Below are positions 1 through 64,000 of a stretch of DNA of 64,000 bases, one piece after another. The number at the start of each line of letters is the position of its first letter. Position 1 is the first letter of the stretch. The DNA is from a virus. A program made the translations under genes and the position numbers. The stretch lies in IMG/VR virus record IMGVR_UViG_3300011258_000777, positions 5,893 through 69,892 of that record; one strand, 5' to 3'. The notes under the pieces are model-generated. The model made no database searches, was not told the origin of the DNA, and saw only the letters and a program-made list of their open reading frames with translations.

Positions 1-12
1 CGTAGAACTCCA

Positions 13-933
13 TCAGTCGTCCAGGGTCATAGATTGGTCGTAGGCTTTGTATTTCAACTTGGTTAATGTATCAAGGAGATCGTTGCGGCGCAACAACTTA
101 AATGCGATGTTCTCGGGGCTAAACTCCATAGCCTCCGTGTCGAGCCCTGCTTGCCTCATAGTGCGAATCTTTTTCTTCAAGCGGTCAACGTGCCTAATCA
201 CTTTTTCAAACTGACCACGGTCAAACATAGCGTCTATAGAGGCAATCTGTTGTTCTATGTCTGAGGCTTTCTTCTTGGCTGTGTCGAGATCGACCGAGCG
301 GTCTATTTGTTCGGGATGGTTTATCCACTCATCATCCATAACAGAGTAGACGCCAGAGGATGAATGCTCCTCGCCAACATCCTCAACATAAAGTTCTACT
401 TCATAGCCTTTGATAGTTATGTCGTGATGTTCATTCCAACGCAGGCGCTTGGCATCAAACATTTCCTTCACCAACTCTTTGTTGTCGTCCAACTCTTCAA
501 AGTCTATAACGATGTGGAGGTCTATGTCGGAATACTTTGACCAATTGTAGTTTGCGAGGGAGCCTGTGAACCTGAGATCTTGGATTGTTACGTTAAAAGG
601 TAAGCCATCAATGAAATCATTTGCGATCTCTGTTAGCTTCTTTCCGATGAATGCGCGTAGCTTCTCATCTTTCCAAAGACGGGGCTCCAACTGATCATTG
701 ATTTGGAATCCCTCGGGATCAACCTCAAGAACCTCCTCAAAACGATACTTATCAGTCCCAAATGAAACCTTGCCTTTGTAGGGATCGCTGGCTATCTGAC
801 CTTTGATACCCTTAGCTTGGGTATACATTTTGCCATTCTTCTTACGTTGATTCTTTAGTGCTCGCTGAGCGTCGTTCCCCATTATCTGTGAGGGGGGTGG
901 CTGTTTACGCTGGTCTACTTTCTTCTGGCTCAT
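13..933 (-). CDS. Pol-beta-superfamily nucleotidyltransferase-like protein
   Basis: Motif FTGSLANYNWSKYSDIDLH matches hGS-x(8-10)-DxD; third acidic residue likely in EVELYVED; basic N-terminal extension; GAGG RBS. Confidence 0.75.
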   Translation of the reverse strand: MSQKKVDQRKQPPPSQIMGNDAQRALKNQRKKNGKMYTQAKGIKGQIASDPYKGKVSFGTDKYRFEEVLEVDPEGFQINDQLEPRLWKDEKLRAFIGKKLTEIANDFIDGLPFNVTIQDLRFTGSLANYNWSKYSDIDLHIVIDFEELDDNKELVKEMFDAKRLRWNEHHDITIKGYEVELYVEDVGEEHSSSGVYSVMDDEWINHPEQIDRSVDLDTAKKKASDIEQQIASIDAMFDRGQFEKVIRHVDRLKKKIRTMRQAGLDTEAMEFSPENIAFKLLRRNDLLDTLTKLKYKAYDQSMTLDD

Positions 934-1279
934 TATTCTTTACCTCGCCTGTTGCTGTATAAATAGTCTGTCGCCCATCATCATAGGTGATAATTGTGCC
1001 GTTGGTTGGGTGAGAACTAACGTGAATCTTGATGAAGTCATCAAAATTATCAAAGAATGCGATGCTTCCTCTTGGGGCTGGCGTCAGCCAATGGATGACG
1101 GTGTGTCCTGTAGCAAACACACAACCCTCTATAACAACCCCCTCTCCCGAAATCCCTGTCTCGTCACTTTGACGACACACAGTGAAGGTGGTCATTCCCT
1201 GTTGGGCTTTGTTGGTTAGCTTTTTGGGCTTGAGATCTTCGATCTCCGTGCTAACTACCGCTGTAACTTCGGACATCAA
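905..1279 (-). CDS. hypothetical protein
   Basis: 124-aa ORF overlapping both neighbours in the minus-strand gene array. Confidence 0.6.
   Translation of the reverse strand: MMSEVTAVVSTEIEDLKPKKLTNKAQQGMTTFTVCRQSDETGISGEGVVIEGCVFATGHTVIHWLTPAPRGSIAFFDNFDDFIKIHVSSHPTNGTIITYDDGRQTIYTATGEVKNNEPEESRPA
960..966 (-). promoter_or_regulatory. CTATTTA putative late-promoter motif upstream of the nucleotidyltransferase gene
   Basis: Minus strand GACTATTTATAC 27 nt before the ATG at 933; same motif precedes virion genes. Confidence 0.55.
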
Positions 1280-1509
1280 GCGTCTCCTATTGGTTTTTGC
1301 TTTAATAAATCGTTTATGAAAAAGTTGTCGAGGGCATCCTGTATTGCCTTGTCGCCGTCTTGTTCGTCAGGACAAACTTCAGGTGATTCTTTCATCCTCC
1401 TGACCAGTTCTGCTATTTCTTTTTGTGCGTTGTGTAGGCACAAATCAATAGTGTCCAATTTGCCCTCTACTTGCTCGTAGGGGCTTTCCTTCTTATCTTC
1501 TTTTGACAT
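1276..1509 (-). CDS. hypothetical protein
   Basis: 77-aa ORF with GGAG RBS, ATGA overlap with the downstream gene. Confidence 0.55.
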   Translation of the reverse strand: MSKEDKKESPYEQVEGKLDTIDLCLHNAQKEIAELVRRMKESPEVCPDEQDGDKAIQDALDNFFINDLLKQKPIGDA

Positions 1510-1511
1510 TT

Positions 1512-2246
1512 TTACTCCGTTAAAGAACCGAAATCAATCTGCCAGATGGGGACTACGATTACAAAGTTGTTTAAAACCTGATAGCCGTACTCATTTGCTC
1601 CCACATCCAGCGCCATAATTATTCCGATTAGTTCTCCTCTTTCGTCAAACACGCCAGAGCCGGATGCTCCAGACCAAGCGTAAGTTTGCACCACTAAGTA
1701 GTCTCCAGTGAAGCCAGAGATGTTTCCAGTCCAAGTGGTAGGTCCTATACTATTAGGATAACCCGTGTAGTAAGTCTTGTCAAGGAGGTTGTAGCTCTTT
1801 TTCCAAGAACCAAGTGCTCGTGGAACTTTGATTGCCGTTCTTGTCGGCAGTTCCTCAACTTCAAAGATAGCATAATCTGAATCGCGATCAATCTTTACGA
1901 CTCTTTTGCAAATCTTGTAGTCCTTTATATGAAATATCATTAGGGTTTCGCATTCACTAATGATCCCGTGAGCAGAGGTTAAAACATAATACTTGTCCTC
2001 GAAAACAAAGTAGGTTCCGCTCAAAGAGGACACACTACCACTCTTCACATCCATAGAGACTACACGGACAGCAGAATTGACCGATCTTCTGATTGCCTGC
2101 TTCTGATTTATGTCGTAATGTTTTGAGACAGTTTGGTAACTATGGGGACTCTGTGGTTGTGGATGCAAAGAGAGCAAGGTTATAAGAAATAATCCAAAGA
2201 TGGCACCCAAGATTATGGTTCCTAAGCTACGGATTAATTTCTTCAT
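1512..2246 (-). CDS. membrane-anchored trypsin-like serine protease
   Basis: N-terminal hydrophobic helix; catalytic triad motifs LTSAHG, DYAI, GASGSG. Confidence 0.85.
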   Translation of the reverse strand: MKKLIRSLGTIILGAIFGLFLITLLSLHPQPQSPHSYQTVSKHYDINQKQAIRRSVNSAVRVVSMDVKSGSVSSLSGTYFVFEDKYYVLTSAHGIISECETLMIFHIKDYKICKRVVKIDRDSDYAIFEVEELPTRTAIKVPRALGSWKKSYNLLDKTYYTGYPNSIGPTTWTGNISGFTGDYLVVQTYAWSGASGSGVFDERGELIGIIMALDVGANEYGYQVLNNFVIVVPIWQIDFGSLTE

Positions 2247-2254
2247 CTGCTCTC

Positions 2255-5200
2255 CTAGACCTGCCTTTGATAAGAGATGAAAACTGGGACCTCTTCTACT
2301 CCTGCCTTGATTGCGTAACGCAAATCATCTTCATTTCCAGTTATCTTTGCTCTCCCGTTCTTGCCGATCGCTAAGTAAATAGGGTCGCGAGTACCATTCT
2401 GAATAAAATTCTGGTATCCTGCATCAAAATGATGTCCGTGCTTTCGGGGCTCTCTGCCGCAGAGATGTTTCAAGTCCTCAACAGGCATCATTACGCTGTA
2501 TCGCGTTAGGTTGTGGTTTGTTGGCTGATCATACATAACCCCACCCTCAACCCAGTCATCTATCAGATTTTGAATAGATGGGAGCGGAGTTGTTCTGCCG
2601 GGGGACTGCCTCATCGTTGAGTTGTAGTAAGACTCTTCAAGTGACTGCCTGCTTGAAGAAATCAATTCGGCTCGGTCTACCTTGTGGATACGAATTTTTG
2701 GACTAATCTTATGTATTTGTGGTAGAAGCACTTGTCTGACCCACTCTAATCTGTTCTTTTGCCCACGGAGAGCAAACTTTAGGCGCTGGAGTGATAGTGT
2801 TCTGTTGCCTTGTGATCTTTTTGCGTTACCAACGGTTCTAACAGTCGTTACATCAGGGATCGCACGGATAATGTTGTGAATGTCGGTAATTTCAAAGCCT
2901 TGACCAAGAGGATAAGACATAACATAGTCAATCTCGTAGAGTCTCACATCAAGCGGATTGCCTGCTTCTTGTAGCGACTCTCCTTGATCTTCAGCATCCC
3001 ACTTGGCTAGCTGATCTTTGATTGGTCCTGCGACTGCTTTTTTCATAGTTTCGATCAACATACCCAAGCGTTGTAGGAAATTAGCGTAGCCTTCTGCGCT
3101 TTCACGAGAAACCTCTGGGTTGAGAATTGCTGCTGAATTTATAAAGTCAACAAATGAGGGATTCAATCCATCCACTATCATCCAGAACCTTGAATCTGCC
3201 TTCTTGGCAGAGTCGATCCTCGCGCTTCGTCCGGCACCGAGGACGCGGATAGCTCTACTAGCATCGCCGGCTGCGACAAAGGAGATGCCCAAATTAGGAT
3301 TTTTAGTTGATAGTAGTTCAGACGAGTCTGTTATTTTTATCAATTCCAGAATGACCTGCGTGTCGGAGTCGTTCTGATTGGAGCCGGACCAGATCAGTTG
3401 TTCCTTACTTGGCTTAAATGGCAATTCTATTGCAATTATATCAGTCTCCTGTTGCCAGAAGACTCTGGGCTGATGCCCCACCATCTCACCACCTACCAGC
3501 AAGCGGTTGGTTGGAGTGTTTTCTCCATAAACTTCATTGAATTTCTGTAGTTTCTCATTACAAGCAACTCGTAATTCTTCTTTTGCTTCTGGTAAACTAT
3601 CATCTTCAAGATCGCTGGTGATCCCCGTCTCTTGAGTGAGGTATCTTGCTAACTTCTCGAAAGATTCTTTCGAGTTGCCGTATTTCCCAAGTTCATCATT
3701 ATGAACGGCTCCAGTTAGATTCACAAACTCTGCGATGTGTTTCCAAAACTGCTCTAGTGGAGCGTCGTTGCCGCGTCCTTTGATTTGGTAGATTGTTTTT
3801 TTAATACCTGGATTGTAAGAAATTGTTACATAAGACCTAGATTCTTTTTTGCCCTCGTCTTTCTTTCGGAGTGAGTAGAGGCTCCCCCACATACCCATAC
3901 CGCAGTGCCCCATCCTCTCGCCCTCGTTTTTACATCTTGAAGTCTTGAGATCATACCAGTAAGATCCATCATCAAATCTGTGGATAATCTGGTCTGGGTT
4001 TTCGATTTTTGCTTGGTATTCCTCCATTGCCTCGTTCGCCGCAGACCAATCCCAGTCGGGGAAGTCTTTTATCATTTCGTAGTTGTTGGGGTTTTGATTT
4101 AGAGTAGTGACCACGCTGTTTATTCTTTCTTTGAGAAAGTATTTCAAAGTCCCTTGTAGTCCTCTATCAACTAATCGTAGAATCTTATCTGTTATTGTCT
4201 GATCAGCACCGAGCTTGCTCGCTGCTTTTACGAAAGACTTGCGAGCCTTAATAACTTGTTTTATGTTTCCCGTGCGAAGGGCACGATCAAGATTCAAAAA
4301 AGGATTCGCTTCGGGATTGTCCCCAAACTGAAAGAGTTTGTAGTGCTCATCAACAAGAGTAATAAGTTCTGCTAGCATCCGATCTCTGGCAGGACCTAAG
4401 ATGGCGTATTTTTTAAAAGCATTACCGACCCAAACGCGACCTTTCTCGCTTGCTTCGGGCAGAAACTCCGTAATCAGACCAACCAAGTCATCAGGCAGTC
4501 CGATGTCGGCTAAGCCTTCTGTGATCAATCCCTCTTCAACAGGTAGACTTGTGTCTGAGCCTGTTCTCTGTTGGTAAACTTCTTCTGCTTTCTTCACTTC
4601 TGCTCTGACGCCCTTCTGGAAACCCTTGATCATCACATCAAAGTGATTATCGTAGTATTCGATGTAAGGTCCGAGAACAGGGAAAGTGTTCTTGTCCATA
4701 ATAATTGTAATCTTGTAATTAATAGAGGGTGGCGTTCCCTTGCCTGCTGGGGTTGTGGTGATACCAATGAAGGCACCTTGTTCTATGATCTCAAATGCCT
4801 TATCAAAAGTATCTTCAGGAATTTGTTCGTATTTCTCTCCAAAGTTCAGTTTCATCTGGTTTTTGGCGAAAGCCTTGGCTCGGCTGTCGTGTGTAAACAC
4901 GGTGTCCAAGAACTCGTGTCTTAGAGCATGACCCCAGTAAGATCCGTTTTCTTGTCTAAAGAGCGATTGATTGAATCCAACCTGCTTGAGTGCCTGCATT
5001 TGCTCTTCGGTCGCCTTAAACAAAACACCAGAAGCAAACAATTCTATCACATCTCTTTTTGCTTTGGTTGAAGTTGCGACCGTAAAGTTGTTGAATTCTT
5101 CCTCAACCTTGTCGATGTATCCCTTGTAATCGGGGCGCTTTGTGAGGTTCTTTGAGATTAGGAGATCTTCGATTGCATCAAGTGAGTCGTCAAGATCGTC

Positions 5201-6727
5201 AACCAATTCGTTGACGACTTCATACCATTCTTCGAATGCATCTGCGTCGGTGATGTCGAAGTTGTCAGCAGCGTATTCTGCTAATGCTTGACTAATGTCC
5301 CAAAGAACAACGTAAGTATCAGAACCTTTTGTCAATTGCTCTCGGTCTTCTCTCATTAGTCTCGACATGTTGTCGGCTTTAAGGAATGCCTGTGCGTAGT
5401 TGTCTGCCTTGACCAAGTAAGCATAAGCCTGACTGTAGTGGTGTGCGTCTCTTATAATGTCGTTTCTATCTTCTTCTTGGACGATCTTCATTATTGCTTC
5501 TTCTATTTCGTCGCCAAGAGCAAGGTCTTGGGGGTCTTCGGAGCCAACAGCGAAAAAAGTACGCATCTTTTCTTCAGACAAATCAAATGGTAGCTTGGAA
5601 GCAATGGAACTTACACTAGCACCCCACACAGGGGTGTCGCCATCAAATCCATCTAGTACATCAGTCGAAACACCATCAAAGTCTACCTGCTGGAAATAAT
5701 CTGTACCTCTCCAGCTATTCTCAAGGCGTTCTACTTGTTCTCTGAACTCCTCCAACCTTTTCTCGAATGAACCCTCGAAAGAAATGCTGGTGTTATTATT
5801 AAGCCATTGTCCCATTTCTTCAAAGCCCTCTACGTCATTAGAATACTCGCCAGTTTCTTCTAATTTCTCTGCGCCTGTAATCTCAATGAACTTTGCAACG
5901 TGATTCCATAGTTCTGATGGCGGTGCTGAGTTCTGGCGACCCTTGATTTGGTAGATGGTTTCGTTTTGGGTGTTGTAGGCAATAGTGATGTAAGACTTAG
6001 AGGCTTTCTTGCCCTCTTCTTTTTTGCGTAGTGAGTAAAGCGTGCCCCGTTCATCTCCGCCGCAGTGACCCATTCTATCACCTTCCATGCTGCACTGGTA
6101 ACTGTCGAGGTCATACCAGTATGAGCCATCCTTGAATACGTGCATAATTTTATCAGGGTCTTCCTGTGTTTTCTGGAAATCAAAACACTCTTTTTCAGCT
6201 TGTTGATAATCGCTGGGAGGAATGTCTTTGATTAACTGATAATTGTTTGGGTTCTGGTTGAGAGTAACGATAACATTCTCAATGCGACTGATAAACCAAT
6301 TCCAAGTTCTCTTTTCAAGAACTTTAAAATCAATCAGCACTTGTCTGGCTGCGTCATCGGGAAAATTAAATTTCAGCACATTTTTGGCGAACTTGCGCTT
6401 TGCCTTTGGCCACTTACCAGCAGGCTGTGTTGTGTAGGTGCTTATCAGGTCAAGCAAGATGTTGTTATCTCCGCGATGGAATGCGTCCAGGGTGGCTCCC
6501 GCCGTCGCGTTTCTGAGATAACCCTCAAACCAGCCATAGTTGGAAATTCTCTTTCCATCAAGAGACTTCCAAGCAGCACCAACCCACATACGACCTTTCT
6601 CGCTTGCTTCGGGCAGCGCAGCCTCTATCTCTTTTTGGATCATCTCATCCAATCCAATGTCGGCTAAGCCTTCGGTGAGTACCTCTCCTCTTATGTGTTT
6701 AAACCATTTATCAGTCGCAAAAGACAT
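2255..6727 (-). CDS. large multidomain protein with two tandem PcfJ-like modules and a C-terminal ParB/Srx-like region
   Basis: Two copies of EGxRMGHCG...LYSLR...SYxTIxY...IYQIKGRxNxAP; C-terminal DPIYLAIGKNG...LRYAIKAGVEEVPVF; start placed at ATG 6727 behind GGAG. Confidence 0.7.
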   Translation of the reverse strand: MSFATDKWFKHIRGEVLTEGLADIGLDEMIQKEIEAALPEASEKGRMWVGAAWKSLDGKRISNYGWFEGYLRNATAGATLDAFHRGDNNILLDLISTYTTQPAGKWPKAKRKFAKNVLKFNFPDDAARQVLIDFKVLEKRTWNWFISRIENVIVTLNQNPNNYQLIKDIPPSDYQQAEKECFDFQKTQEDPDKIMHVFKDGSYWYDLDSYQCSMEGDRMGHCGGDERGTLYSLRKKEEGKKASKSYITIAYNTQNETIYQIKGRQNSAPPSELWNHVAKFIEITGAEKLEETGEYSNDVEGFEEMGQWLNNNTSISFEGSFEKRLEEFREQVERLENSWRGTDYFQQVDFDGVSTDVLDGFDGDTPVWGASVSSIASKLPFDLSEEKMRTFFAVGSEDPQDLALGDEIEEAIMKIVQEEDRNDIIRDAHHYSQAYAYLVKADNYAQAFLKADNMSRLMREDREQLTKGSDTYVVLWDISQALAEYAADNFDITDADAFEEWYEVVNELVDDLDDSLDAIEDLLISKNLTKRPDYKGYIDKVEEEFNNFTVATSTKAKRDVIELFASGVLFKATEEQMQALKQVGFNQSLFRQENGSYWGHALRHEFLDTVFTHDSRAKAFAKNQMKLNFGEKYEQIPEDTFDKAFEIIEQGAFIGITTTPAGKGTPPSINYKITIIMDKNTFPVLGPYIEYYDNHFDVMIKGFQKGVRAEVKKAEEVYQQRTGSDTSLPVEEGLITEGLADIGLPDDLVGLITEFLPEASEKGRVWVGNAFKKYAILGPARDRMLAELITLVDEHYKLFQFGDNPEANPFLNLDRALRTGNIKQVIKARKSFVKAASKLGADQTITDKILRLVDRGLQGTLKYFLKERINSVVTTLNQNPNNYEMIKDFPDWDWSAANEAMEEYQAKIENPDQIIHRFDDGSYWYDLKTSRCKNEGERMGHCGMGMWGSLYSLRKKDEGKKESRSYVTISYNPGIKKTIYQIKGRGNDAPLEQFWKHIAEFVNLTGAVHNDELGKYGNSKESFEKLARYLTQETGITSDLEDDSLPEAKEELRVACNEKLQKFNEVYGENTPTNRLLVGGEMVGHQPRVFWQQETDIIAIELPFKPSKEQLIWSGSNQNDSDTQVILELIKITDSSELLSTKNPNLGISFVAAGDASRAIRVLGAGRSARIDSAKKADSRFWMIVDGLNPSFVDFINSAAILNPEVSRESAEGYANFLQRLGMLIETMKKAVAGPIKDQLAKWDAEDQGESLQEAGNPLDVRLYEIDYVMSYPLGQGFEITDIHNIIRAIPDVTTVRTVGNAKRSQGNRTLSLQRLKFALRGQKNRLEWVRQVLLPQIHKISPKIRIHKVDRAELISSSRQSLEESYYNSTMRQSPGRTTPLPSIQNLIDDWVEGGVMYDQPTNHNLTRYSVMMPVEDLKHLCGREPRKHGHHFDAGYQNFIQNGTRDPIYLAIGKNGRAKITGNEDDLRYAIKAGVEEVPVFISYQRQV
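3620..6680 (-). repeat. intragenic tandem duplication (copies at about 6680-5780 and 4525-3620)
   Basis: TEGLADIGL...LPEASEKGRxWVG repeated; identical 26-nt block cgacctttctcgcttgcttcgggcag at 4437-4462 and 6591-6616. Confidence 0.9.
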
Positions 6728-6747
6728 TATTTTCTCCAATAACGCTA

Positions 6748-6754
6748 TAAATAG
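6748..6754 (-). promoter_or_regulatory. CTATTTA putative late-promoter motif upstream of the 1490-aa gene
   Basis: AACTATTTATAG in the short intergenic gap before GGAG-ATG. Confidence 0.6.
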
Positions 6755-6765
6755 TTTTGTTTTTT

Positions 6766-7098
6766 CTATTTCCTACCATAGTCATCTTCTAATCTCACAA
6801 CATCATCAAGGTGCGGGGTGCTAACTTCCATAATCTCAACATCGCTCTCGTTTGCTCCAAAACGATGGACCTGTAGAGGAATTACGTGAAAGCTCTGACC
6901 AGGGGACAACTTGGTTATCCCACCTTTTCCATCATAAACGTAAAGAGTCCCAGAGAGCACATAAACAGTCTCTTCTTTTATCTCGTGGTATTGAAGGGAT
7001 AGTCGGTGACCGGCGTTGATGTGTAGCAACTTACCAACATAATCATCAGTTTCTGCCCAGATCAACTCGTGACCCCATTTCTTTTCTACTTTTCTCAT
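6766..7098 (-). CDS. cupin-domain protein (mannose-6-phosphate isomerase C-terminal-like)
   Basis: KKWGHE...LSLQYHEIKEET...VHRF cupin metal-binding motifs. Confidence 0.8.
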   Translation of the reverse strand: MRKVEKKWGHELIWAETDDYVGKLLHINAGHRLSLQYHEIKEETVYVLSGTLYVYDGKGGITKLSPGQSFHVIPLQVHRFGANESDVEIMEVSTPHLDDVVRLEDDYGRK

Positions 7099-7442
7099 TT
7101 GAACCTCATTTGGATGTATACAATAGCAAACGCCAGTAGTGTGGATGCGATGTTCTTGAATGTAAAGAACGATTCATTCATAAAATAATAGAACAAAATC
7201 GGCATCACAAAGAACGAAAGAGAGAAGATGTAGAACCTTGGTCCCCATCCTGACTCAAAGAACTCGTAAGCATACTTGATTCCGTAAATAAAACATAATG
7301 CTGCCGGTATTGCTGTTATGAGTGCTATAGCGACAGGGTGTTGTGCTGCCCACTCCCATACAAACTGTGAATATGAACTAAACCAAGTTATGGTCTGTCC
7401 AAAAACAAACAGAATTGTTGCAAATATTAGTTTATCATACAT
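7095..7442 (-). CDS. small four-helix membrane protein (DMT/SMR-like)
   Basis: 115 aa with about four hydrophobic segments; family is inference. Confidence 0.6.
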   Translation of the reverse strand: MYDKLIFATILFVFGQTITWFSSYSQFVWEWAAQHPVAIALITAIPAALCFIYGIKYAYEFFESGWGPRFYIFSLSFFVMPILFYYFMNESFFTFKNIASTLLAFAIVYIQMRFK

Positions 7443-8193
7443 TGTGTAAAATTATTTCCTTTGCTTTGTCTTCAGTTGTTATCTTACCTGATTCATCCAA
7501 GAAAGTCAAATTGAATTTGTTTTTATAGGTTTTGAGTCTCGGATGAAAATCATAAACAACCATAGTGGTCTTGTCGCTTATAGATAGGGTTTCAAGTAGT
7601 TTATTATGGTTAAATTTTGTTTCTTCCAAACACTCTGTCGCTCCGTGCTCAAACAAGTTGAAAGAGAACTTACCAGCGTGAAGAAAGATGTGTGTTGCCT
7701 CCTCTACAACACCCACAGTTTCCTCCATTTTTTTAGTTGGACTACCGATTAGGTGAAAGTTTTTTGGAGCAAACTGGCGCAAGTCATTGGTTGCAAACGG
7801 ATTGTAATTCTTGGTGTCGAACTCTCCGTGTGTGATCATCCCAAGAGCACTGCATCTGTTAAGAAGAAAGAAGAACGCAGACCGAACATAAGGATCTTTG
7901 TAACGTGCCCAGTCTTTCTGTAGAATGTCGAAAGTTTGTTCACTCAAAGAAGGGAACAGGTGGTTTGCTATTTCGGCTATTCTCTTTGGATTTTCCATCG
8001 CACACGCCCAAAACTCGTAAACGACGTATTTCGAGGCGTTAGCGACAACAAACCTGTCGTCTTCCGCAAGATTAAACTCAAGAGAACCATCATAGAACAA
8101 ATGACTCTCTACAATCGAGCCCTTGGGGATAATCTGCTTAACTGCCGAGAGACTATTCGTTGTCTTCTTCAGGTTTTTGATTGGACTGCGCAT
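7435..8193 (-). CDS. degenerate Dam-like (D12 class) adenine methyltransferase paralogue
   Basis: MRSPI start and SAFFFLLNR resemble the intact Dam at 10634; FxGGG reads FYDGS and DPPY is absent. Confidence 0.6.
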   Translation of the reverse strand: MRSPIKNLKKTTNSLSAVKQIIPKGSIVESHLFYDGSLEFNLAEDDRFVVANASKYVVYEFWACAMENPKRIAEIANHLFPSLSEQTFDILQKDWARYKDPYVRSAFFFLLNRCSALGMITHGEFDTKNYNPFATNDLRQFAPKNFHLIGSPTKKMEETVGVVEEATHIFLHAGKFSFNLFEHGATECLEETKFNHNKLLETLSISDKTTMVVYDFHPRLKTYKNKFNLTFLDESGKITTEDKAKEIILHNV

Positions 8194-8539
8194 CGAGCAA
8201 CTCCTTAAACTTGGCTATCTTGTCTTCCAGATGTTCTACTTCCACCTCTTCCGCCTCGCTCGGAGAATCAGGTTGCTCTTGTTGCGGTGGTGACGACTTA
8301 TAGTGAACGTAGCCCTGGACAATGTTTTGCACGTCTGCGAGAGACGTGTCTACCTGGGCAAGATTTTGTCGAAGTTCATCAACCATTCGTAACCCTTCGA
8401 GATCTAAGGGGACGTAGCCACTCCCCCAACCGGAACCAATGTCTTCAAGTTGTGTGACTGCTTTTTTAAAGAGTCTCGCGACCTCTTCATCAAGCTCGTC
8501 AATCTCAACAGAATACTGAATGTTTACTCTTTGTCCCAT
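8153..8539 (-). CDS. hypothetical coiled-coil protein
   Basis: 128-aa ORF in the operon. Confidence 0.6.
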   Translation of the reverse strand: MGQRVNIQYSVEIDELDEEVARLFKKAVTQLEDIGSGWGSGYVPLDLEGLRMVDELRQNLAQVDTSLADVQNIVQGYVHYKSSPPQQEQPDSPSEAEEVEVEHLEDKIAKFKELLDAQSNQKPEEDNE

Positions 8540-8541
8540 TA

Positions 8542-8838
8542 TTACCCCTTAAGGATGTAATTGCGCTTGTTTAGTGCTGATTCAACTGCGTCGGGGTCGC
8601 CGATGACCGTGATCTCAGTACCAGTTGTTCCCTTGTCGATTGTAATCTTTGAGAAGCGGTGCTCTTTGTCGAGACCTTCTGTGAGCAATCCGTTCTCATT
8701 TAGATTGCGAAGACCATGTTCCTCTCTCACCATTACAACGTGCTCTGGGTTTACAAACACTTCTCGCAGTGAATAACGGCGACCAGTTGTTACGGCACCT
8801 GTTCCACAAATCTCAGTTAGTCTAACTAGCATTTTCAA
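8542..8838 (-). CDS. hypothetical protein (weak FlbD-like appearance)
   Basis: MLVRLT...VFVNPEHVVMV pattern; ATG probably at 8832 behind GGAG. Confidence 0.55.
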   Translation of the reverse strand: MKMLVRLTEICGTGAVTTGRRYSLREVFVNPEHVVMVREEHGLRNLNENGLLTEGLDKEHRFSKITIDKGTTGTEITVIGDPDAVESALNKRNYILKG

Positions 8839-9055
8839 ACTCCTGTGTAATTGGATAAATCTCTTTCATTCTAACACTCCACACCTTCTGTCTATAATAG
8901 ATATATCCCCAGCGTGGTTCCTTCGAGTCTTCCTCCCAGAATAAGGCACGGATAGGTTTTGGGCATCTTAGGTAGCCATCTCCGCTCTCTATTTTATTCT
9001 TATTTCCTAAGAGTAAGACTCCTTGCGGAATGTGAACTAAATCGCCTCTAGTCAT
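8822..9055 (-). CDS. hypothetical protein
   Basis: Start moved to ATG 9055, which overlaps the groEL stop (ATGA). Confidence 0.5.
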   Translation of the reverse strand: MTRGDLVHIPQGVLLLGNKNKIESGDGYLRCPKPIRALFWEEDSKEPRWGYIYYRQKVWSVRMKEIYPITQEFENAS

Positions 9056-10632
9056 TGTGGCACCTGTATAATTCCATAGTTGGTTGTGATAAGAGTTCCA
9101 GCACAAGACGCTGCGTTCTTCAGTGCTGACTTTGTAACCCTCACTGGATCTAATATACCACGCTCATAGAGGTTTGTCAAGGTTCCTGTGCGGAAGTCAT
9201 AACCCATTTCATCAGGCTGGTCGAGAACATGCGCTAGTAGCAAATCTTCACTCTTTGCTCCGTTTCTACACATCTGTCGGAATGGCGCTTGGCACGCTCT
9301 CTTAACTATGGTCATACCAATTGCCTGTTCATCGTGGTCGGTCACAATTGAGATTGAGTTGCTGGCTCGCAATAGAGCAGTGCCTCCACCACCAATCACA
9401 CCTTCTTCTTGTGCTGAGCGGACTGCCTCAAGGGCATCTTCGATGCGATGCTTCTTTTCTGTCATCTCGACTTGAGTTGCGCCGCCGACGTGAATAACAG
9501 CAACACCTGACGATAGGCGAACAATGCGTCCTTGGATGCGCTCGCATTCTGCGAAGTCGTCTGTGCTTGCGATCTCGTTCTTTAGACTCTCGATGCGATT
9601 CTCCACACCTTCATAGTCGCAGTTGCCGCCTACAAGGATTGTTCCAACCTTTGTGCTCTCAACTGACTTAGCTGTGCCAAGTTGGTCGAGAGTCGTGGTC
9701 TGTAGCTTCTGTCCTGACTCTCTGGTGATAAATGTAGCGCCCGTGGACATAGCAAGATCTGATAGTAGGTTACGGCGCTCCTCTCCATAGAATGGGGCTT
9801 TGATTCCCGCAATCTTTAGAGACCCGCGCATAGCATTCATAATCATAGCAGCGAGGGCTTGCCCCTCAATGTCCTCTGCTACGATAACAAGCGGGCGAGC
9901 CTCTCGTGCTACCAATTCAAGGATGGGTAGGATCTGCTCGACCTGTGTAATCTTGTAGTCTGTGACCATCACAAGCGGCTCTTCATAATGCATTACATTG
10001 CGGCGCTCGTCATTAACAAAAGCAGAGGCGCAATAGCCAGCGGAGAATCGGAAACCCTCAGTAACATCAATCGAGGTGTCCATAGATCGAGACTCTTCGA
10101 TTGTTATAGACCCGTCCTGCCCAACTTTATCAACAGCCAAAGCGATGAGATCGCCAATAGTAGAATCATTGTTGGCAGAAATGGTAGCGATGTGCTTGAC
10201 ATCATCAATGCTTGTAACCGGTCGTGCCATCTCCGTAAGGTTGTTACAGATTTCTGAGACTGTCGCATCTATTCCCCTTTGTAGTTCAATTGGAGAAACA
10301 CCAGCTACGATGTGGCGCTGGGCTTCGTTCAGGATTGCTCTCGCAAGGACGGTGGCTGTAGTAGTTCCATCACCTGCGCTTGTGTTGGTTTCATTTGCTG
10401 CTTGGCGGATAATCTGTGCGCCTGCGTTCTCAAACTCGTCTTCAAGGTTGACGAATTGGGCTACAGTTACTCCGTCCTTGGTCGCAAACGCTGTCTTGTC
10501 TTGCTCCTTTAGGAGCACGGTTCGACCCTTTGGTCCGAGAGTGGAGGAAACATAGTCTGCGAGAGTGTTTGCTCCATTTAGAATCTTCTGTCGCAACTCT
10601 TCGTTGTTTGCGAACACCATTTTGTTTGTCAT
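9052..10632 (-). CDS. groL: chaperonin GroEL
   Basis: TLGPKGR, TKDGVTVA, AGDGTTTATVLA and GILDP motifs; 526 aa, no GGM tail. Confidence 0.97.
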   Translation of the reverse strand: MTNKMVFANNEELRQKILNGANTLADYVSSTLGPKGRTVLLKEQDKTAFATKDGVTVAQFVNLEDEFENAGAQIIRQAANETNTSAGDGTTTATVLARAILNEAQRHIVAGVSPIELQRGIDATVSEICNNLTEMARPVTSIDDVKHIATISANNDSTIGDLIALAVDKVGQDGSITIEESRSMDTSIDVTEGFRFSAGYCASAFVNDERRNVMHYEEPLVMVTDYKITQVEQILPILELVAREARPLVIVAEDIEGQALAAMIMNAMRGSLKIAGIKAPFYGEERRNLLSDLAMSTGATFITRESGQKLQTTTLDQLGTAKSVESTKVGTILVGGNCDYEGVENRIESLKNEIASTDDFAECERIQGRIVRLSSGVAVIHVGGATQVEMTEKKHRIEDALEAVRSAQEEGVIGGGGTALLRASNSISIVTDHDEQAIGMTIVKRACQAPFRQMCRNGAKSEDLLLAHVLDQPDEMGYDFRTGTLTNLYERGILDPVRVTKSALKNAASCAGTLITTNYGIIQVPQ

Positions 10633-10633
10633 T

Positions 10634-11395
10634 TTAACCTCGTGAAATGATAAATACTTCGTTTGACTTCTTGCTTTTGTTCATTCCGTAAGCCCACTCG
10701 GCTGGGACTATTTCATAGTCAGAGTAGTGCTTGCGAATAAACTCACAATCATTATAACATAATAACCAGTTCTGGCGATTTGTCAAGAGGAAATGTAACA
10801 TTTCGTGATCAAAACCTTCATGCATGTCGCCGTTCTTTCCATAGAGCTTGCTCTTGGATTCCAAAAAGTAAGGGGGGTCAAGATACAGGAACTCATTTTT
10901 GTGCTGCTCTATCGACTCCTCAAAGCCTAGAAACCCTACTTTTAGATTGGGTGCGTCAAAATTCTCAAGCCTTTTGATGCTATTCTCGTTGAATCGACCT
11001 TCGGCTGCTTGCCTGGAGTATCCACCCGATAGTGTTGCGCCTGAGAACGATGAGCGATTGATCGCAAAGTAGGCACCCGCAGCCACATAAGAAGGTCCGT
11101 GGTTGCTGCTGTATGCCTTTAGAAGCTCTCGTAGTGCCTTGAACCCAGGTTTATCTAGTGGGTGTAGCTTGCGGACCTCTGCGACCAACTGGTCGCGATC
11201 TGTGAGCAGGCAGTTCCAAAAGTTGTAGAGAGGATAGAACGCATCGTAAGCGTATACCTTTCTATCTTCAGCGAGCACCAACTCCAGAGAGCCACCGCCT
11301 AAGAACGGGGAACAAATGTCTCCCTCTGGAATGTGAGGGAGTAGGTGCTTTATTGCGCGTGTTTTGCCACCGGGATAACGTAGTGGTGATTTCAA
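10634..11395 (-). CDS. dam: DNA adenine methyltransferase (Dam/D12 class)
   Basis: LRYPGGK, PFLGGGS (motif I), LYLDPPY (motif IV). Confidence 0.93.
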   Translation of the reverse strand: MKSPLRYPGGKTRAIKHLLPHIPEGDICSPFLGGGSLELVLAEDRKVYAYDAFYPLYNFWNCLLTDRDQLVAEVRKLHPLDKPGFKALRELLKAYSSNHGPSYVAAGAYFAINRSSFSGATLSGGYSRQAAEGRFNENSIKRLENFDAPNLKVGFLGFEESIEQHKNEFLYLDPPYFLESKSKLYGKNGDMHEGFDHEMLHFLLTNRQNWLLCYNDCEFIRKHYSDYEIVPAEWAYGMNKSKKSNEVFIISRG

Positions 11396-12702
11396 GTTCC
11401 CTCCGAAATTGTTTTGCTTAGATTTTGCCGAATAGTAAAATCAAAAGATGAATAGTCCACTTCGTCAATCCCTACTGCGTCCAACAGGCTCAAAAACTTG
11501 TCTTCTTCCAACTCAGCAAAAAATTGTTCAATCGCTGCGACCATAACTTCTGTTGGGATTTCTTTTGGAATAGGTGGGGTTGGCGGCAATGAAGCAATGT
11601 CTTGGGCGGCGCGAGCTATTTGCATCTCTCTTTCATTCACAAACCCGTCTTCGCCTGATTTTGCTGCAAATTCTTTTACATAAGGTTCCAGTCTTGCAGC
11701 CAATCCCCTGCCCTTACCTCTACTTCTTACACCATACTTTACATTTGAATAGTTGTTGCTTACCCAATTTCCTATTGCTGGCTCAAAATGTGCATTGCCA
11801 GCAAGATTCCAAATAAGTAGTGAATTTGCTATTGGTAGTGGTTCTGTAAATCTCTCATTGCCAGTCATAGCCTCTATCAGAAATCTTTCTTTAAATTCAT
11901 CTCTAGAAAACAAAACTTGTGCTATTTGTCTTCCCAAGTCTCCTCTCTCCGAGGGCTCTAGAACGTCAATGGCAACTTTATCTCCCATCAACTCAATTTG
12001 CTCAATTAAGAGCCTCTTAAAGATCTCGGTGTAATTTAGTTGATTTGCTACAACACTCGTGATCGACATAACCTCATCAGCCTGTCCAGATAGCAATTGG
12101 GCACCATCTTTTTTAACAGAAATTCTATAGTCTTTTTCTACTTTATTAGAAATGTCGGTTTTTGGTGTCGGGTTTGGGTTTCTTGTTTTGCCATTTGCAA
12201 GTTTTTTATACTTATCAGTCACAACTCCGTTGCCCGGTTTGAACCAGTTTTCGCGCGCTTTGATGCCTGATTTATTGGCAACTTCATTAGCTATTTCTTG
12301 AATCCCTTCGTATTCCTCTGAAGAAACTGGATTATCGACTTCTGAATCATCTCCATTATTCAAAGCAATTATTATATTTTCTTCAAACCTCTCACTAAGA
12401 TTTCTTACACCGCCGCGAGCGCCTGCTTTAAGCTCTATCTTTGTTCCAGAAGGCAGAATTCCAAATTTATCTGCTCTTTCCTTAGCTGGGTCTGGGGCTG
12501 CTCCAAGAAGGTCCATAATTTGTGATCGCTTACCTCCAGTGTTATCGATTATAACTCTTTTGGTATTTGATCTATCAATTACTTCAAGTTCTGGAAAATT
12601 TGCTTTTATTGTAGCAATAATCTCGTCGGCTTCGGAATGCTTACTCTGCTCTTCCAAAACTTCCTCGATCATTTCGAGAAGCATTAACAAATTATCAGAC
12701 AT
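11392..12702 (-). CDS. hypothetical protein, possible PD-(D/E)xK nuclease
   Basis: E-rich helix SERFEE, then PKTD...RISVKK; stop overlaps the dam start; AT-richer than flanks. Confidence 0.5.
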   Translation of the reverse strand: MSDNLLMLLEMIEEVLEEQSKHSEADEIIATIKANFPELEVIDRSNTKRVIIDNTGGKRSQIMDLLGAAPDPAKERADKFGILPSGTKIELKAGARGGVRNLSERFEENIIIALNNGDDSEVDNPVSSEEYEGIQEIANEVANKSGIKARENWFKPGNGVVTDKYKKLANGKTRNPNPTPKTDISNKVEKDYRISVKKDGAQLLSGQADEVMSITSVVANQLNYTEIFKRLLIEQIELMGDKVAIDVLEPSERGDLGRQIAQVLFSRDEFKERFLIEAMTGNERFTEPLPIANSLLIWNLAGNAHFEPAIGNWVSNNYSNVKYGVRSRGKGRGLAARLEPYVKEFAAKSGEDGFVNEREMQIARAAQDIASLPPTPPIPKEIPTEVMVAAIEQFFAELEEDKFLSLLDAVGIDEVDYSSFDFTIRQNLSKTISEGT

Positions 12703-12711
12703 AACTGCTCC

Positions 12712-13401
12712 TTACATTATCTCGTCGGCAAGACCATACTTAACAGCTTCTTCGGCAGAGAGATAGATGTTTACCTTTTCATTAAGTAGTTTCTCCAACT
12801 TCTTACGGGTGAACTTGGTGTTCTCAACCATAGCGGTGATGTAATCTTCCTGTAGTGTCTGGATAGCTTCCAACTCATTTGTTAGGTTAGGGAGCGTTCC
12901 AAAGTTGCCTGCGGCGACATTGTGAATCATAACTCGGCAGTTCTTGCCGATCTTGCGCTTGCCCTTTGTTCCTGCTGCGAGGAGTAGGGTTCCAGCGGAC
13001 ATAACCTTGCCGACGCCGATGGTGTGAATTTCGGTCTCTTCCATTACAACCTGCATCACATCGTAGAGAGCGAACATATCGTCTGCGCTGCCGCCGTAGG
13101 TGTTGATGTAGAACTCAACGGGCTTCTTTTCTTTGCCCTCTGGGGCTATGCGGTTCATTTCGTTTAGGTAAAGTAGGGCTTGGGTAAGCTCTGCGATCTT
13201 TTCATCTTCGACGCTAGAGTAGAGTCCAATAACGCGAAGCTCTGGCTCTTTAGCCATATCGCCACCAAGTAGTTGCTCAAGACTGATAGTCTTGACTTCA
13301 GGCTCGGAGCCACCAGTAGAGGCTGCCTCTTTGGTTGCTGCTTCTTTCTTTACCGGGGGGAGCACCGTATCAAGAATCTTTCCAATAATTTTACGCATCA
13401 T
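12712..13401 (-). CDS. clpP: ATP-dependent Clp protease proteolytic subunit
   Basis: YINTYGG, catalytic Ser in VMSAG, His in MIHN, YLSAEEAVKYGLAD. Confidence 0.93.
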   Translation of the reverse strand: MMRKIIGKILDTVLPPVKKEAATKEAASTGGSEPEVKTISLEQLLGGDMAKEPELRVIGLYSSVEDEKIAELTQALLYLNEMNRIAPEGKEKKPVEFYINTYGGSADDMFALYDVMQVVMEETEIHTIGVGKVMSAGTLLLAAGTKGKRKIGKNCRVMIHNVAAGNFGTLPNLTNELEAIQTLQEDYITAMVENTKFTRKKLEKLLNEKVNIYLSAEEAVKYGLADEIM

Positions 13402-13820
13402 TTGTTTATCTCCTTTGAAAACATAATAGCTGTTTTTTTGTTGTTATTTAGGAATCTCTGCGACCCTCTCCAATCATCAAATTCAATAAAGCCTTTAAAC
13501 ATCTCAGGGTGCGCCTGAAGTAAATAGGCTATCGAGTTATCTTTGTAGTGTTGAGTAACTTTATCATTGTCTCTTTTAAGAGATTCATACTCTTTGTCTC
13601 CATAAGACTTACCATTCTTGCGAAGGGCGTCCAGTCTGTTTATGTGTGCATAGTGTAAGTATTCTAACCCCTTATTAACAATTGTCAAGTAGAAAACATA
13701 AGCCATCCTTAAAATAACTAATGAGAGTTTAGTAGACTTGAAGAAGTATAAACCTCCGCAGGTTAGCCACCCAAGCAAGAAAGAGGACCCTGCTATCACT
13801 ATGCTGATGACTAGTTCCAT
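13398..13820 (-). CDS. hypothetical membrane protein
   Basis: Two N-terminal hydrophobic segments; GGAG RBS. Confidence 0.65.
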   Translation of the reverse strand: MELVISIVIAGSSFLLGWLTCGGLYFFKSTKLSLVILRMAYVFYLTIVNKGLEYLHYAHINRLDALRKNGKSYGDKEYESLKRDNDKVTQHYKDNSIAYLLQAHPEMFKGFIEFDDWRGSQRFLNNNKKTAIMFSKEINK

Positions 13821-13828
13821 TGTATCTC

Positions 13829-13870
13829 CAAAAAAATAACCACCTAGGTATGGTTGCCTAGATGGTTATT
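13829..13870 (-). terminator. intrinsic terminator downstream of the acidic 222-aa gene
   Basis: Minus strand AATAACCATCTAGG-loop-CCTAGGTGGTTATT followed by a T run. Confidence 0.7.
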
Positions 13871-13896
13871 ATAACGGCTCAGGAGATTTCTGTCAA
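13868..13896 (-). promoter_or_regulatory. sigma70-type promoter
   Basis: Perfect TTGACA-N17-TATAAT. Confidence 0.85.
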
Positions 13897-13900
13897 GCTA

Positions 13901-14569
13901 TTATTTTGAAGCGAGTCTACGATAAATGCGCTCGGCTAGCTTGTTCGCCATAGCATCTTTCTTCTTCTCACGAATGAGTCGAGCAGAGACTCGGCGGGCG
14001 ACTTCTTGTACTATTTCTTCTTCGCCCATTTCCTCGTCATCTTCCATCTCGATTCCCATATCGTTATCTTCGCCTTCGGGAGCGGCATCGACCTCTAGTT
14101 CACCACCTTCTACGTCTTCAGCTTCACCCCCCATTTCCATCTCATCTTCACCGACCTCTACATCGGCGTCGAGACCGAGTAGATCTGCGAGCTTGTCTAC
14201 GATGTCCGCAAACTGCTCTTCTTTTCCACCTTCCATGTCGCCCATGGCTCCCATGTCCATGTCGTCGCCCATGTCCATTTCCATGTCGCCTGCGGGCTCT
14301 TCACCCATATCGGCATCCATTTCCATGTCCATTTCTTCGCCGCCCTCGGGGGCTGGGGCTTCTTCGGCGTCCATCTCCATCTCTTCTTCTTCACGCATAT
14401 CGCGCATACCGGGAGCATCACGCATACCGGGTTCGTCCTCTTCTTCCTCGTCGTCACGCATACCGGGTGGCATACCGTAACTTCCGCCCATCTCTTGGAG
14501 GGGCTGAATGTTCGCTAGCTTCATGAACTGGCGAATCTCTGATTCTGATAATAGTGTCTTGCGAGCCAT
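13901..14569 (-). CDS. highly acidic low-complexity protein, putative internal head/scaffold-like protein
   Basis: D/E/M-rich core with three PGMRD repeats; N-terminal LLSE..RQFMKLANI..LQE; strong AAGGAG RBS. Confidence 0.7.
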   Translation of the reverse strand: MARKTLLSESEIRQFMKLANIQPLQEMGGSYGMPPGMRDDEEEEDEPGMRDAPGMRDMREEEEMEMDAEEAPAPEGGEEMDMEMDADMGEEPAGDMEMDMGDDMDMGAMGDMEGGKEEQFADIVDKLADLLGLDADVEVGEDEMEMGGEAEDVEGGELEVDAAPEGEDNDMGIEMEDDEEMGEEEIVQEVARRVSARLIREKKKDAMANKLAERIYRRLASK

Positions 14570-14583
14570 AGTTTTAAATCTCC

Positions 14584-14883
14584 TTAAAAACTTAATGTTA
14601 AATAGTCTACATCACCAGAAGAAGCCAATAATTCTTCGCCATCCGGCAAACGTTTCTTTAATTTAATTAGTGCCTTAGTTTCTATTTGCTTTATTCGAGC
14701 AAAAGATAGTCCTTCACGCTTTGCTATCTCGCGAAGAGAAAGAGAGCCGTTCTGGTGAATTGCAATCATCGTACAATTGTAGTCATCTTCATAATCAATG
14801 TGGTATCTGCACCCTGCTGCTTCGCAGCTTTCTCTTTCTTTCAAGCATTGCTGGGCACATATCATTAAATGTTTAGTATTCAT
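14584..14883 (-). CDS. small Cys-rich protein with sigma70 region-4-like HTH
   Basis: LSLREIAKREGLSFARIKQIETKALIKLK matches the sigma 4.2 pattern; five N-terminal Cys. Confidence 0.75.
   Translation of the reverse strand: MNTKHLMICAQQCLKERESCEAAGCRYHIDYEDDYNCTMIAIHQNGSLSLREIAKREGLSFARIKQIETKALIKLKKRLPDGEELLASSGDVDYLTLSF
14599..14605 (-). promoter_or_regulatory. CTATTTA putative late-promoter motif upstream of the acidic protein
   Basis: GACTATTTAAC 30 nt before ATG 14569. Confidence 0.55.
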
Positions 14884-15227
14884 AGATCTGGGAACTCCTC
14901 TGCGATTAAGTCAAATAGGTTTTCTTTCTCGGCGTCATCAAGGAGCCCCCAATCTTCCAGCTTTTCTTTTCCTTTTCGTTTTAGCTTGAGAGACTTTGCG
15001 AATCTCTTTCGACTCAAGAGCTTATGTTCTAAAACATAATCTTCCATAAAAGCCATAAGATTTGGATCTTCCTGAACAACGCCATCAATCACTGCACGAA
15101 AAAACTGAGATGCATTTAATTTATTGTGTCTCAGTTTTATTATAAGCCGTGCGTGATCATCATCGGCAACCCAAAAGCGGATCGACTTTATGTCTTCTCC
15201 GTAGTTTGGTTTATCAGTCATCACCAC
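14880..15227 (-). CDS. hypothetical protein (possible ribbon-helix-helix DNA binder)
   Basis: KSIRFWV strand followed by two helices; overlaps both neighbours. Confidence 0.55.
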   Translation of the reverse strand: MVMTDKPNYGEDIKSIRFWVADDDHARLIIKLRHNKLNASQFFRAVIDGVVQEDPNLMAFMEDYVLEHKLLSRKRFAKSLKLKRKGKEKLEDWGLLDDAEKENLFDLIAEEFPDL

Positions 15228-16243
15228 TGCCGGTTGATGATGTGTGTCTTGCTCTCGCCCAATCCGGCAGAAGTCTGCCGAACAAACTCGACCCTGTATT
15301 GCATCTCGTCAATCGAACGGACACCAGAGTAGGAAAGCCCGGATCGAATGCCTTGCTCAAGGTCTGAGAGGATGTTGCGAACCTTGCCGCGATAAGGAAC
15401 AGTAGAGGACACACCTTCAAATGATGAGTATCTTCCCCGCCACTCTACCTGTGCTTCCTTGGAAGCCATCCCTCGGTAGGTCTTGTATTTGCGTCCCTGA
15501 GCGTCTGTAAAAACTTCTCCGGGTGTTTCCCTTGTGCCAGAAAGTAGAGAGCCTAGCATAACCGCGTCGGCTCCTGCTGCGAGAGCTTTCACGATGTCTC
15601 CAGAGTTGCGAATGCCGCCGTCTGCTATGATTGTTACATCGCGGTCGGTCATAGCGCAATCCATGATCGTTTGTAGCCCAGGGTGTCCGTGACCTGTCTG
15701 GACACGGGTAGAACAGATAGAGCCTCCCCCGATGTTACAACGAACAGAGTTTGCTCCCCAGTCTGCGAGATCATTGATTCCCTGGAGAGTTGCTACATTA
15801 CCAGCCATAATGTGTAGATCATCGCCAATAGCCCCTCTAATTGTGTGTAGTGCTTCTTTCATCATAATGTGATGCCCGTGGGCTACATCAACACAAACAA
15901 AGGTTGCGCCTGCGGCAAGGCACTCACGCACTCTAGATTGCATATCATCGCCAACACCAACAGCGAAGCCAATGTTTTCTGCTCCGTTGGTTTTTGCTAT
16001 GCGAACCAACTGGGCTTGCTCTTCTGGCGTGTTGTATCTGTGGATGATTGCCGAACCACCCTGCTCTGACATTGCGAACGCCATAAGGTCTTCCGAGATT
16101 GTGTCCATAGGGGACGCAAAGATCGGTAGGTCAAGCTTTAGTCCGTTCCCCAAATTAGAATGGATATCCACTTCAGATCGACTGCGGATATCGGAATACT
16201 GCGGAAGGATGAGAATGTCGTCATAAGTTAATGCCTCTTTCAT
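15221..16243 (-). CDS. guaB: IMP dehydrogenase / GMP reductase family protein, no CBS domains
   Basis: ALTYDD, SPMDT, VDVAHGH, AGNVAT, catalytic GSICSTR, IADGGI, YRGMAS; start reassigned to ATG 16243. Confidence 0.9.
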   Translation of the reverse strand: MKEALTYDDILILPQYSDIRSRSEVDIHSNLGNGLKLDLPIFASPMDTISEDLMAFAMSEQGGSAIIHRYNTPEEQAQLVRIAKTNGAENIGFAVGVGDDMQSRVRECLAAGATFVCVDVAHGHHIMMKEALHTIRGAIGDDLHIMAGNVATLQGINDLADWGANSVRCNIGGGSICSTRVQTGHGHPGLQTIMDCAMTDRDVTIIADGGIRNSGDIVKALAAGADAVMLGSLLSGTRETPGEVFTDAQGRKYKTYRGMASKEAQVEWRGRYSSFEGVSSTVPYRGKVRNILSDLEQGIRSGLSYSGVRSIDEMQYRVEFVRQTSAGLGESKTHIINRQW

Positions 16244-16244
16244 G

Positions 16245-16613
16245 TTAGTTCCTGTTCTTGTCAATAAAGATTCGGATTCCGGTTGGGTCAAACCAAGTTT
16301 CCTTGTTGGGATTCTCGGGGTCTTCCATAAAATCAACCTTGGGTCTCATACCTCCGGTCTTAACATAACAGATAGACGGAACACCTTGAAAGCCGTATTT
16401 TTTCTCAAGTCCATCTCCATCCTCCATGTTAAAAGCATAGAAGTGGACACCGTCGTAGTCTTCAGAGAGGTCTACGAAGCGAGGCTTCAAGGCGTGGCAT
16501 AAGTGGCAATTAGAGCCATAGAACTTAATTACGACTTCATGTTCGCCGTCAACTTTTCCGCCTAGAATTTGCTCTAGGTTCTTTCTGTTTATCCTAGCTA
16601 TTGTCATTTTCAT
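16245..16613 (-). CDS. thioredoxin-like protein
   Basis: KFYGSNCHLC CxxC motif and GVP cis-Pro motif. Confidence 0.8.
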   Translation of the reverse strand: MKMTIARINRKNLEQILGGKVDGEHEVVIKFYGSNCHLCHALKPRFVDLSEDYDGVHFYAFNMEDGDGLEKKYGFQGVPSICYVKTGGMRPKVDFMEDPENPNKETWFDPTGIRIFIDKNRN

Positions 16614-16926
16614 ATCCTTCTATGATGCGGTCGAGATACCAGCGTGCTTTCTTGAGGTCCTCAAGAGCTTTTGCCTTGTGCCGGTGTCTCGCTACATACT
16701 TTACCACGTTGCCTGCGTTGAAGTCAAGCCCCCAATCCTCGATGGCATCAATTACTTCTATGCTGCCTTGGTTGTAGTGCGTGGGGTTATTGACTGCTTC
16801 GCGTCGTGCTAGACCTTCTAATCCCTCTAGCTGCTGCAAGTAGCTTGCTGCTACTTCTTCGGTGGGAGGAGGGTCGTCCATCCCTTGTGAATCAAATAGG
16901 TCAATCTTTTGTGTTGGCGTGGGCAT
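16594..16926 (-). CDS. DUF3310-family protein (T7 gp1.7-like nucleotide kinase family)
   Basis: VNNPTHY...IEVIDAIE...GNVVKYV.R...EDLKKARWYL. Confidence 0.8.
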   Translation of the reverse strand: MPTPTQKIDLFDSQGMDDPPPTEEVAASYLQQLEGLEGLARREAVNNPTHYNQGSIEVIDAIEDWGLDFNAGNVVKYVARHRHKAKALEDLKKARWYLDRIIEGYENDNS

Positions 16927-17158
16927 TGAGTGCTCCTTGGGTTATCTCGATGCATTGGGGGCAAAATAGTGAGACGTGAGAGGGATTCTCGCGCACAACT
17001 ACTCGCCAAGTTAGTGCGTGTTCTTTTGATTTTTTATCAAATGGGGCGTCGCACGTTGAACATGCGTCTGGTCTGTGGCTAAAGCTGGAAATTTTTTGGG
17101 CGAGTTTCTCGTTGCCTTTGTTCTTCTTCTTGAGCCGCCGCCGTTGTGCTCTATTCAT
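16901..17158 (-). CDS. small zinc-finger protein
   Basis: CSTC...CPQC; basic MNRAQRRR N-terminus. Confidence 0.65.
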   Translation of the reverse strand: MNRAQRRRLKKKNKGNEKLAQKISSFSHRPDACSTCDAPFDKKSKEHALTWRVVVRENPSHVSLFCPQCIEITQGALNAHANTKD

Positions 17159-17655
17159 AGGAGCCCCATTTTTTGGAAAAATGTTTTTAGTTCAAACTTT
17201 GAGTGTTCGGGATTTTGGAACTTTTCCCTGATAAGACACAGAGCGTCGTAGTCATCGAGAAATTCTTCAAAACTTTGTTCCCAACGCTTTGAGACCTTTT
17301 TTCCATACTCGCTTTCTTCATGATCTAGAATCATCAAATAACCACGCCTTGCTGAAGGATGTACTTTTTTATTCATGGCGGCGTTCCCAACGGCTTCTTC
17401 AAGTCGATTATTGAAGTTTTTATTGCCACTATTAGACTTTGCTTCTATAACCGCGAAAAGAGCATGAGTAGATTTATCATAAATTGGATAATCCCACCGC
17501 TTAGTTCGATTTACACCTTCAGCGACGCCGCCCTTTTTTAGATAATAGCTTGAACCTTCAAGCAGTTCTTCTATAACCTTTGTTAGTCCAGCAAAGTGCT
17601 TATCTTTTGTTTTAACTGGGCTGTCTCTATAGAAATGAAGAATTTGCTTTATCAC
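17155..17655 (-). CDS. XhoI/PaeR7I-family restriction endonuclease-like protein
   Basis: KRWD...AVIEAKS...NFNNRLEEAVGNA resembles the K.WD...IELKS...NFNNR.EEAIG.A signature of this family; short at 166 aa. Confidence 0.65.
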   Translation of the reverse strand: MIKQILHFYRDSPVKTKDKHFAGLTKVIEELLEGSSYYLKKGGVAEGVNRTKRWDYPIYDKSTHALFAVIEAKSNSGNKNFNNRLEEAVGNAAMNKKVHPSARRGYLMILDHEESEYGKKVSKRWEQSFEEFLDDYDALCLIREKFQNPEHSKFELKTFFQKMGLL

Positions 17656-18131
17656 GGTCGCTCCATTCCGGTGATGCGTGGTCCGTTAAATGATGACTGC
17701 CGGAACACCACCACTGCTGATGGGAATGGGGCACTATTCGTCTCGTCACCAAATTTGATGCGTCCTCGGACGAAGCGAATCTCATCTGCTTTCATCACGT
17801 AGTCGTGCCAATACTTGGTGTCGGTGCGGGCGGGAATAAGCATTACAACTGTTGTGTCGTCGTTCTGCCCCTCTTCGTAAGCCTTCTTGATCCAATCCTT
17901 GAGGTTACGACCATAAGGTGGGTTTAGGAAGACACGATTACCAGACCAGTCCTGAGCAAGTGAATCATCTGCTTCGGTGTAGTGGTTGGCGACCTTGTAG
18001 TTATCAGCCGATGCTGCGGCATCTAGGGTGAATGGTCCAAAGATGCTGTCGAGCTTGTCGAAGAACGATTGTGGTGTAGCCCAATCGTTCGACTTTGAGC
18101 TAAACATTACCTGCGTTGTGTTCTTGTCCAT
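17652..18131 (-). CDS. phage-type DNA N6-adenine methyltransferase
   Basis: WATP, FTLDAAA, VFLNPPYG, LIPARTDT, GRIKF, APFPS. Confidence 0.9.
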   Translation of the reverse strand: MDKNTTQVMFSSKSNDWATPQSFFDKLDSIFGPFTLDAAASADNYKVANHYTEADDSLAQDWSGNRVFLNPPYGRNLKDWIKKAYEEGQNDDTTVVMLIPARTDTKYWHDYVMKADEIRFVRGRIKFGDETNSAPFPSAVVVFRQSSFNGPRITGMERP

Positions 18132-19652
18132 TTATCCTCCAAAAATTTGTGTTTTGATTCGCGAGATGTTGCGGTATGTATTCTTGTAACCGCTATGAAT
18201 CGTGTTGTCAAGGTGAATCTTGGAATAAACTATCTGGGCGATAGCATCGTTGATGAAGTCCTTGGCTACATCGTTCCGAGGTCCTGAAATGATGCCGCGA
18301 ACAAATGCAATGTCGTAGTTGAAAACTGCAACGATTTGCAGTTTGTTATTGATTAGGCGCTCCTCTACGTCCCACATAAAATTGTTTGGTCCAAGCGGCT
18401 TTAGGTCGATGTTAAACAGACCTTGTGTAAAGTTTACCGATGTCGTTGTGACTTTTGTTTGTGGGTTGGGTGGAAATTTTGGCGCGGAAACGATGCTGAT
18501 AACTTTGTCTATTTCCTTGAGGATTGCCGGGGGTGGTGGCTTTTGTTCAAAATCCGCTTCCCTTGTGGTAACATAGGATGAGAATTTTTGCGGCAGATTC
18601 TCGCGGAGACTCTCCAATCCTGTAAGCAATCGGGTGTGCTGTGAGAGGGGCACGAAAACTTCACTTGCCTGTGGAGTTGATTCAATAATCTTCTTTATCT
18701 CGGCAACAAGCCCGGAATTGAAAAAGAAGGCGCGTCTGAATCCCCTATCAATAGCCTGATTGGGGCTAATCGTCTTCATCGGGGTCATCTTTAAGCAATC
18801 ATCAAGCTTATCGTTCCCCCATAAGACAATCTGGTATTCAGCCATGGCTGGGTCTGAAATGCCTGGGATTCCAAGTGTGTAGCCGCTGGCGATAATCCTG
18901 TCGTTTCTAACGATGGTCAAGCCAGAAAGCATACTGTCGTTGTCGCGGAGGAGGATTGAGATCCCGAATTCAATGTCGTTGAACTTTACGGTCTTTTTAT
19001 CAAACTCTGGAATTATGGGCTTGCCGAACAACTTTGTGAATTTGATGTCGCCGCCATTCAACTCTACTCTTATGTTTTTCTGCTTGAAGTTGATAGCGTA
19101 GGTTCTTGAGATGAATGTCTGAAGAGTAGCAGTATCAACATCGCTAAACTGCTCTTTCAGTTTTGGAATTACGATAATTGTCCCACTTGTAGAATTGGCT
19201 GCTTTATCGGCGTTCCAGATAGACTGGTAATGCCCGAACTCGGGATCAGTCTGCGGGATTGACTTGATTTCATATTGCCAATTATTGTTTGGCTCTGCTT
19301 TACCCCAAGTAAAGGTTCCTCTCTGAAGTGATAGAACTGTTGTTCCGTCTCCAAGAAAACTGGTGGCTGACTTGAACCCATAGCCAAATTTTCCTGTTTC
19401 GCCCTCGGAATGTTCACTTCTCTTAATGCGAAACATAGATACCATGGTTTCTGGGTTCAAGCCAGCACCATCATCACTGATGATGATTCGATCTGGCTTA
19501 CAGACAATCTTAATGGTAGTAGTGTTCCCGTATTCTCCAGAGTTATCAATTAACTCTGCAAGTGCAGTGTTCTTGTCTGGATAAACACCCAAAGCGCCAT
19601 ATAGGGCTTCTTTCTCGGGTGGTGCTGCTTCTGTCAAAATTGTCTGTGCCAT
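18132..19652 (-). CDS. GHKL (MORC/Hsp90/MutL-like) ATPase
   Basis: Bergerat-fold motifs LAELIDNS, DDGAGL, GKFGYGFK, GTII; followed by an S5-like region and a C-terminal domain. Confidence 0.85.
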   Translation of the reverse strand: MAQTILTEAAPPEKEALYGALGVYPDKNTALAELIDNSGEYGNTTTIKIVCKPDRIIISDDGAGLNPETMVSMFRIKRSEHSEGETGKFGYGFKSATSFLGDGTTVLSLQRGTFTWGKAEPNNNWQYEIKSIPQTDPEFGHYQSIWNADKAANSTSGTIIVIPKLKEQFSDVDTATLQTFISRTYAINFKQKNIRVELNGGDIKFTKLFGKPIIPEFDKKTVKFNDIEFGISILLRDNDSMLSGLTIVRNDRIIASGYTLGIPGISDPAMAEYQIVLWGNDKLDDCLKMTPMKTISPNQAIDRGFRRAFFFNSGLVAEIKKIIESTPQASEVFVPLSQHTRLLTGLESLRENLPQKFSSYVTTREADFEQKPPPPAILKEIDKVISIVSAPKFPPNPQTKVTTTSVNFTQGLFNIDLKPLGPNNFMWDVEERLINNKLQIVAVFNYDIAFVRGIISGPRNDVAKDFINDAIAQIVYSKIHLDNTIHSGYKNTYRNISRIKTQIFGG

Positions 19653-19653
19653 T

Positions 19654-20109
19654 TTATGCTCCTGTGCTACCTAGTGCTCCCTCTCCGCGGTCTGAAATAG
19701 TGATTGGTTGGCGATCATCATAGATCAGCCCATCAACTTCTTCTAGTGCTCGGAAATGAACAACTGGGATCATAACTAGTTGGGCAATCTTCTGACCGAA
19801 CTTGACTTGCTGTAACTCTGTCCCAACATTGTGTAGATTGATGAAAACCTCTCCATCATAGCCAGAGTCCACAACGTGTGCTCCAACAATCAAGCTACGC
19901 TTTGCTGCTACACTAGAGCGATTCATTACCTGTAGCATGTAACCGTGCGGAATACCAAAACGAAGTCCGGTGGGAATGATTGCAGATCCACCGGGTTCGA
20001 TCACCATAGGATCACGAAGGTTGGCATATACATCCAGCCCAGCATCAGATGGGTTAGAACGTGTGGGAACCTTGACATACTCATCAAGTCGCTGATACTG
20101 AATAATCAT
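19654..20109 (-). CDS. dut: trimeric dUTPase
   Basis: AGLD, RSS, VDSGYDGE, IAQL, RGEGALGSTG motifs. Confidence 0.95.
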   Translation of the reverse strand: MIIQYQRLDEYVKVPTRSNPSDAGLDVYANLRDPMVIEPGGSAIIPTGLRFGIPHGYMLQVMNRSSVAAKRSLIVGAHVVDSGYDGEVFINLHNVGTELQQVKFGQKIAQLVMIPVVHFRALEEVDGLIYDDRQPITISDRGEGALGSTGA

Positions 20110-20366
20110 GAATCCTCCGGTGTGCCCTCACCAGAGAGCATCTTGAAGTTGTCGTAAACATCCTCGATGTCTACCTTGCCCTTGAACAGACGGTAAGCCT
20201 TCACAGCCGCACGGATCTCGTCGGTGTTAAGCCAGCCCTGCTCTCGGTACTCGGTGCGTAGCTCTCGCTTCTGCTCCTTGTAAGGCTCGATAGCCTCTTC
20301 GATTGCCACGAGTGACCGGATGTACTCCAGAACGTAGCGCTTCTTCTCTTCGGTTGATGTAGACAT
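20106..20366 (-). CDS. GapR/DUF2312-like (T4 DsbA-like) small DNA-binding protein
   Basis: 86-aa helical protein with YIRSLVAIEE...KRELRTEY...G..TDEIRAAVK pattern. Confidence 0.55.
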   Translation of the reverse strand: MSTSTEEKKRYVLEYIRSLVAIEEAIEPYKEQKRELRTEYREQGWLNTDEIRAAVKAYRLFKGKVDIEDVYDNFKMLSGEGTPEDS

Positions 20367-20389
20367 TTAGTCCTCCTTGTTATGTATGT

Positions 20390-20418
20390 AATGTAACCGG
20401 TCACGCTGCTGCTGTCAA
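20390..20418 (-). promoter_or_regulatory. sigma70-type promoter
   Basis: TTGACA-N17-TACATT, followed by AGGAGG RBS. Confidence 0.75.
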
Positions 20419-21357
20419 GCGCTCAGCGTCGTTTTTCTTGAGATTGAACAGGGCAAGCTCCTTAGCCTTCGCCTCGATCATCACGTCGAGGTCGTAGCCG
20501 TAGTCGTCAACAGGTCCGTTGACGTAATCTGAGTGTGCGTGGGGACGAATCTTAGCGTCCTTCTTCTCTTCTGCTCTCGACTCAGAGTAGTGGACTACCG
20601 GCTTGATGTCTCCCCACGTCGAAATAGCCAGTTCCAAAGCCTGCTTCTCCGTAAGGTCGCCTGTGCAGAAGCCATGATGATGATAGTCAAAAACAATAGG
20701 AATGCCAGTGCGAGTAAATACCCCGTCATATAGCTCTTGAGTCGAGTATAGGCTTTGTCGATCATCGTTCTCCACCGTGAGTCTTGAAGTTACTGACACC
20801 GGCAGGCGCTCAAAGTTCCGTGCAAAAGTATCTAGTGCGACCGGCTTGTTGTTGTAAGCTGCGCCGACGTGAATGTTGATCTTTGCGTAGTGATTTCGGG
20901 GCAATCCCAGCATGTCGAAGAACTCGCCGTGAATCTCCAAGTCGCGCTTGGTGTTCTCAAACACACGCTCTTTGGGGGAAGCGAGCTTGTTGAACGGACC
21001 AGGGTGAGAGGTGATGCGAATGCCGTGCTGGCGAATGTAGTTGCCAGAACGCTCGCACGCTTCGTAGATTGCCTCGTAGTCGGGCATGTCGTGAAGTTGG
21101 TATTCTGACGCCCAAGGGAAGACGTTGGAGGACAAACGGAAGAAATTGATCCCATGCTGGACATTCCACTCAAGGACTTTCTGAAGGTCCAAGATGTTCA
21201 AGAGGGCGAGGGATGAAGCGTATTCAATGCCCTTTTCTTGGAAGGTCCTCTTGATCATCGTGCGGTTGGTGGTGATTCTATCATTCTTGTGACCACCGAA
21301 GTCTTGTGGGTTAGAAAGCTGCATGTTGATGCAGGCGTATCCATAATTCTTGCTCAT
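20401..21357 (-). CDS. uvdE: UV damage endonuclease (UvdE/UvsE)
   Basis: GYACIN, FFRLSS, HPGPF, INIHVG, LTVENDD, VFDYHHH, HYSES, HSDY, MIEAK.KE. Confidence 0.95.
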   Translation of the reverse strand: MSKNYGYACINMQLSNPQDFGGHKNDRITTNRTMIKRTFQEKGIEYASSLALLNILDLQKVLEWNVQHGINFFRLSSNVFPWASEYQLHDMPDYEAIYEACERSGNYIRQHGIRITSHPGPFNKLASPKERVFENTKRDLEIHGEFFDMLGLPRNHYAKINIHVGAAYNNKPVALDTFARNFERLPVSVTSRLTVENDDRQSLYSTQELYDGVFTRTGIPIVFDYHHHGFCTGDLTEKQALELAISTWGDIKPVVHYSESRAEEKKDAKIRPHAHSDYVNGPVDDYGYDLDVMIEAKAKELALFNLKKNDAERLTAAA

Positions 21358-21378
21358 GTGTCCTCCAACGACACCTAT

Positions 21379-21407
21379 AATATAGCCCGTCAGGCGGCTT
21401 CTGTCAA
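21379..21407 (-). promoter_or_regulatory. sigma70-type promoter
   Basis: TTGACA-N17-TATATT upstream of uvdE. Confidence 0.75.
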
Positions 21408-22397
21408 GCCCTTTTCGTCCGAGATCGTGCGGGGGTTGTCAGAGAAATAAATCTTATCTATTCCTAGTCTCGCACTAAACTGTTCTTGCAAGAATGACCG
21501 AAATGATGATTCATTCTCAACATAAGCCTCAGTTGTTCCCCAAGAGCCGACCTCTCGCAAAATGTCCACTTTGTTTATAACAAGGCGGTTGACTCCGTTC
21601 ATGCTAATGGCACGCTGGACCTCCTTCACGTTTATCCAATTACACTGCCTCACACGCCCTGTGGTGGCTCCAAATTCCTGCCCGACCTCTTGGATGCGGT
21701 TGAAGATTTCAGAGGCTGGCTGGAAGCTACGGGCTCCTACATAGGTCTCGTAAGCTTTGATGATGCCCCAGACATTGCGAATAGAGCGGGGGCTGATGCC
21801 GTTCTGGATGGCGGCAGCCGTGCCTGTGTGTGAAGACGTTACAAACGGGTAATCGCCCCAGTCAGGGTCAAGCCAGAAGCCTTGTGCCCCTTCCATCAAG
21901 ACCACTGTGTCGCCTGATAGCTCTTCGTAAATGTCTACTAGATAAGGTTTGAAGTTAAGTACGTCGCAGGCGCGAATGCCAGTCCGACCATACTTATCAC
22001 GATAAGCAGGTCCATTACCAGTTCTAGTTGTTCCAATCTTCTCGTCAGCGCCGTCTTCGATTTTGTGGTCTTCGGTGATAACATGAGCATTTTTTGCGAT
22101 CCTTAGATGTTGCCGCACGGGGATTCCGTGGGATTCTAAGTAGTCTATCTCTTCTTCTAACTTCATCGGATCAATCACGCAACCGTTGCCGATTACTGAT
22201 GTAACTCCGAAAAAGACGCCTGCTGGGATGTGATGGGTGACAAACTTTTTTCCATTATGGAAGATCGTGTGTCCCGCATTACAACCCCCATTGAATCTAA
22301 CGCAATGGGTGTATTCTCCACTCTTGAGCAAGTGGTGGGTAACCTTTCCTTTACCCTCGTCTCCGTGTTGGAGACCAATAACAACGTCGGTAATCAA
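21390..22397 (-). CDS. purA: adenylosuccinate synthetase (short form)
   Basis: GDEGKGK, NAGHT, EGAQG, YPFVTSS, GATTGR, NKVD; TTG start at 22397 behind GGAGG. Confidence 0.93.
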   Translation of the reverse strand: MITDVVIGLQHGDEGKGKVTHHLLKSGEYTHCVRFNGGCNAGHTIFHNGKKFVTHHIPAGVFFGVTSVIGNGCVIDPMKLEEEIDYLESHGIPVRQHLRIAKNAHVITEDHKIEDGADEKIGTTRTGNGPAYRDKYGRTGIRACDVLNFKPYLVDIYEELSGDTVVLMEGAQGFWLDPDWGDYPFVTSSHTGTAAAIQNGISPRSIRNVWGIIKAYETYVGARSFQPASEIFNRIQEVGQEFGATTGRVRQCNWINVKEVQRAISMNGVNRLVINKVDILREVGSWGTTEAYVENESSFRSFLQEQFSARLGIDKIYFSDNPRTISDEKGLTEAA

Positions 22398-22504
22398 GTT
22401 TCCTCCTTGTTTCTGAACTTGTACCAATAACTTAACATAGGGAGCGAACTAATGCAAGCGAAAAGTGCTGCCCACTCTCCGTGGCAATTCACTAAGTGTT
22501 CCAT
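22394..22504 (-). CDS. 36-aa small hydrophobic protein (not in the ORF track)
   Basis: MEHLVNCHGEWAALFACISSLPMLSYWYKFRNKEET; GAGG RBS; stop overlaps the purA TTG. Confidence 0.55.
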   Translation of the reverse strand: MEHLVNCHGEWAALFACISSLPMLSYWYKFRNKEET

Positions 22505-22560
22505 TATAACCTCTAAATCTGGAAAATTTGGCTCAAAAAATTTTTAACGATTTGCGATTT

Positions 22561-23241
22561 CTAGATTCCGTATACCTGATTCAAAAACATCGCAACGAGT
22601 TTATCTCTCGCCTCATCTGTATCACAGTCCGCGTAAGAATAGTTGAAACTTGATTTCATTGAAGCTATTTCGGACTCCAACTCTATTGATCTTGCTTTCA
22701 TCCACCTTGTCTGTTGTTTGTAGTTATTAGGCAAGGTGATGTTAAAGCGATCTGAGAGATCTAAAAGAAAGAAGTAGCGCTCGTCATCCAAGGCTTGCTT
22801 GGCGTCCTTGAACATCTCTAATCTATCATGTCTTTGTTCATCTGTCAAGCCCATCACTTTGTCTGGGTGCAAGTGAACTGCAAGTTTTTTAAAGAGTTTT
22901 TTGAAAATGTCGTGCATCTCGTGCTGTTCAACTTTTTGAGGGGTCGTGGGCTGCTCTTCAGCTACATCTTCGGAAACTTCTGTTCCGACTTCGCCGTCTT
23001 CAAGAAGTTTGGCTTGTTCTTCTTCGTGGTTTTGTTTTCCTTTCTTGACTGTGGCTGATAGTCCTGCTCTTTTCTTTGCTTGTTCTATGTCGATCCCATT
23101 CTTCTCGCAAAACTCTCGCACATGTGCATTAAACACGGGGTTGTATTCGTCCGCCATTTCTTTAAGCAATTCTAGTTCGGTGTGCCTGTAGCGGATCTCA
23201 TTTACTGCCCTGTGCCATTTAACCAAGTCTTTTGTTCGCAA
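22561..23241 (-). CDS. J-domain (DnaJ-like) protein
   Basis: FKKLFKKLAVHLHPDK...MFKDAKQA J-domain with HPD, placed internally. Confidence 0.75.
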   Translation of the reverse strand: MRTKDLVKWHRAVNEIRYRHTELELLKEMADEYNPVFNAHVREFCEKNGIDIEQAKKRAGLSATVKKGKQNHEEEQAKLLEDGEVGTEVSEDVAEEQPTTPQKVEQHEMHDIFKKLFKKLAVHLHPDKVMGLTDEQRHDRLEMFKDAKQALDDERYFFLLDLSDRFNITLPNNYKQQTRWMKARSIELESEIASMKSSFNYSYADCDTDEARDKLVAMFLNQVYGI

Positions 23242-23247
23242 AACATA

Positions 23248-23277
23248 GAACCCCCACTCTAAATAGAGTGGGGGTTC
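23248..23277. terminator. perfect 13-bp hairpin (terminator-like) whose loop carries the CTATTTA motif
   Basis: GAACCCCCACTCT-AAAT-AGAGTGGGGGTTC. Confidence 0.65.
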
Positions 23278-23283
23278 ATCATT

Positions 23284-23424
23284 TCACTTGCCCTGACCGC
23301 GATAACGCTTCTTGTAGCCCTTGTTTCCGCCGTGCGGACCCGGTTGCTTACGCTTTGTTAATGGGCTCTTCCCAATAGTAGTCTTTTTCTTGGTTGCCTT
23401 GTTGTGTGTCTTCTTCGTAGCCAT
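23284..23424 (-). CDS. 46-aa very basic protein ending KKRYRGQGK (not in the ORF track)
   Basis: AAGGAG RBS, ATG 23424, TGA 23284; MATKKTHNKATKKKTTIGKSPLTKRKQPGPHGGNKGYKKRYRGQGK. Confidence 0.8.
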   Translation of the reverse strand: MATKKTHNKATKKKTTIGKSPLTKRKQPGPHGGNKGYKKRYRGQGK

Positions 23425-23441
23425 TGTTTGTCTCCTTATTG

Positions 23442-26400
23442 TTAACCTAGTAGTCTAAAGTTTCTGTAAACTGACCTAGTGGAGAAACCCCACTTCGGAT
23501 CATAACTCAGCCGTGATAGATAGGGGCGATTGATGTGAATTCTGTCCTTCTTTACATCAACTCCCCAACATCTAATCTTCTCTGTCTCGTTATTGGAATC
23601 AATCACTTCTAGAATCCAATAGTCTTTGCCCTTCTTCGTCTTCTTGGACACAACCTTGCGTGGAATAAACCAGCAAATCTGTAGTTCCTCATCGAACTCT
23701 GAAATTGGCGGGATGTACTTGTCTCTTAGATCCTGAATCATTTCTGGATTCACAACCAGGGACATTGGGAACACCCCTGTGAGGTCTGTCTTGAACTGGA
23801 TAATCTCTTCTTCGCTAAAGTCCCCCTCGCCTCTGTATAGATCGATGTTGACGTGAAACTTCTTCTTGGTCTTCGGTCGATCGACAACAGCAGCAGACCA
23901 GAAGTGTTTGCGACCTGTGAATCTATCGTCCATCAAACTATCCATAGCACCCGCGCGGCAGAGGGCATCCAAAGCCTTCTTGTTCAGCTTCGCATACTTA
24001 ATCTCATCTCGGAACAAAAGGTCTTCGATGTCGGCGAATGGGCGATTATCTAGAATCTGATCCATAGCGGCATCACCAAAGCCCTTGATGCTGGTTAGAG
24101 GCTGAATGAGGGTCTTTCCATCAGCACCAATCCCCCAGACGCGACCAGAAGTGTTGACCTCAACTGGCTGGATGTCGTAGCCAAGAGACTTGGCGATGTT
24201 AATCGCATTCTCCTTCTTCTTCTCTGGCTCTTTATCGAGGAAGGCAGCAGTCCACTCTGCCTCAAAGTGAGTTAGAAGCCAAGCACACTGATAAGAAATG
24301 ATAGAGTAGGCAACAGCGTGGGACTTGTTGAAGCCATAGCCAGAGAAGTATTCAAACTTTTCCCACAGACTCTGTGCTTCAGACCTAGCGATGTTCTTCT
24401 CCAGACATCCATCAATGAACTTCTTGTGAATCGCATCCTTGACTTCAAAACCCTTGCCCGTCCCCTTCTTAGTTAGAAGCTTACGAAGCAAGTTGCCCTC
24501 GTCAAGAGACAGATCCTTGCCGAGTGCGTGGGCAATCTTAGCGATTTGTTCCTGAAAGATCAAGAAACCGAATGTTTCTTCAGTGATCTCTTGGACCTCG
24601 GGTGTAAGATACTTAATGTATTGTGGACTCTCCTTTGCCTCAATGTAATCCTCGTGAACATTTGCGGACAGAGGACCGGGACGATAGATGGAGGTGATAG
24701 CCGAGACATCAATGATGTTGTTAGGCTTTACTCTCTCTGCGAAGTTCTGAGCCCCATCCTCAGTGAACTGGAAAGTCCCTACAAAGTTACCCTTGTGGAA
24801 AACATTCTTGTAAACCTTCTCGTCATCAAGGTTGATAACATCGGGGTGGAGCTTTGTGTCGTAGAAGTCCTTGACCTGCTTGAAGGTTGGCTCTGCGATG
24901 CCGTGGTGGCGCTTGAGGATTAGCTCAATCGCAGTCTCCATCATAGCAAGGGTCGAGAGACCAAGAAGATCGAACTTGATAAAGCCCATCGGCTCAAGGT
25001 GACGGACGTTCTGACCCTCTGACCAAGGAGTCTGGCGCACACCCTTGGAGTTGATTAGAGGCATGTTCTTGTCGAGATCCTCGGCAATCACAACACCACC
25101 AGCGTGGCGGGACGCAGAGCGAACCTGACCAACAAGAGCGCGAACGTGCGTCTTTACATTGGGATACTTGCTCAGGAAATTCTTGAGAGAACTAGAGAAC
25201 TCAAGCACCTCTTCCCAGGTTGGAGTATACATTCCAGCCTTGATGCCGTGCTTCTGCTTGGCGAGAGGTGTTGCCTCCTTAAGCATCGCATTCGTAACCA
25301 AGTTGACCTCACCAAACTCAATACCATAGAGCTTGGAAATGTCCTTGATAAGAGACTTCAACTGAAGAGTGTTCCAGTTGGAGATAGGCGCAACGCAATC
25401 CTCGCCCCACAACTCAATCAACTTATCCTTCAGTTCCATAGGACGACTAACATCATAGTCGATGTCTGGGTAATCCTTGGCGTCGGAACGCAAGAAGCGA
25501 GAGAATAGGAGGTCATACTTGATAGGATCAACCTGCGTAATGCCGAGAGAATACGCAACAAGTGAGCCAGCAGCGGAACCTCGACCGGGACCAGCGAGCA
25601 TCATTGTGTCAGTAACATCAACGATTGCCTTCATAGTCAAGAAGTACTTTGAGAACCCTCGGTCGTCAATGACGTGGAGTTCTTCCTTTAGTCTCGCAAG
25701 GTACTGCTGGTTGTCGGCAAGACCCAACTTACGCAGACCTTCAAGCGAGAAGTTGATTAGCGCCTCGGTTGCGGTGTGTCCAGCAGGCACAACGAATGAA
25801 GGGAGCCGAACAGTGTTGTCTGGAAGGAAGTTCTCGATGCGATCAAACGCAATCTTATGAGTCTCCTCAATAGAACGCAGAACAAGGTCATCATCATAAG
25901 TCGCACCACACATCTGCGAGTAGCTCTTGTAGCTTTCCCACATCTCGTCCCCGTTCTTGGGGTAGAGTTCATAACCAATCTCGTCAACAGAGATAGGCAG
26001 TTCACTCTCGGTGTCTGCCCACTGCGGGCGACCCTTACCAAGCCAACCAAGGCGCTTGTAGAGTTCGCGATCCTTCCAAGCATCACGATTAGGATAGTGT
26101 GAGTCTGCGGTGGAGATGACCTTCACACCAAACTCATCACAAACCTGAATAACAAACTTGTTGAGTTCGTGCTGCTCTGGGACATTGTTCCACTGAATCT
26201 CGCCGTGCCAGCGATCACCGAACACATCAATCATGTTGCGTGTAGTTTCCCGCATAGCCTCAAGAACTGCTTCTGAACCTTCTTCTCGGTTCTCCCAGTA
26301 GTTTCCAGCATAGACGCCACCAAGACAAGCAGACGAAGCGATGATGCCTTCGCCGTGCTCCTTCAGCATCTTGTAGTCCATGCGAGGATAGCGATAGAAA

Positions 26401-26885
26401 TTCTCATCTTTGTAGCTCTCAGACACAAGCTTGAATAGGTTGTTCAGCCCGGTCTGGTTCTGTGCGAGGAGCACAAGATGGCGACGGCGGCGTAGAACAT
26501 TGCTGCTCTTACCCTTGCTCGCACCTTCATCCTCGACAGAAGCAGCAGACGCACCAGCCTTCTTGGCTGCCCGTGCCTTCTTCTTATCAAGCATAGTCTG
26601 TTCGTATTCCTCCTTCCACTCTTCAATAGAAGGGATGAAGTAAGCCTCGCAACCAAAGATCGGCTTGAAGTCCTTGCCTTCTGCCTTCATCTTCTTTGCG
26701 TGTAGCACCTGATAGGCTAGACCATTCTGGTTGCCGTGGTCGGTTAGTGCGAGGGCATCCATTCCATTCTGGTAGGCGAAGTCCATGTGGTCTTGCGGGA
26801 AGCCGAGACCATCAAAGATGGAACCCGCTACGCTGTGGGCGTGTAGCCCAACAAACTTGATCTTGCTCTGTGTTCTCTCAGTCAT
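23442..26885 (-). CDS. dnaE: DNA polymerase III alpha subunit (family C)
   Basis: PHP motifs HAHS, LTDHG, DSHY; GRGSAAGS, PDIDYD, SRHAGG, KFDLLGL, YGFNKSHA. Confidence 0.97.
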   Translation of the reverse strand: MTERTQSKIKFVGLHAHSVAGSIFDGLGFPQDHMDFAYQNGMDALALTDHGNQNGLAYQVLHAKKMKAEGKDFKPIFGCEAYFIPSIEEWKEEYEQTMLDKKKARAAKKAGASAASVEDEGASKGKSSNVLRRRRHLVLLAQNQTGLNNLFKLVSESYKDENFYRYPRMDYKMLKEHGEGIIASSACLGGVYAGNYWENREEGSEAVLEAMRETTRNMIDVFGDRWHGEIQWNNVPEQHELNKFVIQVCDEFGVKVISTADSHYPNRDAWKDRELYKRLGWLGKGRPQWADTESELPISVDEIGYELYPKNGDEMWESYKSYSQMCGATYDDDLVLRSIEETHKIAFDRIENFLPDNTVRLPSFVVPAGHTATEALINFSLEGLRKLGLADNQQYLARLKEELHVIDDRGFSKYFLTMKAIVDVTDTMMLAGPGRGSAAGSLVAYSLGITQVDPIKYDLLFSRFLRSDAKDYPDIDYDVSRPMELKDKLIELWGEDCVAPISNWNTLQLKSLIKDISKLYGIEFGEVNLVTNAMLKEATPLAKQKHGIKAGMYTPTWEEVLEFSSSLKNFLSKYPNVKTHVRALVGQVRSASRHAGGVVIAEDLDKNMPLINSKGVRQTPWSEGQNVRHLEPMGFIKFDLLGLSTLAMMETAIELILKRHHGIAEPTFKQVKDFYDTKLHPDVINLDDEKVYKNVFHKGNFVGTFQFTEDGAQNFAERVKPNNIIDVSAITSIYRPGPLSANVHEDYIEAKESPQYIKYLTPEVQEITEETFGFLIFQEQIAKIAHALGKDLSLDEGNLLRKLLTKKGTGKGFEVKDAIHKKFIDGCLEKNIARSEAQSLWEKFEYFSGYGFNKSHAVAYSIISYQCAWLLTHFEAEWTAAFLDKEPEKKKENAINIAKSLGYDIQPVEVNTSGRVWGIGADGKTLIQPLTSIKGFGDAAMDQILDNRPFADIEDLLFRDEIKYAKLNKKALDALCRAGAMDSLMDDRFTGRKHFWSAAVVDRPKTKKKFHVNIDLYRGEGDFSEEEIIQFKTDLTGVFPMSLVVNPEMIQDLRDKYIPPISEFDEELQICWFIPRKVVSKKTKKGKDYWILEVIDSNNETEKIRCWGVDVKKDRIHINRPYLSRLSYDPKWGFSTRSVYRNFRLLG

Positions 26886-26934
26886 TCTGTGTCCTTCGTC
26901 GGTGGGGGGCGTCAGTGCCGCTGCTTACATTCAT

Positions 26935-26963
26935 AATGTAACACGGCAGGGCGGTGGGCGCAA
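26935..26963 (-). promoter_or_regulatory. sigma70-type promoter upstream of dnaE
   Basis: TTGCGC-N17-TACATT. Confidence 0.6.
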
Positions 26964-26980
26964 GCACTTTCTTGTGGTCA

Positions 26981-27178
26981 TTATGCCTCCGAAACAAGTT
27001 CCATTCTGTGATGAACGATCCGGCACAGAGAATGATTGATAAAAGAATCTTTGAGACGCACACAGGTGTAGGTCATAGTAGCAGGAGGTTGTCCCCACAC
27101 TTTCTTGGTGATCTCTGCGATCATCCAAAGGTCGCCGTAACGACCTCTCAGTAATGTGCCTTCGCGATAGAGTTTCAT
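26981..27178 (-). CDS. hypothetical protein
   Basis: ATG 27178 overlaps the upstream stop (ATGA) and follows GGAGG. Confidence 0.55.
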   Translation of the reverse strand: MKLYREGTLLRGRYGDLWMIAEITKKVWGQPPATMTYTCVRLKDSFINHSLCRIVHHRMELVSEA

Positions 27179-28059
27179 TCCTCTTCCTCCACACATAATC
27201 TATTCAGTTGATGCGGCTTAGTCAAGCGCCAGTTGGGCGATCCCACGACATTATCTGACGCGAGGTAGGCTCGGTAGCCATCCCACTCTCTGAGATCGTA
27301 GAACCAGTCTAACTCTTTGCGGAAGCATTCTTCTTCGCTCACCTTGTCAAAGATTGTCGCGAGGTCAAAATGCTGTGCTGTCCAGCGTTCTTCCTTCGGC
27401 ATTTTCTTTAAGTCGCGCCAAGTCTCGTTAGGACCCAGCGGATAATGGTCGCGGGTTGTAAGTTTGTTGACTTCTCTGCGGCACTGGATAAAGTCTTCGC
27501 CTCTCATAGTGAAGGGGATTGGTAAATTATCCTTTACTGTCTTACCCTCGCTAGTAAAGAAAAAGTTCTTTGTGGTGTTGGAAAGTTTCTTTCTTTGTTC
27601 TCGCAACGACCAGTAATCATAGGCATTATTTGGAAACGACACAAAGTATTTCTTTGGGACGACCCATTTTGAGATCCTGTAAGAAGTATACCAAGCAGAA
27701 TGCATCCCAAATAGAGCAGACCAGCCATAACTATCACGCTTGTCTCTATCTTTTGGTAGGATAGGAACATAATAGATGGGGATGTGGGTTCTTCTCTGGA
27801 CAACGTAATTGTTTATGTAGTCGTCCCAAAAGTAAACAGGATCATAGACCCACTCGCCTATGTGCTTCTTGACCAGCGGGGCTAGATCGTCGTTGGCTAC
27901 GATCCAGATCGTAGAACAACCAGCCAGGGCGCACTCAAACACAGACTTCTGGATGAGAGTGAAGTCGTTTTCAATAGGAAGCATAAACGAATCATAAGGC
28001 AACTTGTAGTTGTCGTCAAAGTTCGCTAATGGGATGATGCCTGCTAGGTGTTTAGCCAT
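27175..28059 (-). CDS. sugar-nucleotidyltransferase-fold protein (degenerate)
   Basis: AGIIPLA...MLPI...LIQKSVFECALAGCSTIWIV resembles the NTP-transferase N-terminus but lacks GxGxR. Confidence 0.55.
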   Translation of the reverse strand: MAKHLAGIIPLANFDDNYKLPYDSFMLPIENDFTLIQKSVFECALAGCSTIWIVANDDLAPLVKKHIGEWVYDPVYFWDDYINNYVVQRRTHIPIYYVPILPKDRDKRDSYGWSALFGMHSAWYTSYRISKWVVPKKYFVSFPNNAYDYWSLREQRKKLSNTTKNFFFTSEGKTVKDNLPIPFTMRGEDFIQCRREVNKLTTRDHYPLGPNETWRDLKKMPKEERWTAQHFDLATIFDKVSEEECFRKELDWFYDLREWDGYRAYLASDNVVGSPNWRLTKPHQLNRLCVEEEE

Positions 28060-28934
28060 AATCTTTCCAGAATTCTTTTTTGTGCTCTCGCTATGTCGGG
28101 GAGTCGTAGTAGAAGTGCTTCTTCAGTAATCTTCGGAACTTTGATCGAATCTGTCTCCAACCAAACTGGAGGAGATGATAGGAATTTATCACGATTGATC
28201 GCTTCAACCTTGAAACTTCTGTATCTTCTTTTTCCATCTGCTTGCCATCCATTCTTTGTTCCTCTCAGTCCTAATTCCCTCATTTTACTGACGGTTGTGA
28301 GCCTCACTATGGTCTCTGAAAAATCAAAGTCATCTATCTGCTCTTCAGTTAAAATTGAAAGCACGCAGGCATCCTTCACGGGCAGCCTGCCATCGATTCT
28401 AGGTGATAAATAAAACCAAACCTTGTTGCAAAATGAATCTTCAGTCTCTATCAGATCAAGGTGATGTTTCCCTCCTCTTGAGAATGCCAAAGTGTCATAA
28501 ACTTGATAGGTTTTTGGCTTATCCTCGCAAGATAAAAGGTTATAGGTTGCGTGCTCATCAAAGTAGTGGCACACGCCAAATCTTACTGTCCTCAACTTAG
28601 CATAGTCGGAGTGACCTGTCAATTCATTTTCGTAAATTCGTAATGAACTACATAGATCAGAGAACGGAGCAAGTCCTTTAAGTCCGAGAACAAAAAGAAG
28701 ATGCTCCCATAATGCTGTCTTAGGCTGCCCTGTTGATCTCTCGCCAATTGGAGTCGTCCAAAGTTGTGACTCATTATGGAGACCCCAACTAGACAAGTCA
28801 ACAGAAGGCGAGAAGTGATCAAATTGGTGGGGCTTCTCTGGTGTTGTAAAAAACACCGGGAAATCGTTAAGAGAAGCAAACAGGAGAGCGCGAAGCGAAG
28901 AACCAACTACAATTTCATCGTAGTAAGGATTCAA
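28044..28934 (-). CDS. hypothetical protein with a degenerate Rossmann-like N-terminus
   Basis: YDEIVVGSSLRALLFA resembles D-hhh-G-x-G-xx-G without the last two Gly. Confidence 0.5.
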   Translation of the reverse strand: MNPYYDEIVVGSSLRALLFASLNDFPVFFTTPEKPHQFDHFSPSVDLSSWGLHNESQLWTTPIGERSTGQPKTALWEHLLFVLGLKGLAPFSDLCSSLRIYENELTGHSDYAKLRTVRFGVCHYFDEHATYNLLSCEDKPKTYQVYDTLAFSRGGKHHLDLIETEDSFCNKVWFYLSPRIDGRLPVKDACVLSILTEEQIDDFDFSETIVRLTTVSKMRELGLRGTKNGWQADGKRRYRSFKVEAINRDKFLSSPPVWLETDSIKVPKITEEALLLRLPDIARAQKRILERLWLNT

Positions 28935-29563
28935 CTATCCCCCTTCATCTCCTGTAGGACCTGCTTTGCGAGTCGTGAGATAAGAAACTTGGTGTTGTTT
29001 TGCATTCTTGCTTTAGTTTCAAGACCCTCGGCAAACTGAATTGGTCTCTTTGACTTACCAACGCGAGTCATAAACTCACCTTCTTTGCCGCCTAGGAACT
29101 CGCCTGTCTCTTCTTCGTTGCCGTAGCCAGGAAAGTCAGCGTCGTTTGTTCCAATAAGGTAAGATTGTTCGCCGCCGCGAGGAACAAACAAGACAGAATC
29201 CTGACAGAAGTGCTCGCCGAGACCAGTTATTGTGTCCTTGAAATTTGGATCATCTTTAAGATTCACAACAAAGAAAGAGTCTTCCTTGACCTCTTTGGCT
29301 GCGTCTGTTCCAAAATACTCAACGTAGGTTCCATCAACATCTGTGACGCCATAGCCCTTGTTGAGCAGAACAGCTTTTAGCTGGCGGTTGCGCTCATAGT
29401 TCTCCATAGTGTTGCTATGATCAGGCATACACTTTGTTCTATCTTTATTGTTGTCGCGAAACGCTGTCATAAACCCGGTGTCGTGGTTAAGAATGTGTTC
29501 ATAGGTGCGACTGATTGAACTCTCTGTTAAGAATTCCTTCCACTCTGTTATAACTTTTTTCAT
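28931..29563 (-). CDS. conserved phage-type hypothetical protein with LxE leader
   Basis: MKKVITEWKEFLTESSISR leader; TAFR, GTYVE, EDSFFV, QDSVLF core. Confidence 0.7.
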   Translation of the reverse strand: MKKVITEWKEFLTESSISRTYEHILNHDTGFMTAFRDNNKDRTKCMPDHSNTMENYERNRQLKAVLLNKGYGVTDVDGTYVEYFGTDAAKEVKEDSFFVVNLKDDPNFKDTITGLGEHFCQDSVLFVPRGGEQSYLIGTNDADFPGYGNEEETGEFLGGKEGEFMTRVGKSKRPIQFAEGLETKARMQNNTKFLISRLAKQVLQEMKGDS

Positions 29564-29578
29564 TTTGTTCTCCAGCTA

Positions 29579-29585
29579 TAAATAG
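29579..29585 (-). promoter_or_regulatory. CTATTTA putative late-promoter motif
   Basis: AACTATTTATAG immediately before GGAG-ATG 29563. Confidence 0.6.
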
Positions 29586-29747
29586 TTAGCCTTTTTTCGT
29601 GATCACTATTGTTGTAGCATTTAATTCAAAGTCTCTTCCCACCTCAATCTTCAAAGTGGTTTCTTCTTTCCAGCCAAGCATTTTGATAACCTCTTTGGGG
29701 ATAGTAATCAAATGCTCATCATCATTTTTTATCATTTTAACTTTCAT
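29586..29747 (-). CDS. AbrB/MazE-like DNA-binding protein
   Basis: LITIPKEVIKMLGWKEETTLKIEV swapped-hairpin pattern; start at ATG 29747. Confidence 0.7.
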   Translation of the reverse strand: MKVKMIKNDDEHLITIPKEVIKMLGWKEETTLKIEVGRDFELNATTIVITKKG

Positions 29748-29938
29748 TTGCTTTCCTCTAGTAGTCTTACTTTGTGAGAGTTTGTCCAAAACTGCTGGAC
29801 TATCTTCTTATCGTAGGGATGGAAAAACTCAACAATGATCCCATCTTCCTTGACTTCTATGATTGTTGCCTCTATCCCATCTATTCTGGTAGTTGATGTC
29901 TGTGGGATAACTTGGATTATCTTATCGCCGACTTTCAT
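29744..29938 (-). CDS. hypothetical protein
   Basis: 64 aa, ATGA-coupled on both sides. Confidence 0.55.
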   Translation of the reverse strand: MKVGDKIIQVIPQTSTTRIDGIEATIIEVKEDGIIVEFFHPYDKKIVQQFWTNSHKVRLLEESK

Positions 29939-30297
29939 TTCTTTCTCTCCACAACAATAGGAACAAGGTTATCGTCTTCAAGAGACCAATGACGCCTAGC
30001 GACTACTGTGTCTTCTCCAAACACCTTCAGCGCTGCTATGCTTTTCTGTAAATAGTCTGGGATTGTTGCCCAGCGAGTAGTAGCGATGGTGGTGAAAAGA
30101 GAGCTTGGGTCTTTGTCGCCCATTGTCTCTACATCATTTGGCGTCAGCATAGCACTCATAACCTTTGCTGTGTGATGAGGATTTTCATAGTCTATCTCTT
30201 TGTCACTAAAAGAGATAAACTGAATGTAAATTGTGCTGCCGCTGAATTCGCCCTCTTCGGGCTTGGATTCAATCCAAAGTGGTCCTTCGATTTTCAT
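29935..30297 (-). CDS. hypothetical protein
   Basis: 120 aa, ATGA-coupled to thyX. Confidence 0.55.
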   Translation of the reverse strand: MKIEGPLWIESKPEEGEFSGSTIYIQFISFSDKEIDYENPHHTAKVMSAMLTPNDVETMGDKDPSSLFTTIATTRWATIPDYLQKSIAALKVFGEDTVVARRHWSLEDDNLVPIVVERKK

Positions 30298-30944
30298 TCT
30301 TCGTTCTCCTTGACTGGAAGCATTCCTGCTGCGGTCATAGCCTCAATCGTCTTGGGGAAGTCGCCTTGCTCTTCTACAAGTCGTAGCATTTCTGCTGCGA
30401 CCTCGCGAACCTCCAACTGGGCGTGTTCGTCATTGCGTAGCTTCTGGAAGTGGGCGAAAGAACGCCAGTTGAACATAATGTCGCAAGTGATTTGAATGCC
30501 GTAGGGTAGGTAAAGGCGAGCACTTTCCTTCGCACGCTTTCGCGTGTAACCCTTGTCTTCTAGACGAGCAATGCACTTGTGATAGCGGTCGTAGGCGTCC
30601 TTGATAAAGGCTTCTAGTTCGCCCTGCTCTTCTTCGTCCCAGTCAACGGGAAGGTGATACTTATCAACTTTGAATTCCTTGTAGCGTGCCGACTCTGCGT
30701 TGATGTTTACACCAATCCTGTGTTTGAGTAGGTGGATGTGCGTAGCGATGTCGGTTGTTACGAGAAAGTGTAGAGATGACTTCTCAAACGGAGTGTGATG
30801 TCCTTCGGTTGCTAGCATCTTGAGAAGCTTTCCGATGCGGGCTCGCTTCTTTGGACCTAACTGGCGGCTAGTGCTAGTCCAAGCCGAGAGTGCGTGCGTT
30901 TCGTCACTCCCGTAGGTTCCCATTAGTTCAACTTCGTTATTCAT
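30294..30944 (-). CDS. thyX: FAD-dependent thymidylate synthase
   Basis: HHTPFE, KHRIGVNINAESARY (RHR-x7/8-SxR variant), ARLYLP, LRNDEHAQLEVR. Confidence 0.93.
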   Translation of the reverse strand: MNNEVELMGTYGSDETHALSAWTSTSRQLGPKKRARIGKLLKMLATEGHHTPFEKSSLHFLVTTDIATHIHLLKHRIGVNINAESARYKEFKVDKYHLPVDWDEEEQGELEAFIKDAYDRYHKCIARLEDKGYTRKRAKESARLYLPYGIQITCDIMFNWRSFAHFQKLRNDEHAQLEVREVAAEMLRLVEEQGDFPKTIEAMTAAGMLPVKENEE

Positions 30945-30964
30945 TTGCTCTCCGTTATGTCTAT

Positions 30965-30993
30965 AACATAACAGGTCGCAGGTCAGTCGTCAA
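30965..30993 (-). promoter_or_regulatory. sigma70-type promoter upstream of thyX
   Basis: TTGACG-N17-TATGTT. Confidence 0.6.
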
Positions 30994-31876
30994 GATCTTC
31001 AAGCAAAGTTTTTATGTCTAGCCCTGCGCAGTCAATCTTCTTCTTGTTGACGTGGTAGTGGCTGACGAAGCCGCGTTCCTTGCCGTAAGTCCAAGCCTGC
31101 TCGTAACCTGTGGAGGTTTTACCGAATTGGTTCGTTGGGGTGTCCAATGGAACATCGCAAGCGTTATGAATAGCCTTCCATAGTGCTTGGAGTGCTTGGA
31201 TCTGGACTGGGTAGAAATCAAGGAACGGATCTAATTTGCTGTTATGAACCCAAGCATCTTCTACCACGGGTCTTTCGCCAAAGCCCTTGCGAACATAGGT
31301 GCTCTGATACTTTGGGTAGTAAGCGTTTGTGATCTCAACGCCAACGGACTTGCGGTTTACATTACCTGCGTGGAATGCTGCGTGTTGGAGGTCTAGGGTC
31401 TGGTAAATTGTGCCGTCATTGTCGATCAAGAAGTGGACGGAAATGCCGCGTTTATCTAGAACCTTCTGGCATTGTGTTGAGGACAAACAGACATCCCAAT
31501 GGTTGATGAACAACTTAACGTCGCGCTTTGGTCTGCCTGTGTAATCATAGTAGGTGCCGGAGCGGGCGGCAAGACCACCACGCTCCGACCATAGAACTAA
31601 TTTGTCCCACTTAATAGGGGTAAACTCGCCATTGTAAACAATGTAGTTTGAATAGTGTGGATCTTCAGGTTTGTGATCGTCAATGTTTTCTTGTCTCTCA
31701 ACCCAAAGGCGGCGGAAGGTAGATGGACCGCAAAGCCCATCAGCCTTCAACCCATAGCGCTTTTGAAATCGCTTTACTGCTCTTACAAGTTTATCATCAA
31801 AATACTTCTCACCAAACCAAGTTGGATCCCAGCCAAGGTTGGATGCTGATGACTGGTTGTAAAAGTCTTTATTCAT
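30983..31876 (-). CDS. endolysin: peptidoglycan-binding domain plus N-acetylmuramoyl-L-alanine amidase (Amidase_2)
   Basis: AVKRFQKRYGLKADGLCGPST PG-binding motif; INHWD, SVHFLID..G.IYQ, AFHAG..N..SVGVE, SHY, KIDC. Confidence 0.88.
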   Translation of the reverse strand: MNKDFYNQSSASNLGWDPTWFGEKYFDDKLVRAVKRFQKRYGLKADGLCGPSTFRRLWVERQENIDDHKPEDPHYSNYIVYNGEFTPIKWDKLVLWSERGGLAARSGTYYDYTGRPKRDVKLFINHWDVCLSSTQCQKVLDKRGISVHFLIDNDGTIYQTLDLQHAAFHAGNVNRKSVGVEITNAYYPKYQSTYVRKGFGERPVVEDAWVHNSKLDPFLDFYPVQIQALQALWKAIHNACDVPLDTPTNQFGKTSTGYEQAWTYGKERGFVSHYHVNKKKIDCAGLDIKTLLEDLDD

Positions 31877-32149
31877 TTAATCGATTACTCCTATTACATA
31901 GTTCTCTAAAATCGTGTAATAAGTAGAATGTTCAATAACTAAATCGCTCAACATCTTCTTATTGATGACGATTTTATCACCCTTCTCACATTCAAATGAC
32001 ACATCGTCAGCCACGCCAAGAACTTTTACTATGATGTGGTTTTCTTCTGGAGCCTTGTAATCATCTGGCAACAAGATCCCAGAGTCTGATTTCTCCTGTG
32101 GGGGATTGTAATCAACTAGGATGTGTCTGTTTACTGGTCTAATCATCAT
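31877..32149 (-). CDS. groS: co-chaperonin GroES
   Basis: IRPVNRHILV...KSDSGILLP...V.GV...GDKIV...ENYVIGVI; 90 aa. Confidence 0.82.
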   Translation of the reverse strand: MMIRPVNRHILVDYNPPQEKSDSGILLPDDYKAPEENHIIVKVLGVADDVSFECEKGDKIVINKKMLSDLVIEHSTYYTILENYVIGVID

Positions 32150-32369
32150 TTACCTCTTTTAAAATAACTTTTTCGTGTGTTTTGTAGTCTTCAGAGTGTA
32201 GGAACTTTTCAGTTCTTGCTCCACACTCATCGCATAGCATACTTACGCAAACATTGTTGCCTGCGGTTGCCTGTCCTTCAGAGACAGGCTTCCATTTACA
32301 AACAACAAGGTTTCTATTTTTACAAAATTGTAATCGCTCTTTTTCATTGAGCAAGTGATTGAACTTCAT
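32139..32369 (-). CDS. hypothetical Cys-rich protein
   Basis: 76 aa, includes CDEC. Confidence 0.55.
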   Translation of the reverse strand: MKFNHLLNEKERLQFCKNRNLVVCKWKPVSEGQATAGNNVCVSMLCDECGARTEKFLHSEDYKTHEKVILKEVNDD

Positions 32370-32377
32370 TTTTCCTC

Positions 32378-34339
32378 CTAGAGTTCGCAGTGGTCGGAAT
32401 CGCAGAACTTCGTGCCTGCGCCGCCTTCGTCAGTCATAAATCGATGAACAGGAGTAATACCCCTTGACATCTCCTCATACTTTTCCTTATCAATGGGCTC
32501 ATAAGGAGCCTGGACATAACCAGTCTCTTCATAGCGAAGGAAAGAAACAGCCTTCAATCTCGTCTCATACATCTCAAGGGCAGTCTTTATGTCTGCCGCT
32601 TCTTCTGGCTTGAAGGTGACTGTGATAGAAACAGAGTTGTCAGCCCAGTAGTGTTGGTATTGTGCTGCTATCTCTAGTTGCTCCCACATTGTGATCTCTC
32701 TCTTGCCCTTAACAAAGTGCTCTTCGTGGACAGGGAACTCAACACACATAGTGTTCGGAGAGTAGTGGTCAGGCTCAATCTTGTATCCTGCTTCTTTGAG
32801 GGCAGGGAGCATGTCACTATCAGCCGCAAAGCGAATGCGACGAATGTAGTATTCATCTTCGGGGTAGTGGATGCCGGGGGTTGAGCCATTGAGAAGAGAG
32901 ACCGTGCCAGAAGGCTTGATGCTGGTCATTCGGACAGACTTTGGAATACAAAGCCAATCAGAATACTTTGCGTCAAGACCCTTAACGTGCTCATAAGCAT
33001 TGTCGCACCATTCCATCAACTTACGGCGACCAAACTTATTGAATGCCTGAACAACGCCGGACTGGGAGAGTCCAATGCGGCGGTTCTTTAGCATCTTTGC
33101 GTTGGTCTCAGCCCAATGTGTGTTGGCGAGGGTAACGGTCTTGCCGTAAAGGTAGGCAATCTTGAGGGTAGCGAGGTAATCCTCGTAAGTCTCGTGCTTA
33201 GCCGGGAATGTCTCTACAAGACAACAAAGCTCGGCATCCTCAAGCTGCTGCTCGACGCACGGGTTGAAGCCCATAACATTCTTATCGTCGTCTCTCGGAG
33301 GATCAGCAAAACGACCGCGAGTTCTTGCGTTGTCTAGCCAGATGTAGCCGGGCTCGCCGTTCTTCTGTGACTGCTCTGCGTGCCAAGTGTAATCCTGACC
33401 GACGATGGCGTGGAAAGAGTTGTTAGAACCCCAGCGATGGTGAGCCAGCTTCTCTGGATCGTTCTTCATCTGTAGGTAATCACGATCTTCGTGATTTCCG
33501 AGAGCCAACGCCGCAGAACGACGAACATTACCGGCGACAACACAACGACCGATGAGGTTCTCTGTGTCTACGATGTCAACAGATGTGATTTCCTGACCGA
33601 TGCGACCAGTGTAAAGCTCTACCAAGCTAGCGTGTAGTTCTTCAAGAGGTCCAGAGCCGCTTGATGTTCCACCAAAGCCGTGAATTGGTGCGCCGTAGGG
33701 GCGAATGGCTGAATAGTCAAACTTTGGAACTTTAGCGCCGTGGAAGAATCCATTTAGCAGAATCTTCACTGAATCGACCCAGCCTTCGCGAGAATCTGGA
33801 ACGGTGTGAATGTCTTCTGTTAGGTCGGGCTTTTGAATAGTCAGCGTGCCAGCACCTAGTGTGTCGAAACCGACACCAATGCCCAACATAAGAGCGTCCA
33901 TCATCCAAGAGAACAAGTAGCCACCCTTGGTGCCTACCTCTCTGGTGGAACGGAAAGCGCAGTTAAATAAGCCAGCGGCTGTGCGCTCGTTTACAAACTT
34001 GGTGCCCATCATCCACAGTCCACGACCGGGTGGTGTCCACTTTAGAGTGAATAGTCTGTCATAGGCATCTTTAGCGGTCTTCTGTGACTTTGCGTCATTC
34101 CACTCAAGACCGAGTTTGTAGACGTGCTGCTTCTGCATGTCAAACATTCCCTCGATGACTCGCCTACAAGTCTGGAACCACTCCTCAGTTCCAGTAGCCT
34201 CCTCGTTGAACTCACTTAGGCGGCGTGCATAGGTGCGTTTAAAAGTTACATAACCGAGAGGACCCCACGGGACTTCACGATCTTTGTATTGCTCTATAAA
34301 TGTATCTGATAGTTTAAATCTACGAATGTGTGTTCTCAT
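32378..34339 (-). CDS. nrdJ: class II (adenosylcobalamin-dependent) ribonucleotide reductase, monomeric RTPR type
   Basis: PPGRGLW, LFNC, GNVRRSA, NPCVEQ.L, KPSGTVS, C-terminal CDSDHC; no class I beta-subunit gene nearby. Confidence 0.93.
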   Translation of the reverse strand: MRTHIRRFKLSDTFIEQYKDREVPWGPLGYVTFKRTYARRLSEFNEEATGTEEWFQTCRRVIEGMFDMQKQHVYKLGLEWNDAKSQKTAKDAYDRLFTLKWTPPGRGLWMMGTKFVNERTAAGLFNCAFRSTREVGTKGGYLFSWMMDALMLGIGVGFDTLGAGTLTIQKPDLTEDIHTVPDSREGWVDSVKILLNGFFHGAKVPKFDYSAIRPYGAPIHGFGGTSSGSGPLEELHASLVELYTGRIGQEITSVDIVDTENLIGRCVVAGNVRRSAALALGNHEDRDYLQMKNDPEKLAHHRWGSNNSFHAIVGQDYTWHAEQSQKNGEPGYIWLDNARTRGRFADPPRDDDKNVMGFNPCVEQQLEDAELCCLVETFPAKHETYEDYLATLKIAYLYGKTVTLANTHWAETNAKMLKNRRIGLSQSGVVQAFNKFGRRKLMEWCDNAYEHVKGLDAKYSDWLCIPKSVRMTSIKPSGTVSLLNGSTPGIHYPEDEYYIRRIRFAADSDMLPALKEAGYKIEPDHYSPNTMCVEFPVHEEHFVKGKREITMWEQLEIAAQYQHYWADNSVSITVTFKPEEAADIKTALEMYETRLKAVSFLRYEETGYVQAPYEPIDKEKYEEMSRGITPVHRFMTDEGGAGTKFCDSDHCEL

Positions 34340-35733
34340 TTGCTGTTACTCCTTAGCTTTCTGAACTTGTCATACTTGTTTTTTAAGATTTCTTTTTGTT
34401 CCTTCGCGCCAATTGCAACGGGATTCATTGCAACTTGTGGTCCAGCACCAGCAGGAACAGCCGGCTTAGGCAACATTTTGATGTTTACACTTGATGTGTC
34501 CATGAACAAGTCATAGATGATCCCATCAGGTCCATTGCGATTCTTTGCAATAAACATCTTTGCTTTGTTGTTTTGCTTGTCTTCGATGGTGCGAGACAAA
34601 GTGCAGATGAAGTCAGCCACGAAGCATTTGTTGAATGCCTCAGAGATCTGCTCCATAGTAACAACTTCAGCATTTAGACCAGAGCGATTGGTCTGTGAGG
34701 CGGTCCAGACAGGACAATTCATTTCATTGGATAGTCCTCGTAGCTCCTCGTAGATTGACTCCAGTTCTGTTCTTTTTTCTTTCCGCACTACGACGGGTCT
34801 CAACAAATCTGCGTAGTCTACGATGATTAGACCGGGCGTTATGCCCCTCTTTACTAGACGGGCGAGGTGTGATTTGATGGTGTTCGTTGAGGCAGACTTG
34901 GTTGGGTATTCCTTGACGATTAGAGTTCCGTCAAGATTGCTGATCTCTTCAAAGATCTCGTCTTTGAAGTTTGTGAGATCGGACAAAGGATACTGTGTGA
35001 TACAAGAGTCATAGCGACAAGCAACAACCGTATCCTGCAACTCCAGAGTGTAGTGAACAACAGTCTTGCCCTCTTTAATAGCTTGAGATCCAAGGTGAAC
35101 AAGAGCCATAGACTTACCTGCGCCAGTAGGGGCAATAACGACGCCAAGCTCATTTCTACCAAGTCCGCCACTTGTGATAGTGTCAATTTCTTTCCATCCT
35201 GTTGTGACCGGAAGTCTAAACTTCGGCTTGTAGCGCTCTTCAAAGTCTGCGATGAAATCGTGACCGAAGTTGTTCTCAGAGCCTAGCTTTAGAGCATCGT
35301 TGATGACCTTTGAGATCTCGTCAAAAGAGCAGGTCTGTAGAAGATTGACCGACTTCATCATAGCTTCCTTTAGCTTCTGCTTGCGGCAGAAGTCCAAGGA
35401 GGTCTCTTTGATGTAATCTATGTCGTCTGCTATCTCATTTGTATGGACTCTCGCAAAGTAATCACGAACCTGCTGCTGTGTTACTTCGCTCTCGCGGTCA
35501 AGTTCTGTCCGCAAGATAGAGATCATCGCATTCGTTGATGGATGCTTCCCATACTTTGTCCTGTAATGGACTATCTTCGCAACAAATGTGCGAAGGTATT
35601 CAAGTTCTAGAAACTCAACATCTAGAACTTCGGTTATTTGATCTGCGAAGGGTCGGTCCTCAAAAATGAGTTGAACCAACCCCTCTTGGAAGGACTTTCC
35701 GTACCTTCCAAAGTCTGCCTTGTGTGCAAGCAT
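34336..35733 (-). CDS. replicative DnaB/gp41-like helicase
   Basis: Walker A APTGAGKS, YTLEL, IVDYADL, TASQTNR, KNRNG. Confidence 0.92.
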   Translation of the reverse strand: MLAHKADFGRYGKSFQEGLVQLIFEDRPFADQITEVLDVEFLELEYLRTFVAKIVHYRTKYGKHPSTNAMISILRTELDRESEVTQQQVRDYFARVHTNEIADDIDYIKETSLDFCRKQKLKEAMMKSVNLLQTCSFDEISKVINDALKLGSENNFGHDFIADFEERYKPKFRLPVTTGWKEIDTITSGGLGRNELGVVIAPTGAGKSMALVHLGSQAIKEGKTVVHYTLELQDTVVACRYDSCITQYPLSDLTNFKDEIFEEISNLDGTLIVKEYPTKSASTNTIKSHLARLVKRGITPGLIIVDYADLLRPVVVRKEKRTELESIYEELRGLSNEMNCPVWTASQTNRSGLNAEVVTMEQISEAFNKCFVADFICTLSRTIEDKQNNKAKMFIAKNRNGPDGIIYDLFMDTSSVNIKMLPKPAVPAGAGPQVAMNPVAIGAKEQKEILKNKYDKFRKLRSNSK

Positions 35734-35758
35734 AACACTCCTTGGTCTCGCACTTATA

Positions 35759-35786
35759 AATATAACACACCTAGATAAAAAGTCAA
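35759..35786 (-). promoter_or_regulatory. sigma70-type promoter upstream of the helicase
   Basis: TTGACT-N16-TATATT. Confidence 0.6.
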
Positions 35787-35826
35787 GGCGAGTTACACTT
35801 TATTTTTACTCTTGACGCTGCCTAAC

Positions 35827-36138
35827 TTATTTCATAGACTTAGAACCGCGACACTTCCACTTCTTTCGTGATAGTGCGTTGGCGCAGGGTGGATTCTTAC
35901 ATTTCTTGATCTTTGCGGATCGTGCGCAGTAAGCATCGCCCTTGGCTGTGCCTGGGCGAATGCGATCACCGCCGCCCTTGGCTTGACCTGATTGTCCGTA
36001 TGAGCGGCACTTACCATTTACGCGCTTAGCAAAGCGTTTGCCCTTGGCAGGCTTACAGGCTTTCTTCTTTTTCTCAGCCATAAGAGCTTCGTACTCTTCT
36101 CTGATAACCTGTTTAATATATGATTCTGTTAGTTTCAT
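35827..36138 (-). CDS. small Lys/Cys-rich protein with LxE/IREE leader
   Basis: MKLTESYIKQVIREEYEALMAE then basic domain SYGQ...YCARS...RKKWKC. Confidence 0.7.
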   Translation of the reverse strand: MKLTESYIKQVIREEYEALMAEKKKKACKPAKGKRFAKRVNGKCRSYGQSGQAKGGGDRIRPGTAKGDAYCARSAKIKKCKNPPCANALSRKKWKCRGSKSMK

Positions 36139-36680
36139 CCCTTCTTGCCTCCCTTAGACTTTTTGCCCCAGCTTCCTTTCTTACCACATGCGCCAGGGGT
36201 GGGTCTACATGAAGGGTATTTTGATCTCTTTTCATCGCCTGAGCGTCCACATGGTGAGCACTTCTTCTTTCCTGTCTTTTTGTCCTTGCGGCAAGTGTTG
36301 CAATCAACCCAGCCGCCCTTCTTACCGGGAGCACCTTTGCGACCGAACCAGTCTTTAAGGCTACTCTCGGAAGAAGGTTTAGCCGTTAACTTTTTTTTTT
36401 CGGAGAGGACTGCTTGATACTCTTCCTTGATGATCTGTAGCAAGTGGTCATCAAACTCTATGCCTTCTTTCTTCTTGGACTTGTTACCCCAATTCGCTGC
36501 CCCAACCTTGCGGCACTTAACGAGAGCACCGCTTGCATAAGCAGATGGCCACACATCATAACGAGCGCGAACCTTGTGATAACAGGCATCTTTCTTGCCT
36601 TTAGATTTCTTTTTCTTTTCGTCTAGTTCGACTTCCTCTTCATTGAGAGAGTCTTCATCAAATTCATAGAGTTCTTCCAT
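36135..36680 (-). CDS. Lys/Cys-rich two-module protein with acidic leaders
   Basis: LDE|KKK..DACYHKV..WPSAYASGALVKCRK, then IIKEEYQAVLSE|KKK..LKDWF..WVDC..CGR..YPSCRP. Confidence 0.7.
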   Translation of the reverse strand: MEELYEFDEDSLNEEEVELDEKKKKSKGKKDACYHKVRARYDVWPSAYASGALVKCRKVGAANWGNKSKKKEGIEFDDHLLQIIKEEYQAVLSEKKKLTAKPSSESSLKDWFGRKGAPGKKGGWVDCNTCRKDKKTGKKKCSPCGRSGDEKRSKYPSCRPTPGACGKKGSWGKKSKGGKKG

Positions 36681-36697
36681 TTACCATACCTCGGTAG

Positions 36698-36704
36698 TAA
36701 ATAG
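36698..36704 (-). promoter_or_regulatory. CTATTTA putative late-promoter motif
   Basis: TACTATTTACT in the 26-nt gap before GAGG-ATG 36680. Confidence 0.6.
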
Positions 36705-36706
36705 TA

Positions 36707-37672
36707 TCAATTCTCTTTACATTGCCTAGAAATTCCGTTAAGGAATCCCTTTAGTTCTTCCCAGTTCAGTTCTCCAAAACCATCATTCATCATAAGCCGT
36801 AGAAGTTCGGTCTTGTTGAACTCGCACTCAAAGTTCTCAAGTGCATAGTCGATAGTCTGTTTGCCCTGGATAGAAATCAGCGGGGCATACAACTGCATCA
36901 TCTGGTAGTTGTGCTCGATCAGTTCCTTTGACTCTGAAATGTTCTTGTAGACTTTCAGCTTTGAATCGATGTTCTCGCAGTAATTCAATAGCTCGTCAAT
37001 CGTCACAGTTCGCTCTTCTTTCATAAACGGCAACTTGGTGGCGATCGTCTTCATCCCAACACGATTGACGCCTGGAAGGTTGTCGCTGGAGTCTCCATCC
37101 ATAGCACGAGCGAGCGCCATGTTCGTGGGGTGAACACCCATAGACTCAATCACGGTCTTCTTGGTTTCAATCTTGTCTGTGGTTGGGCGATAAACCACGG
37201 TCTCTTCGTCACAAAGCTGTAAGAAGTCTTTGTCGTTTGAGACGATTACTTTCTGCCAACCCTTATAGTGTGTTGAATTACAGACATAAGAGATGATGTC
37301 ATCAGCCTCAACTCTCTCAAGAATAAGCTGGATGATGGGCATCTGGTTTAGATACTCTATAATCTGCATTTGCTGCCAGACTTTGTTCTGTAACTCTTCA
37401 TTCTCTGTTAAGTTGTGGACAGAACGATTCAGGCGCAGAGGCTTTCGACCTTCTTTATAAGACGAATTCATAGCCTTACGCTTTTGAGATCCGTTTGGTC
37501 CGTCCCAACAAATCACAATCTCATTTGGATTTGTCATTCTAACCAGTTTCTGTAGGATCTTGATAGATCCTTTAATCCCGCCAATAGGCTGCCCGTGGTT
37601 AGACAGGCTGGGATCAACAATAAACGCCCTCAAAAACATATTGAGGGCGTCGATTACGAGTACGCGCTTCAT
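36707..37672 (-). CDS. 5'-3' exonuclease / flap endonuclease (PolI N-terminal, T4 RNase H-like)
   Basis: LVIDALN, WDG, YKEGR, EADD, SNDKDFLQL, GDSSDNLPGV..VG.KT. Confidence 0.93.
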   Translation of the reverse strand: MKRVLVIDALNMFLRAFIVDPSLSNHGQPIGGIKGSIKILQKLVRMTNPNEIVICWDGPNGSQKRKAMNSSYKEGRKPLRLNRSVHNLTENEELQNKVWQQMQIIEYLNQMPIIQLILERVEADDIISYVCNSTHYKGWQKVIVSNDKDFLQLCDEETVVYRPTTDKIETKKTVIESMGVHPTNMALARAMDGDSSDNLPGVNRVGMKTIATKLPFMKEERTVTIDELLNYCENIDSKLKVYKNISESKELIEHNYQMMQLYAPLISIQGKQTIDYALENFECEFNKTELLRLMMNDGFGELNWEELKGFLNGISRQCKEN

Positions 37673-37690
37673 AGATTACCTCCAGCCCAT

Positions 37691-37719
37691 AATATAACGG
37701 GCTGGAGGCTGTCTGTCAA
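37691..37719 (-). promoter_or_regulatory. sigma70-type promoter
   Basis: TTGACA-N17-TATATT, followed by GGAGGT RBS. Confidence 0.75.
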
Positions 37720-38846
37720 GAGGCTTTGTCTGCCTCGGCATCTACTTCATAGAAGTCTGATGCTTCACCTTCGCGTTTATCAAACTTCTGAACTACTACT
37801 TCGTCCATAAAGTCCATAACGTGCTGTTTAAACTCTGGATCATTCTGTAGAATCTCGACCCATTTGCTGGGTTGGAACTTCTTAGAGTATTCTCCGCGTG
37901 TTAAAGTATACCAAGAGCCTGCAACAGTCATAAAACCCTTCAGAGCCTCAAACCAAGACTCTTCATCCTGCACACCAATTGATTCTGTTCCCCATAAGAT
38001 TCGGAATGTGCAAGTCCTACCCTGTGTTCCAAAGCGAGACTTTTCAAGCTTGACTTTGACCTCTGAACCAATGCGGAAGCCATTATCGTCAAGCACGTAA
38101 GCTGCCTTGCTCTTGCGACCTGTAAGCCAGATGCGAAGAGAGTAAGCATAGTGCATAGCCTTTCCACCGGGGGTGATGTAAGGCGTCGTCATTGCAATCT
38201 GTCTTGCCATTGGTCCGTGGGGGATGTTAGTCTTCAACTGATTGAGAACAAGGAACGTAGCTTTCTTGTCTGCTAGAGGAATAACCAACTTTGACATCGC
38301 CTTCGCAAGAATGCGAGCCTTGGTTGCCACCGATGACTGAGGATTGAAGTCACCTGCTACATCTGAAACTGACGGAGTGAATGCTAGAGAGTCCCAGATA
38401 AATAGTAATTGCTCGTCTGCTGCTCCTAATAATTCTTCAATAGTCTCAAGCACAAACTCTACAGATTGAGCTTGAACATACATCATAGCTCCAATATCAC
38501 ACCCAGCCTTCTCCAAGAAGGTTGGATCAATCGCAGACTCGGAATCAAAGTAGATTACTCCAATTCCCATCTTTTGTGCATTTGCGGCACACTGGGCTGC
38601 TAAGAACGACTTACCTGTCGCTTCTAAGCCAGCTAACTCTGTTACCTTACCGACAGGAATTCCAGCGTATTTTCCCTTACAAACGATAGAATCAAGCCAT
38701 CGGGATCCTGTTGGAATCCACTGCTTTACTTCTGTGGGATTATCTTCTCGTAGGTCGTGAGCGACATTGCGACCTGCTTTTTTGTTTATCATCGCTCTAA
38801 GATCGGACATAGATACACGTCCAGCCTTAGCTTTTGCTTTAGCCAT
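37716..38846 (-). CDS. recA: RecA/UvsX-like recombinase
   Basis: IPTGS..LD, GLEATGKS, DSE, WDSL, NQL, TPGGKA...Y..R, K.EKSR. Confidence 0.92.
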   Translation of the reverse strand: MAKAKAKAGRVSMSDLRAMINKKAGRNVAHDLREDNPTEVKQWIPTGSRWLDSIVCKGKYAGIPVGKVTELAGLEATGKSFLAAQCAANAQKMGIGVIYFDSESAIDPTFLEKAGCDIGAMMYVQAQSVEFVLETIEELLGAADEQLLFIWDSLAFTPSVSDVAGDFNPQSSVATKARILAKAMSKLVIPLADKKATFLVLNQLKTNIPHGPMARQIAMTTPYITPGGKAMHYAYSLRIWLTGRKSKAAYVLDDNGFRIGSEVKVKLEKSRFGTQGRTCTFRILWGTESIGVQDEESWFEALKGFMTVAGSWYTLTRGEYSKKFQPSKWVEILQNDPEFKQHVMDFMDEVVVQKFDKREGEASDFYEVDAEADKAS

Positions 38847-38915
38847 TAAGTTCTCCTTATTTTTAACTTTTCTTTTCTTTATTTTTATTTATTTTTGAGC
38901 CGAAGCCCAGTAGTA

Positions 38916-38944
38916 ATTATAACACAGATTTACTAAAAGCGCAA
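38916..38944 (-). promoter_or_regulatory. sigma70-type promoter upstream of recA
   Basis: TTGCGC-N17-TATAAT. Confidence 0.7.
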
Positions 38945-38947
38945 CAG

Positions 38948-38975
38948 AAAACCCCCACCTTTTTAGGGGTGGGGG
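38948..38975 (-). terminator. intrinsic terminator after the SSB gene
   Basis: CCCCCACC...GGTGGGGG stem followed by TTTT on the minus strand. Confidence 0.7.
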
Positions 38976-38998
38976 CAGACTGGAGCTTGAAGCTTTTA

Positions 38999-39766
38999 CT
39001 AGCCAGCCATTAGATCGTTGAATGCCTTATCAACACTGGACTTGCCGCCCTGGTTGTACTGTGTTGTCTCTCTTGACCGACTCTCTGCTGACTTATCGCC
39101 AGAGAGCATACTATCAAGAATGGCTGATACCTCGGCGGGGGTGTGACGAGTGAACAGTCCATCAATGTCGGGCATGTTCTGGAGCAGACCGGGGATAGCA
39201 TCTGCGTCTGGTAGAAGCGAACTGGTGTTACGTCGCATCTTCATGTTTGTCTTCGGGTAAGCACCCGGAGCAGTCGGCTTCGTGTAGGTGATGGTGATGT
39301 CAGTGCCGCCCTGCGGGTCGGTGATGTCTCCATACTCGGGGTCTAGGATGTAGCCCAGCAGAAGCTCATAAGCCTGCTTGCCGTAGCCATAAACCTTCAC
39401 GCCCTCGCTCTCAAGCCCTCGCACCACTACTGGTGAGAAGTAACGATTGCGAACGAAGAGAGACTTAGCAAGCTTCTTGGTCTCCTCGTCGTTGTTTTCG
39501 GTGCCGTCCTTCCATAGCTGTGAAGCGAAATCACAGATTGGGCACGCCTCACCAAAGTTACGCTTAGGGCACATAACCCCGCCGCGGTGTCCTTCGATGT
39601 TGTAGTGGAAAAAGACCTCCTTAAGCGGATCTCCATCTGAGGCGGGGACGATTCGCACATCGGTGTCGCCCTCTTCCGGCTTAAACCAGACGCTTGTCCT
39701 GTCGCTCTTTCCATTTCCTCGTAGTGCGGCGAGCTTCTTCCGCATTAGCTCCATGTTGATTCCCAT
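38999..39766 (-). CDS. gp32: T4 gp32-like single-stranded DNA-binding protein
   Basis: WFKP..G...VRIVP, FHY, CP..FGEACPIC, RYFSPV, DITDP..G.D; C-terminal AFNDL; start reassigned to ATG 39766 behind AAGGAG. Confidence 0.85.
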   Translation of the reverse strand: MGINMELMRKKLAALRGNGKSDRTSVWFKPEEGDTDVRIVPASDGDPLKEVFFHYNIEGHRGGVMCPKRNFGEACPICDFASQLWKDGTENNDEETKKLAKSLFVRNRYFSPVVVRGLESEGVKVYGYGKQAYELLLGYILDPEYGDITDPQGGTDITITYTKPTAPGAYPKTNMKMRRNTSSLLPDADAIPGLLQNMPDIDGLFTRHTPAEVSAILDSMLSGDKSAESRSRETTQYNQGGKSSVDKAFNDLMAG

Positions 39767-39817
39767 TGTAGTCTCCTTGTTGTTGGGTATAGTATAGTAA
39801 GCGTTCCTTACCATCTT

Positions 39818-39846
39818 AATGTAACACGCTGTCCAAGTCCTGTCAA
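39818..39846 (-). promoter_or_regulatory. sigma70-type promoter (proximal) for the SSB gene
   Basis: TTGACA-N17-TACATT. Confidence 0.75.
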
Positions 39847-39896
39847 GCGTATTTGTTTTGGGAGGATGTCTGTGAGCTTCTCCCTTGCTCATCTAT

Positions 39897-39925
39897 AAAG
39901 TAACTCGACTAGCCTATGCTGTCAA
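39897..39925 (-). promoter_or_regulatory. sigma70-type promoter (distal) for the SSB gene
   Basis: TTGACA-N17-TACTTT. Confidence 0.65.
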
Positions 39926-40772
39926 GTAGTTTTTGTCCTTGAACGAAATTTGTGTGAGCCACACAGAATCCGAAGTCGGTTTCGTAAGGCGACTCATAGA
40001 TTCCATAAGTCACATTTTTGAATGCGTTTCGGGGTTTGTTTTTTAGGCTCTCGACCACTCGGGAGTGGAGTTTTCCGTCCGTCTCCAAGCGCTCATTTGC
40101 TATACATAAGTAGTATGCTACATCACGATCTTCCTCTAGTTTGTAGTACCAATTCTCAGTTAGTTTATCAACTGAGACTATGCCTACAGAGCGGATTCTC
40201 TGAACATCTGAGGGCTTGGAAAGATTACCTACAAGCGCCGTGGTGTGATCAAAAACATTTAAGTAATGAACCGCATAATAGATACTTTTGTTGATTGTGT
40301 CAAAGTATTTTTTTATTGGAATCTCGCCTATTGTCTTCTCGATTGAAGGGTTGGACAAGATCGTGAAGCTCTTGAATAAACCAGACCGGGCATACTCCTG
40401 TAGAATACCAAAGATTGCTCTCTCTTGTAACTTCACATCTCCAATCAGGAGATCTACATCTGGTTTGATGTAGAAAATTTCTATCTTTTTTTCTTTTATC
40501 TGCTCTAGTATTGCTAATGTATAGTTCGCAGAGAACGATGAACCACACAGGAACACCTGAACCCTGTCTTGTATTGCCTCTTCCGTCTTGTATGAGGATA
40601 GTTTGGGTGCTTTTCCTTCACAATCCTCTGCTTTTTCTACTTTTGGTAATTTCCGTGTGTATTTGGTGTTCTCCTGTCCTTCCGAGAACAAAAAACAATT
40701 ATACTCTTTGTGATTCTCGAATAGAGAGACCACATTACAACCAGCATCGCCAATGCCTATTAGCGAAATCAT
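39909..40772 (-). CDS. divergent tubulin/FtsZ-like protein
   Basis: ISLIGIGDAGCNV matches the FtsZ/tubulin T1 loop (IGVGGAGCN); later IKP, ILSN and FDTIN patterns fit the fold; GGGTG(S/T)G absent. Confidence 0.6.
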   Translation of the reverse strand: MISLIGIGDAGCNVVSLFENHKEYNCFLFSEGQENTKYTRKLPKVEKAEDCEGKAPKLSSYKTEEAIQDRVQVFLCGSSFSANYTLAILEQIKEKKIEIFYIKPDVDLLIGDVKLQERAIFGILQEYARSGLFKSFTILSNPSIEKTIGEIPIKKYFDTINKSIYYAVHYLNVFDHTTALVGNLSKPSDVQRIRSVGIVSVDKLTENWYYKLEEDRDVAYYLCIANERLETDGKLHSRVVESLKNKPRNAFKNVTYGIYESPYETDFGFCVAHTNFVQGQKLLDSIG

Positions 40773-41959
40773 AGCTTCAACTCTTTCAGGCTTCCATAGT
40801 CCTTACCTGCCTTGATGTTAGCCATAAAGTTGCCTAGTTTGTTGTTCTCGAAGGTTGCCTTGAGTTCTGGAATCTTCTCTTTATCCTCATCTGCTATGTC
40901 TAGCACCACCTCGTCGTGAACAATAAAAGCAACCTTCGATTTTGTGCCTTCAAGAGCTTTATCGAGTGCTACGGCGCGGTCAAGAGTCAAGTCCGAGGTC
41001 GTGCTTTGAATCAAGTAGCTCAGTGCCTTACGCTGCTCTACTTTAATTTGTCTGCCGGTCGGTGTGTTAATCTTTCCGTCTCTGTAGAACTCTGAGAGCA
41101 CTCCTTCTCGGCTGTAAACAGAGCCGTTGAGCGACATGTCGTTCACATTGTAGAGGGTGGAGAAGAATCTCACCTTTGCCTCATCACGATCTACTGGAGA
41201 ACCTCCATAGAGGTGTCTCATGTTCCAGCTATGAATGTCTTCCTGTGGTTGTTCGTGTCCTGAGAGAGACAAGAAGGTCCTTACCTCCGCGCCGTTATAA
41301 TCCAGAGACACAAGCCAGTCATTCGTTGGCTTAATGAGTTCTCGGAACTTCGCCTTCATAGTTAGGATCGGATTGCTGTCTCTTTGGGTTGTGAGTCGCC
41401 CAGTGACCGTCCCAAAAAGGTTGTAGCTCACATAGTGCGACTTATTTTTTACAAGGTTCTTGATGTCTTCTCGGTCGTTTGTGGAGGTCATCAGGTGACG
41501 GCAGCCATCTACATTGATGTTGAGCTTCTGGTAGCTTATCTTGTGGATTAGCTTGTAGATCTTGTCTAGCTGATCATAATTGACTGGCTGTTCGTAAGTG
41601 TCGAAAACGTGCTCAGTGATCTTGTTGCGAACCTCGCAGAACTGCATTAAGAAGTCCGAAGGAACGAGATCGAAGAAGCAATTCTGTCGTAGGTCGATGC
41701 GAGCTATCTTAAACGAAAGCAAATAAGCCTTGAAGGTTTTCTGAACCTCGTTCAATTCTTCTTTTAGGCTTTCGGGGCAAGCTTCCTGAAGATTCTTGCC
41801 TCCGGTGTAAAGCCAAGCATACTCTACATCAGGATCCTGAATGGATCCAGTGTACTTCCAAGTCTTGGTCAGCCCATCAGGGATACCATCAAAATGAAGG
41901 GCTCCGTTGGTGTAGATGCCGACACACTCTGACTTGTCGTCAAGTGTCTGGAAAATCAT
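40769..41959 (-). CDS. short family-A DNA polymerase-like protein
   Basis: TVTGRL..NP, motif A LDYNGAEVR, motif B RDEAKVRFFSTLY, IQST, motif C VHDEV; 396 aa, no exonuclease domains. Confidence 0.85.
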   Translation of the reverse strand: MIFQTLDDKSECVGIYTNGALHFDGIPDGLTKTWKYTGSIQDPDVEYAWLYTGGKNLQEACPESLKEELNEVQKTFKAYLLSFKIARIDLRQNCFFDLVPSDFLMQFCEVRNKITEHVFDTYEQPVNYDQLDKIYKLIHKISYQKLNINVDGCRHLMTSTNDREDIKNLVKNKSHYVSYNLFGTVTGRLTTQRDSNPILTMKAKFRELIKPTNDWLVSLDYNGAEVRTFLSLSGHEQPQEDIHSWNMRHLYGGSPVDRDEAKVRFFSTLYNVNDMSLNGSVYSREGVLSEFYRDGKINTPTGRQIKVEQRKALSYLIQSTTSDLTLDRAVALDKALEGTKSKVAFIVHDEVVLDIADEDKEKIPELKATFENNKLGNFMANIKAGKDYGSLKELKL

Positions 41960-43134
41960 GTGTCCTCTCTGAGTCTCTGTGCTTCTATAAGATAACTCAA
42001 GGATCCTCTGTAGTCAAACGGTTGATTGACGTAACGCTCGAAAGTTCCCAGAGCAGTGCGATTATCAGATGATCTCGAAAGCTGTAAACAATCCTTGATG
42101 ATCCTCTGCTTCTCAGCATTACTGAACCTATTTTCTTCTTCTGAGAGCCTAAGATCAAAATAAAACTTCATAAAGAAATCATTTGAGAACTTTTGTTGTA
42201 GTGATTGAAGAGTGTAGCGTTCTGTGGTTATGATCTTGGAACCACATTCATCAAATGTTGGAATGTGTGTCGGAACCATCTCGTTGTAGAGCCTCAATAG
42301 TTGCTGTGGTATTTGATTGTAAAATCTATTGTGAGTTGTTGAGAAACCCAAAGCTAAGATTTCATCAGTGCTTCTAAATCCATAAGCACTAGCATAACCC
42401 ATCATAGCTTCAGAGTCAATGTCGGCGATCAATCTCCAGGGAGCATTGATGTCGATCATAAAGCCATAGGAGTTGCAAGCATTTACATAGAACTCCCAGT
42501 TCTTGCTGTTTACAAAATCATTTATTTTTTGATCATCGTTGTCGTAGGGTGCATCGGCAATCTCAAGAGCAAGTCCACTATTGGTCAGGCTATTTAGTTT
42601 ACTTTTTGTGTAAGCAGGCATTGACAACGGGTAAGTTCTTGTTACAATACTAACAGTAGCTAGGAGTTCTTTTATGAATGTTTGAAAATTATGAATATTA
42701 TTAATATTCATATTTGTCTTTAAAGCTTTAATGAAATTAATTTGATATTCTTCATAACTAATATTATTTGATTTATAACTTTTATAAACTTTTAGATTAG
42801 TAAGATTGAGATCGTTAGAATAAATTTTGCCTGATTGTTCTGCTTTCTTAAACTGTTGAGCTAATGCTTCAAAGGCATCCACAACAAAAGCTATTGCCTG
42901 TAGATTTTGTCTTGGGTTTCCTGAACTTTTAAAATCTTTAAACCCAACTAAGCTTGAATTAGCAGCTATTGGAATATAGGTCCTGCCTACTTTTCCATAA
43001 AGAGCTTTTTCTGCAAAATTGAAGTCTACAAGGTTTGAATAACCTGTCTTTAAGACATCAAATTTGTAGATAAGTTTCTTGTTAAATAACTCCAGGGATG
43101 TTTCATTATTGTTTTCTTTATAAAATGTTGACAC
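41956..43134 (-). CDS. hypothetical protein at the end of the baseplate cluster
   Basis: 392-aa AT-rich ORF coupled to both neighbours. Confidence 0.7.
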   Translation of the reverse strand: MSTFYKENNNETSLELFNKKLIYKFDVLKTGYSNLVDFNFAEKALYGKVGRTYIPIAANSSLVGFKDFKSSGNPRQNLQAIAFVVDAFEALAQQFKKAEQSGKIYSNDLNLTNLKVYKSYKSNNISYEEYQINFIKALKTNMNINNIHNFQTFIKELLATVSIVTRTYPLSMPAYTKSKLNSLTNSGLALEIADAPYDNDDQKINDFVNSKNWEFYVNACNSYGFMIDINAPWRLIADIDSEAMMGYASAYGFRSTDEILALGFSTTHNRFYNQIPQQLLRLYNEMVPTHIPTFDECGSKIITTERYTLQSLQQKFSNDFFMKFYFDLRLSEEENRFSNAEKQRIIKDCLQLSRSSDNRTALGTFERYVNQPFDYRGSLSYLIEAQRLREDT

Positions 43135-43135
43135 A

Positions 43136-46100
43136 TTAATCTCCTATAAAAAAACCATTATCGTGTGATGCTTTAGCCCAAAAATCAAGTACAGTATCAC
43201 TCATCATTAGGTGATTATCATCTTTTAATGAGCCTTTTCGTCTTGAGGCGGTGCATTTCTTTGGCTTGTCTTGTTCTTCGCTTGTGGCTGGTTTTTTATT
43301 ATTATTCACACCATTTCCACCACCAGTGTCGGCAACCCATTTAGCAGTGATTTTTGTGTCTGCTTTGCCGGGACCTATTGAGTGTTCTGATCTGGTAATC
43401 ATATAATAGCCACCAATACCAAACTGTGTAAAATCGTTTCCATTCTCGTCTTTTCTCATCTCGGGTGAAAACCCTCTAGGATCTACATAAATATAAGTTC
43501 CAGGGAATGTGTGCATATTTAATAGACAGTCGATATTGGCGTTGTAGACTTCTCGCAATTGTGTTAGACCATCAAAGCCTTCTTGCTCAAAACGAAGTTC
43601 CTTTAGTCCAGTCATGTCTGTTCTGTCAAGAGAGATGTTCTTTACAATCCCTCGATCCTTACCTAAGATGTAATGAAAGATTCCATCTTTTGCATCTTGC
43701 TCTTCATTTCCCTGCATTTTTTCTACTGGATAGGCTCGACCGGCATAAAATACATAATAATTAATCTCTCTGTCTGGCTGTGCCAGATCAACTGGGAGGC
43801 GTGATGGTCCTGAGATATTTATTACTGGCTTTATTCTTCTAGCCTTGGGATCACTTAAATTGAATACGTTGCCAGGACCATAGGTTGTTGGATTACTTTT
43901 AATAAAGTAGGTGATGTCGTCAGTGCCCATTGAATTTTCTGTTCTGTTAAAGCCAGTTATCACAGAACTATTGAGCCTAACTCTTTGTTTAGTATTAAAA
44001 GAGAAACAACTATCATTGTTTATAAAATTACGAATTAATTCATTTGTGATGTCTTTTATGAAATTTGTTATGGGGTAATAAGCCTGTTCTTTGCTTAAAA
44101 CTTTTTCGGTCAAGAATTCTGTAAAATAGTTAAGAGAAATTGGTATGTCTCCAATTGAACAGAAGCTTGTCTTGTTTTCGTTAAATGGATCTTTAACTTC
44201 CATTGGTCCAAGAATGATTCTCAATTTTTTAAATTGTTCTTTAGCTTTCATGAGCTTTTCAATTTCTTTGGCTATCGAAGTCTTTTTTATTATGGTGGCT
44301 GATGAACCGTCATTATATTCTACAACTTCCGAAGAAGTCACTTGGTCTAAGAATTTTTCGTATTCTTTTTTAATTTTTATAAAATCCTGATCGGTTTTTG
44401 ATATTTTGTCATAATAATTGAAAGCACTTTTGTCTCCACCATTTAGATCGCTTGTGAGTTTTTCTAATGATTCTTCGATGTTTTGCATAATCACATCAAT
44501 TAAATCAGAGATATAGAAAAAGGAAATCTTATTTGATTCTCTTGAAGTAGAAACCAGAGAAACTTGTAAGCCTTCTATGATATTGTCGCCTTCAGTACCC
44601 GCATGATTAATTGCAGTTTTGAAAGCATCTCTTAGTTTTTGAACATTCGGTCCACTATCATTGGTGGGTTTTGGAATTCCTCCAGCTAGCCTACCAGTTT
44701 GCAGAAAAGTAGAGATTTGTTTGTAGTCAAGATTATAATAAAGAATCTTTTTTTGATTATTTAACTGCATCATAATTTTTGCGAAACTTTGTGCCTTTTC
44801 TTGTTGGATAAAACCTACATCTACTTCTTTTGCTTTTGAAATCTCATCAGCCTCGCATTTCTCATTGGTGAGAAATTCATAAAACAGTTTTCTACCTATT
44901 CTGTTGCCTTCAATCCCCTTGGAACTAAAAATATTGAACATCGAGTTGTTGAAATAATCTTCTATGTAGGCAAGGTAGTTAATGTCAAAACCAACCCCAC
45001 CCATCTCATCAAAAGAAAATTCATGGGTTGTTGGAGTTAGGTTTATGTTTATAAAAGAATCATTTACCGCTTCTCTTTCTTGTTTGGTAAAAGTTGAGAG
45101 ATAATTTTGAGGAATTGCCCAACCCATAACAACCTTTAGTCTAAAATTTAGCTTATCAAGGTTATCTTTTTGAATAGCAGCCATTTTTGTCTTCAAATCA
45201 TCGGGTGTTCGACCGGTCTTGAGAGCAAGATCGGCGAACTTATAGTTTGCTAATGGGGCGGTGGTGCTAAACTCTTGTGCCAGCGCTGTGTAGTCACCTC
45301 TTCTATCTTGAATTAGGTCTCCGAAGCTTGTGGCAAAGATGCTTAGTTTTGCTTCAATTGCCTTCTTGGCTGCGAATGGGTCTGACCCGTGAAAAGTAAA
45401 ATTAAAATCTTTGAGTCCAACACCCACGCCGCGCTTTTTGCTGTTTCTAAATAAATCAAGGGCGCTTTTTTCGCCGGCATAAGATTTGACAGCAGGATTG
45501 GTGTCAAACTTTATTTCAATATAGCCAACATCCTTGCCGGTCCCTGGATCAGTTTGAACTTTATAGAGTTTTATCGTCGGAACAAGGGAAGACAGCTTAT
45601 CTGTTGTGAGATTAAACAACTCTCTGGAGTAGGGTGCCTGCGTTAATCTATTGATAAAGCCAAATGGCTCATCGTAGATTAGAATTGGTGCGTTTCTATT
45701 AATCGTTTCAGTTTTTTGTTCAGTCTTCTCTTTCTCTGATTTACCTCTAACGGCAGATACTGCCTTAATGTAAGGAAGTCGCGGGCGATGATTTGTTCTT
45801 TTCAATTTAATCAAAGTTGTTAATTGCGAAAGGAGAAAGCATTGTTCTTGGTAGATTGCTTTGTTGGCAAAAATTTGAGTATTTATATTTTCAGATTTTC
45901 TTTTAGTTCTATCTTGTTCTGACTCTAATGTTTTTTTAGCGCCCTCATCTGATAGTAGTAATTGCTCTTTTTCGCTAACTGAAAGCCACGGCGGTACAAG
46001 CGCATCTTCTAGATTTTCAAATTCTTTTGATACTATTCCTTGTATGTCTAATTTTAGGATAGAATCAGAATCATATGGCATTTCTTGTTTGCACAATTCC

Positions 46101-46540
46101 GACAATAACTGAGTAACTGTTAAGGTGCCCGGAAAGTCTGCTTTTCCATACTGAGAGATCTCAAGATCTACTAAATCAGAAACTTTTAATTCTGAAAGTT
46201 TTGGTGCCGGAGCAGTGCGCCCATCAGATGTAGAATTTACATAAGTTATATATTCTTTTGAAATACTTTGAAAATCTGTTAAATTTTCAATTGTCCTTAA
46301 GATAACAAAAGCTTTTGGATTTTGATTTCTCCAAGAACTGGCAACAATTGGAGAAGGAGGTAAACTACTAATAACAGACGTTGGGCTCTGTATTAGCCTT
46401 TCAATTGCTTCTTTCTTATCTTCATCTGAAATAATTTCGGCATAAAAAGAATCATAATTTCTTAAAATTTTGTTGTTTAAGTCAACAAACTCTTCTATTG
46501 AATACGAAAGTAATTCTTCTGAATCTTTACACAAAGCCAT
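43136..46540 (-). CDS. large putative baseplate hub / tail-associated protein
   Basis: Follows the LysM-like gene; C-terminal PGTYIYV...GGYYMITRSEHSI...TKITA resembles the hub (gp27/late control D) C-terminus. Confidence 0.55.
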   Translation of the reverse strand: MALCKDSEELLSYSIEEFVDLNNKILRNYDSFYAEIISDEDKKEAIERLIQSPTSVISSLPPSPIVASSWRNQNPKAFVILRTIENLTDFQSISKEYITYVNSTSDGRTAPAPKLSELKVSDLVDLEISQYGKADFPGTLTVTQLLSELCKQEMPYDSDSILKLDIQGIVSKEFENLEDALVPPWLSVSEKEQLLLSDEGAKKTLESEQDRTKRKSENINTQIFANKAIYQEQCFLLSQLTTLIKLKRTNHRPRLPYIKAVSAVRGKSEKEKTEQKTETINRNAPILIYDEPFGFINRLTQAPYSRELFNLTTDKLSSLVPTIKLYKVQTDPGTGKDVGYIEIKFDTNPAVKSYAGEKSALDLFRNSKKRGVGVGLKDFNFTFHGSDPFAAKKAIEAKLSIFATSFGDLIQDRRGDYTALAQEFSTTAPLANYKFADLALKTGRTPDDLKTKMAAIQKDNLDKLNFRLKVVMGWAIPQNYLSTFTKQEREAVNDSFININLTPTTHEFSFDEMGGVGFDINYLAYIEDYFNNSMFNIFSSKGIEGNRIGRKLFYEFLTNEKCEADEISKAKEVDVGFIQQEKAQSFAKIMMQLNNQKKILYYNLDYKQISTFLQTGRLAGGIPKPTNDSGPNVQKLRDAFKTAINHAGTEGDNIIEGLQVSLVSTSRESNKISFFYISDLIDVIMQNIEESLEKLTSDLNGGDKSAFNYYDKISKTDQDFIKIKKEYEKFLDQVTSSEVVEYNDGSSATIIKKTSIAKEIEKLMKAKEQFKKLRIILGPMEVKDPFNENKTSFCSIGDIPISLNYFTEFLTEKVLSKEQAYYPITNFIKDITNELIRNFINNDSCFSFNTKQRVRLNSSVITGFNRTENSMGTDDITYFIKSNPTTYGPGNVFNLSDPKARRIKPVINISGPSRLPVDLAQPDREINYYVFYAGRAYPVEKMQGNEEQDAKDGIFHYILGKDRGIVKNISLDRTDMTGLKELRFEQEGFDGLTQLREVYNANIDCLLNMHTFPGTYIYVDPRGFSPEMRKDENGNDFTQFGIGGYYMITRSEHSIGPGKADTKITAKWVADTGGGNGVNNNKKPATSEEQDKPKKCTASRRKGSLKDDNHLMMSDTVLDFWAKASHDNGFFIGD

Positions 46541-46543
46541 CTA

Positions 46544-46885
46544 TCACGCTCCCAAGACCAGCAAAGCTTCGCTGATGTTTAATGGAATCTCAAGCACATC
46601 GCCCGTGTTTGCTTCGGCTTCTGTGGGAATGCCGTTAAACCATGCAATAACCCACCAATAGCGGGCATCGCCATAGTATTGATGTGCGAGATTATAAAAT
46701 CTATCTCCGTATTTCCAGATGTGTGTGGAAGTCTTTAGTCTCATTCTGTCGGAGACTGTTGGTTGTCTTAAGCGTGGTGTTGTAAATTGTTCTATTTGCT
46801 TTACACCTCTGCGCTCACGCAACTCTCTGTAGAAGTCTGTGTCGTTTATGATTGTTTGTGATGTAAAGTTTTTGATGTCGCTCAT
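46544..46885 (-). CDS. LysM/tail-X-like baseplate wedge protein
   Basis: GDRFYNLAHQYYGDARYWWVIAWFN...GDVLEIP. Confidence 0.8.
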   Translation of the reverse strand: MSDIKNFTSQTIINDTDFYRELRERRGVKQIEQFTTPRLRQPTVSDRMRLKTSTHIWKYGDRFYNLAHQYYGDARYWWVIAWFNGIPTEAEANTGDVLEIPLNISEALLVLGA

Positions 46886-47913
46886 TCTATGAATTCCTCA
46901 ATGTATCCTTCTATTCCTTCTTTAAGCGCCGAATCGGCACCTTCAATATCAGCCATTGAACCTTCAGACAATCTAACCAAAGCCTTATCGTTACCTCTCC
47001 CTGCTCTGCGAACATCTGCGTTCATTCTCATATTTCCTAAGACGCCACCATAGCGTGCTTTTGCATTATCAATGTGCTGCTGTCTTACTTTTCTTGCTTG
47101 CTCTTCCGCTTTCTCTTTTTCAACTTGTTCTTTGTAAGCTGGTAGGGCGTTAGCCGGAGAGCCAAGTAGAATGTTCTCGTTTGTTTTGACTCCGTAAGGA
47201 AATAGATTATTTGTTTGTTGATTATTATCTCCCCAGCCTATAGTTGTTTCGTGAATAGGAGAGAACCCAAGGCTTAGTTCAATGTTTTTAGGAAGAATCG
47301 TGTTGATTCCTTTATGAAAAACGCCATCATCACCAGTAATGTTGTGATTAACTGAAAGGTTATCAATAATTCCGAGTAGTCCTCGATCTGATTCCGAAGT
47401 TGATTGATATTGAATAAAGAATTCTTTTTCATTATCAACATCGTCGGTTGCTATAAGGTCATCAATACTATCTGAAAATGAAGTAGAACTTTTCTGCAAC
47501 AAGTTCATGACCTTCATTCTTATGAGAGGTGATTGAGTCATGTTTAGGGCATTATTAGAATCTCCGGTGTAAGAAGCATAGAGCATTTGCTCAAGGGCTG
47601 AGACTCTTCCAAGATTTTCGTAAGCTTCGCCCTCACTCGCGGCGGGGACTTCAATAGTCAACGAGATTTTTCTTGTTGTGTTCTTGTACTGATAGATTGG
47701 ATCTGTTCTGCCAAATGCCTCTGTTGGGGTAAAGTTGGAATTGTAAGTTTCAGTAAAAGCCATTATAAAAGCCTTGAAAAACACACTCCTGCCTGAAGGG
47801 ACGTGATAGAAAGAGATGACCATTTCTCTTTGGTTTGCGAGTGAATCGGAACCATCTACGAGTGTTGGTGATTCATCTTGGTATTTTCTTACATCAAATA
47901 GTTTTTGTGCCAT
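46882..47913 (-). CDS. baseplate tube-initiator-like protein
   Basis: FKAFI..F.ETY...FGRTDPIY.Y..TTRKISL; located directly after the tape measure. Confidence 0.65.
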   Translation of the reverse strand: MAQKLFDVRKYQDESPTLVDGSDSLANQREMVISFYHVPSGRSVFFKAFIMAFTETYNSNFTPTEAFGRTDPIYQYKNTTRKISLTIEVPAASEGEAYENLGRVSALEQMLYASYTGDSNNALNMTQSPLIRMKVMNLLQKSSTSFSDSIDDLIATDDVDNEKEFFIQYQSTSESDRGLLGIIDNLSVNHNITGDDGVFHKGINTILPKNIELSLGFSPIHETTIGWGDNNQQTNNLFPYGVKTNENILLGSPANALPAYKEQVEKEKAEEQARKVRQQHIDNAKARYGGVLGNMRMNADVRRAGRGNDKALVRLSEGSMADIEGADSALKEGIEGYIEEFIE

Positions 47914-47924
47914 CTTATAGTCTC

Positions 47925-50021
47925 CTACACCATCGCCGCGCTTCTAGCAAATTTACCCATCACGCCTTCGCCGACCTTCTTGCCGTCGAGTTCTACGATG
48001 ATGTTCTGGTTGCTTTGTTGACCATAGTTATTTGTCGTGTTGTTCACTGCATTATCGACTGCGCTCGACATTACATTGCTATTAGCAATTGTTTGAGCCC
48101 CTGCCCTACCGGCTGCCGCTTTGTTCATTGAACCTCTCATTTTTCCAACAGAGGTTGTTGTATCTTCTGTTTCTACACCGAACTTTTTGGTAGCTCCGGT
48201 TAGTTTATCAAATCTACCTGCTGTTTCGAGCAATCCATCAAACAGTGTTGGAGAACTATGGTCAACAAAAAAAGCTAACCTCAAGCCAGTAACTATAGAA
48301 ATCAACCCTGCTATAGCGCTTATGACCGCCATAATAGGTCCAAGAGTTGCTACTGCTGCAATTGCCATCGCGCCAAGTGAAATTAACACCAGACCAAGGA
48401 ACATCCTTATCTCATCTCCATAGGTAGTAACAAAATCAGCAAATACGGTAGCAAACTCCCCTATTGATTCAACAAGCGGAGTGATAACAGGCAGCAGTGA
48501 ATAAAGAGCATTTTTTAATTGTTCTTGGACTGACTGAAAATCTGCCGCCATCTTGGCTGCATTTTCGTAATCAGCAGATGTCTTGCCTATTTCTCCGTTT
48601 AGTGAACCCATGTTACCTGACATTACTAGAGCCAATTCGCTTACGTCTTGTAGCCCCATTGCATCTTTGTAGAAATTCTTCTGATAGTAAGACATATCAT
48701 CAAATGCCAAGCCAGCATCAAGAACAGAGTCTCTAATCATTTCAAAGCGCTCAACTGGATCGGTTGCCGTCATTAATTCCATAGCATTCACAAAGTTGCC
48801 ACCTAAAGCAGCGTTTAGTTTGCCTGCTTGTGTAGCTGCACCCTCAAAGGTGTCGAATTTTTCGGTAATAGCGAGAAGCCTGCTGACTTCAAGACCTGTA
48901 ATCTTGGAGGCGATAGCCAAGTCTTTAAACGCCTTGGTGCCATCACGACCTAATTTCGCAAGCTGGGGACCTGCGGCAGCAAAACTTGCAGCCATCTTTG
49001 ATGGTTCAACTCCGATGTCTCTTGCTAAGGCATTTAACTCAAGCTGTGTTTGTGCTGCGCCTGTTGCGGTCTCGCTGAGAGCTTTTGTCGAAAGCTGTAA
49101 TCCTTTAGCAACATCTGCGCCTGCAATACCCAGAGCGCTTAAGACGGTGGTGGTATTTTGGATTTCACCCCTCTCATTCTTATTGATCATTGTAAAATCA
49201 GTAAAGCCAGATCTTAGAGCCTTGGAAGCTTCAAATGCTTTCTTCATTTCTCTATCAAAAGCCCTAGTGGCTTCCCCGGCTTCTATAATAGACATTGAAA
49301 ATTCTTTCGTAGCGCCAGTAGTCTTCATAAACTCCCTGCGTACATTTTCTATCTCAAGGGCAAGATCGAACTCTGCTTTCAAAAGCTTTATTGAGGCAGC
49401 CGCTCCGACCATTCCTGCTGCAAAACCGCCAACAGCCAAGCTTCCTTTGCTGCCCATTTTAGCCATTTCGCCCTCAAAGTTACCTATTTGTTTTTGAATA
49501 AATTTGTTATTCTTTACAAAGTCTTTTCCTACACCAGATAGAACACTCTTTAGATCGCCTTTAAGGGCGCTCTTGAGCATACCTGAATACTTCTCTATAC
49601 TCTTGGTACCCTCTTCGGTCTCTTTGTTTAGATTCTTTTGAGCATTTTTAGCTTCTTTTAAATCTTCTACAAGTTCTCCAATCTCATCGCCATTTCTTTT
49701 TCTTAGTGAGATTTCTTCTTGCAAATTCTCAATTGTTTGAGAATAATAATCGTTAAGCAGTTTTTGTTTTTCGGCGTATCTTCCCGCTTCTTCTGCTTGC
49801 TTTTTAGTTTCTGCGGTTTGGGCTTTCTGCGATTCTAAAATCAGTTTTCTTTTAGCTATTTCTTGTTCTAAATTTTCATTTGACTGATTTTGTGAGGCGG
49901 CAACTCTTTCATTAGCGACAACAGTATCGTTAAGTAATTTATTGTTGACCTCAGTCAAAGCTTCGATCTGTTTCGTCAAAGCCTCAAAGGCAATTCTTAA
50001 CTGTTGCGGATCGTCTGGCAT
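47925..50021 (-). CDS. tail tape measure protein
   Basis: 698 aa, A/G/K-rich helical, with hydrophobic segments; directly follows the tail chaperone genes. Confidence 0.8.
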   Translation of the reverse strand: MPDDPQQLRIAFEALTKQIEALTEVNNKLLNDTVVANERVAASQNQSNENLEQEIAKRKLILESQKAQTAETKKQAEEAGRYAEKQKLLNDYYSQTIENLQEEISLRKRNGDEIGELVEDLKEAKNAQKNLNKETEEGTKSIEKYSGMLKSALKGDLKSVLSGVGKDFVKNNKFIQKQIGNFEGEMAKMGSKGSLAVGGFAAGMVGAAASIKLLKAEFDLALEIENVRREFMKTTGATKEFSMSIIEAGEATRAFDREMKKAFEASKALRSGFTDFTMINKNERGEIQNTTTVLSALGIAGADVAKGLQLSTKALSETATGAAQTQLELNALARDIGVEPSKMAASFAAAGPQLAKLGRDGTKAFKDLAIASKITGLEVSRLLAITEKFDTFEGAATQAGKLNAALGGNFVNAMELMTATDPVERFEMIRDSVLDAGLAFDDMSYYQKNFYKDAMGLQDVSELALVMSGNMGSLNGEIGKTSADYENAAKMAADFQSVQEQLKNALYSLLPVITPLVESIGEFATVFADFVTTYGDEIRMFLGLVLISLGAMAIAAVATLGPIMAVISAIAGLISIVTGLRLAFFVDHSSPTLFDGLLETAGRFDKLTGATKKFGVETEDTTTSVGKMRGSMNKAAAGRAGAQTIANSNVMSSAVDNAVNNTTNNYGQQSNQNIIVELDGKKVGEGVMGKFARSAAMV

Positions 50022-50040
50022 CTAATGTTACCTCTCCCTA

Positions 50041-50047
50041 TAAATAG
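50041..50047 (-). promoter_or_regulatory. CTATTTA putative late-promoter motif upstream of the tape measure
   Basis: GGCTATTTATAG before the GGAGAGG RBS. Confidence 0.6.
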
Positions 50048-50066
50048 CCATCTATGCAAAAAGCAA

Positions 50067-50084
50067 GGGCTCCCGAAGGAGCCC
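50067..50084 (-). terminator. UUCG-loop terminator
   Basis: GGGCTCC-TTCG-GGAGCCC then TTGCTTTTT. Confidence 0.75.
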
Positions 50085-50088
50085 AAAT

Positions 50089-50347
50089 CTATCTAGCATA
50101 TTCTTTTGGAATAGATGGTTGGTTGGAGGGGGTCAACTCTTGATAAGAAGAATTTGAATTACCCTTAGAAGCTTTCTTGATCGCTTCTGATTCCATCTCA
50201 AGCTGCTTGATGGTCCGCTGAACGAACCACCTTCTCAGCCCTAGAGGTAAGCTATAAGCCTCCGAAAAACTCCAACCGCCGTTATACTTGAGGAAGAAAA
50301 TTTCTTCATAAACCCCCTCGTTATACTCGTCGGTCAGGCCAAAAAAA
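50089..50347 (-). CDS. tail assembly chaperone C-terminal extension (probably reached by frameshift)
   Basis: YEEIFFLKY.GGWS..EAYSLP...RRWF resembles the small hub/TAC chaperone C-terminus; no early ATG or RBS; overlaps the upstream gene at a T7 run. Confidence 0.6.
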
Positions 50348-51151
50348 GTCCGCAGTGAGCGGCACCTCCATATCTTGTGTGTGCCCACAAGCAGAACAAG
50401 AGAAGTGCTGTGTTAGATCAACATTGGGAGTAGCCATCTTGATAATCATTCTTAGATGACGAGAATCAAATGATGGCAAGTTGTTGGCAACATAGTCAAT
50501 AGCTTGTGCAGAGGCATCTCCATTAGCACTTACAATAATAGATTGAAGTTGTGTTGAAATTAAGCCCCTATTGTTGTCTAAATTAAGTAGAGTCTTTTCT
50601 TCTCGACCTGTCAATAATCTGGCGACAACCGTAATCTGTGTCTTGGGCAAAATGCAGGTGATCGTTCCATCACCATTATCTGTGACTTCTAGTTCTCTTT
50701 TGGTCTCGCCGTAGACAATGTTAGCAGAGTTTAAGTCAAACCCATAATCCTGTTTTGTTTCACAAGAAGGACATTGAACACTGGTTTTGTAATCATTGCC
50801 GTAACCAGAAACTCTAGCAGCGATAATGATTGCGTTGCGATCACCAATGAGTAATGTAGAAGGGTTGATCGCCTTGTTCACGATAAGGCTTTCGATTAAT
50901 TTATCAAGTGCTACGCCTTTCTTTAGGAGTGTTCTCGAAGTGAGAATGTCCTCTTCTTTAGCAGTCATTTGTTTGATTTCGATAGAGTCTTGTCCGTGTA
51001 ACGGATGTCCCTGTGCATAGAAGCGCCCTTGTGAGGGCAGATCCACAAACTCTGTGGGGACTACAAACGAGAAACCCCCACCACCTTGTTGGGGTGGAGG
51101 GCTCGTATCAGGCTGTTGAGCGCCGCCTAGGCGATCCTGATTTCTTGACAA
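50321..51151 (-). CDS. T4 gp26-like baseplate hub / tail assembly chaperone
   Basis: VDLPSQG.FY, MTAKEEDIL, GDR.AI...AR..GYG, CPSC and CSAC; lies between tube and tape measure. Confidence 0.8.
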   Translation of the reverse strand: MSRNQDRLGGAQQPDTSPPPQQGGGGFSFVVPTEFVDLPSQGRFYAQGHPLHGQDSIEIKQMTAKEEDILTSRTLLKKGVALDKLIESLIVNKAINPSTLLIGDRNAIIIAARVSGYGNDYKTSVQCPSCETKQDYGFDLNSANIVYGETKRELEVTDNGDGTITCILPKTQITVVARLLTGREEKTLLNLDNNRGLISTQLQSIIVSANGDASAQAIDYVANNLPSFDSRHLRMIIKMATPNVDLTQHFSCSACGHTQDMEVPLTADFFWPDRRV

Positions 51152-51180
51152 TTTACACCTCGCGTTTAGTTATTGTCTTA

Positions 51181-51768
51181 TTAGGCTTTGAAGAATTCGT
51201 TGCCACCGGAACCGTTGACAGCAGAAGAATTGTTGAGTGTCTCAACTCTTGCCCAGTCAAAGCGAAGTTCTACGGTTGTTGTAGATAGTTCGTCACTTGT
51301 GTAGTCAAGGTCATCTTGCTTTAGGCTTGTCATGAATGCATTCCATAGGGTCCAAGACTCTACTGGGTTGCCGTCTCCATCAAGCTGGGTGATTAGAACG
51401 GTTCCAAGAGCGCCTGTAGCCTTTGCCTTAGAGACAGTGCCTAGGGAGTTAGCATCGGTCGGTGGGGTGTAGCCAGAAGCAACCATAATGTCGGCAAAAG
51501 TGGCAGTAACATCTGGGTCAACTGGATCCACTAGGGTGACTGTTACTTGGTCCCAGGTTACATTTCCTGGGTAGTAGAAGGTGTGACCAAGGTATTTGTG
51601 CTCAGCAGCATTTACGCTGAAGCTGGGCTTTTGGGCTGTTTTAGCGTACCAAAGGAGCGCGCCACCCTGGGCTGCGTTGATTCCTTGGAACTCCACAGTA
51701 AAGCGATGTTTACGCTTTGGATCTTTTAGTGTTGTATCTTGACCGAAGTTGGTTGACCAGAATGGCAT
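51181..51768 (-). CDS. gp19: tail tube protein
   Basis: PKRKHRF, KPSF, YYPG..TW..VTVTL.D, W.L..AF, LDY, LRFDWA; follows the sheath. Confidence 0.88.
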   Translation of the reverse strand: MPFWSTNFGQDTTLKDPKRKHRFTVEFQGINAAQGGALLWYAKTAQKPSFSVNAAEHKYLGHTFYYPGNVTWDQVTVTLVDPVDPDVTATFADIMVASGYTPPTDANSLGTVSKAKATGALGTVLITQLDGDGNPVESWTLWNAFMTSLKQDDLDYTSDELSTTTVELRFDWARVETLNNSSAVNGSGGNEFFKA

Positions 51769-51794
51769 TTGTTAAGTTCTCCTATGTTCACAAA

Positions 51795-51822
51795 TAAGTA
51801 GTTGGTGGGGGCAAAAGCCCCC
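51795..51822 (-). promoter_or_regulatory. GC hairpin plus CTACTTA motif variant between sheath and tube genes
   Basis: GGGGGC-TTTT-GCCCCC with no U tract, then AACTACTTAT. Confidence 0.45.
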
Positions 51823-51827
51823 GTTTA

Positions 51828-54602
51828 TCAATCGTCGAATGATGCGCCGGTAGAAGCTACCACAAAATCAATTGCGATGTATTCAATGGCGCGTGCTGGC
51901 TTGACCATGATCTTGGCATACATGATGTTCTGATCAACTAGGTCAGGGGTTGTTGTGCTCTCGTCGAGGATGAGGCGGTAATCAGAGATACCGAACTGAA
52001 CCTTGACGTTGGCTAGGAATGGCTCGACTAGACCCTTGAAGCGGTTCCAAGTTGCCTGCACATTCTGCTCGAAGAGAATCTGTGTAGATAGGATGGAAAT
52101 TTGCTTCTTGAGATAGATGACTAGACGACGCACGTTGATGCGGTCTAGAGCAGATGGGCGCTCTTGTAGGGTCTTCTGACCGAACACTACGATGCCGGAG
52201 CTTGGGAAGCTAGCAATCGGGTTGATGCGAGCATCGTAGAGGGTGTCGCGGTCGCGAGAAGATAGACGCTCAGTTACGTTTGTAACAGGAATTCCAGCAG
52301 CACCGTCGGATAGACCACCGCGGTTAAAGCCTGCGGGAGCGAACCAGACCTGTGATGATCTCTCAGAGCTTGCTAGGACGCCCATCATAGCGATAGAGGG
52401 CGGAATCCATAGAAGCTGACCAGTCGGCTCGTCTTGAGTCTGAACCCAGGGGTAGAATGTAGCACCGTAAGAAGAGTCAATCTGACGTGTTCTTAGGGCG
52501 TTAGCAGCACCTTGTGGGGTTCCAACGACTCTATCTTGCTTAGAATCAGAGATCCCTTCAGCGGCGGGCTTGTAGACGTTAGGTAGGTCGATGATAGCCA
52601 TAGCGTCAGCGCGCTCTTCACAGACATCAACCATTCTGGTTGTTAGTCCTGTGTTGGTGAGACCGGGGACGGCAAGGAGGTTCATGTCGATGAACTCTGG
52701 ATCCGCTACTGTGTCGATTGCTCTCTTCATAGAGTTGTAGGCGTAGTTATCTAGATCGCTACCTCCATCCATTCCAGCGTTGTACATTGGGTCTGGCTTG
52801 GTGATGTCGAATCCATCAAAGCCACCCCAGATTGGAGCAGTGAAGCGGTTGTAACCAGCATCGAGTAGGGCTGAACTGTTCTGCTCGGCTGTGTAGCTTG
52901 TTCCTGCTACGCGAGAACCAGAAGAGTAGTAAACATTGCTTCCGCTGACTATGATGTCGTCCATTGTGAAAATGTAAGCATAGTCATTACCACCTGTGAT
53001 TCCTGGCCACTGCCTGTGAGGGTCGGAAACACTCATGTCTGGGATAGTGCTTGCGGCAGTTCTTGTTGTCTGCATTCCAAAGTAAGCGTTGCGTCTATCA
53101 GCGATTCCGCCATCTGAAGCAGAGTGGCGCAGTCTGACTGATGGCCAAACAAATGTTCCAGAGAACTGAGTTGTTCCAGATAGCATCCCTTGTGAACCAT
53201 AGACAGAAGATGTTAAGACCATTACATTAGATAGGTCTTCAGTTCCAGTGAAGGCAAGACCACTTACACCGCCGTAGCGGGGAGCACCGTAGTAACCGAA
53301 CGGGAGTAGAGCAGCATCAGTTGCGCCAGCCTCTACGTCAGAGTTCATAACAACATAGACGAATTTAGATAGGTTACCGTAGTCTCCGTATTGCTTTAGC
53401 TCACGATCGGTCTCACTCCACTCGTAGTAAGAGTCACCAATCTTTCTAGCAATAAAGTTGGGAGATGTAGGATCGAGTGTTAGGTTGTCGAATCTTTCGA
53501 GAACAGACACTCTTGCGTCTGTGTCTCTTAGGTTTCTTAGGACAACAGAGAAAGTTCCGTATTCAGAGGTCTTCGTGTTAGAGGGGCGAACCTGCTCGAT
53601 AGAGATCTTAACATTTTTGTTTAGCCACTCGTTGTGTCCGCGATCCTTCAAGTAGAAGAGTTTCTGAGCGTTGGCGGGATTGTAAGAACCCGGTAGACCT
53701 AGGTCTTGACCGATGAACCAACCAGTTTGAGCCTTGAGTTCTGTTCTACCTGTCATGTCTGAAGGAGATGCGTCCGCGTTCTTTAGAGGAGCAATCATAG
53801 CAAATTTAGCGCCACTGAAGGTGTCTCTTATTTCTTGCTCGAATGTCTCTCCAAGCCAGTAAGCCTTTCTTGAGCCGCTTGGGTAGAAGCCAGTAGCCCC
53901 GATGTTACCAACCTGCGGGTTAGTGTTGAAGACTTTGCGGACAAACTTATCAGAACTGTCATCAAAATTGAAAGTAATCTTCTCATCAGAGACACCCGCA
54001 ACATTAGAAGTAACAAAGGCGGTAAAGTCGCCGGATGAATCTTGTGTGTAGACACCGCCAACTGAAGCACTAGTGTCTGTGCTCTGTGCTAAGGTTCCAG
54101 ATAGAAGGACAGCAGAACCAGAGTCTATGTACCAAGCGGCTGCTAATGTTCCTGTGCCCAATGTTGCAGCAGAAGAAGAGCCGAAAATCCATAGACCGTA
54201 AGCGCCGCCATTAGATGCGAGCGCAGCGGCTGGAATGTTTGTTGTCTTCCAGCCGTTCTTACCAGTAGTAGCATTAATGTTCTGCTCGCCGGCAAGACGA
54301 ACATAGGTAAGGGGCGCAACATTTGACTTAAGGAAAGCCTTAGCAGCGTAGGTGCCGTACATTGGGGACTGGTAGTTACCATCGCGGTAAACATCACCGC
54401 CACCGTTTCCTGGGACTGTGTCTCCAAAGATTTCAACGAAATCGGAGTATGATTCGACCTTGATAGGTTGCATGGCGGGACCTCTTGCGGCACGACCAAT
54501 AACTACTGGACCGATGGCGTCTGGTCTACGTGGACGGAAAGAGTTATCAATCTCGTTGATAAACACGCCGGGAGACACAAACTTAAAGCTTTTAACTGAC
54601 AT
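51828..54602 (-). CDS. gp18: contractile tail sheath protein
   Basis: SPGVFINEID N-terminus; YPWV, WFAPAG.NRG, INPI, FGQKTLQ, LDRINVRRL, FEQN. Confidence 0.96.
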   Translation of the reverse strand: MSVKSFKFVSPGVFINEIDNSFRPRRPDAIGPVVIGRAARGPAMQPIKVESYSDFVEIFGDTVPGNGGGDVYRDGNYQSPMYGTYAAKAFLKSNVAPLTYVRLAGEQNINATTGKNGWKTTNIPAAALASNGGAYGLWIFGSSSAATLGTGTLAAAWYIDSGSAVLLSGTLAQSTDTSASVGGVYTQDSSGDFTAFVTSNVAGVSDEKITFNFDDSSDKFVRKVFNTNPQVGNIGATGFYPSGSRKAYWLGETFEQEIRDTFSGAKFAMIAPLKNADASPSDMTGRTELKAQTGWFIGQDLGLPGSYNPANAQKLFYLKDRGHNEWLNKNVKISIEQVRPSNTKTSEYGTFSVVLRNLRDTDARVSVLERFDNLTLDPTSPNFIARKIGDSYYEWSETDRELKQYGDYGNLSKFVYVVMNSDVEAGATDAALLPFGYYGAPRYGGVSGLAFTGTEDLSNVMVLTSSVYGSQGMLSGTTQFSGTFVWPSVRLRHSASDGGIADRRNAYFGMQTTRTAASTIPDMSVSDPHRQWPGITGGNDYAYIFTMDDIIVSGSNVYYSSGSRVAGTSYTAEQNSSALLDAGYNRFTAPIWGGFDGFDITKPDPMYNAGMDGGSDLDNYAYNSMKRAIDTVADPEFIDMNLLAVPGLTNTGLTTRMVDVCEERADAMAIIDLPNVYKPAAEGISDSKQDRVVGTPQGAANALRTRQIDSSYGATFYPWVQTQDEPTGQLLWIPPSIAMMGVLASSERSSQVWFAPAGFNRGGLSDGAAGIPVTNVTERLSSRDRDTLYDARINPIASFPSSGIVVFGQKTLQERPSALDRINVRRLVIYLKKQISILSTQILFEQNVQATWNRFKGLVEPFLANVKVQFGISDYRLILDESTTTPDLVDQNIMYAKIMVKPARAIEYIAIDFVVASTGASFDD

Positions 54603-54657
54603 TCTAGAAACCTCTCTTTTGTAAAAATAATGCTAGATAGCATCGCTAATCATAGTT

Positions 54658-54664
54658 TAAATAG
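54658..54664 (-). promoter_or_regulatory. CTATTTA putative late-promoter motif upstream of the sheath
   Basis: TACTATTTAAA in the intergenic region. Confidence 0.6.
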
Positions 54665-54697
54665 TAGTGTTGAAACCCAAAACACTTCAGGATGTGT

Positions 54698-55585
54698 CTA
54701 GTCCATTAAAAAGTTATCACTACCTGCTGGGACAACTGTTTCTCGCGGATAGGTTATTTCTACTACGCTTTCTTCTTTGGTAACAATAGGTCTGTCGTCG
54801 CTATTACCTTCGCCGATTAAATAGCCGAGAACCTTGATGCTCACCTCACTTGTAAATTGCCTTTCGTCCTCTCCTAGATTAGCTACGTTGTTGCTTTGGC
54901 TAAACCCTTGGTCGATGAAAGCCTCGTAAAGATGACCATTTCTACGCATTATGAAAGAGTTTATTTGACCTGTTCTCGTCATAAAAGGCTGTGTAAGATC
55001 ATTCATTTGCTGTTGGTATTCGGTTTTGACTATTATCTTGTAATCAAGATTGACGTAGATAGGAATAGGAATAGATAAAGTTTCAACAACAACCTTCTTA
55101 TTTACTCTCGGGAAGTATTTCTGCCTATCCCCTGATGTGTTTGTGCGTGTGTTTCCGACTACTGCGAAGTTGCGAGTCTTATCTTGCTTTATTCTCTTGG
55201 CTATAGTCATTCGACCTGTTCTGCCATTTCGTTTATTAGAGAAAATCTGTGCCTGATAGCCACCCTTTCTTGAAGGATCTTTTGTTATTGCTGTTCTCTC
55301 GACTGTAACCACGGGAAGAGTGATGGCACCAGAGCTATGATCGTCGGGCTCTCTAAGATCTCTGTTGTTTTTGATTTGAAATGCTCGCTCGGGGGTCTGC
55401 CACAAAACAGGCACACGCTTGTAGCCTTCGTTTGTTGTTGTGGTGAGATCCAGATCTTCTTTGATCCAAGACATCATCGCATAGTCTATGTCCTCTATGC
55501 GAGAACCTAGCATTCCTATCTCTTGTAGAGTGAAGTCTTTCTTGTCTTCTGGTAGTTGTGCAAAATCAAAGTTATCAGGTAGCAT
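54698..55585 (-). CDS. tail completion / sheath terminator (gp15-like) protein
   Basis: VPVLWQTPER, LPVVTVER, PIYVNLDY; lies between neck and sheath; start reassigned to ATG 55585. Confidence 0.65.
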   Translation of the reverse strand: MLPDNFDFAQLPEDKKDFTLQEIGMLGSRIEDIDYAMMSWIKEDLDLTTTTNEGYKRVPVLWQTPERAFQIKNNRDLREPDDHSSGAITLPVVTVERTAITKDPSRKGGYQAQIFSNKRNGRTGRMTIAKRIKQDKTRNFAVVGNTRTNTSGDRQKYFPRVNKKVVVETLSIPIPIYVNLDYKIIVKTEYQQQMNDLTQPFMTRTGQINSFIMRRNGHLYEAFIDQGFSQSNNVANLGEDERQFTSEVSIKVLGYLIGEGNSDDRPIVTKEESVVEITYPRETVVPAGSDNFLMD

Positions 55586-56066
55586 CGAATAGTCCCTTGC
55601 GTGCTCTCTTGCATGTAGCAGAGATTTCAAATGTTTGGTTTACTTGACCGAACAATCTTCTTGCAGAAGATAAGCCCATAATCTCATAGTAGAGATCTCC
55701 ATAGAGAACAAAGTCTCCCTCGCGGACAAATAGATTTTGGTCTTCTGTAAGTCTGCGCTTGTGGAAGTGGACGGTGATCTTTGAGACATTATCCACTCCC
55801 ACTGAATCTAGATAAGAGGTGTTGTCCTCATCAAACTTAACCAGGGCATAAACCCTTACAGGTGGTAAATAGGTTTTCTCTACTGCCTCACCATAAAGTT
55901 CGTGAAAGTTTGTTGCTTCAAGATCGATAGGGTAGTAAAGGATCTGTTGTCCAATAACTTTCTCTACCAGTTCATCGTTGACTTGCTTTACAAGATCTCG
56001 TTCCTTCTTACCAAGAAAGAGTGGAGGAGGAGGTGATGCTGGTCTGGACCATTCGTTATCTGACAT
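55575..56066 (-). CDS. neck / head-closure protein (gp14-like)
   Basis: GQQILYY, LYGEA, REGDFV..G..YEI; position in the head-tail module. Confidence 0.7.
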   Translation of the reverse strand: MSDNEWSRPASPPPPLFLGKKERDLVKQVNDELVEKVIGQQILYYPIDLEATNFHELYGEAVEKTYLPPVRVYALVKFDEDNTSYLDSVGVDNVSKITVHFHKRRLTEDQNLFVREGDFVLYGDLYYEIMGLSSARRLFGQVNQTFEISATCKRARKGLFDAT

Positions 56067-56070
56067 TTAA

Positions 56071-57348
56071 TTATCCTACAAAGATGGGTAGCGGAGAGCG
56101 ACGAAGAGTTTCTTCTGCTGCCGTGACCTTCTCTTGCTCTTTCTTGGAGAGTTCTGTGTATTCGATCTCTTTCAACATGTCTGTTAGTTTCTGTCGGAGA
56201 TCATCTTTTTCTTTTTGTGCCTCGGATAGAAGTGCAGAGTAGTTTAGGGTGACGGACTCGCCTGGAATTGGAACTGTCTGGAACTTACCACGAATCTGTC
56301 CTAGCATCTCCTTACAGAGAGCGAGAGCATAGTTGCGAATCCATTGCTTACCCATAGAGTTGATGTTCTCGTAGGGGATGTTGTCGAATGGTAATGTGTT
56401 GATGTTGTTAACGCCTTCGACGCCAGTGTTTACATCACCAGTCTCGCCCCAAGAGTTATCGGCTACGCGGAAGCGGACCCAGATACGGTCGAGGTAGCCA
56501 GCAAAGTTATCGTGTCCGCGCGGCGTTGGGTAAAGTCTAAGTTTGTTGTCGAGAATCTCAAATGAGTAATGAGAGGTTCTTGTGTAAAGAGCATCTTCAT
56601 ACATTATTGCTTGTAGTTTGTTCTGCCAAGTTGGAATAATCTCAAAAGATGAGTCGTCAGCATACTGTCCGTAGGTGGAGGCATTGCCTGCGACACCGAT
56701 GCCCCCGTAGTAGCCATAGAAGCGCCACATAGCGAGTGGAGAGCGATAAAAAACTTTATCGATTATGACTCTGGAGTCTCCAACTTTTCCAGCATAAGGC
56801 ACAGCATTGCCGTCATCGTCTAGTCCTGTTGCGGACGCACCAGAGATGATAGATTGAAGATCGTAATCCTGTTGGTTTTTGACCGTTGTGAATGAGGCGG
56901 AATAGATCGGGGTTGTTCCACCGAATCCAGCCATTGTTGCTACAGCGTCTCCTATCTTGTTTGCGTAAGATAGAGTAATTTTGGAATACTGTAGGTTAGT
57001 TCCGGCTGGACCAGACAAGGAATCACCTTTGTGATCGAATGTGCCTGTGGTCTTGCCGAGAGCATCGGGCAGAATGTTTTTGCCTTGATGCATGTTGAGG
57101 ATGTAAGAATACTCTAGAACTGCTTCTTCGTAGGCAGCATAGACGTTTGAGTCTGTTAGTTCAATGTCTACAACATCGCCACCTAATCTTTTGTAAACAA
57201 AGTCTACTTGTTTTGCTGCGCCGCTTAAGAAGTAATCTGAACTATTGTAGACTCCAAAAGGGACGGCGGCTGCTACATCACCGGCTGTTCCGGTCTGTGA
57301 GAGAATGATAGCGCTTGTTTGTGAGATGGGTTGTAAGTTTGTAGGCAT
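56071..57348 (-). CDS. neck / adaptor protein (gp13-like)
   Basis: RLGGDVVDIEL, WIRNYALALCKEMLG.IRGKF...PG..VTLN...L..EA. Confidence 0.8.
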   Translation of the reverse strand: MPTNLQPISQTSAIILSQTGTAGDVAAAVPFGVYNSSDYFLSGAAKQVDFVYKRLGGDVVDIELTDSNVYAAYEEAVLEYSYILNMHQGKNILPDALGKTTGTFDHKGDSLSGPAGTNLQYSKITLSYANKIGDAVATMAGFGGTTPIYSASFTTVKNQQDYDLQSIISGASATGLDDDGNAVPYAGKVGDSRVIIDKVFYRSPLAMWRFYGYYGGIGVAGNASTYGQYADDSSFEIIPTWQNKLQAIMYEDALYTRTSHYSFEILDNKLRLYPTPRGHDNFAGYLDRIWVRFRVADNSWGETGDVNTGVEGVNNINTLPFDNIPYENINSMGKQWIRNYALALCKEMLGQIRGKFQTVPIPGESVTLNYSALLSEAQKEKDDLRQKLTDMLKEIEYTELSKKEQEKVTAAEETLRRSPLPIFVG

Positions 57349-57370
57349 TCATAGAGCCTCCTGTTCGTAG

Positions 57371-57377
57371 TAAATAG
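57371..57377 (-). promoter_or_regulatory. CTATTTA putative late-promoter motif upstream of the neck gene
   Basis: CACTATTTACT just after the capsid terminator, before AGGAGG. Confidence 0.65.
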
Positions 57378-57390
57378 TGAGGGCATAAAC

Positions 57391-57418
57391 AAAAACCCCC
57401 TGCCGAAGCAGGGGGTTT
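57391..57418 (-). terminator. UUCG-loop terminator after the major capsid gene
   Basis: AAACCCCCTGC-TTCG-GCAGGGGGTTT followed by TTGTTT. Confidence 0.85.
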
Positions 57419-57439
57419 AGGTTTTAGGTCAAGCTGCTA

Positions 57440-59227
57440 TCAAGCGCCAGACTCACCTAGGAGACCACGGACGACAACTAGACCGTACATATCTGGACGG
57501 ACCATCTGCTTCGCGTAGCGGGTCATAACACCCTTACGCGGAACGAAGTCTTCCGGTCCAAAGATGGTGGGAGTGGTCTGTAGCGGCACGTAAGGTGCGT
57601 AGACATAACCAGACTCTAGGAAGCTAGAACCACGGCGACCGATTAGAATCACGTTGCGGAGGAAGTAGGGGTCAACGATGACATCAAACTTCTTGCTTAG
57701 TGAGCCGACCTTGAGAGCGCCGATAGAGCCCTTCTCATCGTCGTGAGTTACAGAGGCACGGAAGCCAGCGGTGAACTCAAGGATGTTGGCAACCTCGGGT
57801 CCGCAGACCACGAAGTTAGCACCACCACGGAGAGTCTTGCGATGGATCTGAGCAGACACGTCGTTTACTGTCTCGACGAGAGTCTCGTACCACTCGCTGA
57901 CGGTGCCGGTGAAGTCGGGAGCCTTAGTAGAAGCACCGATTTCGTTACCGTTAGAGTCAACGAAGAGACCCGGAGCGCGTGACCAGTAGCGAGTGCCGGC
58001 GGTGGCACCGTTTACGAGGTCAGCGAGGATCTCACGGTCGATCTCAAGGGCAATCTGCTCAGAGAGAAGACTGGTAAGCTCAACCTCGGCGTCGAGGTTG
58101 TGGTAGGCGTTGAGGTCCTGACCGAGTTCGGGGGTCCACTTAGCCTTGAGCTTCTTGGTCTGAGCGGTAACCGCGATAGAATCGACCTTGATGTCGATCT
58201 CGGGGATGTTAGCAGAGCCTTCGAGACCCCACTCAACACCACCGCGAACAGCACCTAGGTCGGTGTTGGCACCAGCCTGGAATCTATCTACGATTGGCTG
58301 CTCAAAGCCTAGGTTTACAGTTGCGCCGCCAGCTAGGGCAGGAGCACCAGCAGTTGGGGTAGCGTTAACTGAAGTTACGAAGTAGAACTGTAAGTTGCCA
58401 TCGGTAGCACCCGTGATCTGAGTCAATCTACGAATCTGCTGAGTATCGCTAGAGGCAACTGTGATGCCAAGGCAACTGTTAAGATCAGAGATCGAAGCTG
58501 TAACAGCAGATAGGTTGTTGTAATCTAGATCGGTATCTAGATCGGCTTGGCGGGCGTCAACGCGGATAACCCAACGTGCATCACCAGAAGAGGTGAGAGA
58601 TAGAACGTCAGGGTCGTAGACGAGGCTCTTAAGTTGAGCATCGCTTGCGCCAGAGAGACCGAAAGATGTGAAGCTCAAAGAAGAAGCTGTCACAGGGACG
58701 GAAGAAGTTGGACTAGCGTAAGCGTAACCACGAGCAGAGGTTCTTGGACCAGAAAGGTCACCACCAAAGCCGCCAACAAGGTTGACGCCGCCTGTGATTT
58801 GTGAGCCAACTTTGTCTGTGCCGTAGATAGAGTCGCCCGCGGCGTTACCTGTACGACCTGCTATGGTGCCATCTGAACCGATATCACCAGAGAAGGTGAA
58901 GTCGAGGAAGAAGATGAGACCAGAGGGGAGGCTCATGGGCTGAACGCTGACGAGGTCGTTGGCGATGAGACCAGCGAAGACGCGGCGAACGATGGGGAAA
59001 GCGACGGCTGCGAAGCCTTCGACATCACCAGAAGCCATAGAGGTGCTCTCACGGAGAAGCTCCTTGGCTTGGTTCTCAAGTAGACGAGCCATAGAGTTTT
59101 GCTTGCGCTCAGTCTCGATGCCCTCTAGAAGACCAGTTTTCTTCCACTTAGATAGAAGAGCGTGGGACTCGGCACGCATATCACGGTTGACTACACCCTC
59201 GGTGAGTCTTTGTACAATACTAGACAT
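57440..59227 (-). CDS. gp23: major capsid protein (T4 gp23-like)
   Basis: LLENQ, PIVRRVF..LIA.DLVSVQPM..PSGLIF, KLKAKWT.ELGQDL.AYH..DAE.EL, YAPYVPL, GVMTRYA. Confidence 0.97.
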   Translation of the reverse strand: MSSIVQRLTEGVVNRDMRAESHALLSKWKKTGLLEGIETERKQNSMARLLENQAKELLRESTSMASGDVEGFAAVAFPIVRRVFAGLIANDLVSVQPMSLPSGLIFFLDFTFSGDIGSDGTIAGRTGNAAGDSIYGTDKVGSQITGGVNLVGGFGGDLSGPRTSARGYAYASPTSSVPVTASSLSFTSFGLSGASDAQLKSLVYDPDVLSLTSSGDARWVIRVDARQADLDTDLDYNNLSAVTASISDLNSCLGITVASSDTQQIRRLTQITGATDGNLQFYFVTSVNATPTAGAPALAGGATVNLGFEQPIVDRFQAGANTDLGAVRGGVEWGLEGSANIPEIDIKVDSIAVTAQTKKLKAKWTPELGQDLNAYHNLDAEVELTSLLSEQIALEIDREILADLVNGATAGTRYWSRAPGLFVDSNGNEIGASTKAPDFTGTVSEWYETLVETVNDVSAQIHRKTLRGGANFVVCGPEVANILEFTAGFRASVTHDDEKGSIGALKVGSLSKKFDVIVDPYFLRNVILIGRRGSSFLESGYVYAPYVPLQTTPTIFGPEDFVPRKGVMTRYAKQMVRPDMYGLVVVRGLLGESGA

Positions 59228-59253
59228 AATTATAAATCCTCCTTAAATTTGAT

Positions 59254-60408
59254 TTAATTGATACCTGCTAGTTTACGCATTCTCGTTGTAAACGGATCAG
59301 CCTTTGGCTCTTCCTTACGAGATGCACGGATAATGGAAGTTGGACGGTTGATAGCTTCGCTTAGTGATTGTGGTCTGCTCTTAGGAGCAGCCGACACTGT
59401 GCTTTGAAGTGTCTCGTGGATTGTCCTTGCTTCCTCAACCGAACCAGCTTTAGAAATCGCTTCGACAATTGTTTGTTTTTGTCGCTCATTCAGGGAGGTA
59501 TTTCCTAGCGTGCGGTTGGTGTAAAGGAGTCGTGCATTACTAAGATTTACATCCTGCACATTCTCCTTAAGTGATCCTACTACCTGTTGGTAGTTGGAAA
59601 GTGTTTCTTTTAATTTCTTGTTCTCGAAGACTAGTTCTTCTTGCGCTTGCTTTAGCGCATCTAGTTCTTCTTCCATGTCGGTGCTGCGGCGTTTCGCCAA
59701 CTCAAGCTCCATCTGGTGTTTGGTGTCCTCAGAGGAACGACCTGCCCAACCAGAGAGCGAAGCACCCATGTCTACGGTAAGTTTTTCTACGATTGCATCG
59801 AGGAGATCGTCGGAGAGTTCTTCGTAAAGTTCTTCGTCTTCACCCTCTTCCATAACTTCTTCTTCCTCTTCGGCTTCTTCAAGACCAGCCATTTGCATCT
59901 GATCGGCGTCAGCCTCTTCTTCTGCGGCAGAAGGATCATCGGAGAGCATAGAAGCAACCATTTCCATAATGGAGTCTTCATCAAGTTCCAACTCTTCATC
60001 CATTGGCTCTTCTTCTTTCTCTTCTTCCTCGTCTAGAGTCTCTTCTTCTTCAACGCCTTCGCGAAGTTCCTTGAGAGCTTCAGCAAGCTCTGCAAAGTCG
60101 ATTGTTACTTGGGCGTCGTCGCCCTCGTTTACTCCACCTAGTTCTGCGACATCTTCTGTAAAGGCATCAGGGACGCCCTCAGCGATTTCGTCTTTCTCGA
60201 CTTCTTCGTCCATTGTGGCTTCAGCGTCGGGAGAAGGTGCATCTTCTCCACCGAGAAGAGCATCAAGCTCATCCTGCTCCAATAGCTGGTTGAGGGTTGA
60301 CTTGACTTCTTCTGAATACTTGTCTATGATTGTGGCTTCCGCATTTTTCATTGCGGCTTCCTTCAACGCCTTGGCGTCTACGATTGCTTGTTCTAATAAC
60401 GAGGACAT
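59254..60408 (-). CDS. prohead core / scaffold protein
   Basis: Acidic coiled-coil directly upstream of the capsid gene; many L-x-E sites; NLSNARLLY.N; ends RMRKLAGIN. Confidence 0.8.
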   Translation of the reverse strand: MSSLLEQAIVDAKALKEAAMKNAEATIIDKYSEEVKSTLNQLLEQDELDALLGGEDAPSPDAEATMDEEVEKDEIAEGVPDAFTEDVAELGGVNEGDDAQVTIDFAELAEALKELREGVEEEETLDEEEEKEEEPMDEELELDEDSIMEMVASMLSDDPSAAEEEADADQMQMAGLEEAEEEEEVMEEGEDEELYEELSDDLLDAIVEKLTVDMGASLSGWAGRSSEDTKHQMELELAKRRSTDMEEELDALKQAQEELVFENKKLKETLSNYQQVVGSLKENVQDVNLSNARLLYTNRTLGNTSLNERQKQTIVEAISKAGSVEEARTIHETLQSTVSAAPKSRPQSLSEAINRPTSIIRASRKEEPKADPFTTRMRKLAGIN

Positions 60409-60441
60409 TAACAAAAACTCCTATGATGATGGTTTTCAAAT

Positions 60442-60448
60442 TAAATAG
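60442..60448 (-). promoter_or_regulatory. CTATTTA putative late-promoter motif upstream of the scaffold-capsid operon
   Basis: TACTATTTAAT in the intergenic region. Confidence 0.65.
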
Positions 60449-60514
60449 TAACTGTAACTAGTAAAAGACATCGTTTTTAACTAAACGACATCAATAGAGC
60501 AGATTTTATGTTAT

Positions 60515-60727
60515 CTATTCTGTTGCTAGGAACTCAACAACTTCAAATAGACCCAACTGTTGTAAGTGTGTTTCTAAAACTGGAGTCTGTCCGTTGGAGA
60601 TTCGCTCTAGAATTTCAGCTTTCACGCTATCCCAGACTGCTTTGTTCCACTCTGTTCTGACGAGTAACACCTCTTCACTTTCACTAATCGCTTCAGATTT
60701 TTCTATGTTCTTGTTGTTTATTGTCAT
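60515..60727 (-). CDS. hypothetical protein
   Basis: Start reassigned to ATG 60727 (ATGA overlap with the upstream gene). Confidence 0.5.
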   Translation of the reverse strand: MTINNKNIEKSEAISESEEVLLVRTEWNKAVWDSVKAEILERISNGQTPVLETHLQQLGLFEVVEFLATE

Positions 60728-61476
60728 GGTCTGTTTCCTTCTGGTCCTATGGGAGTCTTCAAAACTCGATAAAAAGCAGACCAAACATTTGTCTGACCGT
60801 TGCTTATGACGCGCGTTGAGGTAGCGCCTATGTTAATCTGCATGTAAAGAGTCCCAGTGTAATCTACCAAAGCTCTTTGGTTGATTCCAGATTCAGTTCC
60901 ATCTGTCTTGATAGCCCAGCCGGTTGCGTAGCCTCCATTTCCCTTAACCAAACCACAGCGCCCATAGCCGTATTGATTATCTGTGTTAAAATTAGTAAGA
61001 GGGCTGGCGCTGGTTCTGATCTGTCCTATGTAATTATAACTATTATTCTGGTCTGATGACCAATATAATCCACTCATTTTACTCGTGTTGTTGCTAGTGT
61101 TGGTTGGATCCTCAGAGATCCCAAGAGAAAATTGAGTCCTCGCTGAGCCTATTACTCTAGGGGTGTCTACCCACATTTCAATCGTAGCGCCGGCATCGGC
61201 AACTTGTACCGCAGTTCCGTCTGCATAAGTGAGAGGTATATAATAGCGTAATCCATCAAAGGTCGCACCATCAATAGAATCACTAGTGCCAGCAGTAAAA
61301 GCGTTCCAAGTTACAGTCGTACTTGTTCCAAGGGTGGCAACTCCAGAGGTTCGCGCATTTCCGCCTGGGTCGCTGCTCGACCAAGTTCCGTCGCTTAGGT
61401 TGACGACACGCCAATCTGGAAAGCCGGCAGCCTGCCCAAGAACCCAAGTCCCATTTACCAAACTTAGATTCGACAT
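60724..61476 (-). CDS. putative virion protein (beta-rich, G/S/T/N-rich)
   Basis: Composition and coupling to the fibre-like gene. Confidence 0.55.
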   Translation of the reverse strand: MSNLSLVNGTWVLGQAAGFPDWRVVNLSDGTWSSSDPGGNARTSGVATLGTSTTVTWNAFTAGTSDSIDGATFDGLRYYIPLTYADGTAVQVADAGATIEMWVDTPRVIGSARTQFSLGISEDPTNTSNNTSKMSGLYWSSDQNNSYNYIGQIRTSASPLTNFNTDNQYGYGRCGLVKGNGGYATGWAIKTDGTESGINQRALVDYTGTLYMQINIGATSTRVISNGQTNVWSAFYRVLKTPIGPEGNRP

Positions 61477-62573
61477 CAGTTTGTCCCTATTATGTAAAAG
61501 GAAGACACACCATCTGATGCAATTGTTACTGAGCCATAATTTAATTCTATCTTGACTCCAGTGCTACTTCCATCAATTGTTTGAGAGCCAGATGGTTCTA
61601 TAACAAGATTGTTAACAGAAGCGCTCCCTGCTATGTCCTTGAACGTAATGGCTTGTGCTACGTCATAATTGTTAGCTGCACTCAGAGATGCTGTGACGAC
61701 AGAGCCAGATGTGCTAATCGCAGCAATGCTCTGTTGTGGGGTTACATTAAAACTAGCTGTAAAGGAATTAAAGCCGATCTTGCTTACACCAGTTAAGCCT
61801 AGCCCACTACCGTAATAAATTGACGATGAAACATGAGACGATGCTGAAATTTGCGTTGTTGTTAATGTGTTGGTGGTAGAATTAAAAGTTAAATTAGAAG
61901 AAGCTCCGAGATCGCCAGAATCGTTAAACTGAATCTGTTCATCGGCTCCAGCCACTACTGGAATTGTAATCTTTCCATCAATGTAATTATAAATTTGTAG
62001 GGCGGTGGCTTTCTTGTTGCCGCTCTGATCGACTATGAATAAGTCAGTATTATTCAAGGCTCCTGCATCTGCAAGACCAGAGGCAGCAACCTTAATTCCT
62101 GAGTTGGCTCTGGAAAGACCTGGGTTACTATCTAATTTCACTCTTATGTTATTAGAGTCATCCTCTAGCCCTTGACCAAGGTTTATTTGACTTGCGTTTA
62201 GGGTTCCGTTAATGTTAGCGGGAGTCAGGTTGTAGATGTTCTGTCCCGAACCTGAAAGGAAGGAAGCAGATAGTGCGCCCACGATTGTTACATTTGTGCC
62301 GTCATAGGTAAAATTTCCATTACCACCTAGGGTGCTTGAGGTGTTGAATTGCACTGACCCATCGGCACCGCCGGGAGAAGCGCTGATTCCCGACAAGTTG
62401 GTTCCGTCTCCGTAATAAACAGAGGCAGACATGCCGGCTGAAGCTGTGACCATGTTGGAGAATGTCTTGGTGCCTCCGACTGTCTGATCAGCGTGATCGT
62501 TTATCATGTCCTCGATGTTTCCGAGATTTACGCCACTAAATTCAACATCGTCTTTTAAAATGTTATAAGCCAT
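61476..62573 (-). CDS. putative fibre / virion decoration protein
   Basis: Two G.DGSVQFN/G.DEQIQFN repeats, SAS/SGS-rich, YYGDG.NL; C-terminal QTIDG domain. Confidence 0.7.
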   Translation of the reverse strand: MAYNILKDDVEFSGVNLGNIEDMINDHADQTVGGTKTFSNMVTASAGMSASVYYGDGTNLSGISASPGGADGSVQFNTSSTLGGNGNFTYDGTNVTIVGALSASFLSGSGQNIYNLTPANINGTLNASQINLGQGLEDDSNNIRVKLDSNPGLSRANSGIKVAASGLADAGALNNTDLFIVDQSGNKKATALQIYNYIDGKITIPVVAGADEQIQFNDSGDLGASSNLTFNSTTNTLTTTQISASSHVSSSIYYGSGLGLTGVSKIGFNSFTASFNVTPQQSIAAISTSGSVVTASLSAANNYDVAQAITFKDIAGSASVNNLVIEPSGSQTIDGSSTGVKIELNYGSVTIASDGVSSFYIIGTN

Positions 62574-62609
62574 TTATAATCCTTTTTCTCAATAACTAGT
62601 TTTGTTTAC

Positions 62610-63713
62610 TTATTTCTTCAAATGCTTCGCAAGAGCATTCTCAATTAGATCAACATAGCCCTGGATGTTCTTGGGATTGTCGGGGTGAAACTCCCATAGC
62701 TTTTCTCTATCTCTCTCTCGCTGACTGAGGTAAGTTTCCTTGTGCGTCTCAATTGCGCGCTGTAGCTGTCGAGAGCCCTCTTTAGCATCCCATTCTGGAT
62801 AGTAGTAGCCGTGCTCTTTGAAGAATTCGGAGTTGTGGACGATGGGTGTTCCAAAGTACATAGCCTCAAGCTGTAAGTAATTCAATCCATTCATCCAGTG
62901 ATGACTAACGATTGTGCCTGCAAACTGCTTATGCAGAGCCCACACTAATTTGTAACGACCTTCAAAAGAGATCTTCTTATCTCTCTTGATGTTTAATTTA
63001 CTTACCATCGAGAGGAAGGTTTTGTGCTCTGCGAGCTTGAGAGACCCAAAGTTGTAGATGTCGTTTATCAACTCTGGCTTTCTGTTGTAAAGGTCTTCAG
63101 CTATGATGCAAGGAATCATGCAAGACTTTACAATGTTGAGGTTGGGCTCAAAGAAAGAGATGTTGTTTACATTTGTCGAAGGCTTGAAGAATGGATCAAC
63201 TTTGTGGTTTATGTAGGTGTGCGTAACAACGTCAGGGCTCCAAACATAGGGACACACATGCATCTCTGTTTTTTCTAGAATCTCCAATGCTGGGATTGAG
63301 AATTCAAAATGTGGAGAGCACCAGATTTCGTGAATGTCTTTCTTACCAATTCCACCGTTCTTGGGTTTAAATAACATGTTCTCAAGATCGATTAGGAGGC
63401 GGTTGCCGTACTGGATTCCGATTCTTACACCGCCACTCTTAAGAAGAGCATCTGCCGTGTTGTTCTCAAGAGCAAAGGCACACTCCATAATCATGTCGTA
63501 ATCTTTGATGTTCTCAGCAGTTAGGGGCAGGATGTCTTGGGTTATTAACTTCTTACCGTGATGCTTGTTTGACTCGGACACCAAGTTTACATCATAACCG
63601 GCACCCTGCAATAGTCTATAGAGGAACCAGACGTTCTGATTCAGTCCATTACCAAATAAATTCTCATCACATTTGGTTGTGATTCCAATCTTAACATTCT
63701 TGCTTATTTTCAT
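62610..63713 (-). CDS. GT-B glycosyltransferase-like protein (DUF2827-like)
   Basis: NGLNQN, WCSPH, PYVWSP, FEPN.NIVK, SHHW.NGLNY..LEA..GTP.VHNS; start reassigned to ATG 63713. Confidence 0.65.
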   Translation of the reverse strand: MKISKNVKIGITTKCDENLFGNGLNQNVWFLYRLLQGAGYDVNLVSESNKHHGKKLITQDILPLTAENIKDYDMIMECAFALENNTADALLKSGGVRIGIQYGNRLLIDLENMLFKPKNGGIGKKDIHEIWCSPHFEFSIPALEILEKTEMHVCPYVWSPDVVTHTYINHKVDPFFKPSTNVNNISFFEPNLNIVKSCMIPCIIAEDLYNRKPELINDIYNFGSLKLAEHKTFLSMVSKLNIKRDKKISFEGRYKLVWALHKQFAGTIVSHHWMNGLNYLQLEAMYFGTPIVHNSEFFKEHGYYYPEWDAKEGSRQLQRAIETHKETYLSQRERDREKLWEFHPDNPKNIQGYVDLIENALAKHLKK

Positions 63714-63740
63714 TCTTTTGTTCTCCAATGTAAGCACTCG

Positions 63741-63747
63741 TAAATAG
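63741..63747 (-). promoter_or_regulatory. CTATTTA putative late-promoter motif upstream of the glycosyltransferase-like gene
   Basis: TACTATTTACG between the terminator and the GGAG RBS. Confidence 0.6.
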
Positions 63748-63778
63748 TAGCACGAATCCGTTTGAGAACTAACAAAAT

Positions 63779-63811
63779 GAAAAGGGGGCACCCCCGAAGA
63801 GGTGCCCCCTT
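63779..63811 (-). terminator. UUCG-loop terminator
   Basis: AAGGGGGCACCTC-TTCG-GGGGTGCCCCCTT followed by TTCATTTT. Confidence 0.85.
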
Positions 63812-63831
63812 AGAATTAAACTAAGCAGTTA

Positions 63832-64000
63832 TCAGAAGATGAACCAGCCACCCATTGTAGAATCGTAAACGACCTTGATAGCAGCGTTTGGAACGTCTAG
63901 TGTGATGCTGGACTGACCATCAATCGTCTTGCCGTTACCAGCGACGATACAGGTAGCGTCAACACCGTTGTAGTTCTTGATGAACCAGAAGTCACCCTCG
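63832..64000 (-). CDS. 3' end of a putative fibre/virion protein (truncated by the window edge)
   Basis: Manual translation EGDFWFIKNYNG...GKTIDGQSSITLDVPNAAIKVVYDSTMGGWFIF-stop; resembles the C-terminus of 61476-62573. Confidence 0.7.
   Translation of the reverse strand, partial: EGDFWFIKNYNGVDATCIVAGNGKTIDGQSSITLDVPNAAIKVVYDSTMGGWFIF

Follow-up and report, generated by a model that had tools for sequence, protein, structure and literature searches.

A segregating XhoI-family nuclease cassette beside lineage-conserved MORC-like ATPase and Dam-type methylase genes in a marine myovirus

Genes and features of the locus

The DNA analysed here (the window) is a 64,000-nt stretch of the virus record IMGVR_UViG_3300011258_000777 (positions 5,893 to 69,892), which carries on its minus strand three abutting ORFs. 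These encode a MORC-like GHKL+S5 ATPase of 506 aa (18132-19652; PF13589, with MORC profile and Foldseek matches), a small phage-type N6-adenine DNA methyltransferase of the orphan type (159 aa, 17652-18131; PF05869/TIGR01712, NPPY) and a compact putative XhoI-family PD-(D/E)xK endonuclease of 166 aa with a GTG start (17155-17655; PF04555, predicted restriction-endonuclease fold). An earlier note on this DNA had described the three abutting genes and the junction in which the TAA stop of the ATPase is followed directly by the ATG of the methylase, and both are as described; the ATGA that it placed between methylase and nuclease is instead the overlap of the nuclease with orf85 (16901-17158, minus strand), while methylase and nuclease overlap by GTGA. 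Comparison with empty alleles identified orf85 as the downstream flank of an inserted cassette of 497 nt (17155-17651, boundaries ambiguous by 3 nt), which is delimited by alignments, breakpoints and joining contigs. A second variable slot (UvdE/orf86, 20367-20400), recognized by comparison of relatives, is empty in the window.

The nuclease has an intact predicted catalytic core

A search with the XhoI-family profile, which the earlier note had proposed for 17155-17655, gave a match to PF04555 of 26.9 bits, 1.9 bits over the gathering cut-off of 25 (E 5.5e-6), and the protein also matched the PADLOC REase_II model (E 6.5e-8). PF04555 was matched by 29 of 30 homologues found by profile (best 1.2e-68). 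The signature by which the protein had been recognized is present as W54-D55, E71-A-K73 and N-F-N-N-R84-x-E86-E87-A; across 30 homologues K52, D55, E71, R84, E87 and G90 do not vary and K73 hardly varies, leaving the predicted catalytic core (D55, E71, K73) intact. The AF2 model is compact and confident (pLDDT 92.8), and its best Foldseek matches are NucC, BbvCI, PspGI, BstEII and MunI, so that the modelled protein has a restriction-enzyme fold together with the PD-(D/E)xK residues of the XhoI family. Neither the nuclease nor the methylase nor the gene in the slot of contig L028 (see below) matched any sequence of a solved structure.

Most of the homologues found by profile are 23-37% identical to the nuclease, with a nearest outlier at 50%, and at this distance a CTCGAG specificity is an assumption. 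Bacterial members of the family mostly have 235-255 aa; the protein, with 166, falls short of them by ~30% (about 70 residues) and would be flagged 'probably truncated' by a criterion given in PMC3488263. There is, however, a subfamily of relatives of 143-200 aa; six clusters 75-100% identical to the nuclease are full length and keep all catalytic residues, and the reading frame is free of frameshifts and stops. From conserved residues and the modelled fold we infer an active type II-like endonuclease. The account of PaeR7I in PMC3488263, in which that enzyme did not restrict phage without its methylase, implies that a lone member of the family might be weakly active.

The nuclease gene is an optional cassette

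DNA alignment with four empty alleles showed that the nuclease gene is an exact 497-nt insertion. It begins immediately behind the RTGA with which the methylase gene closes, and it finishes in the ATGA at which orf85 restarts. Both gene junctions are rebuilt by the insertion, and BLAST breakpoints agree: in empty alleles the start of orf85 overlaps the stop of the methylase (as GTGA or ATGA), whereas in the window it starts at the 3' end of the cassette. The cassette would thus have dropped seamlessly into the methylase/orf85 junction, taking over the ribosome-binding site and start already present there and giving orf85 a new start. Its composition is foreign, with a GC content of 38.3% and a GC3 of 32.3% against 43-54% for the neighbouring genes.

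Occupancy of this slot was tallied in 24 distinct related contigs in which the end of the methylase and the start of orf85 could both be read, many of these contigs representing near-identical populations and not independent lineages; 22 were empty, one held an XhoI-like gene (L005) and one an unrelated, PvuII-like gene (L028). Empty alleles were found in all seven classes of ATPase identity (49-99%). The PvuII-like alternative is likewise of low GC (38.8%, compared with about 50% for the methylase gene). Both of these methylase-less cassettes lie directly behind the Dam-type methylase and are translationally coupled to it.

Filled and empty alleles occur together within single seawater metagenomes, so the cassette segregates in natural populations. 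Run X3 holds both, as a 554-nt contig through the nuclease (depth 19) and a contig joining 17154 to 17652 (depth 10.3), the junction of the empty allele; run X5 yielded an 809-nt contig of the empty allele (depth 19.7) and a 248-nt piece of the nuclease (depth 2.9), and run X4 a filled allele on a contig of 5357 nt. In RNA runs, 5-11% of sampled words were present. Profile scans of viral and metagenome contigs for the contexts of the closest nuclease homologues (P0002-P0006, 75-89% identical) gave only L005 or nothing, and the INPHARED collection contained no match to the phage at either DNA or protein level. The nuclease gene is an optional, recently inserted, mobile and dispensable cassette.

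The ATPase and methylase are conserved genes of the lineage

Residues 28-119 of the ATPase match PF13589 (HATPase_c_3, E 2e-13), and the columns of the Bergerat motifs that had been picked out from the sequence are invariant across 20 homologues (E33/N37, D60-G62-G64, G87-K88-F89-G90-G92, G157-T158). Among PDB sequences the ATPase profile matched MORC4, MORC3 and MORC2 best (E 2.7e-11 to 1e-4), and a second, weak stretch aligned to the S5 region of MORC4. The AF2 model (mean pLDDT 69.5, with high values over about residues 20-330) gave the ATPase modules of MORC2/3/4 as top Foldseek matches (E 6e-14 to 1e-12, TM 0.42-0.56) in alignments spanning 357-450 columns. Bergerat motifs are thus followed by an S5-fold domain, as in MORC and paraMORC proteins; the C-terminal region (about 330-506) gave no domain match, and an atlas look-up of the ATPase with GHKL families left out returned unnamed clusters only. 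Orthology with T4 rIIA was considered and rejected, hhalign of the ATPase profile against rIIA giving a probability of 2.5%.

The ATPase gene occurs in all close relatives at 49-99% identity, with a dUTPase and the Dam-type methylase as conserved neighbours, the latter right after the ATPase in every case. Since the whole neighbourhood is syntenic in relatives, with all adjoining genes in the same order, and since the more distant homologues of the ATPase have CobS-like AAA+ genes, and no methylase-motif ORF, next to them, the adjacency of ATPase and methylase is ordinary lineage synteny. The ATPase is a core gene of the phage lineage, fast-diverging and unexplained, which lies outside the cassette and is probably not required by the nuclease.

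The methylase, in whose translation the NPPY motif of the earlier description is present, matches PF05869 (Dam; E 2.3e-34), TIGR01712 (103.2 bits, cut-off 97.05) and the PADLOC orphan methyltransferase model (E 3.5e-55), and by curated HMM cut-offs and NPPY it is a phage N6-adenine methyltransferase. Relatives are abundant (at least 7992 clusters at E <= 1e-5 among 8000 candidates scored). Known PF05869 members methylate GATC; a literature search starting from T1 Dam found no paper on PF05869 specificity. The methylase protein is identical (0 differences) beside the PvuII-like cassette and in six empty contigs, and that of the window differs from those of empty alleles by one or two residues, so it is not co-adapted to the nuclease. 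Joint inheritance of methylase and nuclease, as in an orthodox type II restriction-modification (R-M) system, was not seen, the methylase being without a nuclease in 22 of the 24 contigs. We conclude that it is a conserved lineage gene and merely a neighbour of the ATPase.

The earlier note had interpreted the cluster as one ATPase-assisted restriction module of three genes and had set co-occurrence across genomes as its refutation test. ATPase and methylase are present in 24 of 24 related contigs and the XhoI-like gene in one (and in the window); the family assignments and the absence of CTCGAG stand, whereas the single module does not. The cluster is three separate things, and not one inherited module, in a packed DNA-metabolism region of a ~190-kb marine myovirus, and that the genes adjoin and are tightly coupled is, in so compact a phage genome, no evidence here of a functional module.

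Methylase partners and target sites

At bacterial XhoI-family loci an SPPY/NPPY ORF adjoined in 65 of 80 cases, and the six partner methylases tested were all of the larger beta-/gamma-class (PF01555 or PF07669). Neither a PF05869-type methylase nor the GHKL ATPase of the phage was found at any of these 80 loci, bearing out a caveat, raised from the outset, that the small methylase is an unusual partner for an XhoI-like enzyme. The neighbour of the phage nuclease is PF05869 and not PF01555 or PF07669, and PF01555, PF07669 and PF02384 were not found in the 69.9-kb record (about 38% of the genome). A distant cognate methylase may lie in the remainder; from these profiles the nuclease appears to travel without one.

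CTCGAG is missing from the window (0, compared with 17.4 +/- 3.9 in 100 shuffles), as the earlier note had observed. The accompanying caveat that other palindromes are depleted was also well founded, as the window lacks 18 of the 64 palindromic hexamers (CTCGAG and 17 others) and contains GGCC five times where about 150-164 copies would be expected. Of the 4-bp palindromes, GATC shows the least depletion (274 observed, 245 expected by composition). Among related records, CTCGAG is absent from four of four and CAGCTG from three of three; one of the four is a complete genome of 191 kb that has no XhoI-family gene. Because relatives without the gene also lack CTCGAG, its loss was not caused by the nuclease and the purge came first. 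A candidate for protection by base replacement (a Z-genome) was the neighbouring PurA-like gene (21390-22427), which matches a PHROG labelled as a 2-aminoadenine pathway enzyme; it was rejected, the protein being far closer to canonical PurA (PDB, 3e-58) than to PurZ (5e-10) and scoring 113.5 bits on the NCBIfam PurZ model (cut-off 300).

Relatives fill the second slot with R-M pairs, lone nucleases or extra GHKL ATPases. In one relative (G001) it holds a MunI-like nuclease with its own D12 methylase, and the archetypal MunI site, CAATTG, occurs 74 times.

Discussion

Restriction enzymes are usually viewed as bacterial defences that have to be accompanied by a protective methylase. In this case the carrier is a virus, its restriction-type enzyme is solitary and segregates as a plug-in, and the genome was already stripped of the likely target. 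We favour, at somewhat better than even odds, a solitary mobile restriction nuclease that is tolerated through its missing likely site and probably cuts host or rival DNA, with the ATPase and methylase as separate genes of the lineage. The phage would tolerate the nuclease because its genome had earlier lost many 6-bp palindromes, CTCGAG among them, and is probably safe from it as its DNA lacks the likely target sites; the enzyme would cut the DNA of the host or of rival phages and spare its carrier. This role against host or rival DNA stays the likeliest function. If the nuclease is active, site avoidance would gain a second pay-off, since phages could take up nucleases that come without a guarding methylase and turn them on the DNA of hosts or competitors; the enzyme, at 166 aa, would also represent a minimal XhoI-type scaffold that may interest enzymologists.

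A wider reading, which we hold tentatively and at rather less than even chances, is that two fixed exchange slots flank the block of dUTPase, ATPase and methylase (with orf86 also inside) and that restriction cassettes are swapped through them, the palindrome purge serving as universal immunity. XhoI-like and PvuII-like nucleases, whose archetypal sites are absent, would then travel without a methylase and the MunI-like nuclease, whose CAATTG is present, with one. If true, this would mean that phages weaponize type II restriction enzymes as interchangeable plug-ins against host and rival DNA.

The placement of the cassettes behind the methylase would also fit an operon of methylase then nuclease if the specificity of the methylase were broad. 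Under this alternative, which we regard as unlikely, the resident Dam-type methylase, perhaps broad or non-specific, protects the phage within a two-gene R-M unit and the slot is a docking place for m6A-sensitive nucleases. It would account for two different cassettes immediately after the methylase and sharing its translational coupling, for the nuclease cassettes of the other slot bringing their own methylase, and for the mild treatment of GATC, expected if the phage methylates its adenines. Non-specific phage adenine methylases of the Hia5 type are described in PMC3299994; their family is a different one, of the DPPY type and related to Dam, and they were set aside as a direct guide to the phage methylase. 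Yet the same methylase protein occurs beside a PvuII-like gene and beside an empty slot, its type is absent from the 80 bacterial XhoI-family loci, its family is vastly commoner than either nuclease, and the archetypal nuclease sites are missing from the genome anyway.

We assign the same low probability to a selfish free-standing endonuclease of the homing type, which would cleave the empty alleles of co-infecting relatives close to the slot and spread through repair copying, the phage gaining nothing. Such an element would produce a precise insertion between genes, present or absent both among close relatives and inside one sample, with a foreign base composition and with another nuclease taking its place in some contigs. 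Identity with L002, a near-identical empty allele, is 97.2% on the side of the methylase and falls to 89.0% on that of orf85, as might be seen in a co-conversion tract. The XhoI family, however, is otherwise one of classical R-M systems, with methylase-motif ORFs adjoining at most bacterial loci, and empty-allele relatives without CTCGAG would be uncuttable under the archetypal specificity; no target site was identified in the empty allele.

That ATPase, methylase and nuclease work as one restriction machine is very improbable. In its favour, the three genes lie end to end in one orientation, the survey of Iyer, Abhiman and Aravind 2008 (PMC2292703) predicts that MORC/paraMORC ATPases of prokaryotes form part of R-M operons with nucleases and methylases, and the ATPase N-terminus weakly resembles the GHKL-bearing restriction enzymes BbrUII/HgiDII (E 5e-6, far under the cut-off). 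Against this, 22 of the 24 contigs keep ATPase and methylase without the nuclease, and one has them with a different nuclease; the locus has no SFII helicase neighbour, compared with about 70% of such operons in that survey, and no fixed endonuclease in a conserved operon; distant homologues of the ATPase keep other company, and it is absent from the 80 bacterial XhoI loci. Complex prediction for ATPase and nuclease gave a score of 0.00 (mark 0.32), which weighs neither for nor against such a machine. Least probable of all is an inactive truncated remnant heading for loss, which the short length, marginal Pfam score and absence from most relatives might suggest and which sits poorly with the subfamily of similarly short relatives, the six intact clusters, the confident predicted fold and the undamaged reading frame.

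The phage ATPase resembles the prokaryotic MORC/paraMORC ATPases of R-M operons in its GHKL and S5 module and its adjoining DNA methylase, but differs as a stable core gene of its lineage with neither a helicase nor a fixed nuclease partner; relatedness to T4 rIIA, likewise a phage GHKL protein, is detectable only in the ATP-binding motifs. With the type IIP enzymes XhoI and PaeR7I (PF04555) the nuclease shares the D...ExK core, the NFNNRxEEA helix and, in its model, the restriction-endonuclease fold, but it is 166 aa instead of about 235-255 and a lone cassette with no beta-/gamma-class methylase partner. The best structural match of its model is NucC, the CBASS/CRISPR effector activated by cyclic trinucleotides (PDB 6q1h, 6p7p, 7zgw; query-normalized TM 0.54-0.61, E about 2e-4), from which it differs in being 13-18% identical, in having no CBASS/CRISPR genes adjoining and in belonging by sequence to the XhoI family. 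Free-standing homing endonucleases of T4-like phages are encoded by seg and mob genes, which the cassette resembles as a small nuclease gene inserted with precision at a junction of conserved genes, variably present in close relatives and replaced by a different nuclease at the same slot, while its product is of a classical restriction-enzyme family and not GIY-YIG or HNH. A further parallel is PacI of Pseudomonas alcaligenes, whose solitary state is explained by missing sites in the account of Ershova et al. 2012 (PMC3488263). Like PacI as presented there, the nuclease is type II-like, appears to be without a cognate methylase and resides in a genome without the presumed recognition site; unlike PacI, its carrier is a virus, the loss of sites is part of a general purge of hexamers that predates the gene, and the gene itself is a segregating cassette.

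Distribution of the three genes among relatives

The earlier note had read three abutting genes at 17155-19652 as one ATPase-assisted restriction module. They are indeed three minus-strand ORFs in the same orientation, an ATPase (506 aa, 18132-19652), a methylase (159 aa, 17652-18131) and a nuclease (166 aa, 17155-17655), but the methylase and nuclease genes overlap by GTGA and not, as had been described, by ATGA, which is the overlap of the nuclease gene with the downstream orf85 (16901-17158, minus strand). ATPase relatives were gathered from viral and metagenome contigs, and twelve window proteins were mapped on them by tblastn. Duplicates of contigs already counted (L010, L011, L012, L016, L022, L027), contigs ending before the methylase-orf85 slot (L021, L031, L032, L035-L037) and those with distant ATPase homologues (L038-L045) stand outside the tally, which covers 24 distinct contigs showing both the methylase gene end and the orf85 start; many of these are near-identical populations, and independent lineages are nearer seven than 24. 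All 24 have the methylase immediately after the ATPase. The slot is empty in 22, the methylase gene stopping and orf85 starting at one coordinate, while one contig (L005, 100% identical to the window) has the XhoI-like gene and another (L028) a different gene of 179 aa. Empty slots occur in each ATPase-identity class, from 99% (L002, L003) down to 49% (L033, L034), and neither the window protein nor the Pfam model found an XhoI-family gene anywhere in the one relative that is a complete 191-kb contig. Judged by the earlier note's own yardstick of joint gain and loss, the ATPase and the nuclease do not travel as a pair.

The proposal of a MORC-type GHKL ATPase with all Bergerat motifs was well founded. 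PF13589 marks a GHKL ATP-binding domain in the protein (E 2e-13), the motifs are invariant in an alignment of 20 homologues, and the profile of that alignment finds human and mouse MORC4, MORC3 and MORC2 as the closest solved structures (E 2.7e-11 to 1e-4), while the MORC4 S5 region gave a further, weak stretch. Structural ranking of the AlphaFold model (mean pLDDT 69.5; high at about residues 20-330, low at 370-412 and 479-506) placed the MORC2/3/4 ATPase modules first, then Hsp90/TRAP1 and SMCHD1. Adjacency of ATPase and methylase is no stronger than that of ATPase and dUTPase, the syntenic block in relatives being orf86-dUTPase-ATPase-methylase-orf85-DUF3310-thioredoxin-IMPDH-like. Distant homologues occur in another phage group (26-31% identity, 570-650 aa; contigs L038, L040, L043-L045). 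Upstream of them, past a few small genes, is a CobS-like AAA+ (AAA_5) ATPase, and downstream, in L038 (775-6978), a DUF2201 VWA/metallopeptidase gene; no methylase-motif ORF was found near them on the same strand within the flanks available. In the L033/L034 branch the ATPase (49% identity) diverges much faster than the methylase (87%), orf86 (90%) or dUTPase (72%), and fast divergence of this kind is frequent in conflict genes.

Insertion and segregation of the nuclease cassette

Alignment of the window and L005 with four empty alleles gave a single clean block of 497 nt (17155-17651). This cassette starts directly after RTGA, the overlap of the methylase stop and the following start codon, and ends in ATGA, giving orf85 a start again; its placement therefore lets the nuclease use the former ribosome-binding site and start of orf85 and keeps both couplings, so that translation of the inserted gene uses the methylase-orf85 coupling signal. 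Its composition is foreign (GC 38.3%, GC3 32.3%, against 43-54% GC in neighbouring genes). The L028 gene mirrors this insertion in junction and manner and is also AT-rich (GC 38.8%; its methylase gene 50.4%); a PvuII match below threshold (E 0.022) and nearest Atlas clusters of viral 'PvuII domain' proteins (score 0.96, 198/256 features, PF09225 in 44% of members) are moderate evidence that it is PvuII-like.

Contigs from four sequencing runs of four studies were mapped on 16600-18400. Besides the probable source run (X1), one run (X4) had a 5357-nt contig of the filled allele, showing 22 differences, and another (X3) contained both alleles, as a 554-nt contig reading through the nuclease gene (depth 19) and one in which 17154 is joined to 17652 (depth 10.3). 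The last (X5) had the empty allele on an 809-nt contig (depth 19.7), with 3 and 12 differences from the window in its two flanks, together with a nuclease-gene fragment of 248 nt (depth 2.9). Within populations, therefore, the cassette is polymorphic, recent and dispensable.

The nuclease and the methylases of its family

An XhoI-family search, which the earlier note had suggested for 17155-17655, found PF04555 barely above the cut-off, and a PADLOC type II restriction endonuclease model also matches (E 6.5e-8). Searching 1.84 billion representatives with a profile built from six close homologues gave 30 proteins at E <= 0.001, mostly of 143-244 aa. Three long, repetitive multi-stretch matches (P0041, P0056, P0060) were left out, and the other 27 were aligned with the window protein, P0002 and P0005; 29 of these 30 members match PF04555 (best 1.2e-68), all have D55 and E71 and nearly all K73, and the residues of the NFNNRxEEA helix are similarly conserved. 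The AlphaFold model is confident (pLDDT 92.8, pTM 0.88) and, of 13 structural matches at E <= 0.001, the best are NucC and four restriction enzymes, BbvCI, PspGI, BstEII and MunI.

A pattern scan of bacteria and archaea confirmed at least 386 XhoI-family loci among 600 pattern-matched stretches, of which the best 80 were retained. In 65 of these 80 the nuclease has a neighbouring ORF of 180 aa or more with an SPPY or NPPY motif, and all six such ORFs scanned had PF01555 or PF07669 with a TaqI-like domain. Genes matching PF01555, PF07669 or PF02384 were absent from the 69.9-kb viral record that contains the window, itself an estimated 38% of the genome. The nuclease gene is mobile, intact, dispensable and segregating, has a restriction fold and lacks the methylase typical of its family.

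Palindrome avoidance and a second slot

Absence of CTCGAG from the window, noticed earlier, was confirmed (0 against 17.4 +/- 3.9 expected), as was the caveat that other palindromes are depleted: 18 of 64 palindromic hexamers are absent, including GTCGAC, CAGCTG, CTGCAG and GAGCTC, and there are 5 GGCC sites where about 150-164 would be expected. GTAC, CATG and ATAT stand at about one third of expectation, while GATC, CAATTG and AAATTT are undepleted. CTCGAG is missing from all four related records, among them a complete genome without the nuclease gene, and CAGCTG from all three records searched. The purge is a trait of the lineage, older than the cassette. Most simply it reflects host restriction pressure, and it would render an enzyme cutting CTCGAG or CAGCTG harmless to the phage.

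A second variable slot (20367-20400, between UvdE and orf86) is empty in the window and holds AT-rich inserts in relatives. In the 191-kb genome (L006, 3830-5241) it is filled by a gene pair, a MunI-like nuclease (PF11407, 25.3 bits; cut-off 25) and behind it a D12 Dam-family methylase (TIGR00571, 157.7 bits; cut-off 114.85). L004 (3482-5246) has a weak T5orf172-like protein and then an Eco57I-type methylase, and L008 (4818-5255) a PDDEXK_5 nuclease alone. Others encode a GHKL-like protein of 543 aa (L018, 2615-4246; L019; L029; probably L030, from matching tblastn coordinates) or 553 aa (L025, 135-1796), both kinds resembling the core ATPase at motif level only, or a 379-aa protein of no assigned family (L033, 119-1258). 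The 191-kb genome has 74 copies of the MunI site CAATTG, and the window 25. With specificities assumed, and in a small sample, all three cases pair an absent archetypal site with a nuclease alone or a present site with a nuclease and methylase, as a site-absence model would predict.

The carrier phage

Gene products of the window include a tail sheath, major head protein, tape measure and large DNA polymerase, as well as a DnaB-like helicase, ribonucleotide reductase and GroEL-like chaperonin; this set marks a large contractile-tailed phage. Runs containing the stretch come from seawater or marine metagenomes. A short PurA-like adenylosuccinate synthetase (21390-22427, 345 aa) is PurA-type, not PurZ-type, which disfavours a 2-aminoadenine genome; with a nearby IMP dehydrogenase/GMP reductase-like gene (15221-16336) it suggests phage-driven purine interconversion. 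The listed TTG start of the latter overlaps a thioredoxin-like gene (16245-16613) by 92 nt, similarity in several relatives starts at residue 32, and the true start is probably an internal Met nearby. The UvdE UV-damage endonuclease (20401-21357, PF03851, E 5e-57) is variably present: L002, L003 and L022, 97-99% identical apart from this, lack it between the PurA-like gene and orf86. An extremely acidic 222-aa protein (13901-14569) has repeated E/D/M-rich units (MEMD-type repeats).

Function of the cassette

On balance we lean towards a predicted nuclease that cuts a palindrome absent from the phage. Expressed with early or DNA-metabolism genes, it would cleave this short site in host or co-infecting foreign DNA, which would be degraded while the carrier is spared, and DNA breakdown could supply the neighbouring nucleotide-salvage genes.

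That the resident methylase is a broad protective partner of the nuclease seems unlikely. It is, as had been proposed, a small phage-type N6-adenine enzyme (PF05869, E 2.3e-34; above the cut-off of TIGR01712; PADLOC 'orphan MTase', E 3.5e-55), and retention of GATC, the 4-bp palindrome depleted least (274 against 245 expected in the window), fits adenine methylation by it without proving so. At least 7992 of the 8000 clusters scored are related to it (E <= 1e-5), whereas the ATPase has 28 clusters and the nuclease 6. The protein beside the PvuII-like cassette is identical to the methylase of six empty-slot contigs, and that of the window is one or two residues from empty-allele methylases; because the methylase is identical or near-identical across slot states, there is no sign of co-adaptation with the nuclease. 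Moreover, own-built HMMs found a PF05869-like methylase or an ATPase relative within 4 kb of none of the best 80 of at least 386 XhoI-family loci, in line with the earlier caveat that this methylase is not the usual XhoI partner. Equally doubtful is that the cassette is a purely selfish, homing-type element. The ATPase-assisted three-part machine is quite improbable, given ATPase and methylase without nuclease in 22 of 24 contigs and the lack of ATPase relatives at those 80 XhoI-family loci. Slightly less probable still is a decaying remnant. Two published statements (PMC3488263) count against nuclease activity: PaeR7I without its methylase was silent, and enzymes more than 20% shorter are probably truncated.

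Comparison with known systems

The XhoI/PaeR7I family is among the nearest described things to the cassette nuclease, but its bacterial members are mostly of 235-255 aa, against 166 aa in the phage, and this minimal XhoI scaffold is worth a bench test, as is the swap-slot pattern. The free-standing homing endonucleases of T4-like phages are another near likeness to the cassette. For solitary restriction enzymes encoded by a phage or virus, a limited literature search gave a prokaryote survey only, too thin for claiming absence from print. Near likenesses are also the PacI-type solitary restriction enzymes, explained by site absence (PMC3488263), and, for the ATPase, the MORC/paraMORC ATPases of restriction-modification operons (PMC2292703).
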